Virus record (IMG/VR): IMGVR_UViG_3300045303_000172
Span: 1-64,000 of that record
Source of the DNA: a virus
Length of the DNA: 64,000 nucleotides
Strand: one strand, 5' to 3'
The notes under the pieces are model-generated. The model worked only from the letters and a program-made list of their open reading frames with translations, made no database searches and was not told the DNA's origin. The translations under genes were made by a program, and so were the position numbers. Positions 1 to 64,000 of this stretch are shown in pieces. How positions within the stretch are numbered: position 1 is the stretch's first letter; each line of letters opens with the position of its first letter.

Positions 1-615
1 GCGTCCCTCGCGGCCATCGCGGCCATCGTGTCCCTCGCGTCCCTCGCGTCCATCGCGGCCATCGCGTCCCTCGCGGCCCTCGCGGCCATCGCGGCCCTCG
101 CGGCCCTCGCGGCCCTCGCGGCCCTCGTGTCCCTCGCGGCCATCGCGGCCCTCGCGTCCCTCGCGTCCCTCGCGTCCATCGCGGCCATCGTGTCCCTCGC
201 GGCCATCGTGTCCCTCGCGGCCCTCGCGGCCATCGCGGCCATCGCGGCTCTCGCGGCCATCGCGGCTCTCGCGGCCATCGCGGCCATCGCGGCTCTCGCG
301 TCCATCGCGGCCCTCGCGGCCATCGCGGCCCTCGCGGCCAGCGCGTCCATCGCGTCCATCGCGTCCCTCGCGTCCCTCGCGTCCATCGCGGCCCTCGCGT
401 CCCTCGCGGCCATCGCGGCCCTCGCGTCCATCGCGGCCATCGCGTCCTTCGCGGCCATCGCGTCCTTCGCGGCCCTCGCGGCCCTCGCGGCCATCGCGGC
501 CCTCGCGGCCCTCGCGGCCCTCGCGTCCCTCGCGTCCCTCGCGGCCCTCGCGTCCTTCGCGTCCCTCGCGTCCATCGCGGCCCTCGCGTCCTTCGCGGCC
601 CTCGCGTCCATCGCG
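1..615. repeat. 9-bp degenerate tandem repeat, about 68 units in window, runs off left edge
   Basis: Units GCG[G/T]CC[C/A/T]TC, occasionally GTG-starting; encodes A-[R/M/K]-[A/D] tripeptides on the minus strand. Confidence 0.97.
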
Positions 616-815
616 GGATTAATCGCTTTTAGGACTTCTTCGAGCGCTCGCGCTATGGGCTGTTCCGTGCGTAGCGACCAGCCATACGGCAACCTCACAA
701 TGTTGCGTTTGACATTGAGCTCGCGTAGATAGGCACTGAGCGCCCGCAAAATATCAGCCTCATCCAGACGGCCAGGAAAATTGCAGGCTTCCGTGTAGGC
801 TTTTAGACTCTGCAT
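1..815 (-). CDS. Repeat-containing phage protein (DUF6745-like by context), 3' end outside window
   Basis: ATG at 815, 3 nt after the upstream stop. [33 protein letters not shown]... then open through the repeat. Not in ORF track because there is no stop in the window. Confidence 0.85.
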
Positions 816-818
816 AAG

Positions 819-1148
819 TCAATCCTGGACGCGGCGAATAGCTTCCGGGGAGTACTCGCGCTGACGCACGATTCGATACGTCCCAGGCGGGATTGTGATA
901 GTCGCGTGTTCCTGGTGCTCCAATAAGGCGTTGCCTTCTTTCACCAGCAAAAACAGATCATCCTGCGACGGTAGTTGCAGCAGATCGACCGCATTGGAGT
1001 CAGCAATGCTGTGGTGGTGGCCTGTTGCCTCACCTTCGGCGAGCACCAGTCTTCGATGTTTAGCCTTAGCCCGTTTGGCTGCCTTCGGAATTTCAGAGAT
1101 CGGGACGATTAGAATATCGCCCTGACGATAGATTTGATTGTTTTGCAT
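819..1148 (-). CDS. Conserved small phage protein (RQGD...GEATGHHH...HQEH...RQREY)
   Basis: His-rich motif set typical of the gene found upstream of DUF6745-type genes; start re-set to ATG 1148. Confidence 0.85.
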   Translation of the reverse strand: MQNNQIYRQGDILIVPISEIPKAAKRAKAKHRRLVLAEGEATGHHHSIADSNAVDLLQLPSQDDLFLLVKEGNALLEHQEHATITIPPGTYRIVRQREYSPEAIRRVQD

Positions 1149-1229
1149 GGGAGGACTCTGCGCTTGGTGGTATCGGCTGTCAAGTCGATTGTCGTTGACA
1201 TTGGTCTGAAAAGATGGATTGTAGCAGCT
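1149..1229. promoter_or_regulatory. Back-to-back divergent sigma70-like promoters, both apparently leaderless
   Basis: Minus: TTGACA(1183-1178)-17-CAGAGT-6-ATG. Plus: TTGACA(1195-1200)-16-GATTGT-7-ATG. Confidence 0.7.
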
Positions 1230-1379
1230 ATGAGCCGCCCGAAAACCTCCAAACGCACCAATAAAGGCATTAACTTCCCTCCTGAACTTTACGGGCGAAT
1301 TGTGAAGCATAGCGAGAAAACAGGCGTGCCTATTGCTCGCATCGCCCGACGCGCAATCGAGGCCGCTCTCGCTAAGTAA
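1230..1379 (+). CDS. Ribbon-helix-helix (Arc/CopG-like) regulator
   Basis: 49 aa, KGINFPPELYGRIVKHSEKTGVPIARIARRAIE; sits at the divergent promoter. Confidence 0.8.
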   Translation: MSRPKTSKRTNKGINFPPELYGRIVKHSEKTGVPIARIARRAIEAALAK

Positions 1380-1401
1380 TCCACCACACCAAATACACCC
1401 T

Positions 1402-2799
1402 ATGTTCAAGTTCACCCGTCTCCGTATTAAAAACCTTGGCCCCATTGTCGATACCGATCTGGCTCTCGACATGCCTCTGGTGATTCTCTTTGGCGAAATC
1501 GCGCAGGGCAAAACGAAGCACCTCGACGCTGTTCGCTACGTCTGCGGTGGCGCGTTCCCGCAGGACATTATCAGGCACGGCCAGAAAGAAGCCGTAGTCG
1601 AATTGGACTTCACCGACGGCTCCATCAAGCGCGAGTGGTATTGGTCCAGGGCGACAGAGGGGAAGCCCAGCGAAATCAAGGCTCGACCTGTGCAACTCAT
1701 TCGCAAAGGGCGCCTCGTTGAAAACCCAGTGGCTGAATTGAAGCGGCTTTTGAACCCGTTCATGCTGAACCAGGACTACTTTCGCAGCATGACCGAGGAT
1801 GCGCGGAAGCAATACCTCGTGGACCTCGTAGGCGTTGATACGTCGGCGCTGGACACCGAAGCAACCGCCGCGGCCAGCAAAGCCAAAGACCTGCGGGCCA
1901 AGTTGACCGGCTACGGGGACATTGACCTGACAGAAGTTAAAGAAGTGGACACGGCTGCACTGCGTCAGGAGCTTGCGACGATCCGCACCATGCACGAATC
2001 GAAGGTTGAGGCTTGGAAGAGGGAACGCACAGCGCAGGCCAACGCTCACGCGGCCGCCATCAAGGCTGTTGAGGATGAAAACGACATCATTCGCCAGGGC
2101 AACTCCACGTTCGACCGCGCCTTGCAGACACAGGACGCCTCCAAACTGGAGCTTGCCCGGTTGCAAAAGGCAGTCACCGACCTCCAGGACAGGATGCAGG
2201 CGAATACGCGCTGGATGGCAGATCACCCAAAACAACCTGAGAAACCACTGCCAAGCCAACCGGTAGCGCCAGAGCTCCCCACGGCACCAGACACTTCGGA
2301 GATCGAAGCCAAGCTCCAGAACGCGGCCGCGCAGAACGTTCGCGCTGAGAGTTACAAGCAGAACCTTGAACGCGAGAAGAAACGGCTGGCCGATGAAACC
2401 GCGTTGAAGGCGCTCGAAGACCGCCAACGGCAGATCAAGGCCGAAAAGATCGCAGCGCTCTCCAAGGTCAGTGAGAACAGCGGTGTCAAGGGCTTGACCT
2501 TCGACGAAGACGGGACACCGAAGTTTGAGGGCGTCACCGTCGGAATGCTCTCGGGATCGCAGATGATGCGGCTTTCGAGCGCGTTGGAGGCGTTGTATCC
2601 AGAGGGCCTCGGAATTCTTTTATTGGATAGAGGGGAGTCACTTGGCCGCTCGATCATGGATTACGTCCAGCACGCGGAGAAGACACATACGACGGTCCTT
2701 GCGACAGTCGTTGGTAATCCGCCGGCGGATGTCCCTGAAAAGGTGGGCGTCTTCATTTGCCGCGACGGTTTGATCTTCGATAAGGAGGCATCCAAGTGA
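1402..2799 (+). CDS. SMC/Rad50-like AAA ATPase with coiled coil
   Basis: Walker A GEIAQGKT, long coiled coil, LSGSQ signature, LLLDRGE Walker B. Confidence 0.85.
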   Translation: MFKFTRLRIKNLGPIVDTDLALDMPLVILFGEIAQGKTKHLDAVRYVCGGAFPQDIIRHGQKEAVVELDFTDGSIKREWYWSRATEGKPSEIKARPVQLIRKGRLVENPVAELKRLLNPFMLNQDYFRSMTEDARKQYLVDLVGVDTSALDTEATAAASKAKDLRAKLTGYGDIDLTEVKEVDTAALRQELATIRTMHESKVEAWKRERTAQANAHAAAIKAVEDENDIIRQGNSTFDRALQTQDASKLELARLQKAVTDLQDRMQANTRWMADHPKQPEKPLPSQPVAPELPTAPDTSEIEAKLQNAAAQNVRAESYKQNLEREKKRLADETALKALEDRQRQIKAEKIAALSKVSENSGVKGLTFDEDGTPKFEGVTVGMLSGSQMMRLSSALEALYPEGLGILLLDRGESLGRSIMDYVQHAEKTHTTVLATVVGNPPADVPEKVGVFICRDGLIFDKEASK

Positions 2800-3551
2800 A
2801 CGCCAAAGAAGCTGCCGAAGCGTTAGCGGTTCGTGTCGAATCTCAGACCGCCGTTGCCAAGCCGCTGCCGACGCCAGCGGATATGCTCCAAGCCGTTATC
2901 CAGGGCGGCGTAACCCAGGAGAACGTGGCCGCGGTCAAAGAGATCGTCGGCCTTTACGAGCGTATGGAAGACCGGCGAGCAGCCAAGACCGCCAGCCAGG
3001 CCCTTCGTGAGCTTCAAACCGAGGCTAAGAGCATCGCGGGAACAAAGGGCGTCCCGGATAAGCAGGGCAACATCAAATACAAATATGCCCCCTACGAGGA
3101 AATCATGGCGAAGGCTCAACCACTGCTGACGAAATACGGGTTCAGCGTCCGGTTCTCACAGAAGATGGAGTCTGACCGAACTACCGTGACTTGCATCCTC
3201 ACCCACGACGACGGACACGCCTTCACTAACGAATTCACCGTACGGGTTGGCAGCGGGCCACCGAACGCAACCGCTCCCCAGGCTGACGCAGGAGCCGGGA
3301 CCACAGCCCAACGTGAGGCGTTCTGTGACGCTCTCAACATCGTTCGCTGCCGCGACGATGACGCGCACCTGGTTGGAGCGCCCATTACCAAGGACCAAGC
3401 CGACGAGCTAGAACGGCGCGTGCATGAAACAAACTCGGATAAGGCAGCGTTTCTCAAGCTGGCCGGGGCAGCGACGTTTGCCGAGATTGGCAGCGTGAAA
3501 TACGAGATGTTGGACCAGCTTTTACAGCGTAAAGAGAAGAGGGGTAAGTAG
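2796..3551 (+). CDS. erf: ERF-family single-strand annealing protein
   Basis: YKYAPYEEI...PLL..YG, TVTCILTH..G, PQA.AG..T..R..F...LNI...DDDA pattern. Confidence 0.85.
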   Translation: MNAKEAAEALAVRVESQTAVAKPLPTPADMLQAVIQGGVTQENVAAVKEIVGLYERMEDRRAAKTASQALRELQTEAKSIAGTKGVPDKQGNIKYKYAPYEEIMAKAQPLLTKYGFSVRFSQKMESDRTTVTCILTHDDGHAFTNEFTVRVGSGPPNATAPQADAGAGTTAQREAFCDALNIVRCRDDDAHLVGAPITKDQADELERRVHETNSDKAAFLKLAGAATFAEIGSVKYEMLDQLLQRKEKRGK

Positions 3552-3553
3552 GC

Positions 3554-4237
3554 ATGAAGATTCACACTGAGTTCCAGCAAAATTCCCTCGAATGGCTTTT
3601 GGCGAGAGCCGGGGTTGTCACCGCCAGCGAGTTCGATTCAATCATGACGCCCGAGTTCAAGCCGCGGACTGGCGAAACCGTGAAGTCCTACCTCGCCTTA
3701 AAGCTGGCCGAGTGGTGGACGGGTGGCCCCATGCCGGGGTTCAATACGATCGACATGGAGTTTGGGAAAATCCGGGAGGACGAAGCCATCCCGACTTACA
3801 CCCTCGAAACCGGCATTGCGATTCAGCGCGTAGCCTTCATCACGACCGACGACGGAAAGATTGGGTGCTCGCCGGACGGACTGATCGGCGACGACTCAGG
3901 CATTGAGGTAAAATGCCCGCTTCCGCAGACACATGTAAAATATCTACTGAGCGGCATTGTTCCGAAGGACTACGCCGCTCAGGTCCACGGCGCCATGTAC
4001 GTGACTGGCCGTTCGCATTGGGTTTTCATGTCCTACTCGCCGAGGTTCCCGTTGCTCATTATCGACGTAGAGCGTGACGAAGAGATCCAGGAGAAGATTG
4101 GTTCTGCCTTGGGTGACTTCCTTGAGATGCTGGCCGAGGCGCAGGAACGGCTGATCGCGCTCAACGGTGGACCGCCGCGCAGACTTGAGCCGTCAGTCCC
4201 AATCGTTAAGAAGGTAGTGGAGGACATCTACGCATGA
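3554..4237 (+). CDS. YqaJ/lambda-type exonuclease
   Basis: EWL.AR.G.VTAS, GCSPDGL, IEVKCP, Y.AQV motifs. Confidence 0.93.
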   Translation: MKIHTEFQQNSLEWLLARAGVVTASEFDSIMTPEFKPRTGETVKSYLALKLAEWWTGGPMPGFNTIDMEFGKIREDEAIPTYTLETGIAIQRVAFITTDDGKIGCSPDGLIGDDSGIEVKCPLPQTHVKYLLSGIVPKDYAAQVHGAMYVTGRSHWVFMSYSPRFPLLIIDVERDEEIQEKIGSALGDFLEMLAEAQERLIALNGGPPRRLEPSVPIVKKVVEDIYA

Positions 4238-4605
4238 GCAGCAAAATTCAAATCGAATCACTCGCCTGCGGAGCTGGCGACATCAAGCTCTCGTTCAACT
4301 CCAACGACCCGATGGAAGTCGAACGAGCCAAGCGTGTAGTCGTTGACATGCTCCGCAGAGGTTACAGCCTCTTCATTCAAGGCACCGATGGCACCATGAC
4401 CCGAGTCGCAGCCTTCGACGAAAAGGCCGGGTGCTATCTCATTGCCTGCGGACCTGAGATTGCGCCGACGCCATTGACCGAGGAAGAGAAAGTCGTTGAA
4501 CCACCGCCAGCAGTAGAGCCGAAGCGCGGACGTGGCCGACCGCGTAAAGCCGTTAAAATGTCCCACGCCAAAGTCGTTGCTGTTGGCCGTTCTGCTGGAG
4601 GGTGA
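4234..4605 (+). CDS. Hypothetical protein with AT-hook-like motif and C-terminal GG
   Basis: KRGRGRPRK; ends VVAVGRSAGG; ATGA-coupled to exonuclease gene. Confidence 0.8.
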   Translation: MSSKIQIESLACGAGDIKLSFNSNDPMEVERAKRVVVDMLRRGYSLFIQGTDGTMTRVAAFDEKAGCYLIACGPEIAPTPLTEEEKVVEPPPAVEPKRGRGRPRKAVKMSHAKVVAVGRSAGG

Positions 4606-5318
4606 TTATGCCGCCGACACTTCCAACCTACCGACAACTTGCCTCTCGCTCTGTCGCCGCCGCGAAAGAGAAGCATGAGTGGGCAGGCTTTCCTATGCCC
4701 ATCGAAGGCCAACGGCTTGTCATTGCCGATGGCTACCCCTATAAGGACGGCTTGGAACGCTTCCAGTTCGGAACCACGCTACACGTCGATACCACCGAGA
4801 CAGTCAACGAGTGCCCTGACTGCGAGATAAACCGCTTCTACTCCTGTTACAAAGGGACGGACGTCGTTGTAATCAGACAGGCGAACGGGCGTACGACTTA
4901 CGGGCTCAATACTCACAACCGGGCTAAGATGCTGCTGGATACCATTGGCGCATCGTTCGCTTGGCCGATGGAGGCCGAGCTGAAAGCAACCGAGAAACTA
5001 GAGGAACTGATCGGGCGCGACCGATTGACGGTCTATCTACTCACCGGCTGCTTCCTGGAAACGAGCAAGCGTAGCGGCGTCATTTATATGTTCCGCAAGT
5101 CCCGCCCAACGATTGCCATTTCACAGAGCGATGGCGAATTGAAGATCCTCTGCGCCCTCTGCCTGCACCCGGTTGGCTATTATCAGGGGACGTGGGCGGG
5201 GACGATGACGCCGACCGACGACGTTGTGGCGCATCTCATTTTGATGCGTGGCGATGAACACAAGTATTGGGCGCATTCCAGCCAGCATCCGGCGTATAGA
5301 CACGAGGCCGGGCTATGA
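4602..5318 (+). CDS. Hypothetical protein with CLHP...PTDD...DE motif
   Basis: GTGA-coupled to the GG-tailed gene; globular C-terminal half. Confidence 0.8.
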   Translation: MIMPPTLPTYRQLASRSVAAAKEKHEWAGFPMPIEGQRLVIADGYPYKDGLERFQFGTTLHVDTTETVNECPDCEINRFYSCYKGTDVVVIRQANGRTTYGLNTHNRAKMLLDTIGASFAWPMEAELKATEKLEELIGRDRLTVYLLTGCFLETSKRSGVIYMFRKSRPTIAISQSDGELKILCALCLHPVGYYQGTWAGTMTPTDDVVAHLILMRGDEHKYWAHSSQHPAYRHEAGL

Positions 5319-5500
5319 GCGACGACACCAAACGCGGAGAAGACCGAGAGTTGCGCTGTGACTTCTGCGACAAGGTTTCGTCCATTATGCAAGTCGAGAT
5401 CGAATACGAGACTGAGCCAAACACGCTTACGAACCTACGAAGCGTAGGATACGTTAAATGGAAGTGCCCATTCTGCGGCTGCTTCAACCCTGAAACATGA
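5315..5500 (+). CDS. Small zinc-ribbon protein
   Basis: CDFC...CPFC; coupled on both sides. Confidence 0.65.
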   Translation: MSDDTKRGEDRELRCDFCDKVSSIMQVEIEYETEPNTLTNLRSVGYVKWKCPFCGCFNPET

Positions 5501-5898
5501 GCACCAAAAAGAAAGTTGTTTTCAGCTTCGACGAAGAAGTGAGCCCCGGACGATTTGAGACTCGGAGCCTGATTGGGCGCATCGGTAAGCACAAGAGCGG
5601 GCCGCGAGACATGCCGGACTGGGTATCGCGTGACTACGCTCTGGTTGTGCCGTGCAAATTCATCCGTTGTCCGCTGAACCGCTCTGAACATTGCTCGATG
5701 CCGAGCGGGATAAAGATCGGAGCCGACGCTTCTTGCACGACCGGGCGCGATCTTGTGGACAAGCCCCCTGTCCAACCAAAGCGAACGGTTTGCAAGTGGT
5801 GTGGCGGAGAAATCGTTCCCGAGTATTCAGAGTTCGGGCGTCCGATTGTTTGGCAGCACCTCAACGAGAAACTCAGCCACCAAGCTGAACCACGATGA
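5497..5898 (+). CDS. Hypothetical Cys-rich protein
   Basis: Coupled ORF in operon. Confidence 0.6.
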   Translation: MSTKKKVVFSFDEEVSPGRFETRSLIGRIGKHKSGPRDMPDWVSRDYALVVPCKFIRCPLNRSEHCSMPSGIKIGADASCTTGRDLVDKPPVQPKRTVCKWCGGEIVPEYSEFGRPIVWQHLNEKLSHQAEPR

Positions 5899-6071
5899 AG
5901 GAAAAGAAAAAGCACCGTCGCCTGATCCGCGTGCAGATGAACCTGGACGAGCTTAATTCGTTGCCGCCACTTCTCCGCAGCCGGATCATCAGCCGCGCCT
6001 ATCGTGAGTCGGTAAAGGAGCGCAAACTGCAAAGGTTCCAGGACGCGCTCGATTACGAGGAAGATCTGTGA
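5895..6071 (+). CDS. Hypothetical 58-aa protein (below ORF-track cutoff)
   Basis: MKEKKKHRRLIRVQMNL...YEEDL; ATGA and GTGA overlaps at both ends. Confidence 0.65.
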   Translation: MKEKKKHRRLIRVQMNLDELNSLPPLLRSRIISRAYRESVKERKLQRFQDALDYEEDL

Positions 6072-6325
6072 CCGCCAGCCAGCTCCAGAACATCTGTCGC
6101 ATCCTCAGTAACAACGGCTGGTGCCGCTACTGGCTCAATTTCTACAACACCGAGAAACACGTCGACATGGCTATCCACTGCATCGACTATAAAGGGACGC
6201 CGCAGTCGGTCTATGGACTGGAAGCGAAAGGCTTTCGACATGCGGACGCGATGGGGTTGACTGGCGTTTACATCATCAAGCGCACGAACGACGATGGCAG
6301 CGATTTTGAGAGCAAGGTTTTCTAG
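6068..6325 (+). CDS. Hypothetical protein
   Basis: Coupled ORF. Confidence 0.6.
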   Translation: MTASQLQNICRILSNNGWCRYWLNFYNTEKHVDMAIHCIDYKGTPQSVYGLEAKGFRHADAMGLTGVYIIKRTNDDGSDFESKVF

Positions 6326-6360
6326 ACGGTAAACAAAACACACCTAACGAAAGTTAAACT

Positions 6361-7257
6361 ATGGGATACGGAACATTCGACGCGGGAGCCTACCGCTCGT
6401 TCAGTGCGAGCACGGCCAGCAAATCCACGGACGAGATTTATTCGTCCCGCAACCTCCACAAAGACCTAGACCCAAAAGGCGTCAAGCTCCGCGAATCCCG
6501 CGACAGCGCCGACAACCCCAGCTCGACGCCAATCATCGTCGCCATCGACGTGACCGGCAGCATGGGTATGATCGCTGACGTGCTCGCGCGCCAGGGGCTC
6601 GGCACGCTGTTCAAGGAACTACTCGAAGGCAAAGCGGCAGCCAACCCGCACCTGATGTTCATGGCCATTGGGGACGCTTACTGCGACCAAGCGCCGTTGC
6701 AGGTATCGCAGTTCGAGGCCGACAACCGCATCGTTGAGCAACTTACGAAAATCTGGATCGAGCACGGTGGCGGCGGAAACGATTCCGAGAGTTACAATCT
6801 GCCGTGGTATTTTGCGGCCAACCACACCGAACACGACAGCATGGTGAAAAGGGGAAAGCGTGGCTATTTGTTTACGGTCGGTGATGAGTGCGCCCCGCAA
6901 TCTCTCACTTGCGACCAGATCGAGAGATTCATCGGTGACAAGATGGAGCGCGCCCAGTTCAGCGACGAGATGCTCCGCGACGCACAGCGCAAGTACGAGT
7001 GCTACCACGTCGTCATTGCTGAAGGCGATCATGCCCGTAGCCACGCCGATCAAGTGCGCCAAACTTGGGCCGACATGGTTGGTCAGCGCATGATCTGGCT
7101 CAAAGATCACACGAAGCTGGCTGAAACGGTGGTAAGCGCCATCGCTATTGCTGAGGGCCAAGCAGCCGAAGCGGCCAAGAAGTTTGGTGTCCACGTCTTT
7201 GACGCTGTGAAGAACCTGCCAGCCAGCAAAACTCCACGTCTTGCGCTTACGGCATGA
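6361..7257 (+). CDS. vWA-domain protein
   Basis: MIDAS-like IDVTGSM, GGGGN.SESY, FTVGDE. Confidence 0.88.
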   Translation: MGYGTFDAGAYRSFSASTASKSTDEIYSSRNLHKDLDPKGVKLRESRDSADNPSSTPIIVAIDVTGSMGMIADVLARQGLGTLFKELLEGKAAANPHLMFMAIGDAYCDQAPLQVSQFEADNRIVEQLTKIWIEHGGGGNDSESYNLPWYFAANHTEHDSMVKRGKRGYLFTVGDECAPQSLTCDQIERFIGDKMERAQFSDEMLRDAQRKYECYHVVIAEGDHARSHADQVRQTWADMVGQRMIWLKDHTKLAETVVSAIAIAEGQAAEAAKKFGVHVFDAVKNLPASKTPRLALTA

Positions 7258-8288
7258 GGGCAAGAATTGTTATCGGTGCCTCCTTCGGTGATGAATCGAA
7301 GGGGGCCTGCGTCGATTGGCTTTGTTCCAAAGGCGCGGGCGTTGTTGTCCGGTTTAACGGCGGCGGGCAGGCAGGGCATACTGTTGTAACTCCAGACGGC
7401 GACCGTCACGTCTTCCGACACTGCGGAAGTGGCACACTACTTGGGGTGCCGACATTCTTGTCGCAGTACTTCGTTTGCAATCCTATCCTGTTCTTTGCTG
7501 AGCGGCAGCAGCTCATTGAACTCGGATACCATCCCGTCGTGTTCGCGCACCCGGAGTGCCTTGTGACCACATTCGCAGACATGCTCATCAACCAGATCAA
7601 GGAAACCAAACGCGGGAGCGCCCGCCATGGTTCCTGCGGGGTTGGCTTCCATGAAACAATCGTTCGTTCCCAGGTGAAGGAGCTCAAGATCACCATGGGC
7701 GACCTTTGGAATGGAGTGAACATCGAACCGCAGCTTGCCGAGATTTGCGACAAATACGCCCGCTATCGTGTCGGCCATAAATTCGACGAACCTGAAGCCT
7801 GCAAGGCTTTCATCGAAGCCTGCCGAGACTTCGCTCAGTGCATTCACCCGGCAGGCATTGGTCAGTGCAAAGATCCGGTGTTTGAGGGGGCCCAGGGCTT
7901 GTTGCTGGATCAGAACAACAAGGAATTTTTCCCACACCTGACGCACTCAAATACCGGGATGCGGAACATCGAAGTGCTCTGCGCTCAGGCGGGAATCACG
8001 GACAAGGAGATTTACTACGTGAGCCGGACTTACCTGACGCGCCATGGAGCTGGCCCGCTGCCAGGCGAAGACCCGACGATGTCCTTCGAGGACAACACAA
8101 ATCACCAGACGCGCTTTCAAGGCTCGCTCAGATTCGCTCCGCTTGACGAACGCTCGCTGATTTCACGGTGCAAAGAGGACGCTGGATCAAATGGCTTTAA
8201 GCTGGTCCTGACTCACTGCGACCAACTGCCAGCGAAGATCGAAGCCGATCATTATGCTTGGGGTCCGACCAGGAAGGACATGAAATAA
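7254..8288 (+). CDS. Adenylosuccinate synthetase-like protein (divergent PurA family)
   Basis: FGDESKG, RFNGG.QAGHTV, FEGAQGLLLD, T.SNTG, Y.TRHGAGP.P. Confidence 0.88.
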   Translation: MRARIVIGASFGDESKGACVDWLCSKGAGVVVRFNGGGQAGHTVVTPDGDRHVFRHCGSGTLLGVPTFLSQYFVCNPILFFAERQQLIELGYHPVVFAHPECLVTTFADMLINQIKETKRGSARHGSCGVGFHETIVRSQVKELKITMGDLWNGVNIEPQLAEICDKYARYRVGHKFDEPEACKAFIEACRDFAQCIHPAGIGQCKDPVFEGAQGLLLDQNNKEFFPHLTHSNTGMRNIEVLCAQAGITDKEIYYVSRTYLTRHGAGPLPGEDPTMSFEDNTNHQTRFQGSLRFAPLDERSLISRCKEDAGSNGFKLVLTHCDQLPAKIEADHYAWGPTRKDMK

Positions 8289-8290
8289 AT

Positions 8291-8725
8291 ATGAAAGCAA
8301 TCAGCCTTTGGGAGCCGTGGGCATCGGCAATGGCTCTCGGAGTGAAACACAACGAAACCCGTAGTTGGCCGACCTGTCACCGTGGTGACTTAGTGATCTG
8401 CGCGGCCAAGCGACCAATTGACGATTTTAGCTGGAAGCTTGTGGAGCTATTCGGCGTGGACGTTGAGACATTCCAACTTGGTTACGGGAACGCCTTATGT
8501 GTCGTTGACCTTTGTGAGTGCGCGAATACAGAAGATTTCCAGGGCGCGACACCTCTGCATCTGACCGCAGTTGAGGCGATGCTTGGCAACTACGAACCGA
8601 GGCGCTTTGCTTGGTTAACTCGGAACTGCCGAAAGCTCAGGCGACCAGTCCAGGTCCGTGGCCAGCAAGGACTCTGGACGCTCAATGATGCGACAAACTC
8701 TGCCATTCTCGCGCAAATCCAATGA
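8291..8725 (+). CDS. ASCH-domain protein
   Basis: MKAISLWEPWAS...GVKHNETRSW...RG.L.I.A, RGQQGLW. Confidence 0.88.
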   Translation: MKAISLWEPWASAMALGVKHNETRSWPTCHRGDLVICAAKRPIDDFSWKLVELFGVDVETFQLGYGNALCVVDLCECANTEDFQGATPLHLTAVEAMLGNYEPRRFAWLTRNCRKLRRPVQVRGQQGLWTLNDATNSAILAQIQ

Positions 8726-9067
8726 GCGCGCCCAAGCCCCGCCGTCTAATGACGCCCGACGAGATGCAGGCCGTCGAACGGATGCACTGTGTCCGTTACC
8801 TGCCAGCATCTTGGGAAAAACGTTTCATGCGCGATCTGTCGTCCGGCGAGACGATCACCGAGGCGCAAGCCCCGCAGTTGTGGCGGCTGTTCGTGCGTTA
8901 CAGGAAGCAGCTTCCAGACTTTCCTGACAAAGCGCGGCTGCTCAAAGTGGCCGAGAGCTTAGCCGCGCCCGATCTTCGGCAAACTCGAAGCCGCTCGACG
9001 TGAGCAGGCGCGTATCGACAAGATGAAGGCTGACTATGCGGCAGCGATGAACACCTCAAACAAATGA
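8722..9067 (+). pseudogene. Hypothetical gene with apparent 1-nt insertion near 8978
   Basis: Frame stops at 9003; the +1 frame continues KLEAARREQARIDKMKADY... to a TGA overlapping ATG 9064. Confidence 0.6.
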
Positions 9068-9384
9068 AAAACGAAAAGACCGCCGAAGAACTCTTTGACT
9101 ACAACATCGTCCGCCGCTGGAAGGAGCGCGAGCAGGCGAAGAAGCTGAGCCAGTTGCATTCAAAGCTGAGCGAATTCCTGAACGACTTCAAAACGGCCAG
9201 TTCAACGATCCTTGCACGGACACAGCCGGAATACGAGGAACCCATGGCCAAATACTTCGTGTCACAGTTGGGCGCAATAGAACTCTGCCTCATGCTCGTT
9301 CGGACATCGAGCGAAGGCATAATTTTTAGTCCCAAGGGCTGGCAAAAGGAAACTCCGCGACCGGCTGACCCGTCGGCAAACTGA
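9064..9384 (+). CDS. Hypothetical protein
   Basis: ORF in operon. Confidence 0.65.
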   Translation: MKNEKTAEELFDYNIVRRWKEREQAKKLSQLHSKLSEFLNDFKTASSTILARTQPEYEEPMAKYFVSQLGAIELCLMLVRTSSEGIIFSPKGWQKETPRPADPSAN

Positions 9385-9385
9385 T

Positions 9386-9817
9386 ATGCGACGCCGTCTC
9401 TCCTTTTTCAAAGTCTACGGCCCCGTCGACCCAGCAGCGGAGGAACGGAGGATACTCGCCCGGATGTTTACGACGCCTTGGCAGCAATTCCAGCCACACG
9501 AACCAGATCGACAGTTCGTAAACGACTTCTTTTCCGGGCGATCCATTGACGCTTCACTTTACAACTGCGTCATGGTCGAACCTCCGCGGCGAACGCTTCG
9601 CACTCGCGTCCACACCGTCGCTTTCGACGACGCCGAGTTCAATCGAGCAGTCGAAGCGATAAAACTCGGCGGTTTCAGCGGAAACAAGATGCACAAATTC
9701 TGGCCTGCCGCACTCCCGCCAGTCGCCGCCGTGGACTGGAGCCCTCCCGAGATTCGCCCTGACTGCGAGTTTCAGCGGGAGCCCGCAGCTAATCCGATTC
9801 GGAACTCGTTCGTTTAG
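9386..9817 (+). CDS. Hypothetical protein
   Basis: Starts 1 nt after previous stop. Confidence 0.6.
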   Translation: MRRRLSFFKVYGPVDPAAEERRILARMFTTPWQQFQPHEPDRQFVNDFFSGRSIDASLYNCVMVEPPRRTLRTRVHTVAFDDAEFNRAVEAIKLGGFSGNKMHKFWPAALPPVAAVDWSPPEIRPDCEFQREPAANPIRNSFV

Positions 9818-9839
9818 AAACACCCAACAAAGGAACACC

Positions 9840-10115
9840 ATGAGTATCGCCTATCATCCTGCCCCAGAGATAAACTCTTGCATTGAACGAGAAGCCGCCG
9901 AGGCTGAGCGCATTGATATGGCCGCTGGATACCCGCCTCGCTGGTGGCAATGCCCAGACTGCGGAGCATCTCACAATCGAGGTCACTTCGGAGTGATTGG
10001 AAATCACCGTTGCCTCCGGTGTGGCTACACTGGGGATGGAGGTGTCATGGCGGAAACCAGAGATGGCTTGGCTCAGGGCAGTGCGACTGATTCCGGTAGG
10101 GTTCCACCCTATTGA
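9840..10115 (+). CDS. Zinc-finger hypothetical protein
   Basis: AAGGA RBS; CPDC...CLRC. Confidence 0.7.
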   Translation: MSIAYHPAPEINSCIEREAAEAERIDMAAGYPPRWWQCPDCGASHNRGHFGVIGNHRCLRCGYTGDGGVMAETRDGLAQGSATDSGRVPPY

Positions 10116-10145
10116 CCGCCGCTTTGCCCAGTGCCACGCTTAACC

Positions 10146-10553
10146 ATGCCTATTTCCATTCCTGACCGTGCTGACGTCTTGGCTGACCATCTCAACGGTG
10201 TGAACAACACTATCCAATCCCTTCACGCGAAGGCCATGAGCCTTAACGAATCGGACCTCATCGTTGTTCGGCGTGCGGACCTGCAATCGCTGGTGACGGA
10301 ACTGACTGCGTTGCAGAAGCTCGCCTTGGTGGACCCAACAGTCACCGCAAAGCCCGCTCCTGCCGCCGCTCCTGCGCCCATTCTTCCGTCCCCCCCTGTG
10401 GACGTGCCGCCGCCCACCCGTGGAGCCGCCTACGATGCCCTGGAACGCTCCGGTATGCCCTACGAGCAATGGGTCGTGCAGACGCCAGAGGGTCGCGCCT
10501 GGGTTGCGGAGCACACTGCCAAGCCGCACGCTTCGCATAAGAAAGTTGCTTGA
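10146..10553 (+). CDS. Hypothetical protein (coiled coil plus Pro-rich linker)
   Basis: Own promoter TTGACC(10112)-17-CACGCT-5-ATG. Confidence 0.7.
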   Translation: MPISIPDRADVLADHLNGVNNTIQSLHAKAMSLNESDLIVVRRADLQSLVTELTALQKLALVDPTVTAKPAPAAAPAPILPSPPVDVPPPTRGAAYDALERSGMPYEQWVVQTPEGRAWVAEHTAKPHASHKKVA

Positions 10554-10584
10554 CGGCTGCTTTGCAATCGGCGAGAGTCGCGAC
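10550..10584 (+). promoter_or_regulatory. Leaderless-type promoter
   Basis: TTGACG-17-GAGAGT-6-GTG(10585). Confidence 0.6.
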
Positions 10585-10704
10585 GTGCTGACTAGTCTAC
10601 AGCGTCACATGATCGCCTCCAATTTCGGATACGTTCAAGCGTTCGGGTTCCGCGCAAGCGGGCCGGAAGAGATCGCCGGTAGGCTAGATCCGAACCATTA
10701 CTGA
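10585..10704 (+). CDS. Putative 39-aa leader peptide
   Basis: GTG at predicted +1; stop 3 nt before a terminator hairpin. Confidence 0.45.
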   Translation: MLTSLQRHMIASNFGYVQAFGFRASGPEEIAGRLDPNHY

Positions 10705-10707
10705 ACT

Positions 10708-10742
10708 GCCCGCCCTGAGATCCGGGGCGGGCGATTCTTTTT
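10708..10742 (+). terminator. Intrinsic terminator / attenuator hairpin
   Basis: GCCCGCCC-9nt-GGGCGGGC then GATTCTTTTT. Confidence 0.7.
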
Positions 10743-10744
10743 AC

Positions 10745-11175
10745 GTTCAATACCTCATTCGCGCTGAACGCGAGGGCTTCGGCACTTGGTTTAATGAAAC
10801 ATCAGCTATCAAGATCGCCGATCAGCAGTCCTTCCCGTGGGTTAAATGCCTGCGGGACGAGCGTAAAGGCTTCTCCAGTTGTGCCAGCCAGTAATGGCGG
10901 GTGGCGGCAGAAAGCAGGGGTTACTTCACCCTGCCCCGAATTAGCACACAAGGACCGGGTAATCTGTCATAACGCGAAAACTGTCCAGGACCCCAGGACT
11001 TTAGTGGGGCGAACACAGCAATCACGTTGGTCACGCGTAACGGGTGGGCAATTCCCCCGCCCGGATCGAGCAAGCACTCGGCGTAACAGGTCTTGACGGT
11101 TAGGCTTAGGGCGCCCCTGATGAAGGGGTTCGTGCGTTTCCTCTAAGTCGTTGCAACTCAACGTTGCAAGTTTTT
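10745..11175 (+). ncRNA. Candidate large structured non-coding RNA, family unassigned
   Basis: No credible CDS in an otherwise gene-dense genome; many hairpins, GTAA and TTCG loops, terminal hairpin plus T-run. Confidence 0.55.
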
Positions 11176-11241
11176 CTCATTGGGTTGGCCGCGTACTTTG
11201 ATGAACACAGCATTCGAATTCAGATTAAGAGCCAGTCGCTT

Positions 11242-12036
11242 ATGACAGAATCCTTGGTCCCTCAAATCTGGTCCTGCGGAGGCGGCACCCAATCCTGCGC
11301 CATCGCCGCCCTGATCGTTCAAGGCCGACTCCCGAAGCCGCACCTGTCCGTCATAGCGGACACCGGGCGCGAGATGCCGACGACATGACAGTACCTGGAC
11401 GCCGTTCTTCGCCCCGCGCTCGCCAAAGTTGGAGTTGAGATAGTTCGCGTGAAAAAGGACGAATGGGCGACCCCAAGGGGTCGCCTCCTGTTTGCAACCA
11501 GCGGCCAGTTGATGATTCCGGCTTACACGAATCAGAGCGGGGAAGCATCGAAGCTGTCCGCCTTCTGTTCGGCCGCTTGGAAACAAGAAGTCGTGGACCG
11601 CTGGCTGTCGATCACGCACGACCTGACGCGCAGTAAATACGTCAAGTGGATCGGGTTCTCCCGCGATGAGAAAACCCGCATCCTTCGAATGCAGAACGGC
11701 GAAGAATGGAAGTCCGGCCTGATCCGGTTCCCGCTGCACGATGACTTTCCGATGCGGCGGCACGAGGCTATCAAGCTCGTTCAGGACATGGGTTGGCCAA
11801 AGCCGCCACGCAGCCGGTGCTTCGATTGTCCCAACCAGTCGGACATGGAATGGTATGAGGTTAAGACAGATTACCCAGAACTGTTCGCCAGCGCCGTTGA
11901 ACGTGACGAGACTATGCGTCAGCGTGATCCGCACGCTTTCCTGCACAGCTCGGTAAAGCCCCTCCGGGACGCAAACCTTGATCCGAAGGAAGACTTGTTC
12001 AGTGCCGGGTGCGCGAGTGGAGAGTGCTTCCTTTGA
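11242..12036 (+). pseudogene. PAPS-reductase-like (PP-loop) phage protein with in-frame TGA at 11386-11388
   Basis: SCGGGTQS, ADTGRE.PTT*QYL, IGFS.DE..R, FPL, PPRSRCFDCP, C-terminal C.SG.CF; both ORF-track pieces share one frame. Confidence 0.8.
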
Positions 12037-12056
12037 ACCTAACCCCAAATTCTCCC

Positions 12057-12398
12057 ATGAATGCCGAACTTGCTCCGTCGCTATGGACTCAATCTCCATC
12101 CGTTATATCGGAATGCATCTCGATTCTCCAAACCCTGCTCGAACTCCACCGGAAGATGCGTTTCTTTGGTGACGAGTTCCTTCCGTTGGACGCGCCCTGC
12201 GATACTTGCCGACCTGGCCAGCCAAGAGCCGATAGTCCAGCCGTAGCGTTACTTTGTTCACTCGGAATCGCACGCTACTGCGCGACCTGTTCGGATGACA
12301 GTGTGCCTGATTGCTCAATACGGCTTTTGATTTGCAGGAAGGCGGACGCCGAAGAAATTGTGCGGCGCTACACCAATAAACTAGCCTCCATCCTATGA
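12057..12398 (+). CDS. Hypothetical Cys-motif protein
   Basis: CDTC...CATC; ORF in operon. Confidence 0.55.
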   Translation: MNAELAPSLWTQSPSVISECISILQTLLELHRKMRFFGDEFLPLDAPCDTCRPGQPRADSPAVALLCSLGIARYCATCSDDSVPDCSIRLLICRKADAEEIVRRYTNKLASIL

Positions 12399-12745
12399 AT
12401 GCCGAAAATCAACCACTGACCGAAAGCGAGAACGCGCTTATTGCCGCCGTTCGCGCCTCTGAAACACACAACTGCGTTGACTGCGGACGGCCGCTGATAC
12501 GCAAGGATCACGTTTTCTTGCCACCCGAGGAAAGATTTTCTGGACGGTGCTATGAGTGCCGCGAAAAGCAACGACCCGCGCCGTGCGAACCGATCACCAC
12601 CGGAAACGAACCGATTGTTGGCGGTGATTGGACATTCAAAGAGGCAGCGGAGCAGTCCATCTTGGCTGATTTTGGGAAAGACCGAACTTGCCCACAATGC
12701 GAGCAGCGCGTTGAAAAGTGCAACTGCTGGATGGGGCGTTCTTAA
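12395..12745 (+). CDS. Hypothetical zinc-finger protein
   Basis: Several CxxC pairs; ATGA coupling. Confidence 0.6.
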   Translation: MNAENQPLTESENALIAAVRASETHNCVDCGRPLIRKDHVFLPPEERFSGRCYECREKQRPAPCEPITTGNEPIVGGDWTFKEAAEQSILADFGKDRTCPQCEQRVEKCNCWMGRS

Positions 12746-12895
12746 TTTGGAGATTGGATCAGAAATGATGAGCGACGGTAATACAGGCAGCGGCCAGAGA
12801 GCCCTCGAAAGAGGAAAGCTTCAACGCGTCGGACGATGCCGCAGGGATGCGGATGAATGCTATGCCCAATCTCCTTTCCTTAGGAATCCAAAGAC

Positions 12896-13114
12896 ATGAA
12901 ACTATCCGAACTATTACGAAACGCACAAACGACGTTCGACCGGCACGGCGATATGGAAGTCTGGATCGAGGCACTCCCCGGAGAGCAAATCGACGCCTCG
13001 GACACCGAAATTGATACCACCAGGATCGGTGGTCGCGCCTTCACGATCATGTCCGAAGACGCGGACAAATGGCGCAACGCACGCGAAGACGCGGTAATGG
13101 GGCATCGCTTATGA
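12896..13114 (+). CDS. Hypothetical protein
   Basis: MKLSELL...HGDMEV, a common small phage ORF pattern. Confidence 0.65.
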   Translation: MKLSELLRNAQTTFDRHGDMEVWIEALPGEQIDASDTEIDTTRIGGRAFTIMSEDADKWRNAREDAVMGHRL

Positions 13115-13332
13115 GTTTGCCAGTCTGCCCTCGATGTAGAAGGCGCATGCATTACGAAGATACGCGAGACGAAGAAGGGCGCGTTGAACAAGCTTGGTAC
13201 GAGTATCCGTCTTGCGACATCAAGCTTCCAATCAGCTACCGCATCTTTCGCAACTGTAACGTCTGTGGGCGCACGCTCCTGCGCGAGGACGAGTTTGCCG
13301 CCGGAGTGTGTGCCATCTGCGCCAACGAATAA
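13111..13332 (+). CDS. Hypothetical zinc-finger protein
   Basis: CxxC pairs; ATGA coupling. Confidence 0.6.
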   Translation: MSLPVCPRCRRRMHYEDTRDEEGRVEQAWYEYPSCDIKLPISYRIFRNCNVCGRTLLREDEFAAGVCAICANE

Positions 13333-13339
13333 AATCCAA

Positions 13340-13585
13340 ATGACGACCTTTCTTGACGGCCCAGCCAAGGGTCAATGCCTGTCGCTTAGGCGATCTCCAG
13401 AGTTGTTACGAGTCGTCGAACTCAACGGCAAATGGGATGCCCTAGACCAGCCAGAGGACGAGCCGAAACCAGGAGAAAAGGTCCACATTTACCGCTTAGT
13501 TGAGCATCTTGGTTCAGCCATGCTATGCCGTCGAGGCGGTGGGGGCGGGCTTTGCCAGATTGCCAAATACAAACTTGACGTATGA
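13340..13585 (+). CDS. Hypothetical protein
   Basis: FLDGPA.G...LR.V...WDALDQ. Confidence 0.65.
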   Translation: MTTFLDGPAKGQCLSLRRSPELLRVVELNGKWDALDQPEDEPKPGEKVHIYRLVEHLGSAMLCRRGGGGGLCQIAKYKLDV

Positions 13586-13854
13586 AACCTCGATGGATGA
13601 GGCGGCGGGTAGCTTGCCCCGAATGCGGACAGTGCTACGGAATTGATGGCCCAGCTAACCCGAAAGGCGAGCTCGATCTACACAAAGCCATGCCGCCCAC
13701 CTACAAATTGGGGCCTGGTGGTGGCGCAACCTACCCGAAAGGCTTTACCTGCCTGACCTGCAAGGCGCATTTCGCGGTTGGAGACTTCTGGGATGAACAA
13801 CACGAGAAATGGGATCGAACCATGAAGGAGGAAGACGATGCCATCGACGCTTAA
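13582..13854 (+). CDS. Hypothetical zinc-ribbon protein
   Basis: CPEC...CLTC; ATGA coupling. Confidence 0.6.
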   Translation: MKPRWMRRRVACPECGQCYGIDGPANPKGELDLHKAMPPTYKLGPGGGATYPKGFTCLTCKAHFAVGDFWDEQHEKWDRTMKEEDDAIDA

Positions 13855-14098
13855 AATCCCATCCCACACCGAGCACCACTGCGAGCCGTGCGAATTCCAC
13901 AAGCGCACCGGAGCCTTGTTCGTGCGTTGCGGCGAAGGCTCTTGGATTCGTTATGCCTGCACTCATCCAGACGCATTTAGTCCACCGCTTCAATCACGGG
14001 GAATGTTCGCCCAAGAAGGCCGCGACATTGGCAAGACAGAGAAGCAACCGGATTGGTGCCCACTCAAACGAGAGAAGTCACGGGCGGACGGGGCTTAG
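13838..14098 (+). CDS. Hypothetical protein
   Basis: GGAGG RBS; CEPC...PDWCPL. Confidence 0.65.
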   Translation: MPSTLKIPSHTEHHCEPCEFHKRTGALFVRCGEGSWIRYACTHPDAFSPPLQSRGMFAQEGRDIGKTEKQPDWCPLKREKSRADGA

Positions 14099-14116
14099 GG
14101 CAACCAAGAGAAAAAT

Positions 14117-14308
14117 ATGCTGAACCTACCCATCACCCGCAGCCAAGGCGAGATGCTCGTCGATCTGCTGGAAGGCGAGCCAACGATTGAGTCTCAGGAC
14201 GAGCGCAACGAGCTGGCCGCTGAAATCCGGCGACTTTTCGGCATGAGCACGAAGGAAAGATCCGACGAAGTTAAGCAGAAGTTCGGACCGATCACCAAAT
14301 ACACCTAA
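14117..14308 (+). CDS. Hypothetical protein
   Basis: Short ORF in operon. Confidence 0.55.
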   Translation: MLNLPITRSQGEMLVDLLEGEPTIESQDERNELAAEIRRLFGMSTKERSDEVKQKFGPITKYT

Positions 14309-14342
14309 ACCTTCCGCATCCTGATCCCTCTGGAGCCGCCAA

Positions 14343-14594
14343 ATGAAATTCATCGAACACCTTCGAGCGCATCAGTTTTACCGCCTCATCTGCGCTGAGA
14401 TGGGTTGGAAATCCGAACTTCCAGCGATCCGCCCGCGCCCGAAGTGGTTCCACCTCCTCAAGCGCAAGCCCGACGGAAACTGGTCGCTCTCCATGATCCT
14501 GCTGGATAAATGGCTCGTTACACCGTGGGAGAAACTCTGGTTCCGATTCTGGGATGCTTGCGTTTGGGTAGCGCTTAAACTCGGCGTGCTCTGA
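14343..14594 (+). CDS. Hypothetical Trp-rich protein
   Basis: Last + strand ORF; its end overlaps the end of the convergent giant gene. Confidence 0.55.
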   Translation: MKFIEHLRAHQFYRLICAEMGWKSELPAIRPRPKWFHLLKRKPDGNWSLSMILLDKWLVTPWEKLWFRFWDACVWVALKLGVL

Positions 14595-17500
14595 TCCCTC
14601 TCGAGTTACGACCTCTCAACCCGAAGCTCTTTACTCGAGCCGAACGCACTCGCGAACCACGCAAGCCTCGAATACCGTGGCTTCGAAGCCCTCGGAGCCC
14701 TGATTTAGTGCGGCCGCCACCCCGGATACCAACCACTCTCGGCACTCCGCCACCGCCCGCAATTCCACCGCCCACGGCTCCGCTGGTGGACAATCCAGGC
14801 GCGGCGCTTTGTCCACCCATGATCGAGCCGCCCCCGCGCAATCCGACGCTCCCAGCGCCTATTCCAGCGCCACCTGCAGACGCCCGGAGGCCGATAGACC
14901 GACTGGGAGCAGACATGGGCGCAGGACCCAGCGGACTCGCTGGCGCACGACCACCACCTCCACCGCCTTCCTCGTGGATATAATCAGGTTCATTGAGCCC
15001 AAACTCACGGGCGTAGGCTTGTCGACCTTTGACGAAGGTGTCCAATTCAGCCAACTGATCGGCTGGCAGAGACTTCCGTAGCTCAGCCATCTCCTTGTCT
15101 GTAAGATTGCGCCCATACGTGGCCATGAACGGGTTACGTGCGATGATGGACTTGTCGAACGCAGCTTCCGCATCGTCTCGGTCCTTGCCCGCTTTCACCA
15201 GGGCGTCAACACCCGCCTTGCGTTCGGTTCGGACGGTTGCCATGTCTGGGCCGCCAGTGCGGGACAGGGCGTTCACCACATTGTCCACCATGGCGCGGGC
15301 GGGGCCGTATTGAATGGCGCCGGTCTGGTAGGTGTTCGGTTTGATCTCGACGCCGACGGGGGCGTTGGCCGTCAGGATGGAGCGGACGTTGCTTTCCGTG
15401 TTCAACCCTTCACGGGACGCCACCCGGTTTAATAGCATCGCGGAGTCGGGAACGAACTGGCGGTAGAGATCGAAGAAAGGCCGAACGATCTGTTTGGTCT
15501 GCCACGCCTTCGAGAACGTCTTCATCACCGACTCGGCCATGCTCAGCGGGAAAAGCTGGATGCCATAAGCTGACATTCGTGAGCCCGGAGCCGCCGCCCC
15601 GAACAGGTTGACGACGGCCCGGCCAAGGATTGGCATCTGCCCGGCCATGTTCTGCACGTCTGTCAGGACAGCTTCCCCTGGGGTGCGCGACTTCCAAATG
15701 GGCCGGATCTGCGTTTCTTGGTTGTAGAAGAACTTTCGAATCCATGCGGCCAGTGGTTGGTAAACGGCGCCGAACGCGGACAGCAGAACGATCAGCGTTG
15801 CCATGTCCTGGAATTTCTCCAAGTCCTTCCACACCGCATGACGCGGATCTCGAGACCATTCCGAGAACGAGCGCGCGAGCTGGGCGTTATCGTTGGCGCC
15901 GTAGCCGAACATGAGCCCCGCCCACCGGCCAGCCTGCGTCTTGTAAAATGGGCGATTCTTGAACCCGGACTTGTTGATGTAATCCGCCGCACCACGGACG
16001 AGTGACTCGTATTTTTCGGGTGTGAGGAACTCGCGGAGCGTGATCGGAGGCGCCCCCGTCTGCCGACGCTGCCAGAATCGGATGAGTTCTTGGTCAAGGT
16101 TGATCCCCTCGGCGTCGAAGAAAGCCTTCAGATTAACCAAGTCGGCCGGCCGCGCATCCTTGCGCCCGAAAACTTCCTGGGCCGTTAGAACGGTCTTGCG
16201 CGGATCCAGTCCAAGTGTTGCCCGCGAATCGAGCGCCCGCTGGCTGAACCGGAACACCTCGCCGAGAATCCGGTTGGCCACGGTATCGGCCAGCATGTTG
16301 TTGACGGTGTCCACCGCCCCGACGCCCATCGAACGCGGCATCGGCACGGAAAGACTTTGCAACCCCATCTCGTTGGCGAGCAGGATGCCGGTCTTGAATG
16401 TGCCCCAGGCTTTGGACGCTGTGGTCTGTTTGCCTTCCCGGAGCTGGCCACCGCTCTGCCAATGGGTTAGGAGCGCATCCCAGTTGTAGCGCAACGGATC
16501 ATCGTCCTTGACGCCGATCTTCTGGAGCATCTCGACGCGGCCCTGCTGGCGCATCATGTAATCGGCAATGCCTCCCGCGAACTTTGCCCAATAGGATTGG
16601 TTGTTGTGCAGGTAATCAGCCATCGCCTTCATCTTCGGCGTGACTTCCGGCTGGTTCAGGATCGCACCAAGGATGCCTCTGACGGTGTTCGCTCCGTGCT
16701 CAGCCAGATACTTCGCGCTGTAGTAGGTGCCACCGATCACCGGATTGCGTTGCATCCAATTGTGGCCGGAGCGCAAGAGCGTCATCTCAAGCCACGCCTT
16801 CTTGAACGGCGCACCCATCCAATTCTGGAGCATTGTCGGCTTTCGGGACAGAACGGTATTAGCAATCAGGCTGCGCGTGATCGAGAGCGGCTCCAGCAGC
16901 CAATGATCGTAAGCCTTCCCGCCGTCCACATACCCGGCGATGTCTTTCAGGATAAGCCCAACCAGCGCCTCGTTCTCTTTGGCTTCCTCGAAGTTCAGGA
17001 AGTTCTCGCCGTTGATCTGGCCTTGGCGAATCGACTCCGGACTGGCCAAGCCTTTCAGGATCGCATCCTTCCAATCGTTCACCTGCTTCTGGATTGCCCG
17101 GTGCAAGCTCTGGACCTCGTTGACGTACCGCTGGGCGAAGATTTCACCAATTGAACCACGAATTCTGGCCTGCGATTCCTCGGTGCCGACGTGGTAGGTG
17201 TAAAGCCCGCGGGGAAGGATCTGCTTGCCGCGAGGCCGGTTCATGAAGTTCTCAGCCGACGTTACGTCGATGCGCGTCTTGTCCGGGTCAAGGATGTGAT
17301 CCTCGCGCTTTTCGTCCGCCGTGAACCGCGTAATTGTGCCGTCGATCTCTTTAAGGATCTGCTCACGGATGTCAGCCTTGGCCATCTGCTGATCAGGCGG
17401 CAAGTTCCGTTGGCGTCCGAAAATCTCGTCCACCAGGTCGGCGACAGAGTTGATATGCGTCTTTCCGGTAAGATCGCGCTGGCTCTGCAGGTCCTGGTAA

Positions 17501-20500
17501 ATCTTCTTGAACGGACTGTTCACGTCTGCCGCGTAGCTAGGGTCCTCGTGCGTTTCGATGTGCGAACGCAGCACTTGGTCGAGGTAGCGCGTGCTCAGCA
17601 GTCGATCGTACTCAGCCAGCTTTTGTGTGTCCGTCAGCTCGCTCGAGTCGTGGATCTTCATCCAGTCGCCCGTGAAGCCGATAGTATTTCGGGCTAGCCC
17701 GCGCGGCACCGTCATCCCGCTCGTGTCTTGAGCTTCACGTTCGAAGCGCAAATCTCCGATCTGATCCCGAGTCTTGATTGTCTCACCTTTGCCGGTGGCG
17801 AACCCGAGGGTTTCCTTGGCTCCTTTGCGCTGGGCATCGACGTACGCCTTCTGCGCCCGGACAGCGGCCATGTCCTCGGAGGTGATTACGTGTCCGTCGA
17901 TCTTATCTCCAACGCCGCGCTCCGGGGCACCGAGGGCGTTGTAGCCAGAGAGGATGCGGTTGGCGATTTTCTCCAACCAATCGTCCAGTTCCATCTTGGC
18001 TTTGGTGAACGCTTTCTTGGTTGGCTTCGTGGCCGCGATGCCCATCCGATTGTCGATCTGCTGGGACCGGCGCAGGAACTCCGAATAGTTCGCCAGTGCC
18101 CACATGCCCTTGGACGCGAGCGGCCCCCCTGACATCGCCGTAAAGAAAGCTGGAATGTTCTTCATGCCGGGGACATGGCGAGCGATGAAGTCGAATGCGT
18201 TGAATCCGCCAGCAATGGACTTGCCACTCTCTGGGTCCCAAAGCTGGTTCATCCATTTATTGGTGATGGCGGCAAGGTGTTCCTCGGCGAAGAACCGTTT
18301 CAGCGGGTCCGCGTTGGGATTCTTTGTCGGATCAAGATAGTCGGAATACCATCGCTCAGCCGTCTCTAGCGCTTTCGTATCAGCCAAGTAACCTTCACGG
18401 GTGAAGTTTTGGCGAAGCTCGACGCTTTGAGTTGGGTCGGCAGGATTGATAAAGACGGGGTGCCCCTCCTTGCTCTCTTTGTCCATGAGCGCGGCGGCGC
18501 CGGTCAGCTCCGTCGCCTGCTTGTAGTTCTCCTGGAACGCTGGATCTCGAATCGTGCGGTCGAGAAAGTCCTTCGCGGCGGCGACGTTTTGCGCTTTGGC
18601 CTGTAGCGCCTTCACGCGGTCGCTCATCTCTGGGTCTTTGATGCCAAGCAGCCGCTCCGCTAGGTTCGGCATGGACGCAACGGCCTTTTCCACCTGGGCA
18701 ACGACTTCCGGGGATGCTCCAATCTTCTGCGGGTTGGCCGCTTTCCAGGCCGCGAGCACGTCGGCGGCTGTCGATGCTGGATTGCGGAGCACGGCGTCTG
18801 GCGTGTCCTTCACCATTGAACCGAGCACATTGCTGCCGGACGATTCGATGTCAGTCCAGTTGGCCAGCTCGGCATCAGCAGCGTCTCTGGCCACGTCGTC
18901 GCCAGCCTTCACGGCTTCGGCGCGTTCCCTGAGAACCTGATCACGGCGCACGTCGATCACGGAACCGGACAGTCGCAGGGCGCGTTCTTTAGGAAGGGCC
19001 TCGCGTTCTGCCCTGAGCGCGCTGGACGCTTCCGCTGCTGTCTCCTTGGCCTTCTTGGCCATGTTCTTCTGATCCTGGAGCAAATTGAATATGGACGACT
19101 CCGCGCCCATGACGACAAGGGCTTGATCGTGGATCTCGGGCGAGACTGCCTCTGCAACCTTCCGAAGATCGCCAGCGGGAGCTTGGTAGGGCGCCTTCTG
19201 CATTTGGCCGGCCGCAGCCTGAGCCATGTTCATTGCCTCGATGCGACCGCCAATCTCAGGAAGCTCGGTTTGAACTTCTGGAGGGAGCGCGGCGAAGTCC
19301 TGGGCGACGTGGCCGACGGTGACTTGGTTCTGAGCGTGAAAGGCTTTGGCGAGCTTCAGTGCCTGCGGCTGCTTCATCCTGTCGAAGCTCGCCGTCATCT
19401 TGCGATACTCTTCCTCTGTGTTGATGGGGTTGAGGGAGAATTTGATTTCGTCGGGACCTGAGAGAGGATGATCCACAGACTGGCGAGACGAAGCAAAGTC
19501 AGCCACAGCTTTGGCTAGGATGTCACGGGCCTTTGTGACATCAGAGAAGAACTGGCTGGCCTTGTAAGGTGTCTCCCGAATGGCTGAAATGATTCGGTTG
19601 AACCAATTCAGAATGGCGTTGGCGACTTTGGAGAATAGACTTGGGTCCTTGGCCTTGAAGGCGTCCCAGAACTTCGGTTCAAGGAACTGCTCCCCCTGGA
19701 AATGGGCGATCAATTCCTCTTCCAGATTATCTGGTGATTCGTCGTAGCCTCGCTTATTTACGGCTTCACGCTCCCATTCGCCCAAATTCTGGGCCAGTGG
19801 GCGTAAGGCATCCCTGAGTCCATTGTAGAGGTCGGGGCTGAGTACCCGCATCTGGTGCAAGAGTTCGTGTCCCACCATGCTGAGAAGCGGTTTCGGATCG
19901 TTGGCGTCCACAAAAACCACTCCTCGCAGACCGGACACAGACACACCAGCACGGCTCCCTGGTGCCACATCGTCATGATATGTGACAACTCGGATTCCGA
20001 ACAAACGTTCAAGGAGAGCAGCTCCTCCCGCTTCGGATTGACTGAGACGTGCCCGCCCTGTTTCCTGATTTCTCTCGCCAAGTCCAATGTACCTAGCCAT
20101 CCCGCTATCACGCGCAAGAACCTCACCGAGTTTGTTTCGGAGCGTCCTGTCTTGTTCTGCTCTTGTGTTTCCATACTGTTTGAATCGGTCAAGTTGGTCT
20201 TGGCCTGTTGGGATTTCATGTTGTCGCTCTGCTGCGAGCGGCTCTTCTCCAAATCCTGTCGAATCCCATCCTGGCGGGTAAGGGTTGAGTGAGTATTTGG
20301 CTTCGGGGGGTTGGGGAATCTGCGCTTCCTCAGCCGCTTGCCTTCCCTGTTCCTTCGTCGGCAGGGATTCACTGAATCCTTTTGGCTGCTTGGTCGAAGT
20401 CTCAATCGCCTTCACCTTGGCCAGCATCCGCTCCAGTGCGAAGCGAGTCTTCGGAATCGTGAACGTCCCGTCGCCCGGAATGTCGAGCGTCACCGTTCCT

Positions 20501-23500
20501 GGATCTGGCCTAAATCCGGTTCCCTCAATTTCACTTTTCTTCGAGCTGAATTTCTTTCCTGACTCGTCGCTTATCGGCTTGTCAGAATGCCATTTATTGC
20601 CGGATAGAACCTGCTCCGAAGCCAAGGCTTTTGCATCCTCAAGTGGAAGACCTTCGGAAATTACCTGCCTGATTTTTCTCGCAGTCTTACCAGATAGAAG
20701 AGTGTCGCTAATTTCAACGCGCCAGCTTCCATCTTTATTTTTGATCAGCGTCAGGGCGGTGTTCAGTGGACCTTTATCCGTGAACACGTCGATCTTCTGA
20801 ATGCCGTTGTAGGTCTTCGGCTTTCCGAAAACTGCCTCGCCTTCGAGCTTAGGCAGCTTGGCAATCTCGGCTTCGACAAGTCCGGCGATCTCAGCCTTGA
20901 TGTCCTTCGCTGGCCGCTGGCCTTCGGTCTTGGCGACTGCCTTGACTTCGGTTTCGACTTTGGCCGCAGCTTGCGCTGGAGTCACGACGGGCTTGGCCTT
21001 CTGCTTTTCAAGCGCGTCAATCTGATCTTGGATCTTCGCCATGCGAGTGGCGATCTTGCGGGACAACTCGGCGGTGATGGGCGGTGGAACTCTTCCACCA
21101 AGCTTGGCGGTTTGCTTGTTGAGCGCCTTCTGCTCTTTGGCGAGTTCCTGTTTAAGCCCGGCAATTTGAACATCAACCCCCGCCGATTCCGCCGGAGTTG
21201 CCGGAGCGAGTTCAGGAATCGGCGCCTCGGGCACTGGAGTTGGAACAGCTCTCTTCGTCCGCATCCCAACCTTAGTCCCAAGATCTCCCTGCGGAAGTTC
21301 AATTCCTTGCCGCTGGAGGAACGAATTAACCTTCCCGCCGAGCGACTTAAAAAACTCCGTTTTATCGGCCTGATTCGTTGACTCCCGCGTGGTGTAGTTG
21401 TCGAGGTATCTGGCAATGTCTGATTTTGTTCCTCCGAGTTCCTTGAGCCTTCGAGCGGCAATAACTGCGCTCAGGAATCGGTCGTTGTTCTCACCCTCTT
21501 CGATTCCTCGATTGACGGCCTGAGTTAGCGTCATGGCGAGTTGCTCTCGATCTGTTTCGAGCGCAACCTGCGACGGATCGAAACGCTTATCCACTTCCCA
21601 AGATTTCCACGGTCCGCTGCGCTGATTGAATGGTCCATCGAAGAAAGCGGTAAATTTAGCCTGCTGTTCCGGCGTGAGCTTCTTCTCGAACTTTGCCGTG
21701 TCACGCTCTTCGGTCATGAAGCGTTGAAGAGTTTCCGCCTGCTCGTCATCCAACCCGATCTGCTCTTTGTAAAGCTCACGTTCCTCACGGAGTCTGACCT
21801 CTCGGAATTTGAGTAAAGCGTCCACTGAATCGAAAGACGCTGGTTCGGGTGCCTGTTTGATCGCCGTTGTTGGAGGCGTCTCTTCTGCCGGTTTGGCAAC
21901 TGGGGGTTCGGCGACTGGCTTCTTTGTGTTGCCACTGTTCAGCCATTCCTTAAATTGGTCCTTCGTCATCTTAGTGACGCCACCAACGCGATACATGCCC
22001 ATGGCGTCAGAAAAAGCTCGGGTGTAAGCGCCGACTGCTTCCTCCTGAGTTTGGAATCCGAGTAACGCTTTGTGCTCGTCGAACTTTCCAGTTTCGAGAT
22101 TCTTCTGGTCTACGACGTAAACAGTTGGCGCTTCGGGGTGGTCACCGACGTAAACATCAACATGGTCCTTGTCTCGGCCTACCGTGCCTTTGACGTAGCC
22201 ATAGTGCGCTGGCATCACAACTTCCCACGGCTTACCGTTTTTGTCGGTGCCGCTTCGGATCGAGCCTTTTGCGTTCTCGATGCTGATGTCAATGCCGTCA
22301 ATCGAGACGTGGCCTTTTTGAAAGTTCCCAGCTTCTTTCTGTGCCTCGGTGGGGTTCGGCTTAACTTGCGCAGCGGCTTGCTCAACAGCGCGTCGCTTCC
22401 TCAACCCTACCGGCTTCGCAGGCCGGGTTTCTTCTTGCGGCGGTAGGGTGGAAGCCCCTTGGCTTTCCGTTGGACTGAGAGGGCGATTGCCAGTGCTTGG
22501 CGGTGTGGTTTCCCCGCCGCTTCCTCCCGCTTGATGTTCTCCCCCACCGCCTTGCGGCTGGCTGACATTAGTAGTGGCATTTGGTCCTTTCTCTGCTGGC
22601 GTAACCACGGGCGCGCTCGGCGTAACCGGCGTTACGTTTTCCGGTGGTTTGGTTACGGGTGTGGACGTCGGTGGCTTGGCGAACGTGTCGGCTGGAAGTT
22701 CAGGCAACGCTGCTCTCGGCCCAACCCGCACGTTGAGTCCTGGCTGCAAGCCCACAGCTGAATACGGCAGCACAGTCACCTTGTTCTGGCCGTGATAGTG
22801 GACAAACAGTCCTGACTCATCACCGCCGACAATCACCCCGATGGGCACGCCTCGGGAATCAATCGTGTTCCCGATGTAATCCGAGACATGCGGCAATCCG
22901 ACGCCAATGATGGGTGCTGGCGGCGCCTTGCCTGCGTCGATGGCTTCCGCCTCCTTGTCGATGCGGAACTTCGTCTCTGCTTCCGCTAAGCCCGCGTCGT
23001 CGATCTGGCCAGCCCGGTGAGCTTTGAGCGCAGTGTCGTAGGCGACTTCTGGCGGAACAATGCGAGCGGGCGCTGCAACAGTGCTGTCCGGCGCGGCTGG
23101 CGCTCGGAGTTCGCTGATCCCATGCTTCACGCCGCCATAGGCGAATCCGGCCCCGATCAATCCACCGACAAGCTCGCGGGCGGCTCCCTCGGTGTCACCA
23201 TTGCTGAGAGCCTTGAAACCGGCAATGAGTTGGCCAGGGGACGAAAGTGCCATTTGCGCCGTGTAGGCGTGGGCGATGCCTCTGGCCGCGGCAGGCGAGA
23301 TTTCACCCATGCCCAGCGTCGTCAGGCCCCAAGGTGTCAGGAAGAAATCAGCTACGCCTGAAATCGCTTGCTGGAGTCCAGCTATCGGCTTTGCGGCACC
23401 TTCAGGCACACCGAGCGTCGTCAGGTCCTCGGGTGACAGTTTTGGAGTCTGCGGGAATTCTTCCGGCTGCGCGACGCCGGTCAGCATCGCCTTCTGTGCC

Positions 23501-23829
23501 GCTTCGGTCGGAGGCTCCGAAAGAAACCTTGGTATATCCCTCTCAAATTGCTGGCGTCGCTGTTCAAAACCTGACTGGACATCGGCTAACTGCTGCTCTC
23601 GGGCTGGAAAGGCTTGCGGAACTGGTGCCAGTTGAGGTTCAGCCATCAGAGGCGAACGAGACCCGGGTGGCTGCACATCCGGCCATTCGCGGCCGGTAAT
23701 TGGCGTGATCGGAGAGGGTTCCTCTATCGGCGCGAAATCCCGATTGATCGCTTGGAGAATTTGACCGTCATCCCAATCGTCAGGAAATGAGACTAGCCCG
23801 TGATTCGGAACATCTACGATCTTTCCCAT
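14575..23829 (-). CDS. Giant internal virion/ejection polyvalent protein with InPase-like and zincin (HExxH) domains
   Basis: 3084 aa at end of virion operon; PTEAQKEAGN...YGY..GT...D.DHVDV...DQ....FDEHK (about 22360-21935); GHELLH at 19869-19855; basic C-terminal tail. Confidence 0.9.
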   Translation of the reverse strand: MGKIVDVPNHGLVSFPDDWDDGQILQAINRDFAPIEEPSPITPITGREWPDVQPPGSRSPLMAEPQLAPVPQAFPAREQQLADVQSGFEQRRQQFERDIPRFLSEPPTEAAQKAMLTGVAQPEEFPQTPKLSPEDLTTLGVPEGAAKPIAGLQQAISGVADFFLTPWGLTTLGMGEISPAAARGIAHAYTAQMALSSPGQLIAGFKALSNGDTEGAARELVGGLIGAGFAYGGVKHGISELRAPAAPDSTVAAPARIVPPEVAYDTALKAHRAGQIDDAGLAEAETKFRIDKEAEAIDAGKAPPAPIIGVGLPHVSDYIGNTIDSRGVPIGVIVGGDESGLFVHYHGQNKVTVLPYSAVGLQPGLNVRVGPRAALPELPADTFAKPPTSTPVTKPPENVTPVTPSAPVVTPAEKGPNATTNVSQPQGGGGEHQAGGSGGETTPPSTGNRPLSPTESQGASTLPPQEETRPAKPVGLRKRRAVEQAAAQVKPNPTEAQKEAGNFQKGHVSIDGIDISIENAKGSIRSGTDKNGKPWEVVMPAHYGYVKGTVGRDKDHVDVYVGDHPEAPTVYVVDQKNLETGKFDEHKALLGFQTQEEAVGAYTRAFSDAMGMYRVGGVTKMTKDQFKEWLNSGNTKKPVAEPPVAKPAEETPPTTAIKQAPEPASFDSVDALLKFREVRLREERELYKEQIGLDDEQAETLQRFMTEERDTAKFEKKLTPEQQAKFTAFFDGPFNQRSGPWKSWEVDKRFDPSQVALETDREQLAMTLTQAVNRGIEEGENNDRFLSAVIAARRLKELGGTKSDIARYLDNYTTRESTNQADKTEFFKSLGGKVNSFLQRQGIELPQGDLGTKVGMRTKRAVPTPVPEAPIPELAPATPAESAGVDVQIAGLKQELAKEQKALNKQTAKLGGRVPPPITAELSRKIATRMAKIQDQIDALEKQKAKPVVTPAQAAAKVETEVKAVAKTEGQRPAKDIKAEIAGLVEAEIAKLPKLEGEAVFGKPKTYNGIQKIDVFTDKGPLNTALTLIKNKDGSWRVEISDTLLSGKTARKIRQVISEGLPLEDAKALASEQVLSGNKWHSDKPISDESGKKFSSKKSEIEGTGFRPDPGTVTLDIPGDGTFTIPKTRFALERMLAKVKAIETSTKQPKGFSESLPTKEQGRQAAEEAQIPQPPEAKYSLNPYPPGWDSTGFGEEPLAAERQHEIPTGQDQLDRFKQYGNTRAEQDRTLRNKLGEVLARDSGMARYIGLGERNQETGRARLSQSEAGGAALLERLFGIRVVTYHDDVAPGSRAGVSVSGLRGVVFVDANDPKPLLSMVGHELLHQMRVLSPDLYNGLRDALRPLAQNLGEWEREAVNKRGYDESPDNLEEELIAHFQGEQFLEPKFWDAFKAKDPSLFSKVANAILNWFNRIISAIRETPYKASQFFSDVTKARDILAKAVADFASSRQSVDHPLSGPDEIKFSLNPINTEEEYRKMTASFDRMKQPQALKLAKAFHAQNQVTVGHVAQDFAALPPEVQTELPEIGGRIEAMNMAQAAAGQMQKAPYQAPAGDLRKVAEAVSPEIHDQALVVMGAESSIFNLLQDQKNMAKKAKETAAEASSALRAEREALPKERALRLSGSVIDVRRDQVLRERAEAVKAGDDVARDAADAELANWTDIESSGSNVLGSMVKDTPDAVLRNPASTAADVLAAWKAANPQKIGASPEVVAQVEKAVASMPNLAERLLGIKDPEMSDRVKALQAKAQNVAAAKDFLDRTIRDPAFQENYKQATELTGAAALMDKESKEGHPVFINPADPTQSVELRQNFTREGYLADTKALETAERWYSDYLDPTKNPNADPLKRFFAEEHLAAITNKWMNQLWDPESGKSIAGGFNAFDFIARHVPGMKNIPAFFTAMSGGPLASKGMWALANYSEFLRRSQQIDNRMGIAATKPTKKAFTKAKMELDDWLEKIANRILSGYNALGAPERGVGDKIDGHVITSEDMAAVRAQKAYVDAQRKGAKETLGFATGKGETIKTRDQIGDLRFEREAQDTSGMTVPRGLARNTIGFTGDWMKIHDSSELTDTQKLAEYDRLLSTRYLDQVLRSHIETHEDPSYAADVNSPFKKIYQDLQSQRDLTGKTHINSVADLVDEIFGRQRNLPPDQQMAKADIREQILKEIDGTITRFTADEKREDHILDPDKTRIDVTSAENFMNRPRGKQILPRGLYTYHVGTEESQARIRGSIGEIFAQRYVNEVQSLHRAIQKQVNDWKDAILKGLASPESIRQGQINGENFLNFEEAKENEALVGLILKDIAGYVDGGKAYDHWLLEPLSITRSLIANTVLSRKPTMLQNWMGAPFKKAWLEMTLLRSGHNWMQRNPVIGGTYYSAKYLAEHGANTVRGILGAILNQPEVTPKMKAMADYLHNNQSYWAKFAGGIADYMMRQQGRVEMLQKIGVKDDDPLRYNWDALLTHWQSGGQLREGKQTTASKAWGTFKTGILLANEMGLQSLSVPMPRSMGVGAVDTVNNMLADTVANRILGEVFRFSQRALDSRATLGLDPRKTVLTAQEVFGRKDARPADLVNLKAFFDAEGINLDQELIRFWQRRQTGAPPITLREFLTPEKYESLVRGAADYINKSGFKNRPFYKTQAGRWAGLMFGYGANDNAQLARSFSEWSRDPRHAVWKDLEKFQDMATLIVLLSAFGAVYQPLAAWIRKFFYNQETQIRPIWKSRTPGEAVLTDVQNMAGQMPILGRAVVNLFGAAAPGSRMSAYGIQLFPLSMAESVMKTFSKAWQTKQIVRPFFDLYRQFVPDSAMLLNRVASREGLNTESNVRSILTANAPVGVEIKPNTYQTGAIQYGPARAMVDNVVNALSRTGGPDMATVRTERKAGVDALVKAGKDRDDAEAAFDKSIIARNPFMATYGRNLTDKEMAELRKSLPADQLAELDTFVKGRQAYAREFGLNEPDYIHEEGGGGGGRAPASPLGPAPMSAPSRSIGLRASAGGAGIGAGSVGLRGGGSIMGGQSAAPGLSTSGAVGGGIAGGGGVPRVVGIRGGGRTKSGLRGLRSHGIRGLRGSRVRSARVKSFGLRGRNSRGIRARRV
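22407..22580 (-). CDS. Nested out-of-frame 57-aa basic protein (MPL..S...ENI..E..AGKP..QA.AIALS type)
   Basis: AAAGGA-ccaa-ATG; MPLLMSASRKAVGENIKREEAAGKPHRQALAIALSVQRKAKGLPPYRRKKKPGLRSR. Confidence 0.75.
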   Translation of the reverse strand: MPLLMSASRKAVGENIKREEAAGKPHRQALAIALSVQRKAKGLPPYRRKKKPGLRSR

Positions 23830-23838
23830 TTGACATGA

Positions 23839-24663
23839 TTATTCAAGAGTTCCGGTTCTGGGATTCACTTTCCAGATTTTTGGAGAATTCTGAGGTGCTG
23901 TAGGAATCGGAAACGGTGTTCCTGTTCTTCGGAAAATTATTGCGCCTTGGCCTGGAACGAAACCGGAACTCGTAATGATCCGCATGTGTTGGTCAAATTC
24001 GCGCTGAGCCTCTTGCTCCTTGCGTTTCGCCTCGTTGAAAGCCTCCATCTTCGACCTGAGTTCGGTGTTCAACCTGTCAGCCGTCGCCTGCTTGGTCTTA
24101 TCCGGGTCGTCACCTTTGACCCTGAGCACAGTCTTATCTCTTTTGTCGCGCTCAATTAGTCCTTGGCTCTCCTTAGCCGCTAACTCGGTGTCGGTCTTGG
24201 CATATTCCTGGGCAGCTTGATCAAGTTGGGTTTTCGCATCCTGATTTTTCTTTATCAACTCCCCAAACGCACTGGCAAGCGAAGGTCCGAGGCTGTCGGC
24301 TTGCTGGGCGTATTCCTCGTGGACAGCTTGGATTCTTTTGGCTGCCGCACGCTCTGTGGCGGCGATCTTCTCTTCCCCGAGGTCCAACCCTGCAAGTCCG
24401 AGCTTCTCCCGAAGCGCCCTATCCTCTTCGGCCTGCTGTGCGCTCGTGTTGAATTCGTAAGCGTGCTGCGCCTGGTTAGCCTGCTGGGCGTAGAGATTCT
24501 GACTTAGAGCGGCATTTTGATTGGCCTGCTCCATTGCCATGCGTTGGGCCGCCTGTTGAGCGGCGAGCAACGAAGCCGTGAAGCTGCGGTCGCTGTTCAC
24601 GTCGGCTTGCTGGGCACCTTGAACCCCACCGTAGCTGTCGCCAAAGACAAATGGAAAGGCCAT
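23839..24663 (-). CDS. Internal virion (ejection) protein
   Basis: Q/A/E-rich helical protein directly upstream of the giant gene. Confidence 0.7.
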   Translation of the reverse strand: MAFPFVFGDSYGGVQGAQQADVNSDRSFTASLLAAQQAAQRMAMEQANQNAALSQNLYAQQANQAQHAYEFNTSAQQAEEDRALREKLGLAGLDLGEEKIAATERAAAKRIQAVHEEYAQQADSLGPSLASAFGELIKKNQDAKTQLDQAAQEYAKTDTELAAKESQGLIERDKRDKTVLRVKGDDPDKTKQATADRLNTELRSKMEAFNEAKRKEQEAQREFDQHMRIITSSGFVPGQGAIIFRRTGTPFPIPTAPQNSPKIWKVNPRTGTLE

Positions 24664-24668
24664 AGGCG

Positions 24669-26030
24669 TTAGACGAGAACTGGATAATCTGGATTGTACC
24701 AGCCGGGAGGACTGCTTTCAGGCTGACCCCAATTAGGACCAGCGTTGATCGGCACTCCAAAATCATCAATCGGAGCCGGATTGTAGCCGGGCGAGTTGAT
24801 CGGGTTTCCGTACTCGTCGAAGTTCCACGGATTAAACGGCGGAATAGTCGGTGGCCCGCCTGGAGCGGGTGCGCCCGGTCGGCGTCGAAGGTTTCCGTAT
24901 GGGTTGAGCGTCGGCTGATAGGGATTTCCTTGAGGCCTGATCGGCATTGAATTCGGAACCGGCCCACCGGGAGCACCTGAACCGCCCATACCTGGGAACG
25001 TCACGCCGGGGCTTTGTCCGGCCTGCCCGAGCCCGTAGAAATTGTTGGCAAGCTGCATTTGGGCGATAGGTCCAAGCCCTGCGAGCATCTGATTGAACCA
25101 ATTGGCACCGACCTGCGACGGCAAAAGCTGGCGTTGAATGTCGCCCGTAGTCAATCCTGCCCGCGTCCCGAGATTCGCTTGCTGCCCACCGAGAAGCGTC
25201 ATCAGATCGTTCCGTGCCTGCGTGGCAGCGTCCAATCCTTGCGCCACTTGCAGGCCAGCCGCAGTATCCAACCCTTGTTTCTGGAGGTAACTGGAACTGC
25301 CGACCGTCCCTGCTCCGCCCATGTTCATCTGTTGAATGGCCTGCTGGCGCGAGAGAGCGTCCATTGCCCGGTTCGTCGCGGTTTGGTAGGCCGCTGCCCG
25401 TCGTGCTGCCAAGGATTCCAGTTGGGTCTGGATATCGCTTTTGCCGCCTGCGGTCGTCGGGAACCATTGGCCGACTGCGCCTGTCTCCTGCGCGAGATAC
25501 TGTTTGTAGGCTGGATCCGCCGTTTTCATGGCCGCTTGCACGGCGGACGTCGGATTCAAGCCCTGGAGATCGTTATACTGCGCGAGAATTTGGTTGATCT
25601 GCGCGGCGATCTGCGGGTCTTTCTGGTTCTGGACGGTGAAGAAAGGGTTGAACCCAGCACCGGGAGCCGCCGTAGGATTGTAGCCGCCCAAGAGTTGCCG
25701 ACCACCGACACCAGGGAGTGCCAATGGATTCGTGCCTACGCCCGTCGGTGGACTACCAGGTCCATTGGGCCCCATCGCACCCGTCAGTAGATTCGCATAC
25801 GGATTAACGCCAGCGGCATTTGGCGCGGTAGGCAGTGAGAACGAGCCCTTGATCCGTCCATCTGGTGTGTAGCCTGGAATACGCGGGTCGTTGGATACCA
25901 CACGCCGATTTACTGGGTCCCAAGTCATCCCGTAGATGCTCGGGTTTTGGTCGCCGGTTACGTAGCCGGAACTTCCAGGAAACGCGACCGGTGAATAGGG
26001 GCTCCAAAAGTTATTGGCTGGTACAGGCAT
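24669..26030 (-). CDS. Internal virion (pilot/ejection) protein
   Basis: G/P/N/Q-rich; first of three Cys-free ORFs after the tail genes. Confidence 0.7.
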   Translation of the reverse strand: MPVPANNFWSPYSPVAFPGSSGYVTGDQNPSIYGMTWDPVNRRVVSNDPRIPGYTPDGRIKGSFSLPTAPNAAGVNPYANLLTGAMGPNGPGSPPTGVGTNPLALPGVGGRQLLGGYNPTAAPGAGFNPFFTVQNQKDPQIAAQINQILAQYNDLQGLNPTSAVQAAMKTADPAYKQYLAQETGAVGQWFPTTAGGKSDIQTQLESLAARRAAAYQTATNRAMDALSRQQAIQQMNMGGAGTVGSSSYLQKQGLDTAAGLQVAQGLDAATQARNDLMTLLGGQQANLGTRAGLTTGDIQRQLLPSQVGANWFNQMLAGLGPIAQMQLANNFYGLGQAGQSPGVTFPGMGGSGAPGGPVPNSMPIRPQGNPYQPTLNPYGNLRRRPGAPAPGGPPTIPPFNPWNFDEYGNPINSPGYNPAPIDDFGVPINAGPNWGQPESSPPGWYNPDYPVLV

Positions 26031-26096
26031 AAAACCCGTTACTTTATCGTTGCCGTAGTCCTACGCCAATGCCCGTTTTGAAGCAAGTAGCGAATT

Positions 26097-26471
26097 CTAA
26101 GCCAGATACAGAAGTGTGCGCCAGGGGTTAAGTCCGTCCCCTGCTTTCACGAGGCGCGTGTCTGTCTCCAATCCTAATTCGCCTTCTGCCAGCACCGGGT
26201 TAGCCTCCGTCCATTGAGCCGCTGTCCCGCGCCGAAGCTGGATCTTCGTCTTGCCGAGACTAGCAACGCCACAGTCGATGGGTTGCTGAACTTGCAGGTT
26301 GAGTTCGAGCGCGGTCTGAAAACGCTGCCACCAGTCGGCTAGCGCGGTGTCGATGCGTGTCACGTCATCGCGGGTGACGACGGGGTGCTGGAGCGCGGCG
26401 GAGAACTTCGGAGGCGCTGGAAGTGGAATCGCGCTCCTAAAGTTTGGCTTTATTCTGTTTGGAACTGCCAC
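26097..26471 (-). CDS. Small tail protein ending in an Mtd-N/hyaluronidase-N-like module
   Basis: KIQLRRGTAAQWTEANPVLAEGELGLETDTRLVKAGDG..PW..L.Y; start uncertain (GTG 26471). Confidence 0.75.
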   Translation of the reverse strand: MAVPNRIKPNFRSAIPLPAPPKFSAALQHPVVTRDDVTRIDTALADWWQRFQTALELNLQVQQPIDCGVASLGKTKIQLRRGTAAQWTEANPVLAEGELGLETDTRLVKAGDGLNPWRTLLYLA

Positions 26472-26597
26472 GCTTTTTCCTTTTTCGGTTTGCAGACAAG
26501 TCCCGGATGCTGCCCAATCTCCAAATGCCAGCACCACCGGGAGGAAATCCACCGATTGATTCGTGTGAACACTTTATCGGTTTTGGGATTATGAATT

Positions 26598-28745
26598 TCA
26601 TGACGTGCTGCTTCTGAGCATTTGCCTAACCTCAGCCGTCAGGCGCGAGAAACAAACCGCGCCGTTTAAGCCTTCGATTCGCATTTCAAAATAAAAATAT
26701 CTACCAGTGTAGAGGAACGTCCAGTTCATCGTCTTGTTCGGCCTCGTGCCCTCCTGCACCTGATCGTATCCCGAGCGATCATTGAGGCATTGCAGCGTCT
26801 TCGGCTTGAGCGGTCTCCACACCAGGGCGCAGCGCCCCGAAGCATCGTTGTTCGAGTCCACCGCGACGGACGAGTAACCAAGGCTCATTTGGAGTGCGGA
26901 GGGAATGACCTGGATAATGTCCGGCACTTCGTATTCAAGTTCGAGCGCACGCTGGTTCTTGTCCTCGCGCGGGAGCCCGTAGTCCTGTGCCCCGGTGCGT
27001 AGGATCGTCTCGTAACCATCCCGTCGCCACTGACCACAAGGCGTGGTCACGAGAGCTACCTCGTGGTAATAGGCACCGCCGACGGCAGAATACTCCTTCA
27101 GGCACCAATCGAGCGACGACGCCATGACGAGCAACCCGGCTTGCGCGCATTCCTGACACAGATCCTCGATCGTCAGATCGCCCAGCAAGGAACAGAGCGA
27201 AACTGCATCAGGCCTCGGCTGCGTGTAATCCTCGATCAATCGCCCGTCCAGGTCCAAGGAGTTGTTCGTCCAGATCGGGATATTGCGATTGGGCAGCACC
27301 GGAGGGTTCACCGGGGCCTCGGCAGGATCACAGAAACCGCCCTGTTTCACGTTGAGCGTTATCAGGTCCGCATTGGCGGCGAGCTCGGCTGGAGTGCAAA
27401 GCCCGCGGGAGAGCAGGAAGTCCAGAAGCGTCCCACGGTCGTCCGGCGCGTGATTTGTGTAAGCAGAGAACCCAGCATCGATGAAATCGCTGGTTTCGTA
27501 GAGCGTGTTCAGGACGAGCGTGCGCGAAGGAAGTGACTCGCCAACCTGCACCCAGCTCAACCAGTATTCCTTGGTCGCCGGGTAGAACGTGGCTACGTGC
27601 CGGTCGCACGCGAGTTCGTCGATGGTGCCGAAAACCTGTGATGTCGCCCGGTGCATCCATTCAACGCGGTCGGGGCGCGGCAGGAAGAGGTTATAAGTGT
27701 AGATGCCGTCCCGCCCAAGGTAGAGATGGTCTTTGCCGGTGGATACGAGCGTATTACGGTAAGCAATACAGCCCTCCCCATTCTCAGGCTCCGAGTAACG
27801 CTGGGTGAAGTTGAACACCTGATCGCCACCAACAGATTCACACATCCAAATGCCAGTGGTTGTGTAAATCAGGAGCACGTCCTGGATGGGGGCCATGCCG
27901 AGAATGCGGCCACCGTAAGGAAGATTCTCAAAGCCAGCCGTCCCGTTCCCGCCTTCAAGTCCAGGCGTGAAGTTGAGTGGCAGCTTGAACCGGGACCAGA
28001 CCACGCGGTATTCGATGCGTTCCCCGTCCATCTCCACGTCGGCTAGGAAGATCGTGCCTTTCCAAGACACAACCACCGCTGCCTTGGTGAGTCCGATGCC
28101 GTTCAGGGATTCGATGGGTAGAACGGCTTGCATGGCGCACCCTTGGATGGCTGAGTCCAGGGTGTAGGCGAGCACCGGGTCGTAGTTGTTCGTGAGAACC
28201 ACCACGTCGTTGACCTGATCCGCCTTCCAGCGTCGATGGAGCCCGTCACCCGGTTCACCACCGTAGGCGTCGGAAATGATCTGCCAGTTGCCCGCGCCTT
28301 CATCGAGCGCGTAAATGCGGTTTTGTGTGCCCGCCAGAAGGTGCCGGACACCCGTCGTGCTGATTGCCTCGAAAAGAAAAGTGACTGGTTGGCGTCCAAT
28401 CGTGCGGATTTGTTGCGAGCCTGAGCAGAACGGACGGCCAGAAGCATCATTGCCAGGAGGGTAAATCGTGATGTCGGATTGCGGAGCATAAGGCACCTGC
28501 TGATTGGCATAGAACGTCTGGAGGCTGAGGAGCTGGTCGTGGAGGTCTTCGTTGTTGTAGATCGGTCGTAGATGCCGGTAACGAGCCCAGCCGGGCCGAC
28601 GGCAGGCTTTGCCTTGGTCAACCACCATGACGTTCTGACGAAAGCGCCAGGCGCCAGCAGGAACAGCGTCAGGGGTCGAGCGCGTGTCCATCGGGCCGCT
28701 GAGCGGCTGGATGTTGACGGCTTGGTATTGGGCTGGCTGCGGCAT
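26598..28745 (-). CDS. Tail nozzle / tubular protein B (P22 gp10, T7 gp12-like)
   Basis: 715 aa beta-rich; G.MDT...P...P.....NV, VVWS, GRYFYFEMRI patterns; precedes ejection genes. Confidence 0.75.
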   Translation of the reverse strand: MPQPAQYQAVNIQPLSGPMDTRSTPDAVPAGAWRFRQNVMVVDQGKACRRPGWARYRHLRPIYNNEDLHDQLLSLQTFYANQQVPYAPQSDITIYPPGNDASGRPFCSGSQQIRTIGRQPVTFLFEAISTTGVRHLLAGTQNRIYALDEGAGNWQIISDAYGGEPGDGLHRRWKADQVNDVVVLTNNYDPVLAYTLDSAIQGCAMQAVLPIESLNGIGLTKAAVVVSWKGTIFLADVEMDGERIEYRVVWSRFKLPLNFTPGLEGGNGTAGFENLPYGGRILGMAPIQDVLLIYTTTGIWMCESVGGDQVFNFTQRYSEPENGEGCIAYRNTLVSTGKDHLYLGRDGIYTYNLFLPRPDRVEWMHRATSQVFGTIDELACDRHVATFYPATKEYWLSWVQVGESLPSRTLVLNTLYETSDFIDAGFSAYTNHAPDDRGTLLDFLLSRGLCTPAELAANADLITLNVKQGGFCDPAEAPVNPPVLPNRNIPIWTNNSLDLDGRLIEDYTQPRPDAVSLCSLLGDLTIEDLCQECAQAGLLVMASSLDWCLKEYSAVGGAYYHEVALVTTPCGQWRRDGYETILRTGAQDYGLPREDKNQRALELEYEVPDIIQVIPSALQMSLGYSSVAVDSNNDASGRCALVWRPLKPKTLQCLNDRSGYDQVQEGTRPNKTMNWTFLYTGRYFYFEMRIEGLNGAVCFSRLTAEVRQMLRSSTS

Positions 28746-28746
28746 T

Positions 28747-29091
28747 TTAAATCCCGTCGTTGTCTCCCCAGATCAAGAACCCGACATGCCTCTGGAGCCA
28801 CTCCATGAGCGGAGTTGCCTTTGGATCAAATCCATTAACGAGGGCGATTGTCGATGCCGCGCAAATTTGCGGCTTCCAAACGAAGAGGTGACTTTTCCAT
28901 TCATTGATTCCTGGTCCGTCCTCGTAATGGTCATCCCCACCTGAACGCTCAAGCCTGCGCATCTCGCGTTCGACTGTTTGAGCTGTCTCACCCGGTGTCT
29001 CGAAGAGATCGTTAGCACGGTAATTGGCCCATGATTCAACTTCCATGCCGGAAAGCTCCTTCGTGGCGTAAAGATGGAGATGCTGGCCCAT
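28747..29091 (-). CDS. Hypothetical accessory protein
   Basis: Inserted between fibre and nozzle genes. Confidence 0.6.
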   Translation of the reverse strand: MGQHLHLYATKELSGMEVESWANYRANDLFETPGETAQTVEREMRRLERSGGDDHYEDGPGINEWKSHLFVWKPQICAASTIALVNGFDPKATPLMEWLQRHVGFLIWGDNDGI

Positions 29092-29457
29092 TTATCTCCA
29101 AGGGCTTTCGTCACCCAGTTGCGGGAGTAACTCGATGGCGGATTTATAGAGCCATTCCATCAACCTGCAATGTCTCTGCCATGATTCCGCCCCGCACAGA
29201 TGGAGGTATCCTTCTTCGCCGAAATTAACATGCGAGCAACCGTCCCATTTGATCGTTGCGCTCAGGTAAATCTCGCCAGGACCACTGTCGGGATGGTCAA
29301 ACAGTGGCTTGGCCTTGTCGCCCTCTTCATAGCCGACGATTTCACGGACGGAGAACTCTACCCAATGGCTCGCCAGTTCCTCGACGGTAGCTCGAAACTG
29401 CGGGAACCCATCCGGGTCGCACAGATCAAGAGTCTTCTTTTCGGTTGCAGCTTCCAT
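29092..29457 (-). CDS. Hypothetical accessory protein
   Basis: TAATG overlap start; IKWDGCSH....Y.HLCG motif. Confidence 0.7.
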   Translation of the reverse strand: MEAATEKKTLDLCDPDGFPQFRATVEELASHWVEFSVREIVGYEEGDKAKPLFDHPDSGPGEIYLSATIKWDGCSHVNFGEEGYLHLCGAESWQRHCRLMEWLYKSAIELLPQLGDESPWR

Positions 29458-30557
29458 TACGCGACAGGAGTGATCTTCAACGTGCCACCCGCACCCGCTG
29501 TGCCGGTGCCGTTCCAAGCGCCGTTACCGCCTTGATTCCCGCCGCCTGTGTTCTGAGCGCCACCCGTGCCGCCCGTTCCAGGAGGACTGACGACGTTGCC
29601 CTGGGTCCCACCTGTTCCAGCGGTCCCCGGCGTCTGCGTGTCCAATGTGCCGCCTGTTTGGAAGCCGCCAGTGCCCCCTGCTCCACCAGCGCCGTTTTTG
29701 GCCCCGGTCGATCCGGCAGTCCCGCCTCCGCCGCCGTTGGCAATCGTCAGGATCGTGGAAATGCGCTTCACAAGGCTCGGTCCACCATCCACGCCGTTCT
29801 GCGCTTTGCCGCCGCTCAGGTTTCCGGCTGCACCGCCACCGTCCACGAAGACCGAAAGCGTCTCGCCGGGTGTCACAGGGATGAGAGTGGCCTTGAGGTA
29901 TTCACCAGAGCCTCCACCACCACCACCGTAAAAGTCCGCGCCAGCAGGACAGAATGAGCAAGCACTTGAACCGCCACCAGCGCCAGCGCCCCACGCTTCG
30001 ACCGTGATCGTCGCGGCCCCGGCTGGAACGATGTAGCTGCCATTGCCGTGGAAGGTGATTTCGACGAGTCCGCCGCCACCGCCAGTATCGCGGTAACCGC
30101 TGTCTCCAGTAGAGAATCCGCTGGAATCGGTCGCAGTCTTGGCTTTGAGGAAATACCAGTAAACCTGCCCGTCCACCGCCGTCGCGTCGTCGTAGGTCGT
30201 GACCGGTGCCGTGGTTGTGCCGAGCAACGTCGCTGAGGAAGAGTCGTTCGTTGCCCCGCGATAGACTTCGTAGAATGTCGCTCCGCCCACCGGATTCCAA
30301 ACAATGTGAACGTGATCCGTAAACGTTCCGTCGCTGGCTGAAACGCCGCCAGGTGGAGTAAGCTGGCCGACGGTCACGCCGATCGCCGTTTTGAAGTCGT
30401 CCGACACAGTGCCGTCCGCGTTGAACGCCCAGCTATACCACTTGTAGAAAAGAACCGGGAACTCAACAAGAGCCGACAGTAACTTTTGGCAAATGTTGCT
30501 GTTGCTCGCCGGGATTACTGCTTTGAATTGGTCCGGGGTTACGGGGTTGCTAGGCAT
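29457..30557 (-). CDS. Tail fibre/spike with FN3-like and glycine-rich domains
   Basis: VHIVWNPV.GATFYEVYR...YWYFLKA; SYIVPAG....VEAWGAGAGGG then Gly repeats. Confidence 0.8.
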   Translation of the reverse strand: MPSNPVTPDQFKAVIPASNSNICQKLLSALVEFPVLFYKWYSWAFNADGTVSDDFKTAIGVTVGQLTPPGGVSASDGTFTDHVHIVWNPVGGATFYEVYRGATNDSSSATLLGTTTAPVTTYDDATAVDGQVYWYFLKAKTATDSSGFSTGDSGYRDTGGGGGLVEITFHGNGSYIVPAGAATITVEAWGAGAGGGSSACSFCPAGADFYGGGGGGSGEYLKATLIPVTPGETLSVFVDGGGAAGNLSGGKAQNGVDGGPSLVKRISTILTIANGGGGGTAGSTGAKNGAGGAGGTGGFQTGGTLDTQTPGTAGTGGTQGNVVSPPGTGGTGGAQNTGGGNQGGNGAWNGTGTAGAGGTLKITPVA

Positions 30558-30573
30558 ACTCGCGTTTTGCGCG

Positions 30574-30602
30574 ACACTAAGCCCGAGGCTGTTGAGAGGC
30601 AA
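30574..30602 (-). promoter_or_regulatory. sigma70-like promoter for tail fibre gene
   Basis: TTGCCT-17-TAGTGT. Confidence 0.5.
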
Positions 30603-30616
30603 TCACCAAAGCGGCG

Positions 30617-31120
30617 TCACTTCCTCTGCGGGCCGAATCGTAGAAACATCGCCGCTTTCTCCAATCCCTTGTGATCTTCCATCTGCACCAGCGTTTTGTT
30701 TTGGATGCTCGCCAGCGTGCCGAACTGGATGCCCTCTCCAAATGCTTGCATCAGCGCTTGGCGGATGTAGGGCAGCGCCATGACGGCGTTGGTGTCCGTT
30801 GGTTTCAACATCTCAGGAGGCAGCTTCACCCAGCCATTTGATAAAGCTCCACTGGCCTTGAACCATTTATTTGTCCCCTCCTCCACAATCGCGCCAGGAT
30901 CGGCAGATATTACGCCTTCTGGACTTTTGGCAACGCTCAGGAGTTTGATTGGTCCACGCGTCGATGAACCCGGCATGAGCGACGGGCTCTCGGCGTCCAG
31001 TGCGGCTGGCAGGGATGCGATAGCGACTTTGTTCGTGTCGCCCCTTCCGAGTTGGGCAGCGATGGGCGCGAGGATAATTCCGAGGCAGGCAGCGAGAGCT
31101 AGGGTGTGTGCGGTTTTCAT
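30617..31120 (-). CDS. Signal-peptide/TM protein with fibre-type PEG...GW module
   Basis: MKTAHTLALAACLGIILAPIAA; SPEGVISADPGAIV...WFKASG..SNGWVK. Confidence 0.7.
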   Translation of the reverse strand: MKTAHTLALAACLGIILAPIAAQLGRGDTNKVAIASLPAALDAESPSLMPGSSTRGPIKLLSVAKSPEGVISADPGAIVEEGTNKWFKASGALSNGWVKLPPEMLKPTDTNAVMALPYIRQALMQAFGEGIQFGTLASIQNKTLVQMEDHKGLEKAAMFLRFGPQRK

Positions 31121-31136
31121 GGGTGATCTTTGAGTT

Positions 31137-31796
31137 TTAACTTTGATAATGTGTAGCGAGTAATTCCTTAATCGCCTCTGATTTCGACTTTTCCTTATGA
31201 AAGTTCGTCATCGCGTCCAGTGAACCATTGGAGTAATGCGCCAGCGGCACCGTGCCGAAGTTGGGAAACCCGTAGGTGATGCACAGGACGGCAATGCGGT
31301 AGAGGGTCGGCTGGCGCTTCCGAAGAACGCGCATGTCGCAGAGGTGTGGTTGCCCCTGCCACTCGTCATCAGGCTCGGGCACGTAGGCAAGAATCGTATC
31401 AACGATCTTGGAGAAGTCCTCGCGTCGGCCGGCGATGAAGCCGGGGCCACCCGCGCCGTCACCGGACACCGGGAGGGCGCCGAAGTCCCTCGGCGGAAAA
31501 CGACGAATCGGGAACACGTCGAAATCGGCCACAACTGCCGGTTCTTCCACCTGCGAGAAAGCGAGCCACCGCTCGAAGTTGACTGCTTCAAACCCACGTG
31601 AGCCGTGAACACACGGAAAGGACTCAATTTTCTGCTTCATCGCTTCCCAGCGCGGGTCTTTCATGGCGTCGGCTTGGCCGAGGATAGCAGGCTCCCAGCC
31701 TTCCAGCCGCCAGCGTTCTTTCCATAGCTCAGCTACAGCAGCTTGTGCCGTCCAGCCGATGTCCACGAAATAGGAGTAGATGCGGTTGACGATCAT
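31137..31796 (-). CDS. Putative GT-A glycosyltransferase
   Basis: FERWLAF, VVADFDVF DxD motif; cluster context. Confidence 0.65.
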   Translation of the reverse strand: MIVNRIYSYFVDIGWTAQAAVAELWKERWRLEGWEPAILGQADAMKDPRWEAMKQKIESFPCVHGSRGFEAVNFERWLAFSQVEEPAVVADFDVFPIRRFPPRDFGALPVSGDGAGGPGFIAGRREDFSKIVDTILAYVPEPDDEWQGQPHLCDMRVLRKRQPTLYRIAVLCITYGFPNFGTVPLAHYSNGSLDAMTNFHKEKSKSEAIKELLATHYQS

Positions 31797-32443
31797 CGCG
31801 TGATCAGGTCCAGCGTTTGTTTGTCCTTCACCCCATGAAAAGCTGTCGTGCCGCGTTTGATGGCGGCTTCCAACTCCGGGTAATCGGCTTCCGTTATGGT
31901 GCCGCGGCTAAAGCCAGGTGGCTGATAAGGGATTATGGGCACCCGCGCAAGTTTGGCGATAGCAGCCAGCCAGCGGTCGGCGTGGCCTTCCTCGGTCACT
32001 TCCCGGTAAGCGGAAGCTGTATCGTTCATTCGCACCAGAGAAGCATGGTCGATCAGCCATGGCGGATTGGGATAAACCTCAGCCGAGAACCGTTTCGGCT
32101 CTTTGTTTTCAAACAGGATGCCCGCGAGCCCGTTACCTGAGACTGTTGGCCCTGAGGTCAGAAAGGAGTCATACTCAAAGATCAGGTGATACCTGACCTG
32201 TTTGGCGAGCGAAAGGTGTTTCAGTAGCCAGCGCAGCCGCTTGAGTGATTCCAGGCCCGAATGACTGGCCTTTCCAATGCGGGCATCCGTCCAGATGGGA
32301 TACCTCAATAGAAGCGGGTCGTCCTCGGGCGACAGTGTGATCCAATGCCCCTTGGATACTACAAGCGATTCCCAGAGCGCAATATGCCGGTTGAACGTTT
32401 CCCGGACCGCGCCGTGACCAATAATGGTGAGCGTCATTCTCAT
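31793..32443 (-). CDS. Putative glycosyltransferase-like protein
   Basis: LIFEYDS ExD motif, late FHGVK; cluster context. Confidence 0.55.
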   Translation of the reverse strand: MRMTLTIIGHGAVRETFNRHIALWESLVVSKGHWITLSPEDDPLLLRYPIWTDARIGKASHSGLESLKRLRWLLKHLSLAKQVRYHLIFEYDSFLTSGPTVSGNGLAGILFENKEPKRFSAEVYPNPPWLIDHASLVRMNDTASAYREVTEEGHADRWLAAIAKLARVPIIPYQPPGFSRGTITEADYPELEAAIKRGTTAFHGVKDKQTLDLITR

Positions 32444-33048
32444 GGCAGCGCGTATCCAACGTTCTCCGCGTCACCCCAAACCAGCCCGTAACCTCGAGAT
32501 TGCAGGCATCGTTCGATTCTGTCGGAGCCATCTTCCTTGTTCACTTCGGCCACGATCAGCGTCGGGCACATGTTGGTTGGCATCGACTCCACGATGAGCG
32601 AGTCAAGCCCTTCGGTGTCGATCTTGAGCAGGTCGAAGCGGTCAGGCAGGCCGAGTGACCCAATGCGGACCCCGTTCACGGTCTTCGCGGTGAAATTGCT
32701 GAATCCGTGCCTTTTGACCCAGCGCAAATCCATCGAACTCCAGGTTGGCGCGGGTTTGATTTCGTAGAACGTGACAGGACCATCCTTTTCGCACACAGCC
32801 GACTCCACCAGCCTCAGTCTGGGCGGGTTTATGCCGTAGTTCTCGACCAACTCAGCGAACGCCCGCGAGTCCGCTTCCACCATGAAGCCGGACCAACCGC
32901 TCAGCCACAGTGCCCGCGTGTTGCTGGCGTCGAAACCGTTCAATGCGCCGATGTCCACGAAGAAGCCGTCGGTCTTGCCCTTGAAGAACGCGAGGATTTG
33001 AGCCTCACAATCGGCCGGCCACTGAGATTTTGAAGCGGCGGTTAGCAT
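32440..33048 (-). CDS. FkbM-family SAM methyltransferase
   Basis: GFFVDIGALNG...SNT.AL...GWSG.MVEA, DLLKIDTEG. Confidence 0.9.
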   Translation of the reverse strand: MLTAASKSQWPADCEAQILAFFKGKTDGFFVDIGALNGFDASNTRALWLSGWSGFMVEADSRAFAELVENYGINPPRLRLVESAVCEKDGPVTFYEIKPAPTWSSMDLRWVKRHGFSNFTAKTVNGVRIGSLGLPDRFDLLKIDTEGLDSLIVESMPTNMCPTLIVAEVNKEDGSDRIERCLQSRGYGLVWGDAENVGYALP

Positions 33049-34004
33049 TTGATGAGCGGCACGACTCCAACCTTTGAAGCTTTGTCCACCATGGCTTCGT
33101 CCCTCACCCAATCGAAAAAGTTCCTCAGTCTGGTCGGGAAGAACTTGTTTTCCTGGAGTCCTTTCCAGCCCTCGACGGCGTTCTTGTATCCATAGTAGTC
33201 CCTTTTGAACGCAGCCTGCTTCTCCGTCGCGTAAGCAAAATGCTGGAACCGGCCAATGAGGTCCGTCTCCGCGTGCGTGAAAGGCCGCATCTTGGCGAGG
33301 TCCATGCCATTGCGAGCGAGAACAGGGGGCTCGTGGCTCACCCAATGGTCGCCGGGTTGGTAATTCCACACCCGTAGCCACTCGTAGCCGAGATTGTTCC
33401 CATAGGTGTTCAGCGAAGTGGTGACGATGTCAGGCCCGACGAAATACCAGCATTTGAAGTAAGCAGCCGTCCGAGTTGGGTAAGCGAGGAACATCTGTCG
33501 GACGGCAGTGATCTGCTCAGGAGTCCAGCACTCATCATTATCAACCTCGAATAAAAGGCACGGCTCGTTGATCCATTTCAACGGTTCGCGGACCATCTCT
33601 ATCTTTCCGTCCCACTTCTTCCCGCAGCACTTTGAGGAAACGCGCACACGCCCATTCTCGCCATGCAGTCCTTGAATGCCAGCGATGTAGCGCATTGTGC
33701 CGTCGTCAGCGCCAGGGATGGGTGCTCTGCCGCCAGCAGGAACGCTCCAGGCTGTATCGTGCTTGAGGTCGGCTATGCCTTCAATTATGTGCCACGTCCA
33801 GCGGAACGGTAATCGCTTAAAAACTTCCAAATGATGCGTGATGAAAGGCATCCCATTCCGCACGATCGTAAAAAAGACAACCGGCAGTTTCTCCATGGCG
33901 TAAAAAGTCTCGGGTGGAAGTTTCGCAAAAGCATCTCGATATTCCTTGGACGTGATGCGCTTTGACCCGTTTTCTAGGATTTCAGTCTCAATGCCGGTGT
34001 TCAC
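33042..34004 (-). CDS. GT2-like glycosyltransferase
   Basis: FTIVRNG.PFI, IIEG, DDGT, EVDNDE.W, FQHFAY. Confidence 0.8.
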   Translation of the reverse strand: MNTGIETEILENGSKRITSKEYRDAFAKLPPETFYAMEKLPVVFFTIVRNGMPFITHHLEVFKRLPFRWTWHIIEGIADLKHDTAWSVPAGGRAPIPGADDGTMRYIAGIQGLHGENGRVRVSSKCCGKKWDGKIEMVREPLKWINEPCLLFEVDNDECWTPEQITAVRQMFLAYPTRTAAYFKCWYFVGPDIVTTSLNTYGNNLGYEWLRVWNYQPGDHWVSHEPPVLARNGMDLAKMRPFTHAETDLIGRFQHFAYATEKQAAFKRDYYGYKNAVEGWKGLQENKFFPTRLRNFFDWVRDEAMVDKASKVGVVPLIKC

Positions 34005-35506
34005 AGGAGCTTAAAACCGTTCATTGCCGCTGTCCCTTGGCCATGCCAGCCGAAATTCGAGCAAAAATAGCGGCCTTCACAGGAAAAGGCTGCGGCCACG
34101 CCCTCAGGCGCGAACCGTATGCCCATGGCTTCGAGTTTCGGCCTCAGCACCCGGCACATATAAATGTCCGACATCGCGGCCATGTCATCGTTGGGGTCCG
34201 TGAGCGACGAAACCGCCTGTGCGAATCGCTTGCTGAGCAACGCGAACCCGAGGTTGCCAACGCAGTTGTCCTTTGTGCAGGGCGGCAGGGCTTTGATGTG
34301 CGGAGCCCACGGAATCGAGCACTGATCGAACGGCCATGGCCACGGCGCGCCGATGTAATCGTATTGCAGCCATTCTGGGTTCCACGCCGCTGGGTTCGCT
34401 ATCCGAGCATCCCACTCGACATGGAGGCAATGACTCGTCTCAAAATGCTTGTGCAATTCGCACGTCAGGAACTTCTCGCGGTCAGCCCGGTTGCCGCCCT
34501 GGATGATCGGTTTGATGCGGACCCCGCGATGATCGCCGCCAGGCAGTTGATTGCCCGGTTTGCAGATCAACACGACTTCCGGCACCTGCACCATGCGTTG
34601 CGAGAACCAAAGAGCTTGCAGCGTCCGCGCCGGGGTGAAGTTATCTACGCCAATGATCGTCACCGGCAATTCCAGGCGTCCAGTTATCACCTTCTGATGA
34701 TGTGAGATCGCTCTTTGGACGGCAGCATTGATCTCGTTGCGGCGGTGCTGGTATTCACCGTAACGCATCGAAAGGACGATGTTGCCACCCCGAAGCTTCG
34801 GGCCGCACCAAAGGTCCGTTGTGCGCCCGGTTGGGCTATCGGCGTAATCCCGCAGCAGGGCAATGGTGGGTGTCTTGCTGGCAGCGGCGAGGTGCAAGGT
34901 GCTTGTGTCCACCGTCACAAGGCAAATCGCGTTGTCGATCAGTCCGAGCAAATCGAAAATCTTCGCCGCTTTGAACCGGCGCATGTCCACGACAACCGCC
35001 TCGTTCACCCAGCGCGTTTGCAGTTCGGTCAAAAGCTGGTCCTCGGCATGGAACTTCCCGGAGATACCACGGGTGTTGACCAGAATGTAAGGTCGCCCCC
35101 GCAGCCGCAGGGATTCCATGAGCTTGTGCTCGCGCTCATGGGAACGCCGGTCGATGACGAGCTTCAACTCCGGGTCGCTCCAGCGGTCGAGGAAACCACA
35201 GTTGTGCCACTGGTCCATGTTGAAAGCCTCACAGACACGCTGACGAGCGCGGGAACTGTCGGCAACCTGGGCGACGATGACGCGCTCGAACTTCCCGTTG
35301 AGCGTCACGGCAGCAGTGTGCGGCTGCATCATGTCACCTTCCCAGCGGACGGCTTCGACGTAGGAGACACCTTCCATCAAGTCCATGAACTCGCGGTGAA
35401 CGAGCATGGCGACTTTCCCGCCTTCCTCCTTGGCGATGGCGTGTGCCACCGGGAGAAGGTTCAGGATGTCGCCGTAGCGGCCGAGCTGGACAAGGCAGGT
35501 CTTCAC
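34001..35506 (-). CDS. GT9 (heptosyltransferase-like) fused to DUF5672-like domain
   Basis: GRYGDIL..LP, VTVDTSTLHLAAA...PTIAL; FETSHCL.V.WD..I.NP..W..EWLQYDYIGAPW, VGN.GF.L.SKR. Confidence 0.85.
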   Translation of the reverse strand: MKTCLVQLGRYGDILNLLPVAHAIAKEEGGKVAMLVHREFMDLMEGVSYVEAVRWEGDMMQPHTAAVTLNGKFERVIVAQVADSSRARQRVCEAFNMDQWHNCGFLDRWSDPELKLVIDRRSHEREHKLMESLRLRGRPYILVNTRGISGKFHAEDQLLTELQTRWVNEAVVVDMRRFKAAKIFDLLGLIDNAICLVTVDTSTLHLAAASKTPTIALLRDYADSPTGRTTDLWCGPKLRGGNIVLSMRYGEYQHRRNEINAAVQRAISHHQKVITGRLELPVTIIGVDNFTPARTLQALWFSQRMVQVPEVVLICKPGNQLPGGDHRGVRIKPIIQGGNRADREKFLTCELHKHFETSHCLHVEWDARIANPAAWNPEWLQYDYIGAPWPWPFDQCSIPWAPHIKALPPCTKDNCVGNLGFALLSKRFAQAVSSLTDPNDDMAAMSDIYMCRVLRPKLEAMGIRFAPEGVAAAFSCEGRYFCSNFGWHGQGTAAMNGFKLL

Positions 35507-35880
35507 TTCTGATTCGTGCCTTCGACGCCGCGCGCCATTCGATCTCGCGTCCGCTTCTGGAGCCATTGCAGCCCGGTTTCGATGTGGGTCAACGCGATGG
35601 TGTTCTCGCGGGATTTGAACGGGCCTTCACCGAACATCCGAAGCCGGTCAATTACGACGGCGAGGAGTGCTTCCTGCGAGATGCCGTTGAACCCCGCCTC
35701 TTTGACGGGGCCGTTTTGAAATGAGATGCGCCAGCAGTTTACTACTCCTGGCTTGCTCGCTTCCGGTGCGAGCATGATTTCGTACTCGTGGCAAGCTCCG
35801 CCCTGCCCCGGCTCGTCCAGGACATTGATTTCGATAGCTTCATTTAAGCCGCTGACCTTGTGGTCTGTGAGATTTCGCAT
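35503..35880 (-). CDS. tad1: Tad1-family immune-signal sponge (anti-Thoeris)
   Basis: G.GGACHEY, ISFQNGPVKE.G.NG, LL.V..DRL..F..GPF.SREN..ALTHIE..L.WL..R..DR..RGVEGT match Tad1. Confidence 0.88.
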   Translation of the reverse strand: MRNLTDHKVSGLNEAIEINVLDEPGQGGACHEYEIMLAPEASKPGVVNCWRISFQNGPVKEAGFNGISQEALLAVVIDRLRMFGEGPFKSRENTIALTHIETGLQWLQKRTRDRMARGVEGTNQK

Positions 35881-36566
35881 AGGTCGATGAGGTTTATTGT
35901 TCCGTCGGTCACGCTTTGAAATCCATCTCGCTCAAATCTGCAATTTGCGAGGCTCAGTGAGGTTTCCTGCACGATGGGCTTCTTCAACCCCTCCGCAATA
36001 GCGCACGGGCAGCTCTGGTTTCCAACGAACAAATCCGCGCCCGCAATCACTTCTGCCACTTCGAGCAGGTTCGCCGTTTTGAGCCGTCGCACGTAGCCGA
36101 ACTGGGCGGTAAAGTTCCAATACTCTTCGAGCGTGCCGACAAACGCCGTTTGGTCACGGTATTTGTCCACGACCGCTTGCCACGGAAACAGCGGGTTACG
36201 ATACCTCGCTGTCCGGTTGAAGATCACGCGGGCGACTCGCCGGGGATTTGGAACCGTGAGCCACGGAAGGTTGATCACGTCGTCAGGCAATCCGAACGCT
36301 CGGCAATGGCGCGAGGCGATGTTGTCCTCTTGGGTGCCGACACCGCGAAAGGCGTCGAGGTTGTGGGAGATGTATTCGCCGTCGTGGAGTCCAACGAAGT
36401 TCAGGTAAGGCTGAGTGTTGAGCAGATCGAAAATGTTCCAGAGATTTGGCGGCTGACGCGTCCACGGTGCCGTAGTGAGGTAAAGATCACCGCCACCCAT
36501 GAGGCGAATGCAGGGTAAGGACCAAATTAAATCACCAGCATCCCCGGAATGTGAGAAGGACCGCAT
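35844..36566 (-). CDS. GT9-like glycosyltransferase
   Basis: HSGDAGDLI.SLP, IAGADLFVGNQS...AIAEGLKKP. Confidence 0.75.
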   Translation of the reverse strand: MRSFSHSGDAGDLIWSLPCIRLMGGGDLYLTTAPWTRQPPNLWNIFDLLNTQPYLNFVGLHDGEYISHNLDAFRGVGTQEDNIASRHCRAFGLPDDVINLPWLTVPNPRRVARVIFNRTARYRNPLFPWQAVVDKYRDQTAFVGTLEEYWNFTAQFGYVRRLKTANLLEVAEVIAGADLFVGNQSCPCAIAEGLKKPIVQETSLSLANCRFERDGFQSVTDGTINLIDLCEISQTTRSAA

Positions 36567-36955
36567 TACTTCCCCTTCGCCGAACTTGGTTTGATTATTT
36601 CCTCGATCTTGTCGGCAAGTTCCTTGGCAAGATCAGGCGCAGAATTCCCATACTGGTAACTTCGGAAAGCACTGACTATCCCAGCTGCCATGTCTCGAAG
36701 TTGGGCGTTTCCGGCAGCTTCGATGGTGCGAAAGTCTTCGTTAAAAACCGCCCTTTCAAGATCAAATCCGAGCGCTTTGGCAACAGTTTCGCCGCCTTGT
36801 GCGGCATGGATTTTATCATTAGGTTCAGCACCGTAGGTCGTCGTATGGAGTCTTCCGTGCTCCCGATTCCACGCACAGATAATCACAATCTGTTTATCGA
36901 ACGCCCGTGCGATCTTTCGCGCTTCCTCGACAGGGATTGAAAGGTAAGGATTCAC
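36566..36955 (-). CDS. Hypothetical protein
   Basis: IPV..A..IA..F...IVII.AW...TTYG; coupled. Confidence 0.7.
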   Translation of the reverse strand: MNPYLSIPVEEARKIARAFDKQIVIICAWNREHGRLHTTTYGAEPNDKIHAAQGGETVAKALGFDLERAVFNEDFRTIEAAGNAQLRDMAAGIVSAFRSYQYGNSAPDLAKELADKIEEIIKPSSAKGK

Positions 36956-37215
36956 TTTGATTTGCCCTTCGCCGGAGTCGGCCAGTAGCGCCAGCGGTTT
37001 CCAATTCCGGGCTCGCGCCTCACAAGCCCCAAAGCCCTCAGCCGCTCCAGTCGATTATTGACCGCAGAAACGCCCGCACGCGAATGAACCATCGCGTCGT
37101 ATTCAGGGGCGGTGCGGCCTGGATAGCGCGTGACCAGCGAGAGTTCCCCAAATAGAGCAGGCGTCAAAACCAAATGAGGTTCTGCACCGTTACGTTTGCA
37201 GGTTGGGCAGGTCAC
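36952..37215 (-). CDS. Small winged-helix-like protein
   Basis: SAVNNRLERLRALGLVRRE; promoter TTGCAG-17-AAGAGT-7-GTG at 37251-37223. Confidence 0.65.
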   Translation of the reverse strand: MTCPTCKRNGAEPHLVLTPALFGELSLVTRYPGRTAPEYDAMVHSRAGVSAVNNRLERLRALGLVRREPGIGNRWRYWPTPAKGKSK

Positions 37216-37259
37216 GCGGCGAACTCTTCACCAAAAGGCGTGAGACTGCAAGAAGTATT

Positions 37260-38948
37260 TTAAGCGGGCAACGGATTCTCTTGGTCGAAGTCGTCGAAGA
37301 ACAGCACGATGCTCGTGTCCAAGTTCTCCAACTTCACGTCGTCAATGAGGGGGCCGACTGTTCGCACCCAAGCGCTAATCGGTTCTGGCTGTAGCGCCTT
37401 GATGATAATCGGTGCCGATGTCGAACCCGGTGACGAGAAATCGAAGATGTATTCCGTGAGCGGCTGCTGCCAGTTCGCAACCATAACAGTTTGCACGAGC
37501 AGAGTGCCGATGGTGATCTTGATGCCCATCGGCGGTCCGGCGTAAATCAGGTTGCCGCTGACTTTAAGCGAGAATCGGTAGCGCCCAGGGCCAAGTGTGA
37601 ACGTGCGCTTGGTTTCAATTGTGCCCAGCGTGTTCTTCTCAGCGGGTCGCGGGTGCAACAGATCGGTGCCTACCATGTCCACATACATCCCGTGCCCAGG
37701 CTGGAGCGGCCACAAGTCGATGCCGATCAAGTCCACGAACCCGCGTGTGACATTCCAGTTGATGAACCCGTTGTAGTCCAATTGATCGCGGTAACGCACA
37801 GGGGCAGGCGGGCCTACCACAGGCGCGACGTAGTAGACGCACCCGGCATTCTGAATCGCGCACAAGCTGCTCAGGCAGGCGGAAAAGGCATTGGCCAAAT
37901 CGTTCAGGTCTTCGACCCCGAAGAACAAGTTGCAGGTGACGAGCGCACGGACGTAATCCCAAGTCGTGCCGCCACTCGGGAGAATGGAGCACGGATGGTA
38001 AAAGAACGGCGGACCCGTTACGATCCCGGCAATCTCGATGTTGGCGGCGACAAGTTCAGCAGCGACGACGGGCGGGTCTGGCTGGCAGAACACTTCGTAA
38101 CCGAGCCCGATGTAAACGACCAGCTTGCGGGTGTTCGCTCGCCCGTGATCAATCAACTCCTGGTGCGCTCGCGCCAAGCCGGCGCCGATGCCGGTAGCGC
38201 ACTCGGTATTGTGCTGACCTGGTGCGGTGTCGTAGTAGCAGTTGCCTGTGTGCACATTGTCGGTCGCGGCGAGGATCGCGCTCGGAACATGGCTCAAGCG
38301 CATGTGCAGCGTCGAATCCGGCGTGTAAGGCGTCACTTGGCCTTCCCGGTAGATGCCAGCGCAGGACACAACGGCAATCTGATCTTTGCCGTCCGTGAGG
38401 TAGGCGCTTGATACCAAAGCCGTGGCTGCTCGCTTGGCCAGTTCGAGGATCGTCAATCCGCCCGGTGTCGGGTTGCCATCGGTCGTCATCTTGTCGGCCA
38501 TCCCTGCCGAACGGTCAAACACAAGGACGATATCGAGCCCAGCCTGAACGCAGTGAGCGATCACGTCGAGTTGCGCGATGTCCACCAAACCCTTGTAACG
38601 CGCCTGGACATTGGTGCTGCCGACAGCCAACCCTGCGGCAAGCCCAGTCGGGTCCACGGTCGCAATGCTCGTGTCGGTCGTCGTCCAGGTCGAACCGTCC
38701 GTCACGTCTTTGGTCAGCCCGTTGGAAAAGACCAACTGCGCGGCAAATGGAACGGCACCCCCGACGTCCACTTCGCCAATGTCAGGAACGACGTGCAAGG
38801 AAACGATGCTGGCCGCGCCGGGACACGTCTCGGGATGATTAGCCGCCCATTCCAGGTCGAGACAGCGCGGGTCGATGCCGGCACACTTCCCGGCCACCGT
38901 TGACGGCGGAACGACGCAGGGCGCATTGCTGAGATCGTTGAAATTCAT
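37260..38948 (-). CDS. Virion-module protein with Ig-like (Big_2) and vWA domains
   Basis: KDVT...TWTTTDTSIATVD.TGLA.GL..GST.V.A.Y; LDIVLVFDRSAGM, TGIGAGL..A..EL, RKLVVYI. Confidence 0.8.
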   Translation of the reverse strand: MNFNDLSNAPCVVPPSTVAGKCAGIDPRCLDLEWAANHPETCPGAASIVSLHVVPDIGEVDVGGAVPFAAQLVFSNGLTKDVTDGSTWTTTDTSIATVDPTGLAAGLAVGSTNVQARYKGLVDIAQLDVIAHCVQAGLDIVLVFDRSAGMADKMTTDGNPTPGGLTILELAKRAATALVSSAYLTDGKDQIAVVSCAGIYREGQVTPYTPDSTLHMRLSHVPSAILAATDNVHTGNCYYDTAPGQHNTECATGIGAGLARAHQELIDHGRANTRKLVVYIGLGYEVFCQPDPPVVAAELVAANIEIAGIVTGPPFFYHPCSILPSGGTTWDYVRALVTCNLFFGVEDLNDLANAFSACLSSLCAIQNAGCVYYVAPVVGPPAPVRYRDQLDYNGFINWNVTRGFVDLIGIDLWPLQPGHGMYVDMVGTDLLHPRPAEKNTLGTIETKRTFTLGPGRYRFSLKVSGNLIYAGPPMGIKITIGTLLVQTVMVANWQQPLTEYIFDFSSPGSTSAPIIIKALQPEPISAWVRTVGPLIDDVKLENLDTSIVLFFDDFDQENPLPA

Positions 38949-40558
38949 TTAGTCAGCGCCAAGGTGTCGATGATTGACCCGGCGACATTGAAGAACTCCA
39001 GCGTCAGCGTCGTGCAGGTCGCCGTGAGCTTGATCGCCCCGAAAGAGGCGTCATACCGGACTAGGCTGCCTGGCGCGATGGTGGGACCGTAGGGCACGAG
39101 AGCCGCCCCGCCTGCCCCGCAGATGGCGTAGTTCTGGTCATCCACCGAAAGCCGCTCGTAATGGTGCTCGTGCCCGTTCATCACAATATCAACGCCCTTG
39201 ACCCAATCCAGAACAGGTAATGGCTCATGGGCGTACGGGCTCGCCTTGGCCGGGTGATGGACGACAGCGGCTTTCCACGGTGACAAGGACGTGGCCACGC
39301 GGTTCCTGAACCAAGAGGCCTGTGTGCTCAGGGCATCGTTGCCAGCCGGTTCAGTCGTCGGGTCCATGGCGGTGTTGATGCCGTCATTGAGGATAAAGAA
39401 ATGAATCGGCCCGATTACGATGTCATAGAAACGGTCGTTGCTCGGCGTGAGCCCACTGAAATAGGCGAGATACTCGGCCAGCCGGTCGATGTCGTGGTTG
39501 CCGAGCGCAGGCCAGAACATATTGGCCGTCGCGTCCGTTTCGCCTGCCCAGAGCGGTTCGGAGCCCGGATACGGGTACATGAACTTCCGGTAGAACGCGC
39601 CGACAGCCTGGTCGTAGGTGAGTCCGCCGTTGTCAGGGTAATTATTGTCTCCGAGCGTCACGACACCAGCCGGGTTCCAACTCTTGACGAGGGTCGCCAC
39701 TGCCCGCTCGTTGTCGTCGCCGCTGCCGTAATCGCCAAAAGCAGCAACCACAACCGGCACTTCCGCTGTCTCTGGGTTGTTGTCCTCCAGGCGATGAAAC
39801 CAAAGGTATTCGCGCTCGGCGGGGCACGATTCCGCCTTGGGCAAACGGTTCTCCTGGTCGCAGTCGTAGATCAGATCGGCGCGGGCATCGGCGAAAGCCT
39901 GTTGGAACTCCTTTTTGCCGGCAAAATCGCGTTCGAAGTCTCGAGAGAACTCCGCCTGCACGTAGAGTTTGATCGTGCGCTTCAAGTCCTGCTCGTCCGG
40001 GAACAGGTCAGTGTCCGCGAACTTCCGCTTGAGCCCGTCCCATTCGACGACGACAGATTCGAGGCTCTGGATCCAGGGTGCCACGTACATCCGCTCCCGG
40101 TCCCATGAGTATTGCCCAACGATGGCGCGGCCAAAGGGCGAGTCTGTAGTCGCGTCGGCGAAGCGGAAGCCCATCGGTAGCTCGGGCATCCCGATGTTGG
40201 CCGGCGGAGTCACGCGTTCCAGGAACTTCCGGGACCAACAATAAATCTGCTCGATGGTGGCGGGCGTCAGCGTCACCGGGTCGCAGAAATCGCCTTGGAA
40301 CGTGCGGACCCTGCGGATCTTGCCGCGGGGCTTATCGAACACCGTCAGCCCACATTGGAAGTAAGTGGCGCATTGGGCGAAGACATCGACGTGCCACGAT
40401 TGCAGGCAGGTGACGTACCGCTGGATGTCGATAAAGGCGTCCTCGAAGCTTTTGTCGATGGGTGAAACGAGGTTTTCCGGGACACCGTTCGGCCAGATCA
40501 GAGCTTTCAGCTCAGTCTTGAGTGCTCCGAAGGAGATTTTAGGGCCGAGGTCGTACAC
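38945..40558 (-). CDS. Probable head-tail adaptor fused to calcineurin-like metallophosphoesterase
   Basis: C-terminal GDYG, LGDNNY, LGNHD, HHP, GHEHHYER; adaptor role of the N-terminus is inferred from position only. Confidence 0.8.
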   Translation of the reverse strand: MYDLGPKISFGALKTELKALIWPNGVPENLVSPIDKSFEDAFIDIQRYVTCLQSWHVDVFAQCATYFQCGLTVFDKPRGKIRRVRTFQGDFCDPVTLTPATIEQIYCWSRKFLERVTPPANIGMPELPMGFRFADATTDSPFGRAIVGQYSWDRERMYVAPWIQSLESVVVEWDGLKRKFADTDLFPDEQDLKRTIKLYVQAEFSRDFERDFAGKKEFQQAFADARADLIYDCDQENRLPKAESCPAEREYLWFHRLEDNNPETAEVPVVVAAFGDYGSGDDNERAVATLVKSWNPAGVVTLGDNNYPDNGGLTYDQAVGAFYRKFMYPYPGSEPLWAGETDATANMFWPALGNHDIDRLAEYLAYFSGLTPSNDRFYDIVIGPIHFFILNDGINTAMDPTTEPAGNDALSTQASWFRNRVATSLSPWKAAVVHHPAKASPYAHEPLPVLDWVKGVDIVMNGHEHHYERLSVDDQNYAICGAGGAALVPYGPTIAPGSLVRYDASFGAIKLTATCTTLTLEFFNVAGSIIDTLALTK

Positions 40559-40561
40559 AAA

Positions 40562-40900
40562 TCAGGCTGGCTCGTAAGTCGCTGCAAAGATGCCTGGCTT
40601 GCATGGGTAACGCTCGCCTTTTACTCCGGTAATTACCCAATCGCCCGGGCAGACAATATGTCCACCTTCTAGGGTGTCGATCCAGCCGTGATGTCTCATT
40701 CCTTTAGTGCAGTAGTCGCATGTGAGCTTACCACTCCCATCCGGACGGCGAAAATAACGGACTACGGCTCCTTCTCGCGGCTCAGTTGGATTGTGCCCGG
40801 TATCTTCAAATGGTCGCCAAACATTGTCTTCCGGGTGGTCGCCATTTTTGAACCATTGCGTTGCCTCGACCACTACTGGCTTCTTTCGGAATTTTGCCAT
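40562..40900 (-). CDS. Conserved phage protein of RKKPV..EA.QW / TLEG..PGDW family
   Basis: KFRKKPVVVEATQW...IDTLEGGHIVCPGDWVITGVKGERYPCKP.IF..TYE. Confidence 0.85.
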   Translation of the reverse strand: MAKFRKKPVVVEATQWFKNGDHPEDNVWRPFEDTGHNPTEPREGAVVRYFRRPDGSGKLTCDYCTKGMRHHGWIDTLEGGHIVCPGDWVITGVKGERYPCKPGIFAATYEPA

Positions 40901-40911
40901 GACGTTTTAGG

Positions 40912-41325
40912 CTACGGACGTCGCCCGACGTTCGGGGGCTTGACGGGAGGTTTGGCCGCTGCCGTGGTTGGTGCCGGTGGTGGAGTTGGTTTAGGCACCG
41001 CCGCAGCCGCCGCAGCCGCCCCCGGTTCGCCTGGGTTGTGCCGCTTGAGCATGGTGTCCTGTGCTATGCCCCCGCCAATTTCCTGTCGCCAACCGGGATT
41101 TGATGGCATCGACATTAATTTTTTTTTATCACCTTGATACTCAGTTTCCGTGACGGAGAAAACGCCGCCCCGGTGTTCCTTCTCCAGCTTCGTCAGGGCG
41201 TCGATTTCAGCCTGGTTCTCGGTCTGATAGAAGCCAATCCGACCGTCGCGAGGCTCGAATTGGATATGGGAACCGTCGGGGAGGTAGATGGGTGTTTTGG
41301 GGACTTCTTTTTTCCAAAAGGTCAT
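40912..41325 (-). CDS. Hypothetical virion-module protein
   Basis: Follows capsid-operon terminator; Ala/Pro-rich tail. Confidence 0.7.
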   Translation of the reverse strand: MTFWKKEVPKTPIYLPDGSHIQFEPRDGRIGFYQTENQAEIDALTKLEKEHRGGVFSVTETEYQGDKKKLMSMPSNPGWRQEIGGGIAQDTMLKRHNPGEPGAAAAAAAVPKPTPPPAPTTAAAKPPVKPPNVGRRP

Positions 41326-41370
41326 AAAGGTTTCAAACTTATGCGCCTACGGCTGGCTGTTCGCAAGACT

Positions 41371-41399
41371 AAACGAAAACGGCTGGCCGAAGCCAGCCG
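41371..41399 (-). terminator. Intrinsic terminator after capsid operon
   Basis: CGGCTGGC-TTCG-GCCAGCCG-TTTTCGTTT on minus strand. Confidence 0.85.
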
Positions 41400-41435
41400 C
41401 CCACCTCACACGCTCACACCCAATGAGCGGAAGCT

Positions 41436-41816
41436 TTATGGAACTGGCGGAGCGTTCGTATTGAGCGCGAACCATCTACCTACCAGTGTCCCGGAACTGT
41501 TTGTAATCCCCGGAACCGCAAACACCGTGTTGGCGTTTGTCGTGGTCAGTGCTGTGCCGCTCCAGAGCAGGAAACCACCGCTGCCGTCGTAATTCGTGGA
41601 GCCACCACGGATGAGAGCGGCACCGAATTGAATCGGCGTTGGCCCATCGGCAAGCAACGCGGCAAGGCTCGGGTAAACCGGGAAGGCGTACTGCACCTCC
41701 CGCGGCTGATGCGTGGACGCTGGCTGGGCATCGTTCTTCCGATCCAGTAAACCAGCCATGAGGAAGGCGCAGACTGCGGCCAGCAAGATACCGGCGATCA
41801 ATTTTGGAGTCTTCAT
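41436..41816 (-). CDS. Signal-peptide/TM protein with tailspike-N-like module
   Basis: MKTPKLIAGILLAAVCAFLMAG; RG....DGSGGFLLW...VF......GRW; directly after capsid gene. Confidence 0.7.
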   Translation of the reverse strand: MKTPKLIAGILLAAVCAFLMAGLLDRKNDAQPASTHQPREVQYAFPVYPSLAALLADGPTPIQFGAALIRGGSTNYDGSGGFLLWSGTALTTTNANTVFAVPGITNSSGTLVGRWFALNTNAPPVP

Positions 41817-41854
41817 AGATTCTACTTAGATGCTAGTTAGGGGCTAATTGAGTT

Positions 41855-43585
41855 TTAGGCCGTGTAAGTGATGCTGGAGAAGTTCTCCGTCCAATCGCTG
41901 TTGAGCGGGCACTCTACGATCATCGTCTGAATCTCGCTCGTCGCGGTCGTCCGAATCGTCGGGTTCTCCATGACGCAGGCGAAACTGGCGTCCAATTTGG
42001 CCAACTGTTCGATTTGTCCAGTCTCATACACCTTGCGGTTGGACCCGAGCACGGCGGGATAAATCGAGCCGCCCTTGCCGATGTCCAAGGCGAGCAGGAA
42101 GCGCCCGCGCGAGGATTGCTGGCCGGTCGATAGGTTGGTGAACGTGTTCAGCAGGTCGTCGAAGAACTCGTGCGTGATGATGTTCACAGTGACGCCCAGC
42201 GGGCGATAGAGACGGAAGCTTCTCCATTGGAAACCCCATTCGTTCTGTCCTTCACTCATCGTGTACGGCATCGCGTGTTGGCCGGAATCGCCAGCGACAT
42301 TGATGCGGACGATATCGCCCAGCTTGCCCTTCGAGTAAGCGATGAACGCCACCATGAACTGATCGCTCGTGATGGAATCGCAGTAAACGTCGATGCTGCG
42401 CGACGGGCGCCCTTGCGAGGTGCGCGCGCGGTAAACGTCGTAAATCCGTTCCTCGGCCCATGTCCGAATGTTGAGCGCCTGGCCCTGCAAATCGTTCACC
42501 CGGTTGCACGCCTGCATCTGCGGGTAAATGCCGATCATGTTCGCCCGGTAAGCCTGGAGCAGTCCGCCCGTTCCCGGGTCGATGGAAGCACCGCTCAAAC
42601 TGAGAATCTGCGGCAAGCTGGTCCAGAACGGCGAACCTTCCAACCGTTGCGCGAGCGCGTAGGGACGCCCGAAGAACCACGTGTTGACCATCTGTTTCTG
42701 GTCGTTCAATTCGTCCTGGCGATTGCGTTCGGCGAGTGGGATATCCTGGAACTGCGCGAACCACTCGTTGTCTTCCATGAGTTTCTGAAAAACTTCCATG
42801 TAACTCGAATCGACCCGGCGCATCCGCCGGCGGGGTTGGTACCAATAGGGGACGAACTTGGTCGGGTTAACGTTGACTGGGTTGTAGCAGTACTTCTCGA
42901 CGTCGTTGATGTTGTTCACGCCGACGAGGACAACGCCAGTTACCGGCGTCTCGTCTACCGTGGTCGTGTCGGAGCTGTTCAAGTCGTAGAGCCCGATGTC
43001 CACGTAATCGCCGCCACTGGAAACGACAGCTTCGACGACGCCCCACTGGCCCATGAGCGAGCTGCCTCCGCCCGACAGGTTCAAAATGTAAATCTGATGC
43101 TTCGGCAGGAAATACTTGGCATCGAGCGGCACGCCGTAGCCTGCGACCACGCGGATAACGCGGTCCACACCGCTGACAGTGCTCAAGGGCCCGGTGGTGC
43201 CTGGCGTGTAAGAGCCAGCGGCAAAGCCTGTAACGATCACCCAGTAGTCCTGGTTCACGACCGACATCTGCCGGCCCATGATGAACGGCTGGATGAGGGA
43301 AGAACCTTTGTCGCGTTTGACGGTTTGGAGCAGTTTGCCCATGCCGGGCCGGTTGCTCGACATGATCCAGTCGTAAAGACCGAACCGGCGCACGCCGCAT
43401 GCGGCCATTTCAAACTGGGTCCGCAGCATGGCCGTCATTTCGTGCCACTGCGTACCGTCGGTGAAGAGGGCTTTGACCTGAGTCGGCGTCAGCCCTTTGA
43501 TCGTGGATTTCGTGAGGGACCCCGTGGTGTCATAGTTGTTGGTGATGGCTATGTCACACGCGGCCGCAAAAGGAGTAGCTGGCAT
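41855..43585 (-). CDS. Major capsid protein
   Basis: 576 aa after scaffold; strong codon bias; WFFG and NIITHEFF patterns; terminator downstream. Confidence 0.75.
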   Translation of the reverse strand: MPATPFAAACDIAITNNYDTTGSLTKSTIKGLTPTQVKALFTDGTQWHEMTAMLRTQFEMAACGVRRFGLYDWIMSSNRPGMGKLLQTVKRDKGSSLIQPFIMGRQMSVVNQDYWVIVTGFAAGSYTPGTTGPLSTVSGVDRVIRVVAGYGVPLDAKYFLPKHQIYILNLSGGGSSLMGQWGVVEAVVSSGGDYVDIGLYDLNSSDTTTVDETPVTGVVLVGVNNINDVEKYCYNPVNVNPTKFVPYWYQPRRRMRRVDSSYMEVFQKLMEDNEWFAQFQDIPLAERNRQDELNDQKQMVNTWFFGRPYALAQRLEGSPFWTSLPQILSLSGASIDPGTGGLLQAYRANMIGIYPQMQACNRVNDLQGQALNIRTWAEERIYDVYRARTSQGRPSRSIDVYCDSITSDQFMVAFIAYSKGKLGDIVRINVAGDSGQHAMPYTMSEGQNEWGFQWRSFRLYRPLGVTVNIITHEFFDDLLNTFTNLSTGQQSSRGRFLLALDIGKGGSIYPAVLGSNRKVYETGQIEQLAKLDASFACVMENPTIRTTATSEIQTMIVECPLNSDWTENFSSITYTA

Positions 43586-43656
43586 ATTGCTCGACTGGCC
43601 TCAGCTACCGCCCCAACGATAGGGACGCTCAAGCAGCATTGGCCTTTCGAGCAATT

Positions 43657-45015
43657 CTAAGTGGCGAACAAGGACTCAGTTATCTTTTTCGCATCCGAAG
43701 GGTTGATGATGGCATCCGCTCCGCCACGGGTGCCGTCACTTGCGCCACCCGAAGTGTTCGGAAACTCCTTTTTACCCTTGTCCTTCGGCGGTTCCTTGGT
43801 CTTTTCCTCTTTCGGCTTTGGCGTCCCATTTCCTGCCGGATCGGCTGCGGGTTTGCCTGCTTTTGAGCGATACAAGGTCAAATCTTCCCTGGCTTTAGCA
43901 GAAAAATCGCGCACGAGCAGCGCCCGGACGGCGTTTGGCTCCATCCAGATCGTCCAGTGCTTGGACTTCTGTTCGGGCGTCATTTTGTTGAACTCTTCGA
44001 TGGGCGCGAGCACGCGGCCATTGGACAGGCGATCCTTTTCCGGGAGCGCCAACAACTCATTCTCGTACCCGTAGATCGTTTGCATCAGGGTAACGTGCAG
44101 CGGGTTATTGTCGCTGAATTGGTAGTTCAAGCCTGGCGTGAATGCTTTAGTCAGTTCCGCCGTCATTGCCGCCAGCGCCGGGACATACGGCCGGATGGCC
44201 GCATCAGCCAGCGGGTCTTCCTCGCGCAGTTTCTTAGGCTCGATCTTCGCCAGTTCGCCGTCCGTCTCTTTCAAAAGCTCCTTGGTCACATCGTCCTGGT
44301 GATTGGCCAGCTTGGCTGTGACGGCTTTAACGGCTTCGGCGTGCATCCGTTTGGCCTCGCCGTGCGACAGAACCTTCTCGGCTTCCTGCCGTGCTTCCAG
44401 CCGGTTCTGGGCGCGGTCGAAAGCGGCTTGGTCGGCCTCGGTCTGAATCGGGTCGTTGGCCTTGTAAAAGTCGGCGTGCGCTTCGTTGGTCGGGTCGTAG
44501 GATTCACCGGGGTTGGCCTTCTCCCAACGCTCGCGGTAATTCTTCTCGGCGGGAATGAAAGCGTCGAACCGTTTCAGCAGCCGGCCGAACTCCGGTTGTT
44601 CCTGCGCCATGAACGCGAGCACGTCCCGGTTGCGCTGGTCATCAGCAGAAAGCTCTGGCTCCTTGGTCGCCTCCGCCTTGGCTGGTTTCATCCGGTCAGC
44701 CACGCGATCGGCAATCTCGTCAGCCGTCGGGGTCTTGGCTGGCTTCGCGGGTGCGGCGGCAGCAGCTTCCGCGGCTTTCTTGTCCGCTTCCACTTTGTCC
44801 GCAGCGGCTTTGTCGTCGGCAGCTTTCTTATCGGCAGCCGCCTTGGTTTCCTCGGCGGCTTTGGCAGCGGCTTCGGCATCAGCCTTTTCTTTGGCCTTTT
44901 CCTCGTCGGTCTTGGTGGGTGCGCCGAAAAGAACTTCGCTCGCTTTGGAGGCGAGCTCGTTAATTTCCTTCTCTGTCAGTTGGTCTTCTTTGGGTTCTGC
45001 GGTGGCTGTGGCCAT
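43657..45015 (-). CDS. Capsid scaffolding protein
   Basis: E/K/A-rich helical protein between portal and capsid. Confidence 0.75.
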   Translation of the reverse strand: MATATAEPKEDQLTEKEINELASKASEVLFGAPTKTDEEKAKEKADAEAAAKAAEETKAAADKKAADDKAAADKVEADKKAAEAAAAAPAKPAKTPTADEIADRVADRMKPAKAEATKEPELSADDQRNRDVLAFMAQEQPEFGRLLKRFDAFIPAEKNYRERWEKANPGESYDPTNEAHADFYKANDPIQTEADQAAFDRAQNRLEARQEAEKVLSHGEAKRMHAEAVKAVTAKLANHQDDVTKELLKETDGELAKIEPKKLREEDPLADAAIRPYVPALAAMTAELTKAFTPGLNYQFSDNNPLHVTLMQTIYGYENELLALPEKDRLSNGRVLAPIEEFNKMTPEQKSKHWTIWMEPNAVRALLVRDFSAKAREDLTLYRSKAGKPAADPAGNGTPKPKEEKTKEPPKDKGKKEFPNTSGGASDGTRGGADAIINPSDAKKITESLFAT

Positions 45016-45021
45016 AGGGTG

Positions 45022-45342
45022 CTACGTGATTTCTGCAATTTTGGGTGGTGGTTCCAGTGAAATGGTAGCGTCGATCAAATTCCCGGCTCCTGCGTGGAAT
45101 TGGTCGAAGACGGCGAGCGCGTGAACGTAGACCAACGCTTCCCCGGCTTGTTCGATGGCGTCCTGGTCCTGGCGGTTCTTCTCCCCCTTCGATTCGATGA
45201 AGTTCTGCCCAACCTTGGCCTGCAGGTCCGCAAGGTTGCTGACCAAGACACGGCGGTAAAGTTCGGCAGCTTCGCCGGTGAGCCAGTTCTGGATCTTGAG
45301 AACCTGCTCTCTGGTGAGTGGGGTAAGAGTGACGTGGATCAA
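45022..45342 (-). CDS. Small head-assembly-region protein
   Basis: Coupled to portal stop. Confidence 0.65.
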   Translation of the reverse strand: MIHVTLTPLTREQVLKIQNWLTGEAAELYRRVLVSNLADLQAKVGQNFIESKGEKNRQDQDAIEQAGEALVYVHALAVFDQFHAGAGNLIDATISLEPPPKIAEIT

Positions 45343-47720
45343 GGTGCGGCTGGCCCTCCGATAGTGAGCGTCGGCTGGCCGGGTGTGGTGGTCGTGGTGG
45401 GTGTCGGCAAAAGGGCTTTCGGCTGCTGCGCCATCAGTTCGAGGATCTTGGCAACCTGCTTATCGTTCTTCTCGCCCAGTTTCATCGCCTGCTTGACGGC
45501 GTCGGCCAGCGGTTTGATTTCCGCGCCGACTTCCTTCATCAATTCCTGCTGATTCTGTTTCACGAACTGCTGAACCTGCTGGCTCAACTGTTTGAACTGC
45601 TCAGCCATCATCTGTTGCTGTTGTTCAGGCGGGACCTGGGGCGGCATCGGGCGCAGTTTGAAATCCTTCGGCAATCCCATTTGCTCGAGCACTTCATTGA
45701 CGAGCATGATGGATTGCTCGGGTCCGATGGTCTGGGCGATCATTGGATTTTGGAGCGCCGTAGTAAGCATCTGGAGCATGGCCGTGGCAACTGTCGTGTC
45801 GTTGGTGCGCTGTTCGCCGTCGCGCGTGGACGAGAAGTATTCGATTTGCAGGGCGCTCAGGTTGCCTTTAACCAAGTGCTTATCGCCGTGCCGCGTGGCT
45901 TTGTGTTCGACGGTGAACCCGAGCATGGAGAGCAATTCCGGTGTGTAAACCGGATCCTGGCTGAGTTGGGCGTAGGTTTCCTCGGCGCCAAAGGCCATCA
46001 GGTAGGTGTAAAGTTGGTGTTTCCACCCGTCCCACGCACGATCGACCATGCCTGCCGTGTACTCAAGCCTGCTGGAACTGGACGCCTGCACGCCAATGAT
46101 CTCTTGCTTGCTCTGTTCGTGCGTGGCTTGCCCCGCGATCTCCTGGGCGGACATGACGAGCGCACGCTCCAGAATCCCGAGCACGGCGTTGATGGCGTTG
46201 AATAGGGCGGGCACGTCGAGTTGCGGGAATCGGACGGAACCGAAGGCGTAGCGCACGTCCTGTTGCGCTGCCCGTGTCTTGCGTCCGCTGAACCGGAAGA
46301 AATTGAGCTTGCGAAACCAGCCTTCCCCGGTGTTCTCCAGTTTCTTGATGGATTCCTCGTCCAGAATGTCCGAGTCCACGAACGTCAGATTGGCGAGGTT
46401 CTGTTTCACGCTCAGGAGCGCCTGGGTCAGCAGGTTGCTCACCTGGTCTTGGAACGGGAGCACTTCGAGCGCGAGCGATGAATTGAGGTAACGGGCTTCG
46501 TCCGGGTCGTAGCCCCAGTAGGTCGCCGGGGTGCCTGGCAGTGGTGAGCAATAGAGAATCGTGCCATCGCCGCCCGTGACGAATCGGAACCAGACATTGT
46601 GATCGTAGTCACCGAGCCCGTCGCGTTTCGGGTTCAGTAGTTCAAAGTGTTCGGTGAGGACAACGGCGGAGTCATCGAAGTCGCTCGTGTAAAAGCGATT
46701 CCTTAGATTGTCTTCGCGGTCGAGGCTTTGCCATGCGGCCGTGCAAGATTGCGGGAATTGCAGCGTGCAAGAGCCGTAGACGGTGTTGAAGAACACGGCT
46801 TGGTCACGGCGCAGGTCCACGTTGTTGAACACGATCTTGTCCGTGTTCCAAAGGTGCATGTTCAGGCGGACGTCGCGGAAACGGTGAACGCGCCAGTAAC
46901 CGCAAAATTCCATGCCGGTGTTCGTGTTCAAGCTGGAAAGCGGGTGCGCCTGGTCCCAATAAGTGCGCGATGGGTGCGGCAAATGGTAACGGAGCCCTTC
47001 CCGGCTGAGGACGGTTTCGAATTCTTCTTCGCTGCCGCCCTTGAACTGCTCCTGTTCGTCCTTCCACCATTCTTCTTGGATGAACATCAGTTGCGCTCCG
47101 TAGAGCAGCATTCGCAGGATGGCCTGGCGCCCGATGTCTGGGTAGCCCATCTGCGTTGACATGACCTGAATCCGGTCGGTGATGATCTCGCATCTAGCCC
47201 GGTTGATGGCCGTCGAGCGGACGGGTTCATATTTGAAATACGGGACCAACGCACGGTCGCCGGTCAGCTTGGCAGCACGGATGAGGACGTAGGCGCGGAC
47301 CAGCGGGATGAAGACGTTGAAGAAGGTCGGCACCGAGAATTTCTTTTTGCCGGTCGGTTTGCCGGTTTTCTCGTCGATGTCGTCCTGGATCAGATGCGTG
47401 TAACCCCATTCGGTCGCTGCGTTGAGCACGCTCTCGTCAAACTTGTGCTCAGCCAACGACTGCATGAGCGTCGGGGACACCTGCTTGAATGGCACGTCCC
47501 AGGCTTGGTCGATGGCATGGAAAATTTTGTAAGTTCTGAAATTATTGAGAATGCCATCTTGGACGCGCGTGCGTACGCGGTACGCCAGTCTTGTGATATC
47601 GTCGGACGCGATGCCGACGAGTGCTCCCGAGAAGGGGTATTGAACGCCTTCAAACTTTTTCCGCAACGACTCGTCAGTGATACCTTTCGCCGCGAGAACT
47701 TTGAGGGAGACGAGCCCCAT
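45339..47720 (-). CDS. Portal protein (P22-like)
   Basis: 793 aa, LPFQDQVSNL...L, Q-rich C-terminal coiled coil; first large gene of virion operon. Confidence 0.8.
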   Translation of the reverse strand: MGLVSLKVLAAKGITDESLRKKFEGVQYPFSGALVGIASDDITRLAYRVRTRVQDGILNNFRTYKIFHAIDQAWDVPFKQVSPTLMQSLAEHKFDESVLNAATEWGYTHLIQDDIDEKTGKPTGKKKFSVPTFFNVFIPLVRAYVLIRAAKLTGDRALVPYFKYEPVRSTAINRARCEIITDRIQVMSTQMGYPDIGRQAILRMLLYGAQLMFIQEEWWKDEQEQFKGGSEEEFETVLSREGLRYHLPHPSRTYWDQAHPLSSLNTNTGMEFCGYWRVHRFRDVRLNMHLWNTDKIVFNNVDLRRDQAVFFNTVYGSCTLQFPQSCTAAWQSLDREDNLRNRFYTSDFDDSAVVLTEHFELLNPKRDGLGDYDHNVWFRFVTGGDGTILYCSPLPGTPATYWGYDPDEARYLNSSLALEVLPFQDQVSNLLTQALLSVKQNLANLTFVDSDILDEESIKKLENTGEGWFRKLNFFRFSGRKTRAAQQDVRYAFGSVRFPQLDVPALFNAINAVLGILERALVMSAQEIAGQATHEQSKQEIIGVQASSSSRLEYTAGMVDRAWDGWKHQLYTYLMAFGAEETYAQLSQDPVYTPELLSMLGFTVEHKATRHGDKHLVKGNLSALQIEYFSSTRDGEQRTNDTTVATAMLQMLTTALQNPMIAQTIGPEQSIMLVNEVLEQMGLPKDFKLRPMPPQVPPEQQQQMMAEQFKQLSQQVQQFVKQNQQELMKEVGAEIKPLADAVKQAMKLGEKNDKQVAKILELMAQQPKALLPTPTTTTTPGQPTLTIGGPAAP

Positions 47721-47721
47721 A

Positions 47722-47988
47722 TCAACGGCGCTTGAGCAGCATTTTCACTGGGCCTGGGAGTGCAGGTTGTTCTTCGGGACCGACCGGCTCGCCGGATTGA
47801 CCTTCGACCACGCCGCCGCCTTCGCTCTCACCAGGGCCTTCGGCATACTTGTCGGAGGTCGCGGTGTCGATATCAACCTGAACGGTCGAACCGTCGTTGC
47901 TGAGAACAGTCGCCGAGAGAGTGACCTTTTCGTCGGGCTTACAGTCCTTTAGTTGCTCCGAAAGATCCGAATCCAGATCAAGTTGCAT
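47722..47988 (-). CDS. Acidic hypothetical protein
   Basis: Ends 1 nt before portal start. Confidence 0.65.
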   Translation of the reverse strand: MQLDLDSDLSEQLKDCKPDEKVTLSATVLSNDGSTVQVDIDTATSDKYAEGPGESEGGGVVEGQSGEPVGPEEQPALPGPVKMLLKRR

Positions 47989-48196
47989 AAATGCCAGTAG
48001 TTAACGATATCGTTGGCCGTTGATGGCACCTTACTCCCTAAGAAACTGCTGGCAAACCAATTCGGCGATGGTAGAGTGTGGACGCATTGCTAGCTCTGAA
48101 CACAACTTTTTAACATCTTCCGCCCGCCCGGCGTCGGACTTCATTCGGAGGTTTGGCAATGCAACCGGGCGCGGCGGGGGTTTTTGAAAGCGCGGA

Positions 48197-49351
48197 ATGA
48201 ATGAGCGCACTTGCCTCGATATCTTCACCGGCCTTGGCTGTTTCTCAATCGCAGCTCACGCTTGCGGAGTCCGAACAATCGCTATGTGCGAATCAGATCC
48301 CGCCCGCCGAAACTTCCTCAAAGCAAACTGGCCCTGCCCGGTCGAGGAAGACGCGAACACGTTCGACGCAACCCGCTACCGAGGTGTCTGGGGAGTTTTC
48401 GGAGGTCCACCGTGCCAGCCAAGCAGTCTTGCCGGGAAGCGACTTGGCCCGAAAGATGACCGCTGGCTCTGGCCTCAAGCTCTGCGAATTGTTGACGAAG
48501 CAGAGCCCGCTTTCGTCCTGTTTGAAAATCCTCTTGGGTTCAACGGAGTGGGCCTCGACGGAGTGCTTGCTGAGCTGGAAAGCAAAGGCTACGAGTGCCG
48601 GACGCTCAATATTCCAGCTTGCGCCGTCGATTCCCCGCAACGACGGGAGCGGCTCTGGATTATGGGGCACTCCCCGGACCGTGCGCGGCGGGTATTGTTC
48701 GGGCAAGGCCGGCGAGAAGATTCTCACAATGGAAGGCCAGTTGAAGGTGGGGCTGTGGGCGACTGCCAGAGCGGAAGACTCGCAGCAAACGGGAGGCCAC
48801 CGGGGAGTGGCGGACACGCTCACGAGCCAAGCCAGGATCGGGGTGTGGCCGACCCCAACCAAGAGCGATTCGAATGGAGCCTGCAACCGGACCGACAAAC
48901 CGAACAAGGACGGCCTGAGGCTCACCAGTGTTGCCAAGGCGGCAATGTGGCCAACACCGCAAGTCTGCCAAGCTCCGAACATGAGCAAGAATCGCGGGAA
49001 GGATTGGGGCGGCGAGCGGGAGAGGATCACACCGCAGTCGATCAAGGGATTGTGGCCGACAGCCACGAGCCGGGATTGGCGCAGCGGCAAAGCGAGCGAC
49101 GAGACAATGGCCAAGAATGCGCGGCCATTATCGGAAGTCCTGGAGCGGGCCTTTGGTCCGACTGCGCCTGGATCGAATGTGGAGACGGTAAATTCCGGCG
49201 CTCCAAACCCGGAGTTTGTGGCTTGGTTGATGGGCCTTCCGTGGGACTACTTGAAGCTCCGGGAAACGCAATCGTCTGGCCAATTGCCGCTACTCTGATA
49301 CGGGCGATGATCCAAGCAGAGAAAAACGACGTGACGGCGGGAGGGGGATGA
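48197..49351 (+). CDS. C5-cytosine DNA methyltransferase, catalytic (alpha) chain
   Basis: DIFTGLG, GPPCQP, FENP, PQRRERLWI, GNAIV; no motif IX in this frame. Confidence 0.9.
   Translation: MNERTCLDIFTGLGCFSIAAHACGVRTIAMCESDPARRNFLKANWPCPVEEDANTFDATRYRGVWGVFGGPPCQPSSLAGKRLGPKDDRWLWPQALRIVDEAEPAFVLFENPLGFNGVGLDGVLAELESKGYECRTLNIPACAVDSPQRRERLWIMGHSPDRARRVLFGQGRREDSHNGRPVEGGAVGDCQSGRLAANGRPPGSGGHAHEPSQDRGVADPNQERFEWSLQPDRQTEQGRPEAHQCCQGGNVANTASLPSSEHEQESREGLGRRAGEDHTAVDQGIVADSHEPGLAQRQSERRDNGQECAAIIGSPGAGLWSDCAWIECGDGKFRRSKPGVCGLVDGPSVGLLEAPGNAIVWPIAATLIRAMIQAEKNDVTAGGG
48201..49298 (+). CDS. Overlapping +1-frame (beta) chain of the C5 methyltransferase; true start uncertain
   Basis: Five W[PGA]T[PA] repeats and NPEFVAWLMGLP (motif IX-like). 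Confidence 0.7.
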   Translation: MSALASISSPALAVSQSQLTLAESEQSLCANQIPPAETSSKQTGPARSRKTRTRSTQPATEVSGEFSEVHRASQAVLPGSDLARKMTAGSGLKLCELLTKQSPLSSCLKILLGSTEWASTECLLSWKAKATSAGRSIFQLAPSIPRNDGSGSGLWGTPRTVRGGYCSGKAGEKILTMEGQLKVGLWATARAEDSQQTGGHRGVADTLTSQARIGVWPTPTKSDSNGACNRTDKPNKDGLRLTSVAKAAMWPTPQVCQAPNMSKNRGKDWGGERERITPQSIKGLWPTATSRDWRSGKASDETMAKNARPLSEVLERAFGPTAPGSNVETVNSGAPNPEFVAWLMGLPWDYLKLRETQSSGQLPLL

Positions 49352-49521
49352 AAAGAAAACCGAAACTGTTTCTTGGCTTGGAAGAATCAAACCTGCATCT
49401 TTTTGTGAGCCGCTGCTGTGGCGCTGGCCTTTCGGTTGAACCCCTCTGCCGAATCGCCTGCGGACGGTGCGGTAAAACCGTGAGACGCGCTCGATACGTC
49501 GGCCCTGCCTATGCCAGTTAA
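49348..49521 (+). CDS. Small Cys-rich protein
   Basis: 57 aa, SRCC...CGRCGK; overlaps both neighbours. Confidence 0.5.
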   Translation: MKRKPKLFLGLEESNLHLFVSRCCGAGLSVEPLCRIACGRCGKTVRRARYVGPAYAS

Positions 49522-51058
49522 TCCAGCAACCGGACTGTGGTCCCCTCGACTCGGACCAACTCAGCAGAAAGTTTTTGATTGCTCGAAGAGGTTTATCCTG
49601 TCGAGCGGTCCACGGCTATCCACGAAAACTTTTTCGAGTTTGGAAAAGATACTCAAGCACCTTTGGGAAGTTGACCCAGCTAGAGTTGCGATCTTCGTAA
49701 AAACAAGGGGAACTGCCCTTTCTGGTGTTTGGCCAAAGCTAGTTGGTGATCGGATCGGTGTCATAAACGAATGGCTGGAGGCAGATTTGCAATCTGATTA
49801 CGGGCGGTTCAAATACTCGGTTAGACCCCGGGAACGTGGCTCGATTCGGATGGACTATTTCAAAATTGAGAACCGCTGGGGTGGCCAAAGTGAGTGCCAA
49901 TTACATTCGCTGAAATTTGACGGAGACGTGGAAGATAAGCTTCTTTCAACGGAATACACTTGCATCTATTTTGTCGAGCTTCAAAACTTCGACGACCCAA
50001 ATGTTTTCTACATAAGTGAGGAACAGTTGCGTATGGACGGTGTGCCCTACGACCAGTTTCTTTGGATAAGTGACACCAACCCGCCGCGCAACGCACTTAG
50101 CCACTTTGCTTTCAAAATCTGGTACGAGCAAAGAACGGCTCGTCCGCCCGAGGGAGTAACAGCTATCGAAATTGAAGAATTCTACGCCTTCCAGCAGCAG
50201 CTTGCTCTCTTTGAATTTACACTTGATGACGCGGAAGGCTTCGTCGATCCGCGCATGATTGCGAAGATAAAAAGCAAATATCGCAATGACCCCGAAGCCT
50301 GGGACCGTTTCGTCCTCGGCAAATGGACGAAAACTCGCGGGCACGGTGACAAACACTTCTCCTCCCTGTTCCGTCCCAACATCCACGTCGTCGGCAACAT
50401 CAACTTCATGGACAAGAGCGACTGGGAATACATCGTGCCCGACCCTTCGATCAACCGGCTTTACGGCGGCTGGGACTTGGGCAAGGTGAACCACGCTTGC
50501 GTGTTCGCTCAAAAGAAACTCACAGAGGACGGCAAAACCCGATGGGAAGTGCTCGACGAACTAGTTGTGCTCGCGGACAAAGTGAAAGTCGCGGAGTTCA
50601 CCAAGGAAGCGATGGAGAAACGCGCGGCCCTGGAGAAGATCATCGGCCACGATGTTCAATGGACCGACTGGACCGACACTTCGGCCTTCGAAGAGTATCG
50701 CGGCGGCACCGACGAGATCGACGCCGACATCGTGGAGTTCGTCTCCGCTGGCTCGATCAACTTCCAAGCAGCCACTCAGGCCAAGCGCCCCGGGTCCGTC
50801 CGCAAGCGGGTCGAGAAGATCAAAGACCTGCTCACGGAGAACCGCATTTACGTCTCCGCCAACTGCACTTCGCTGATTGAGATGTTCAAGGAGTTGCGGA
50901 AGGGCGCGAACGAAGTGACCTACGTCGCGCGCGGGCAGGCCGAGAAACACATCTTCGACGCCTTCAGCTACATGATCTACATGGAGACGCTCGAAGACCT
51001 TGAAGAAGCGATCGTCACGGCCCCTCAGGTCGGTAGGAGGTTCGTGAGTGTTGGTTAA
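49511..51058 (+). CDS. terL: Terminase large subunit
   Basis: SGPRLSTKT (Walker A), IYFVEL (atypical Walker B), DTNPP, RFVLGKW, GWDLG, HIFDAFSY. Confidence 0.88.
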   Translation: MPVNPATGLWSPRLGPTQQKVFDCSKRFILSSGPRLSTKTFSSLEKILKHLWEVDPARVAIFVKTRGTALSGVWPKLVGDRIGVINEWLEADLQSDYGRFKYSVRPRERGSIRMDYFKIENRWGGQSECQLHSLKFDGDVEDKLLSTEYTCIYFVELQNFDDPNVFYISEEQLRMDGVPYDQFLWISDTNPPRNALSHFAFKIWYEQRTARPPEGVTAIEIEEFYAFQQQLALFEFTLDDAEGFVDPRMIAKIKSKYRNDPEAWDRFVLGKWTKTRGHGDKHFSSLFRPNIHVVGNINFMDKSDWEYIVPDPSINRLYGGWDLGKVNHACVFAQKKLTEDGKTRWEVLDELVVLADKVKVAEFTKEAMEKRAALEKIIGHDVQWTDWTDTSAFEEYRGGTDEIDADIVEFVSAGSINFQAATQAKRPGSVRKRVEKIKDLLTENRIYVSANCTSLIEMFKELRKGANEVTYVARGQAEKHIFDAFSYMIYMETLEDLEEAIVTAPQVGRRFVSVG

Positions 51059-51525
51059 AGAGCCAACTTCCCGCCTTTCTTCATCTGGATGGATCTGAAT
51101 TCCTTGAATATTTTATCTGCCTGCGGTGCGAATTCTGGAGGCATTCCTTTCCTGCAACATGCTGGCGAGAGGCTTCTTCTGAGCGCATCCATCTTCAGGC
51201 AAAGCTCAATATGGCGTCGCTTTCCTTGAACAAATGGGAGCACTAACCTCAGAAATCTAAGGCATTCCTGCTGGCACAGGCGAAGCCTGAAATATGGCAT
51301 TCTTCTCCCTGACGATTGGCATGAAACTCGTTTAGCCTCTGGAAGCAGGCTGTTAACGAAGTCGATGGTTTTTCTGTCGGTCATGGCAAGCTCGAACCTT
51401 ATTACGTAACTTGGGCTCACTCTTCTTGCTTCCATTGTCCGCTGAATACCTACATGGCACTCCGCATCGACCATTGCGGCAAGATACCCAACTTGCCATT
51501 GTTTTAATGTTGGGGTATAGCGCAT
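51055..51525 (-). CDS. Free-standing LAGLIDADG homing endonuclease
   Basis: GYLAAMVDAECHVGI, FELAMTD, FLRLVLPFV.GK; AT-richer than flanks. Confidence 0.82.
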   Translation of the reverse strand: MRYTPTLKQWQVGYLAAMVDAECHVGIQRTMEARRVSPSYVIRFELAMTDRKTIDFVNSLLPEAKRVSCQSSGRRMPYFRLRLCQQECLRFLRLVLPFVQGKRRHIELCLKMDALRRSLSPACCRKGMPPEFAPQADKIFKEFRSIQMKKGGKLAL

Positions 51526-51530
51526 ACACA

Positions 51531-52571
51531 ATGAATATACCAACTGTGGCGATTTTACAAGGTGGCGCTTTGGATATTTTGAAAACGCTCCCATCAGAAT
51601 CAGTGAACATGTGCGTCACGTCGCCGCCCTATTGGGGACTACGAGACTACGGGGTCGAGGGCCAGATCGGGCTTGAGGCAACCCCGGAGCTTTACGTAGC
51701 CAAACTCGTCGAAGTTTTCCGGGAAGTGCATCGGGTGCTGCGCGACGATGGAACACTCTGGCTTAACCTCGGAGACTCGTACGCCACTAAGCCATACGGC
51801 GACGGACACACGTTCGATCCAAAATACGGCGGACGCAATCGCGCCAACGGCTATCCGAATCGGCAATCCCAACCAGGACTGAAGCATAAAGACATGGTGG
51901 GAGTCCCGTGGATGGTGGCTTTTGCGCTGCGTTCAGATGGTTGGTGTCTCCGCTCGGAGATTACTTGGTGTAAGAAAGCGCCAATGCCGGAGTCGGTCAC
52001 GGACCGGCCAACATCGGCAACGGAGAAGATTTTCCTGCTCACCAAGGGCGAGAGCTATTTTTACGATGCTGATGCTGTTCGGAATCCGCCAAGCGAAGCC
52101 ATGCTCAAGCAGGTTTCCGAAGGATATGACGGGCACGCGACAAAGCTCTTTGAGACGAACGGAGTTCAGAATGCGAGCGACGTAAAATCCCGCATCATCG
52201 AGAACGCTCGCAAACGCATCGACAAGCAGCGTGGACATTCCAGACGGCACAACGGTTTTAACGACCGATGGGATCATTTGAGCAAGCAGGAGCAGATGGC
52301 TTGCGGTTCAAACATGCGGAACTATTGGGTAATCGGACCTGATCCATGCAAGGACGCGCACTTTGCAACTTTCCCGAGTGAAATTCCACGCCGCTGCATT
52401 CTGGCCGGATGCCCGGTTGGGGGTTTCGTGTTGGACCCGTTCGGCGGAAGCGGCACAACGGGCATGGTTGCGAAGGAGCTTGGCCGTAACTCGGTTCTTA
52501 TCGAATTAAACCCAGAATATGTGAAGCTGGCCAACAGCCGTTGCGATGTGACGGCTGGTTTAGGTCTTTGA
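51531..52571 (+). CDS. N4-C/N6-A DNA methyltransferase (beta class)
   Basis: VTSPPYWGLRDY, HFATFP, VLDPFGGSGTTG, IELNPEY. Confidence 0.93.
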   Translation: MNIPTVAILQGGALDILKTLPSESVNMCVTSPPYWGLRDYGVEGQIGLEATPELYVAKLVEVFREVHRVLRDDGTLWLNLGDSYATKPYGDGHTFDPKYGGRNRANGYPNRQSQPGLKHKDMVGVPWMVAFALRSDGWCLRSEITWCKKAPMPESVTDRPTSATEKIFLLTKGESYFYDADAVRNPPSEAMLKQVSEGYDGHATKLFETNGVQNASDVKSRIIENARKRIDKQRGHSRRHNGFNDRWDHLSKQEQMACGSNMRNYWVIGPDPCKDAHFATFPSEIPRRCILAGCPVGGFVLDPFGGSGTTGMVAKELGRNSVLIELNPEYVKLANSRCDVTAGLGL

Positions 52572-52892
52572 TTTCTGACTGACGATCTTCAACAGCCTCG
52601 CCACCACCAACTCATGTCCTCTCCACGCGGCCCGTTTCCGGCGTCTGAACCAGTCGATGTGCTTTTTCGGGTGAAGTGGGTCCACACCACAAGCCCCGGC
52701 AAAAGCGTCGATCAATTCTGGCTCCATACCTCGCCAGGACGTGCGCTCGGAGTATGAGTCGATCGTTCGGAGCCCTAACCCGCTTCGGTTTGCAATCTCG
52801 CGCCGGGTCATTGCGGCCCGCCCGCGGTGTTTCCGTGCGATAAGCCGGCAGAACACAGGCGGGCAACGGTCCAGGCGCTCCAGGAGGGTCAT
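52560..52892 (-). CDS. HTH-like DNA-binding protein
   Basis: MTRREIANRSGLGLRTI; start re-set by ATGA overlap. Confidence 0.65.
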   Translation of the reverse strand: MTLLERLDRCPPVFCRLIARKHRGRAAMTRREIANRSGLGLRTIDSYSERTSWRGMEPELIDAFAGACGVDPLHPKKHIDWFRRRKRAAWRGHELVVARLLKIVSQKSKT

Positions 52893-53065
52893 TTTCGGAG
52901 CTTTGAAAGCGTCATGGCAAGCCTCGCACGGGCTCCGAGCTTGCCGCCCTTGGATGCGGCTGATTCCAGCGTTTTTTCGGGTATCGTGTGTCCCTTCCTG
53001 ATGCCAAGGCTCTTCCTGAGGCTGCCCGCGTGTTTTATGGCCCCCTGGATCCAATGCTTTTTCAT
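52889..53065 (-). CDS. Small basic phage protein (58 aa, below ORF-track cutoff)
   Basis: MKKHWIQGAIKHAGSLRKSLGIRKGHTIPEKTLESAASKGGKLGARARLAMTLSKLRK. Confidence 0.8.
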   Translation of the reverse strand: MKKHWIQGAIKHAGSLRKSLGIRKGHTIPEKTLESAASKGGKLGARARLAMTLSKLRK

Positions 53066-53066
53066 G

Positions 53067-53636
53067 CTATTCCTCGCTTTTTCGTCCGCTGAACGTCCCA
53101 GCGAGCCCTCCGCGCGGTGGTGAACCGTTTGGAGCCGTCATCGGCATGGTTCTCGGTTTTGGCTTGTCCTCTCCGGTCTTCTCTGCGCGTTTTTTCCTTT
53201 CGGTCAGAAGATCCTGGTAATGTGAGATCGTCTCGAGAACCGAAAGCTTCTGTTTGACGAGCGAGGAAACAGTTTCGACGCGCCCCATCTTCCGAATATC
53301 GCTGGTTTCCTTCTTCATCAGGGTTCGGGCCGTGTCCAGGGCGTCATTTATGTCCCGGAGAGCGAGTAAGAGCTCCAGGCGAACGGTTTCGTCCGGGTCG
53401 GCCTCTTTGTAGGAGGAAAGAAGCATGTAATCACGGAGGCTCTTCTCGTACTTCTCAATTTCATCTTTGCGCCGCTTCGCCCAATACTTCTGCTTCCCTT
53501 TTTTTGAGAGTGCGTCCCACCGTTCACTCTCTTCAATGTCCTTCAGTAGCGATGGTGGCGGAGCAGAAAGAGGTGGAAGTTTTACTTTTTCCTCCGGCGC
53601 CGTAGATTCTGGAGCTACTTCGGACTCATCAGGCAT
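53067..53636 (-). CDS. Hypothetical helical protein (terminase small subunit candidate)
   Basis: 189 aa, charged and helical; no other TerS candidate seen; function is a guess. Confidence 0.55.
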   Translation of the reverse strand: MPDESEVAPESTAPEEKVKLPPLSAPPPSLLKDIEESERWDALSKKGKQKYWAKRRKDEIEKYEKSLRDYMLLSSYKEADPDETVRLELLLALRDINDALDTARTLMKKETSDIRKMGRVETVSSLVKQKLSVLETISHYQDLLTERKKRAEKTGEDKPKPRTMPMTAPNGSPPRGGLAGTFSGRKSEE

Positions 53637-54069
53637 TTTGGGCCTCTTTCAATGTTCTCCGTGGAGCAATTTGCGCTCGTGGCCACGCTACGTCGAGCAT
53701 TTTAGCCCAATCCACGCCCATCTCGCCGTCAGTTCTCTCCCAGAGCCAGCACTCGGCCGACGGGCTGGATGCCTTGAGCGGTAGAAAACACCCGCAACCG
53801 AGAGGTTCTTCGACATTACCCCGCTCGTACGTCTCCCCGAGCTTCCCACAAGCCCTTCTGCGCCGGTCGTAGAGCTCGCATCGCTGGCAGCCGCGCATCC
53901 GTTTCCACCAGGTGCTCCCCGGACCGCGTTCAACCTTGCACTGAGGCAAGAGCGCAGCCAGTATCTTCGGCGCGGTCCTCCACTTAACTCTGCCGGTCAA
54001 TCTCCACTCATTCCAAAACGAGGAGGTGAGGGTTGACGCGAAGAGAAGGAATCGTCGGACGCGCTTCAT
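53629..54069 (-). CDS. Cys-rich hypothetical protein
   Basis: R...C..C......C...GCGCF...KA......C; promoter TTCCCA-17-CAAGCT-5-ATG. Confidence 0.7.
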   Translation of the reverse strand: MKRVRRFLLFASTLTSSFWNEWRLTGRVKWRTAPKILAALLPQCKVERGPGSTWWKRMRGCQRCELYDRRRRACGKLGETYERGNVEEPLGCGCFLPLKASSPSAECWLWERTDGEMGVDWAKMLDVAWPRAQIAPRRTLKEAQNA

Positions 54070-54106
54070 GAGGGAGCTTGACACTGATCGCTGCCTATGG
54101 GAAGGT
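54070..54106. promoter_or_regulatory. Overlapping divergent promoters
   Basis: Plus TTGACA(54078)-17-GAAGGT; minus TTCCCA(54103)-17-CAAGCT. Confidence 0.55.
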
Positions 54107-54234
54107 CGCAGTGCGCCGATAACGACTGTGATCACAATCCGATATTCCGATCCTCCCCTGCGGGTTCTTTCTCGTTTCTCCCGATTCGAGACTCGTTTTC
54201 CCGGCGCCAGGGGAGAATCGGACTATTGGATTGT

Positions 54235-54642
54235 GTGAGCCTTTACGTTCGTCTTTACGTCACGTTCTTCTCTCACCGCAAGACGCGCCAACTCCGATCC
54301 GTTATCGGTGACGCCGCTTTCTCCAAGTATTCGGATGACGACATTGCCGAATTCATCGGCTATCGCGGGGACGCTCCCGCTATGGTTAAGGCACTCGTTG
54401 ACGTTGGCTTCCTGGACGTTGACGGCAAGATCCATGATTGGGTTGAACACGCCGGATACCACGAGTTCTACGCCGCCCGGGCAAGGAGGGCAGCGAACGC
54501 AAAATGGAAGAAGGCGAAGGCCTACGCTAAAGCCGAATCAAATGGCACTCCCGTAAGCTCAGATAGCAGAGCTGAGTTGATCCCTGGAGCTGATCTGAAA
54601 AGAGCCAAGCAGTGCCTAAAGCAGTCATCAAGTAATGCTTGA
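54235..54642 (+). CDS. Replication-initiator-like N-terminal domain protein
   Basis: YVRL...FFSHRKT..L, ALVDVGFLD...IHDW.EH, RAA.AKW; first gene of replication operon. Confidence 0.65.
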   Translation: MSLYVRLYVTFFSHRKTRQLRSVIGDAAFSKYSDDDIAEFIGYRGDAPAMVKALVDVGFLDVDGKIHDWVEHAGYHEFYAARARRAANAKWKKAKAYAKAESNGTPVSSDSRAELIPGADLKRAKQCLKQSSSNA

Positions 54643-54681
54643 AGCATCCGTTAAGCATAACCACAACATAGTAAACCACAT

Positions 54682-55572
54682 ATGAGAGTAAAAATACACC
54701 ACCTCGCAGAACTGTTCCCGATAATGGGAGCCGACGAAGTAAAAAAGCTCGCGGAGTCCATCGCTGAACACGGATTACACCACCCAATCACCACCTTCGA
54801 AGGCAAGATTCTGGACGGTCGCCAACGGCATGAGGCGTGCGATCTCGCCGGGGTTAAGCCTCGGTTTGTTGAGTACAGGGGCACCAACCCTCTGGAGTTT
54901 GTGATCTCGGCAAACCTTCATCGTAGGCACCTCGACGCGTCGCAACGAGCCCTTATTGCCGCTAAGATCGCTGACTTAAAACAGGGTGAGGCTGGTCGCC
55001 AAACCGCAAATTTGCGGTTTAGTGAAAACGGGGCAATTCCTGCAAAAACGCACGAAGAAGCAGCTGAAATGATGGGAGTCTCACGGCGCTCGGTTGATAC
55101 GGCCAGCAAGGTTCTTGACGCCGCCCCTCCGAAAGTAATCGCCAAAGTGGAAGCCGGGCAAATCAGCATCACTGCCGCTGCGAGCGGAGTTAAGGCGAAA
55201 GAAAAAGCAAAAGACCCAATCGTTGACGTGTTCGGCAAGGCGATACCGGAGCCGCTACAAGCTGTCTGGGCTCGCCGCGGAGAAATCCTTGAACTGATGA
55301 AGGGTGCTGCGAAGCTGATGAGCCAGATCAATCAGGCGCGCGCGGAGAATGACGAGTTATTCGCTGGGACGGAATTCTCGGATGCCGTTGTCGATCTGGG
55401 CCAAGCCCATACACACCTGCGCTCCGCGCAACTCTGGTGCCTCTGTCCTTACTGCCAAGGCCGGTCACGCGAGAAGTGCACGTTCTGCAAGAAGCGCGGT
55501 TTCGTCAGCAAGGACAAATACGAACTCGTGCCAGAGGAACTGAGGCTGATCAATGAAAGGGTCAAGAAGTGA
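54682..55572 (+). CDS. ParB/Srx-like protein with HTH and C-terminal Cys motif
   Basis: LAESI.EHGL.HPI...ILDGRQR..AC, SANLHRRHL..SQRA, AAEMMGVSRRSV, CPYC..CTFC. Confidence 0.85.
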   Translation: MRVKIHHLAELFPIMGADEVKKLAESIAEHGLHHPITTFEGKILDGRQRHEACDLAGVKPRFVEYRGTNPLEFVISANLHRRHLDASQRALIAAKIADLKQGEAGRQTANLRFSENGAIPAKTHEEAAEMMGVSRRSVDTASKVLDAAPPKVIAKVEAGQISITAAASGVKAKEKAKDPIVDVFGKAIPEPLQAVWARRGEILELMKGAAKLMSQINQARAENDELFAGTEFSDAVVDLGQAHTHLRSAQLWCLCPYCQGRSREKCTFCKKRGFVSKDKYELVPEELRLINERVKK

Positions 55573-57290
55573 ACTTGCGCCCGTACCAGCACGAAGCGGT
55601 AAACTGCTGCTTCGAGCGATGGAAAGAGGACACCAGCACGCTGGTTGTTGTGCCGACCGGAGGGGGAAAGACTCAAATCTTCTCCGAGGTTATCCGGAGA
55701 TTCCTGCCTCAACGCGCCCTGGTGCTCGCCCACCGGGAGGAATTGATCTTTCAAGCCAAGGACCGGATCGAGCGCATTGCCGCTGTTGAATGCCAGGTTG
55801 AGATGGCCGATCTGACAGCTTCGAACGACCTTTTCCAGAGAAGCCCTTGCGTTGTCTCGACGGTTCAGACTCTTCACAAGCGGCTGGCGAGATTCGATCC
55901 AATGTCTTTCGGGCTCGTCATCGTTGACGAGGCCCACCATGGCACGGCCAGCTCTTACGTGAAGATTCTGGAGCATTTCAAGCAGAACACCGACCTGCGG
56001 ATTCTCGGCGTGACGGCCACCCCTGACCGGGCCGACGAAGAGGCTCTTGGTCAAATCTTCGATTCCGTCGCTTTCGATTATGAAATCCTGGACGCGATCA
56101 ACGACGGGTGGCTCGTGCCGGTCGATCAGCAGTTCGTGCGCGTCGAGGATCTGGACTTCTCGAACATCAGGACGACGGACAGGGACCTGAACGGAGTCGA
56201 TCTGGCGCGCCTCATGGAAGCTGAGGAAAACCTGCAAGGCGTGTGCGGCAGTTCCATCAACATCATCGGCAATCGCCAGTCCATCCTCTTTGCCGCATCG
56301 GTGAAGCACGCGGAAATGGCCTGTGAGATTTTCAATCGCCATCGGCCAGGAATGGCCACATTCGTTTGCGGGGCTACAGACAAGGAGACGCGCCGGGAAC
56401 GCATTGCCGCATTCAAGGCCAGAGAAGTGCAGGTTCTATGCAACGTCGGAATTGCCACCGAGGGAAGCGACTTCCCGGACGTTGCCGTAATCCTGATGGG
56501 GCGCCCCACCAAGAGCCGAAGTCTTTACGCCCAGATGGCCGGCAGGGCACTGAGGCCACTCACGGGACTCGTGGATTGCTTTGATGAAGCCGAAGCGCGT
56601 AAGTCGGCCATCGCTGGATCAACCAAGCCTTCCGCCCTCCTGGTGGACTTCGTTGGGAACAGCGGCAAGCACAAGCTGATGACGAGCATCGACATTCTCG
56701 GAGGTAAGGTAAGCGACGAAGCAGCCGAGCGTGCGTTGGCGAAGGCTCAGAAGGAGAAGGGCCAAGTCCGAATGGTTGATGTGCTCGAAGAGGCCGAGGA
56801 GGAACTGCGGCGAGAAAAGGAAGCTCGACGATTGGCTGAAGAAGCGCGTCGTGCGCGAGTGGTCGCCAAAGTCCAATACTCAACACGCAAGGTTAATCCG
56901 TTCGACGTGCTGGACATCACGCCAGTTAAAGAGCGCGGGTGGGACTCGAATAAAAAACTCAGCGAGAAGCAACTCGCTGTTCTTTTGAAGAATGGAATCG
57001 ACGGCACCCAGATGCCGTACAGCCAAGGGAAACAACTGGTAGACCAAATCTTTGGACGTTGGGGAGGAAAGCTTGCCACGTTCAAGCAGTGCTCACTACT
57101 CAAGAAGCACTACCCGGAGATAAACGTCAAAAACCTCAGCATGAAGGAGGCAGGTGGAATGATCGACGCGCTCGCAAAGAACGGATGGCGACGTGTAACC
57201 CCGCCGCCTCAAAAGCCCACTCCAGCACCACCTCCGCCGTCGGAGGATTCGCCACCGCCGTCGCATTACGACTCAGATCCACCGTTCTGA
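55569..57290 (+). CDS. SF2 DEAH-box helicase
   Basis: LRPYQ, PTGGGKT, DEAHH, TATPDR, TEGSDFP, QMAGRALR. Confidence 0.95.
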   Translation: MNLRPYQHEAVNCCFERWKEDTSTLVVVPTGGGKTQIFSEVIRRFLPQRALVLAHREELIFQAKDRIERIAAVECQVEMADLTASNDLFQRSPCVVSTVQTLHKRLARFDPMSFGLVIVDEAHHGTASSYVKILEHFKQNTDLRILGVTATPDRADEEALGQIFDSVAFDYEILDAINDGWLVPVDQQFVRVEDLDFSNIRTTDRDLNGVDLARLMEAEENLQGVCGSSINIIGNRQSILFAASVKHAEMACEIFNRHRPGMATFVCGATDKETRRERIAAFKAREVQVLCNVGIATEGSDFPDVAVILMGRPTKSRSLYAQMAGRALRPLTGLVDCFDEAEARKSAIAGSTKPSALLVDFVGNSGKHKLMTSIDILGGKVSDEAAERALAKAQKEKGQVRMVDVLEEAEEELRREKEARRLAEEARRARVVAKVQYSTRKVNPFDVLDITPVKERGWDSNKKLSEKQLAVLLKNGIDGTQMPYSQGKQLVDQIFGRWGGKLATFKQCSLLKKHYPEINVKNLSMKEAGGMIDALAKNGWRRVTPPPQKPTPAPPPPSEDSPPPSHYDSDPPF

Positions 57291-57291
57291 T

Positions 57292-58080
57292 ATGAGCACA
57301 GGATGGATACGGGTGACCCGCAAGCAACCGTGCGCGCAATGCGGCAAGCCAGACTGGTGTACTTGGCACCCGGAAATCGGATCGTGCTGTATGCGAATCG
57401 CCAACAACCACCCAATGCACAACGGTGGTTGGCTCTACAAAGAGGGTGCAAAGCCCGGTGTCGTTGTCCCAGTGCCAGTGAAGGAAGTTCACCATATCAA
57501 CGCCACGGCCATCATGCGCCAGTGGAGTGAGAAGACAGACCCGGATCGAGTTTTTGAATTCTCCAATAGCCTTGGGGTTTCGGTGTGGTCGCTGCTCGAT
57601 TTAGGTATCGCGTGGTCCCCCCAATATAACGCTTGGGCATTCCCGATGAAGGACGCCCATGGAAGCACCATCGGGATTAGGCTCCGCAGCGATACCCACA
57701 AGTGGGCCGTTACCGGCAGTCGAGCTGGGCTTTTCTTTGGAAAAGAGAAAGCGGCAAAGATGACCTGCGTCTGCGAAGGCCCGACCGACGCGAGCGCGGC
57801 AATCACGATGGGGCTCGAATGTGTCGGACGGTCGTCGTGCCAAGGCCAGGAACAGATGCTCTGTGAACGGTTGAGGAAATCGCATCGCGTGCTGATCATT
57901 TCAGACAACGATGACGCGGGACAGCGCGGGGCTGAGCGATTGCAGGCTATGCTCAAATGTCCTAGCCTGATATGGTTTCCCCCGTGCAAAGACCTTCGCG
58001 AGTTTGTTGGAATGGGCGGCACATTGCCGCTGCTGGAATCTCTGATTAAACCCATGGTATGGACTGTTCCAAAAGTGTGA
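57292..58080 (+). CDS. DNA primase-like (Zn finger plus TOPRIM)
   Basis: C..CGKPDWC, VCEGPTD, ISDNDDAG.RGA, KDLR. Confidence 0.88.
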   Translation: MSTGWIRVTRKQPCAQCGKPDWCTWHPEIGSCCMRIANNHPMHNGGWLYKEGAKPGVVVPVPVKEVHHINATAIMRQWSEKTDPDRVFEFSNSLGVSVWSLLDLGIAWSPQYNAWAFPMKDAHGSTIGIRLRSDTHKWAVTGSRAGLFFGKEKAAKMTCVCEGPTDASAAITMGLECVGRSSCQGQEQMLCERLRKSHRVLIISDNDDAGQRGAERLQAMLKCPSLIWFPPCKDLREFVGMGGTLPLLESLIKPMVWTVPKV

Positions 58081-58081
58081 T

Positions 58082-58876
58082 ATGAGCAAAGAAACAAACA
58101 TCTCCTGGACGGATCACACTTTTAACATCATCTGGGGTTGTTCGCGCTACAGTCCAGGCTGCGCGAAATGCTATGCAGAAGCTCTTGCCGCGCGTTGGGC
58201 ATTTGAAATCTGGGGAGTGGGTGCCGCACGGCGAACTTTCGGCGAAAAATATTGGCACGCTCCGATTGTGTGGAACGAGCAGGCATTGAGAGAAGGAAGG
58301 CGCCACCGAGTTTTCTCTTCTTCGATGGGTGACATCTTCGAAGATCATCCAACCGTCGCGCAGGAACGCGCAAAGCTCTGGCCGCTCATTCGAGATACGC
58401 CATGGCTGGATTGGCAACTCCTAACCAAACGAGCCGAACGCATTCAGGAATGTCTTCCGGCTGACTGGGGTCCGCACGGCTACCCAAATGTTTGGATGGG
58501 CGTCAGTGTCGAGAACCAGGAGTGGGCGGAAAAGCGGATTCCGTTTCTCCTCCGAGTGAATGTGCCGGTTCGATTCCTCAGCGCCGAGCCTCTGCTTGGG
58601 TCGATCCAGTTTACAACGATTTGCGGGCTCTCGTTTAATCGCAATCCAGATCACTCGATGGCGAGGAAGGATGGTGCCGGAATAGGGTGGGTAATCTTCG
58701 GCGGCGAGAGTGGATCTGGACACCGCCCTTGTGACCCGGCATGGATCGAAAGCGGCGTGAGGCAATGCCGCGCGGCTGGCGTGCCTGCCTTCGTGAAGCA
58801 GGATGGCGGCCAAAAACCAGGGCAGCAAGGATGGCTCAGCGACGAGCTTTTCAACACGAAGGAGTTTCCGCTATGA
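58082..58876 (+). CDS. DUF5131 / Gp37Gp68 family protein
   Basis: ISWTDHTFN..WGC...SPGC.KCYA, LLTKR, RFLSAEPLL, WVI.GGESG. Confidence 0.92.
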   Translation: MSKETNISWTDHTFNIIWGCSRYSPGCAKCYAEALAARWAFEIWGVGAARRTFGEKYWHAPIVWNEQALREGRRHRVFSSSMGDIFEDHPTVAQERAKLWPLIRDTPWLDWQLLTKRAERIQECLPADWGPHGYPNVWMGVSVENQEWAEKRIPFLLRVNVPVRFLSAEPLLGSIQFTTICGLSFNRNPDHSMARKDGAGIGWVIFGGESGSGHRPCDPAWIESGVRQCRAAGVPAFVKQDGGQKPGQQGWLSDELFNTKEFPL

Positions 58877-59089
58877 AGGAGGATTACGGACACGGCTGTT
58901 ACGAGGATGAGCACGGCAAGCTCCACTTGAGCATTCCTGGCATTCTGGAAGCTCTTGGGCGGCCCGGACGGACCAGAAACCCGCGAGTTGCTTTTAGAAT
59001 TGATCGAGGAAGGCATGAATGAAAACGCTCCTGGAGCTACACTCATCGTCAAAGACTCTAACAAAAATGAGATCGTCTGCTGCCATTGA
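58873..59089 (+). pseudogene. Small hypothetical gene with apparent 1-nt insertion at about 58963-58965
   Basis: Removing one C gives ...LEALGRPDGPETRELLLELIEEG...CCH* (72 codons). Confidence 0.6.
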
Positions 59090-59133
59090 AGATTTCGCTT
59101 TACAGCCGTCAACTGTCGATTACAGTAGATCGC

Positions 59134-59301
59134 ATGAATAAACCAACCAAGCAGAAACGCGGATTTGCCGTAATGAGTCTTGAACAGCGCACAGCCATCG
59201 CCCGCATGGGCGGCAAGAAAGTGTCCAGTGGGCCGAAAGGCCGCAAGTTCATGTCTCGGATCGGCAAAGTCGGCGGCGCTGCCATTCACAACGCGAAGTA
59301 A
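59134..59301 (+). CDS. KGG-repeat (stress-induced motif) small protein
   Basis: RGFAVMS.EQR.AIARMGG...MSRIGKVGG; promoter TTTACA-16-TACAGT-7-ATG. Confidence 0.8.
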   Translation: MNKPTKQKRGFAVMSLEQRTAIARMGGKKVSSGPKGRKFMSRIGKVGGAAIHNAK

Positions 59302-59325
59302 ACCGCAGTCGAAGAAAGGAACGTT

Positions 59326-59631
59326 CTGAACATCATCGAGTCCTTAAACCTGATCCGCAAGGGCAAGCTCGTTATCGACGCCCAGGAAAAGCTGCAAACG
59401 CTCGTCAAGGCGTGCAGCGAGACTGGCAAGAAAGGGAAGCTTGTCATCACCCTGTCTGTTGGCGCTGCCGAGGAAGAGACAGTTGCTATCAGCGGGCGTG
59501 TGCAGATCACTGCACCGGAGCCTTCGACCGCGAGCACGGTATTTTACACCGACAAGACCGGCGCACTTTTCCGCGACGATCCCAATCAACCCGAACTTCC
59601 TGAAATCGCCCGCATGACCCAGGCGCAGTAA
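59326..59631 (+). CDS. Conserved partner of DUF2303 gene, apparent CTG start
   Basis: AAAGGA-acgtt-CTG; NIIESLNLIRKG...ETGKKGKLVITL...FYTD..G.L.RDDPNQPEL; missing from ORF track. Confidence 0.8.
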   Translation: MNIIESLNLIRKGKLVIDAQEKLQTLVKACSETGKKGKLVITLSVGAAEEETVAISGRVQITAPEPSTASTVFYTDKTGALFRDDPNQPELPEIARMTQAQ

Positions 59632-59666
59632 ACCATCGCCACCCACACTTAACACTCGTCCAAATT

Positions 59667-60464
59667 ATGCCCAACAAAGAAGACATTGAAGCCTTAGAGG
59701 AAATCATCGCCAGAGGCCAAGATGTAGACACTGCTGCCGAAGGTGCCCAGCCATTTGTCATCATCCAAAAGGATAGCAAAGTCGGACTCCTTGAGGACAC
59801 CCTGATTCGGCCGAGCCGGAAGAAAGGCTCTCCGAATTTTATCAAGTCGGAATCGTTCTGCGCTTACGTGAACCAGCAGAAAACGCCTAATTCGCGTCTC
59901 TATGTGACATGCCCGACGAACATTGTCGCCGTGCTTAATCACCACGGACAAGGAGGCCCTGGATGGGCTGATCACCGGGCGCAATTCACGCTCACCCAAA
60001 CGCCCGAGTGGACGACATGGAAAAACAGCAATGGAAAGGCGATGGATCAGCGGACCTTTGCCCAGTTCATCGACGACAACAGCGAGGATATTGCCGGTCA
60101 GAGCGATGCTTCGCTTCTGGAACTAATCCGCACCATCAAGGCCAGCCAGCAGCTTGAGATCACCGGGGAAATCGATGAGAAGAACGACGTCGCCGGGTCT
60201 TCATTCAAACTCGCCGCACGAACCAAAGCGGGCGCGAAGGATGACGTTGAACTTCCTGGAGAATTCGCGCTGAGCATCGCGCCGTACGAAGGCGGCGAAA
60301 AGATTGCCGTTCGAGCACGTCTCAGGATTGAGATCCGAGCGCCAAAGTTTTTACTCAACTACGACCTCGTAAAGATCCAGAAGATCGAGCGCGAGGCATT
60401 GGAAGGCATCGTGAAAACGGTTGCCAATGCGGTGGAAATGGAACCTTGGTTTGGAACACCGTGA
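59667..60464 (+). CDS. DUF2303 (YfdQ-like) protein
   Basis: SF..YVN, AVLNHH...W.DHRA, EW..W...NGK.M.Q..FA.FI.DN, LP..F.L.I.PYEG. Confidence 0.88.
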   Translation: MPNKEDIEALEEIIARGQDVDTAAEGAQPFVIIQKDSKVGLLEDTLIRPSRKKGSPNFIKSESFCAYVNQQKTPNSRLYVTCPTNIVAVLNHHGQGGPGWADHRAQFTLTQTPEWTTWKNSNGKAMDQRTFAQFIDDNSEDIAGQSDASLLELIRTIKASQQLEITGEIDEKNDVAGSSFKLAARTKAGAKDDVELPGEFALSIAPYEGGEKIAVRARLRIEIRAPKFLLNYDLVKIQKIEREALEGIVKTVANAVEMEPWFGTP

Positions 60465-60467
60465 GTT

Positions 60468-60743
60468 ATGCCAATCACCTACGAAAGATCGTATAAGGCC
60501 AGCGACGGGAATTGCTACGCCACGTTAGCTGAAGCGCAAGAAGTAGAAATTAAATTGCTGCTCGAAGAGGCGGAAGATTTCAAACTTGCTCCTGGAACTG
60601 CCGAGGTAATCGTCGCTAACAAGGACGCCATCGTGAACATTCTCACGCTCAACGATTCCTCGCGTCCGAAAGCTCGCGGGTCAAAGAAGCCGAGAAAGAA
60701 GATCGAGCCACCCGCTCAAGCTGAGCTTCCGAAGGTGGCATGA
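60468..60743 (+). CDS. Hypothetical protein
   Basis: YKASDG..Y.T..EA; basic tail. Confidence 0.7.
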   Translation: MPITYERSYKASDGNCYATLAEAQEVEIKLLLEEAEDFKLAPGTAEVIVANKDAIVNILTLNDSSRPKARGSKKPRKKIEPPAQAELPKVA

Positions 60744-61114
60744 CCACCGAAGAACTTAAACGCCTGTTTCCGAATGCCAGCCGATCCACCATCGCCAGAA
60801 ATCGTTCTGCTGTGGGTGCCGTGGTGCCCGCCGAGCGAGAACTTGATACGCCGTCGCCATTGGTCCCAAAACGCCAAGTGCGACAACGAGGCAAAGGCCG
60901 CGCTCAGATCATCGTTACGCTCGTCGCCTGCCGACACCGCGAGATTGATGACGATAACAGCGCGGCTGGCTTCAAGCCGCTGCGCGACGAAATCGCCAAA
61001 GTCTTAGGCGTGGACGACGCGGACGGGCGAGTGCAATTCCGATACGGTCAGGTTGAGTGCGTTGGCCAGCAGGGCTCGATTGTCAAAATCGAGACGGTTA
61101 ATGCCCCGGCGTGA
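60740..61114 (+). CDS. RusA-like Holliday junction resolvase (divergent)
   Basis: R.IDDDN...G.K.LRD.I...L.VDD pattern. Confidence 0.65.
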   Translation: MTTEELKRLFPNASRSTIARNRSAVGAVVPAERELDTPSPLVPKRQVRQRGKGRAQIIVTLVACRHREIDDDNSAAGFKPLRDEIAKVLGVDDADGRVQFRYGQVECVGQQGSIVKIETVNAPA

Positions 61115-62465
61115 CCTTGTAAGTCGCCTTTGCCGTCGAACCATCCGGCAGGGTGATCGACGCTGTAATCGTCTGTTCTACGGCTCTTAGCTCACCTTCG
61201 AGCACCGGACCTGATCCCAAGTCTCCCTGCACGTCCGATGACCATTTGACGGGCGTGCTGGGTGGCTGGACGAAGACAGCGAGGCGCACCCCGGTCGTCA
61301 CGAAGGACACGGAGGGTTTTACGGGCGGCGGGATAGGAGTAGGCGGCACGATGTCAAGCTGCACCAGTGCCACGGTTTTGTCAGCTTGGATGACGACGAA
61401 AGCCTTTGCGGCCGTCGAGTAGGCGTAGATCGAACTGCCTAGCGGAACTGATTGGCCGGCGCACTGCAGGAGGTTCTGAGTCGGGTAACCCGTCGCGTAG
61501 CAGAGAGTCACGGAACCCGCCTGCGTCACCGGGATACACGGATTCAGGATGCTCAACACCCAATCGGCGCTGACGGCCACCTGAACGACTACTGCCCCGG
61601 CAGCGATGCCTGCAACGACCGGATGAGCCTGCCTAGTGCCAGCCTCTGGGCCTTCGGTTGGGAATTGGACGTTCGTGTATCCAAGATTCACTCGCCGGTT
61701 AATCTGGTCGGTGGTAGCCACGAGCGCGGTGATCTCTCCGTTGCTCGCCAGCACACCCATGACATAGACGCCGTTGACTATGTTTCTATTGATGACCTGA
61801 GGGAAAGACGATTTAAGCGCCAGCCTTCCACCGGCAAGCGTGAACGTCGCCGCGTCACCCCCCATAGCACCGTCAAAGATGTCCGCCATAAACAGCGTCC
61901 CGTCCCAAGGCGCCACACAGGCAGAGAACTGAGTGCTGTTCCCAACCGCAGAAGATATCGAAACCCTCTGCGACGGCCCCCAAACGCCCGCCAGCGAACG
62001 GACAATGACATCCACGGCAGGAAGGGCCTGCTGGTGGGTGCAGGCGACAAGTTCTCCGGACGGCATCACGACAAGCTCTGTCTGCCTGGATTGGCCATCG
62101 CCGTAGGGCGGTGGTGCCTGCGACGGTGTAGGAGCAGCAGAGAACGGATCGCCCGGCAGGCGAAACTCTTGAACGACCACCTTGGAGCTGGTGCTCTGGT
62201 TCTTTGAGGCCACGACAAGAAATCCGGGCAACACGCTTCCAGGCACCGTTGGCAGCAGAGCGCAACAAGCGTCGTCTCCGTTGCTGGAAACGCCCGTTAG
62301 GGGCCACACAGCGGTTCGGCCCTGGGCGTCGAAGAGCAAGACACGCCACGGCTCTGTGAGGGATGCGCCAGGCGTCACACCCACGATGCAGGCGCGGAGG
62401 TTATTGCCGAGCGTGGCAATGCGCTGCTGCGGGACACGTTGGAGCGTTGGAATGAGTTTGGTCAT
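61098..62465 (-). CDS. Beta-rich hypothetical protein with C-terminal Ig/PKD-like module
   Basis: WSSDVQG.LGSG...ITASIT; rest unassigned. Confidence 0.7.
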   Translation of the reverse strand: MTKLIPTLQRVPQQRIATLGNNLRACIVGVTPGASLTEPWRVLLFDAQGRTAVWPLTGVSSNGDDACCALLPTVPGSVLPGFLVVASKNQSTSSKVVVQEFRLPGDPFSAAPTPSQAPPPYGDGQSRQTELVVMPSGELVACTHQQALPAVDVIVRSLAGVWGPSQRVSISSAVGNSTQFSACVAPWDGTLFMADIFDGAMGGDAATFTLAGGRLALKSSFPQVINRNIVNGVYVMGVLASNGEITALVATTDQINRRVNLGYTNVQFPTEGPEAGTRQAHPVVAGIAAGAVVVQVAVSADWVLSILNPCIPVTQAGSVTLCYATGYPTQNLLQCAGQSVPLGSSIYAYSTAAKAFVVIQADKTVALVQLDIVPPTPIPPPVKPSVSFVTTGVRLAVFVQPPSTPVKWSSDVQGDLGSGPVLEGELRAVEQTITASITLPDGSTAKATYKVTPGH

Positions 62466-62534
62466 TGAGAGCGGCGCGGTACGCTAATAACTCGACGGTT
62501 GCCCGCCCCAGAACACGATCCCGCGCCGAAAGCG

Positions 62535-62765
62535 TTAATCCTTGCGTGGAATAATCTCCATCCGGCCAACAACTGAGTCGACGCCCCACGAGACGTATTC
62601 GGGGTGCTGCGCCAGGATTTCCGCTAGTGACTTCGGGATTGGCGTGAAAAGGATTGAACTGTTCCACCTGGCGATAGCCTCTTGAGTCTCCGGCGAGACG
62701 GGTTGAGGGCCGACGTTCGGCAACGGTGGGGGATTGTCTTTGTTTTGTCCGGGTAGTGAGGCCAT
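62535..62765 (-). CDS. Hypothetical protein (may extend to 62462 via frameshift)
   Basis: ORF in operon. Confidence 0.55.
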   Translation of the reverse strand: MASLPGQNKDNPPPLPNVGPQPVSPETQEAIARWNSSILFTPIPKSLAEILAQHPEYVSWGVDSVVGRMEIIPRKD

Positions 62766-62769
62766 AGGC

Positions 62770-63120
62770 TTACTTTAAGGTCTGGGGGACGGTTCGGTTC
62801 ACGATGTTCGTCCCGCGGGGCGTCCTTGACAAACGTGGCGCACGCACTGTCTCTGCTTGTGGAGTAATGCGCGCAGTCAAGGGTTCCGTTACCACTGTCG
62901 TGGCATTGGTGCTCGGGAACGGATAGCCGTTTGTGCCGATCCAGGAAATCTCCTGAGCGTCGAAGGCCCCGCCTGTCATTGAAGCCGTGGCGTGAACGCC
63001 TTTCATAGTCACACTGGCTCCGTCAGGCCAAACGCGGCCAACGTCCCCCATGGGACCTTTGCAAGCCGCGAGGGTGAGTAACGCGCCCGCGAGAGCGCCC
63101 GTCAGGATCAGGTTTTTCAT
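62770..63120 (-). CDS. Lipoprotein (o-spanin-like position)
   Basis: MKNLILTGALAGALLTLAAC lipobox. Confidence 0.75.
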   Translation of the reverse strand: MKNLILTGALAGALLTLAACKGPMGDVGRVWPDGASVTMKGVHATASMTGGAFDAQEISWIGTNGYPFPSTNATTVVTEPLTARITPQAETVRAPRLSRTPRGTNIVNRTVPQTLK

Positions 63121-63239
63121 TTCGTTTTGTTCCTTCGTTTGAACCAACCTTGGAACTCGGGTGGCCAGTAGAAGCAGCCGAGTGCCCAACCGACAAGAAT
63201 GCCAGCAAAAAATACTGAGCAAAGATTGACCATTGTCAT
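63117..63239 (-). CDS. 40-aa single-TM protein
   Basis: MTMVNLCSVFFAGILVGWALGCFYWPPEFQGWFKRRNKTK; ATGA overlaps both ends. Confidence 0.6.
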   Translation of the reverse strand: MTMVNLCSVFFAGILVGWALGCFYWPPEFQGWFKRRNKTK

Positions 63240-63409
63240 TGGTTAAGATGATGCCTAAAAATTTCCATGCAACAGCGAGAGCACAGTGCAGCCGGTGACC
63301 ACGTATTTCGGGCGCATCGAACGCAAGAGTGGAGATCAAAGTGCCACCGCGAGGCCACTACGGCAGCAGCCACGCCGAAGACGATTGTGCCGATGAAGAA
63401 GGTTCTCAT
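63236..63409 (-). CDS. 57-aa TM plus Cys-motif protein
   Basis: MRTFFIGTIVFGVAAAVVA...CVRC...CSRC; ATGA overlaps. Confidence 0.55.
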   Translation of the reverse strand: MRTFFIGTIVFGVAAAVVASRWHFDLHSCVRCARNTWSPAALCSRCCMEIFRHHLNQ

Positions 63410-63732
63410 ATGGTCGGATCGTGCATTCGTTCTTTAGCCACGGCGTCCCCAGCTTCACGGCTTCTCAGGACCGCATGGGCATCGGACGCTGCAACCCTAT
63501 CCTCTGCCTTTCCCGTCGCGTCAGCAAGCGCCGTCTTGGCAATGGCCGTCTCGCGGGTTTGGGCGATCAAATTGCCGTTGCTATTGGCCTTCACCTCCTG
63601 CAAAACGCCTGCGTTGTTTTTGCTTTGGCGATGCGTCAAAAACGACAGCACCGAGGTTACGATGGTCCCGACTGCCGTAGCAATCACACCAAGAGCCGTC
63701 CAATCTGGAGATGTCATTTTATGTATTGCCAT
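63406..63732 (-). CDS. Single-TM holin-like membrane protein
   Basis: N-terminal TM then V...SNG.L helix; start uncertain. Confidence 0.6.
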   Translation of the reverse strand: MAIHKMTSPDWTALGVIATAVGTIVTSVLSFLTHRQSKNNAGVLQEVKANSNGNLIAQTRETAIAKTALADATGKAEDRVAASDAHAVLRSREAGDAVAKERMHDPTI

Positions 63733-63748
63733 AGGCGTGAGGCCCTTT

Positions 63749-64000
63749 TCATGGTTTGGTTCTATGGTCATCTACAACCTGCTGTGCCGCCTCCGCCTTC
63801 ATCACGTTATGCGCGGTCGGTAGTGCAGCGGCGAGCTTTTCAGATATTTCGAGGTTCCGTTGGAGCAGGTTAGAGTACTGCGAGTTGACAAGCTGGTGAA
63901 TGCTGCCAGCCCGAAGCATAGCCACGAAAGAAGCGATCGCGCCAAGGATTGCAGGAAGCCCGGTGACGAGCAGGACGGCGAGTTTGAATTCGTTGTCGCT
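63749..64000 (-). CDS. Single-TM holin-like membrane protein, 5' end outside window
   Basis: ...LAVLLVTGLPAILGAIASFVAML...IHQLVNSQYS...; TGA at 63751-63749. Confidence 0.65.
   Translation of the reverse strand, partial: SDNEFKLAVLLVTGLPAILGAIASFVAMLRAGSIHQLVNSQYSNLLQRNLEISEKLAAALPTAHNVMKAEAAQQVVDDHRTKP

Follow-up and report, generated by a model that had tools for sequence, protein, structure and literature searches.

The giant virion gene and its linker

The window analysed here is the stretch of 64,000 bp (positions 1 to 64,000) at the start of the IMG/VR virus record IMGVR_UViG_3300045303_000172, a complete genome of 78,288 bp with direct terminal repeats, from soil. On its minus strand, a gene encoding 3084 aa (P0002, 14575..23829) closes the virion gene block, following genes of 715, 453, and 274 aa, and would encode a virion protein of the polyvalent, or ejection, type. 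An InPase domain is present at residues 495–631 (21937..22347, minus strand; Pfam PF18823, E = 6e-50), and many of the polyvalent families in PHROG match this stretch of the protein. Reading of the translation also locates a zincin-like motif, HELLH, at residue 1321 (19855..19869, minus strand), for which there is no profile match in either Pfam or PHROG. Residues 1372–2982 align at about 30% identity with the C-terminal part of P0062, a 4167 aa protein with InPase and helicase domains. Judged from its sequence, the host protein is of the polyvalent type, being very large and having several unrelated effector domains joined by linkers.

The first 416 residues of this protein (22582..23829, minus strand) form an N-terminal part without detectable relatives, matching nothing in PHROG or Pfam, and no homologue was found when they were considered as a free protein. 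Read in the host frame, this part has a GC content by codon position of 0.70/0.51/0.61, as is usual for a coding region. Relatives of the host gene were found neither in viral contigs nor in metagenome contigs, and the 120 best InPase proteins share with it only the InPase domain or distant C-terminal parts. The InPase domain is preceded by a linker (residues ~376–494; 22348..22704, minus strand), made up of a Pro/Thr-rich part and of residues 417–475, a stretch rich in G, P, T, S, Q, and E. The host frame here includes NATTNVSQPQGGGG, as had been described in the original prediction for this DNA.

A small gene in the +1 frame of the linker

Residues 417–475 of the host protein are the out-of-frame reading of a second ORF (P0001; 22407..22580, minus strand, including the stop codon), which the 3084 aa ORF encloses entirely and which lies in its +1 frame, one base downstream. 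In order on the minus strand, there is an SD-like AAAGGA (22590–22585), the 4 nt spacer ccaa, an ATG (22580–22578), 57 codons, and a TAG (22409–22407), and the InPase domain of the host begins 20 codons past this stop. This is the arrangement that had been predicted, and the translation is exactly the peptide that was quoted at the time. The 57 aa product ends in a basic tail, RRKKKPGLRSR.

Between its flanking stops the nested frame has just 74 open codons, the ATG being codon 18. The giant gene, where the DNA is 57% GC, contains 18 same-strand ORFs of at least 40 aa; an alternative-frame ORF of 57 codons is unremarkable on its own at this composition, and it is homology that sets the nested gene apart. 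Indeed, there is no PHROG match for any of the remaining 17. An ORF of 57 codons in this position would be missed by standard gene callers, as had been anticipated. Composition also follows the smaller frame: within the overlap, GC by codon position is 0.67/0.50/0.71 in the nested frame, which resembles the giant gene elsewhere when read in its own frame, while in the host frame it is 0.69/0.67/0.50, which is atypical.

It is conceivable that indels in the sequence have falsely merged what are really three genes, an upstream gene, the small gene, and an InPase gene. The contig is derived from a metagenome, and the sole public run that contains the sequence is probably its own source; no RNA run is listed as containing it. 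Against this, a Logan assembly from that probable source run, made with a different assembler and at 46x coverage, is identical to the window over 21800–23900, without any indel. Both parts of the host gene have coding-type composition in one and the same frame, and +1 nesting is also present in contigs from unrelated samples (see below). An assembly or sequencing artefact is thus extremely improbable.

The phrog_2423 family

The original prediction pointed to a widespread small basic phage protein, usually free-standing and near packaging genes, to which the nested peptide was thought to belong. The family is real. The peptide matches the phrog_2423 profile with E = 1.4e-16, its residues 1–48 aligning to positions 1–48 of 52, and an exhaustive phmmer search of 1.84 billion protein representatives returned significant homologues in 487 clusters at E ≤ 1e-3. 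The best of these has 70% identity over 50 aa, and the top hits have 62–74% identity over 40–55 residues; most of the matching proteins are 50–80 aa long and align from residue 1. In a 40-sequence alignment there are nine invariant columns, M1, P2, L3, N15, E19, G23, Q28, A31, and I32, and six near-invariant columns, S8, I16, P25, A29, A33, and R38, and all 9 and all 6 of these residues are present in the nested peptide. The match begins precisely at the nested ATG, and the start and the stop of the ORF are the family's own ends. Members of the family have the module at the protein's own Met, a total length of about 45–80 aa, and a basic tail, all of which are features of the nested protein. 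It is therefore a complete and intact member with an SD-like site, and it is the sole copy of the family in the 78,288 bp genome.

An AF2 model of the nested protein, made from the 40-sequence alignment, is a helical hairpin (pLDDT 88.6) with predicted helices at residues 9–21 and 26–41 followed by the basic tail. Structure matches to it in BFVD are family members only, some of them fused to prohead protease or Nudix domains, and a Foldseek search of the PDB gave nothing below E 2. No relative of the nested peptide was found in a sequence search of the PDB, nothing significant was found in NCBIfam, and in Pfam there was no family at E ≤ 10, DUF6496 (PF20106) included. A link to DUF6496 is a lead at most, from one Atlas cluster with PF20106 in 10% of its members.

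Among phages, tblastn finds the family in 321 records, mostly Pbunavirus, where the homologue has 59.5% identity to the nested peptide over 42 aa. In Pbunavirus it is a free-standing gene of 68 aa, immediately 3' of the MuF-like head-morphogenesis gene and one gene downstream of a portal-like protein with a C-terminal InPase domain. In ghost particles emptied of DNA, nanoLC-MS/MS has detected the Pbunavirus SCUT-S1 homologue, ORF22 (7.46 kDa), from 7 peptides that cover 77% of the protein (PMC6521218). In uncultured phages, free-standing copies adjoin portal genes (phrog_156), either before or after them, and others are 5' of an internal-virion-protein gene or 3' of other large virion genes. 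The predicted placement of free-standing members near packaging genes is thus borne out by their position beside portal, MuF-like, and internal-virion genes, and the nested copy is itself within the last gene of its phage's virion block. The phrog_2423 family is a family of small, virion-associated proteins of the head module. It would act in the capsid interior, perhaps as a piece for anchoring or targeting, or else as a small protein associated with the DNA or the portal.

The module also occurs as part of longer proteins. In P0249, of 551 aa, it is the N-terminus and is fused in frame to an InPase domain; in BFVD it is the N-terminus of prohead protease and Nudix proteins; and elsewhere it begins proteins of 180–313 aa that have a second conserved domain. 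A general link between the module and InPase was considered and rejected, with no InPase within 6 kb at 160 module loci (L012–L091 and L107–L186). InPase is near a free-standing module only in two Pbunavirus records (L001 and L187) and in L007, in addition to the fusion in P0249. Nor is the module present as an in-frame domain in any of 120 InPase polyvalent proteins.

Nested copies in other giant genes

For the wider family, 80 IMG/VR loci and 80 loci on genome or MAG contigs were scanned, followed by the relatives of the host genes that were found. In 11 other contigs, which come from unrelated samples, giant genes contain intact, ATG-started copies in their +1 frame, in at least five host-gene contexts. 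The original prediction proposed that alternative frames elsewhere be scanned, and the same nesting is indeed found in other giant, mostly polyvalent, genes. The host ORFs range from 595 to more than 1900 aa. They are 1846 aa in L058, with DUF7178; 1773 aa in L018 and L092, with LPD38 and phrog_14770; at least 1921 aa in L097 and L098; up to at least 1283 aa in L015 and L093–L096; and at least 911 aa in L101. Two are on Ramlibacter MAG contigs, with host ORFs of 1458 aa (L149) and at least 1229 aa (L154). Long stretches of the hosts in L018, L097, L149, and L154 are shared with known polyvalent proteins, and there is polyvalent-protein homology in four of the contexts. The number of contexts is given as at least five because, around the nested gene, the hosts of the window, L058, L149, L154, and the L018 clade have no detectable relation to one another.

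Seven distinct nested copies besides that of the window are wholly contained +1 ORFs with their own start. Upstream of the ATG, by 6–7 nt, there is a GGAG, AAGGAG, GGAGG, or AAAGGA in five of six other nested copies. The window and L154 have the string GAGAAAGGAC in common. In the window itself the 4 nt spacer is short, and AAAGGA alone is weak evidence for a start, since most structural genes of this phage are without a clear SD and its use of SD sequences is sparse.

Nesting is uncommon for the family, at 5 of the 160 sampled loci, and all of the nested copies are in the +1 frame. This bias is not explained by the openness of the frames, as among 67 free-standing genes the frame of the type used by hosts is open in six and the other alternative frame in five. 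It is a possibility that the −1 reading of the module, which is that of the host, gives a harmless hydrophilic linker, in comparison with an Arg/Cys-rich third frame.

The broader suggestion that linkers of giant virion proteins are general carriers of nested genes fares less well. Only one of the 18 nested ORFs in the host gene has a family match, and an HMM of the out-of-frame "shadow" peptide finds none in the other InPase polyvalent proteins (0/119).

Selection on the nested frame

The hosts of the L018, L097, and L015 clade are homologous on both sides of the nested gene, with 40–65% identity, and the nested start is at the same column of their alignment. Over 43 codons, pairs within this clade have dN of 0.23–0.26 and dS of 1.2–2.7 in the nested frame, a dN/dS of 0.08–0.22, while over the same codons the host frame has a dN/dS of 1.4–2.6, the host ORF remaining open. 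In this clade, the frame-specific comparison that had been proposed as a check comes out in favour of the nested frame. When differences among all nested copies are counted by nested-frame codon position, there are 322 at third positions, compared with 202 and 155 at the others.

Nucleotide identity in the module is 0.73–0.80. In two comparisons with L094 it is lower in the flanking linkers, at 0.40–0.55, and in the zincin domain downstream, at 0.62–0.65, it is also below that of the module. In the case of L018 and L097, the 100 codons just upstream, which are repeat-rich, have 0.81 identity, above the 0.77 of the module. Where this can be tested, then, the nested gene has long been kept as a protein-coding sequence, and it is the host reading that has drifted. 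The measurements of selection come from these other lineages, the window's host gene being one for which relatives were not found.

The nested ORF of the window might then be a fossil of the fusion, a small gene that was swallowed when its neighbours fused and that is now untranslated, with the stretch serving solely as a linker and remaining intact only through recency. No relatives of this host gene were found that could show retention, the SD-like site is unimpressive, its spacer being short and SD sequences being rare in this phage, and an orphan N-terminal part is compatible with a young chimera. Indeed, the intactness of the ORF could reflect mere recent capture, and starts at an internal site may be impeded by ribosomes already moving along the giant gene, both of which count against a functional gene. 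A fossil would not, however, readily be expected to have all 15 of the conserved positions, the ATG, and the stop intact, nor a composition by codon position that still follows the nested frame. The complete genome has no second family copy, and other lineages have maintained the nested state under purifying selection through saturating synonymous divergence. Taken with these observations, a fossil is unlikely, and what annotation overlooked here is very probably a genuine gene.

An internal start or a frameshift

The module could instead be made as part of a larger isoform by programmed frameshifting, joined through slippage either to the N-terminal 416 residues (+1) or to the InPase cargo (−1). 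The short distance of 20 codons between the nested stop and the InPase domain would suit such a product, P0249 is a natural protein of module, linker, and InPase, and the module frequently stands at the start of a longer protein. The features of the nested copies do not support this. Every one of them has its own ATG, most with an SD at 6–7 nt, and 5' of the ATG the nested frame is open for just 4 codons in L101 and 12 in L154. Tails past the module, of 45 to 77 aa, have no slippery motif in common, and by eye there is no X_XXY_YYZ heptamer near the nested stop in the window. Frameshifting is accordingly very unlikely, and initiation at the gene's own ATG is the better explanation.

Origin of the overlap

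The best explanation for the locus, with a probability of roughly 0.7, is that this is a functional overlapping gene for a small virion protein with its own start, the DNA of which doubles as the linker of a polyvalent protein, this being a younger reading that arose by fusion of the flanking genes. This reading of the sequence is based on the homology, the intactness of the ORF, the recurrent nesting, and the selection on the nested frame in relatives. The 174 nt stretch would code in two frames. Ribosomes starting at 23829 would read it as a disordered linker rich in G, P, T, Q, and E, which would join the orphan N-terminal part to the InPase and putative zincin cargo of a polyvalent protein packaged in the virion. 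Other ribosomes would be recruited by the internal SD-like site and begin at the ATG at 22580, one base out of frame, making the basic helical-hairpin protein of the phrog_2423 family. Of the two, the small gene would be the older reading and the linker of the giant gene the younger, generated when neighbouring genes fused via read-through across it in a frame that happened to be open. Retention of the small gene would be due to the lack of any other copy in the phage.

It had been proposed originally that a whole gene with its ribosome-binding site was captured into the polyvalent gene. The direction of the event is better fitted in reverse, by fusion of flanking genes across a resident gene, on the evidence of L100 and L101. 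In L100, the small gene is free-standing and begins 15 nt after a gene of 1224 aa. In L101, an ORF of the upstream type crosses the small gene and ends about 50 codons beyond it, and in L018, L097, and L015 the same N-terminal type runs on into zincin and LPD38 cargo. P0249 would represent an alternative outcome, in which the small gene was fused in frame to InPase. Together these states fit read-through fusion of capsid-interior neighbours across a resident small gene, which would place the nested gene where two domains were joined; in the window these would be the orphan N-terminal part and the InPase. The similarity of L100 to the L018 host is limited to the repeat-rich linker, and no homologues were found when the neighbours of free-standing copies were compared with the halves of the nested hosts. 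We infer the order of the fusion events, the translation of the small gene in the window's phage, and its function.

A tentative and rather doubtful extension is that such polyproteins grow as adjacent capsid-interior genes fuse across resident small genes, which are kept as dual-coded "+1" joint genes, with the nested protein, no mere passenger, made from the same late mRNA and helping to load or anchor the polyprotein or the DNA in the capsid. If fusion across small genes is indeed the route, nested small genes would in general mark the domain joints of polyvalent proteins, and phage proteomes would have a hidden layer made up of them.

Implications for annotation

Recognition of the nested ORF would give this genome one more genuine gene, probably virion-associated, that gene callers cannot see, and illustrates that the sole copy of a conserved head-module gene can hide within another gene. 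That the layout recurs in unrelated polyvalent genes, and always in the +1 frame, suggests that the alternative frames of giant-gene linkers deserve routine homology scanning. The locus suggests in concrete terms how polyvalent proteins may be built up, through read-through fusion across small genes, and would be a clean case in which the old frame is that of the small nested gene and the new, disordered frame that of the giant one. It may also offer a simple system for the study of internal initiation within a heavily translated ORF.

Comparison with known systems

The arrangement belongs with same-strand nested genes, such as Rz/Rz1, and with overprinting. In phage lambda, Rz1 is a complete small gene with its own start, wholly within the larger Rz gene on the same strand and in the +1 frame; it encodes a lipoprotein, the partner of Rz in lysis, and the two have evolved together as a pair. 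The nested gene described here resembles Rz1 in sharing a strand with its host, lying in the +1 frame, having its own ATG, and being overlooked by automatic annotation. It differs in being a widespread head-module protein that is usually free-standing, and in having as its host a giant virion or ejection polyprotein, of which the disordered linker alone overlaps the small gene.

In overprinting as known from viral genomes (PMC8227390, PMC3494269), the old frame is widely distributed, and the younger frame is compositionally odd and disordered and has a dN/dS above 1 through the constraint of the old frame. The present case is similar in its one old and widespread frame and in an odd, disordered younger frame with dN/dS above 1. 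The usual form of overprinting is the appearance of a new small ORF in an old gene, whereas here the small ORF is old and it is the linker of the giant gene that is new, apparently by fusion.

Phage polyvalent proteins (Iyer et al. 2017, PMC5512222) are giant and multi-domain, have their genes in the company of virion genes, and are proposed to travel in the particle and be injected. The window's host gene resembles them in its size, its several domains, its InPase and candidate zincin-like motif, and its location among virion genes; it differs in that no known anchor domain, MuF for example, matches its first 416 residues. Embedded genes are not mentioned under the terms searched in that paper, and literature searches found no description of a small gene of this family nested in a polyvalent gene. 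The closest known counterparts of the small gene itself are in Pbunavirus, ORF019 of F8 and ORF22 of SCUT-S1, which have the same N-terminal MPL, the same G-K-P..Q-A-x-A-I-A core, the same length class, and the same location in the late or virion block. There the gene is free-standing, whereas the copy in the window has no intergenic space of its own.

Frame and start site of the nested gene

Every nested copy of the phrog_2423 module, at loci L058, L018, L097, L015, L101, L149 and L154 of other contigs and at 22407-22580 (-) in the window, lies in the +1 frame of its host, although the two alternative frames are equally rarely open in the free-standing copies (6/67 and 5/67). In the window phage, a Shine-Dalgarno motif is present for the nested gene and a few other genes; it is unrecognisable upstream of most structural genes (minus-strand virion gene starts, window 23829-47720). 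A 151-aa ORF at 26097-26552 (-), flanked by the 715-aa and 453-aa virion genes, carries the major tropism determinant N-terminal domain Mtd_N (PF18454, E 5.4e-15).

The nested copy in L149 (5998-6130, +) begins M-L-K-K and has lost Pro2, which is otherwise invariant, while the remainder of the module motif is intact and a GGAGG site is retained 6 nt 5' of the gene. In L101 the host ORF (2-2734, +) is of the L015/L018 type but shorter: it stops approximately 50 codons past the nested gene and is without the zincin/LPD38 cargo, and may represent an intermediate or a truncated state.

The module in longer proteins

The nearest relatives of the window nested peptide are the database proteins P0272, P0273, P0274, and P0128 (180-313 aa), with 76-82% identity across the module, after which each has a second conserved domain with motifs such as GSY-I/V-IPADIVSG, and LPGP near the end. 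In the database protein P0249 (551 aa), the module (residues 1-45) is joined in frame with an InPase domain (116-250), and this protein is the in-frame counterpart to the out-of-frame module and InPase arrangement of the window.
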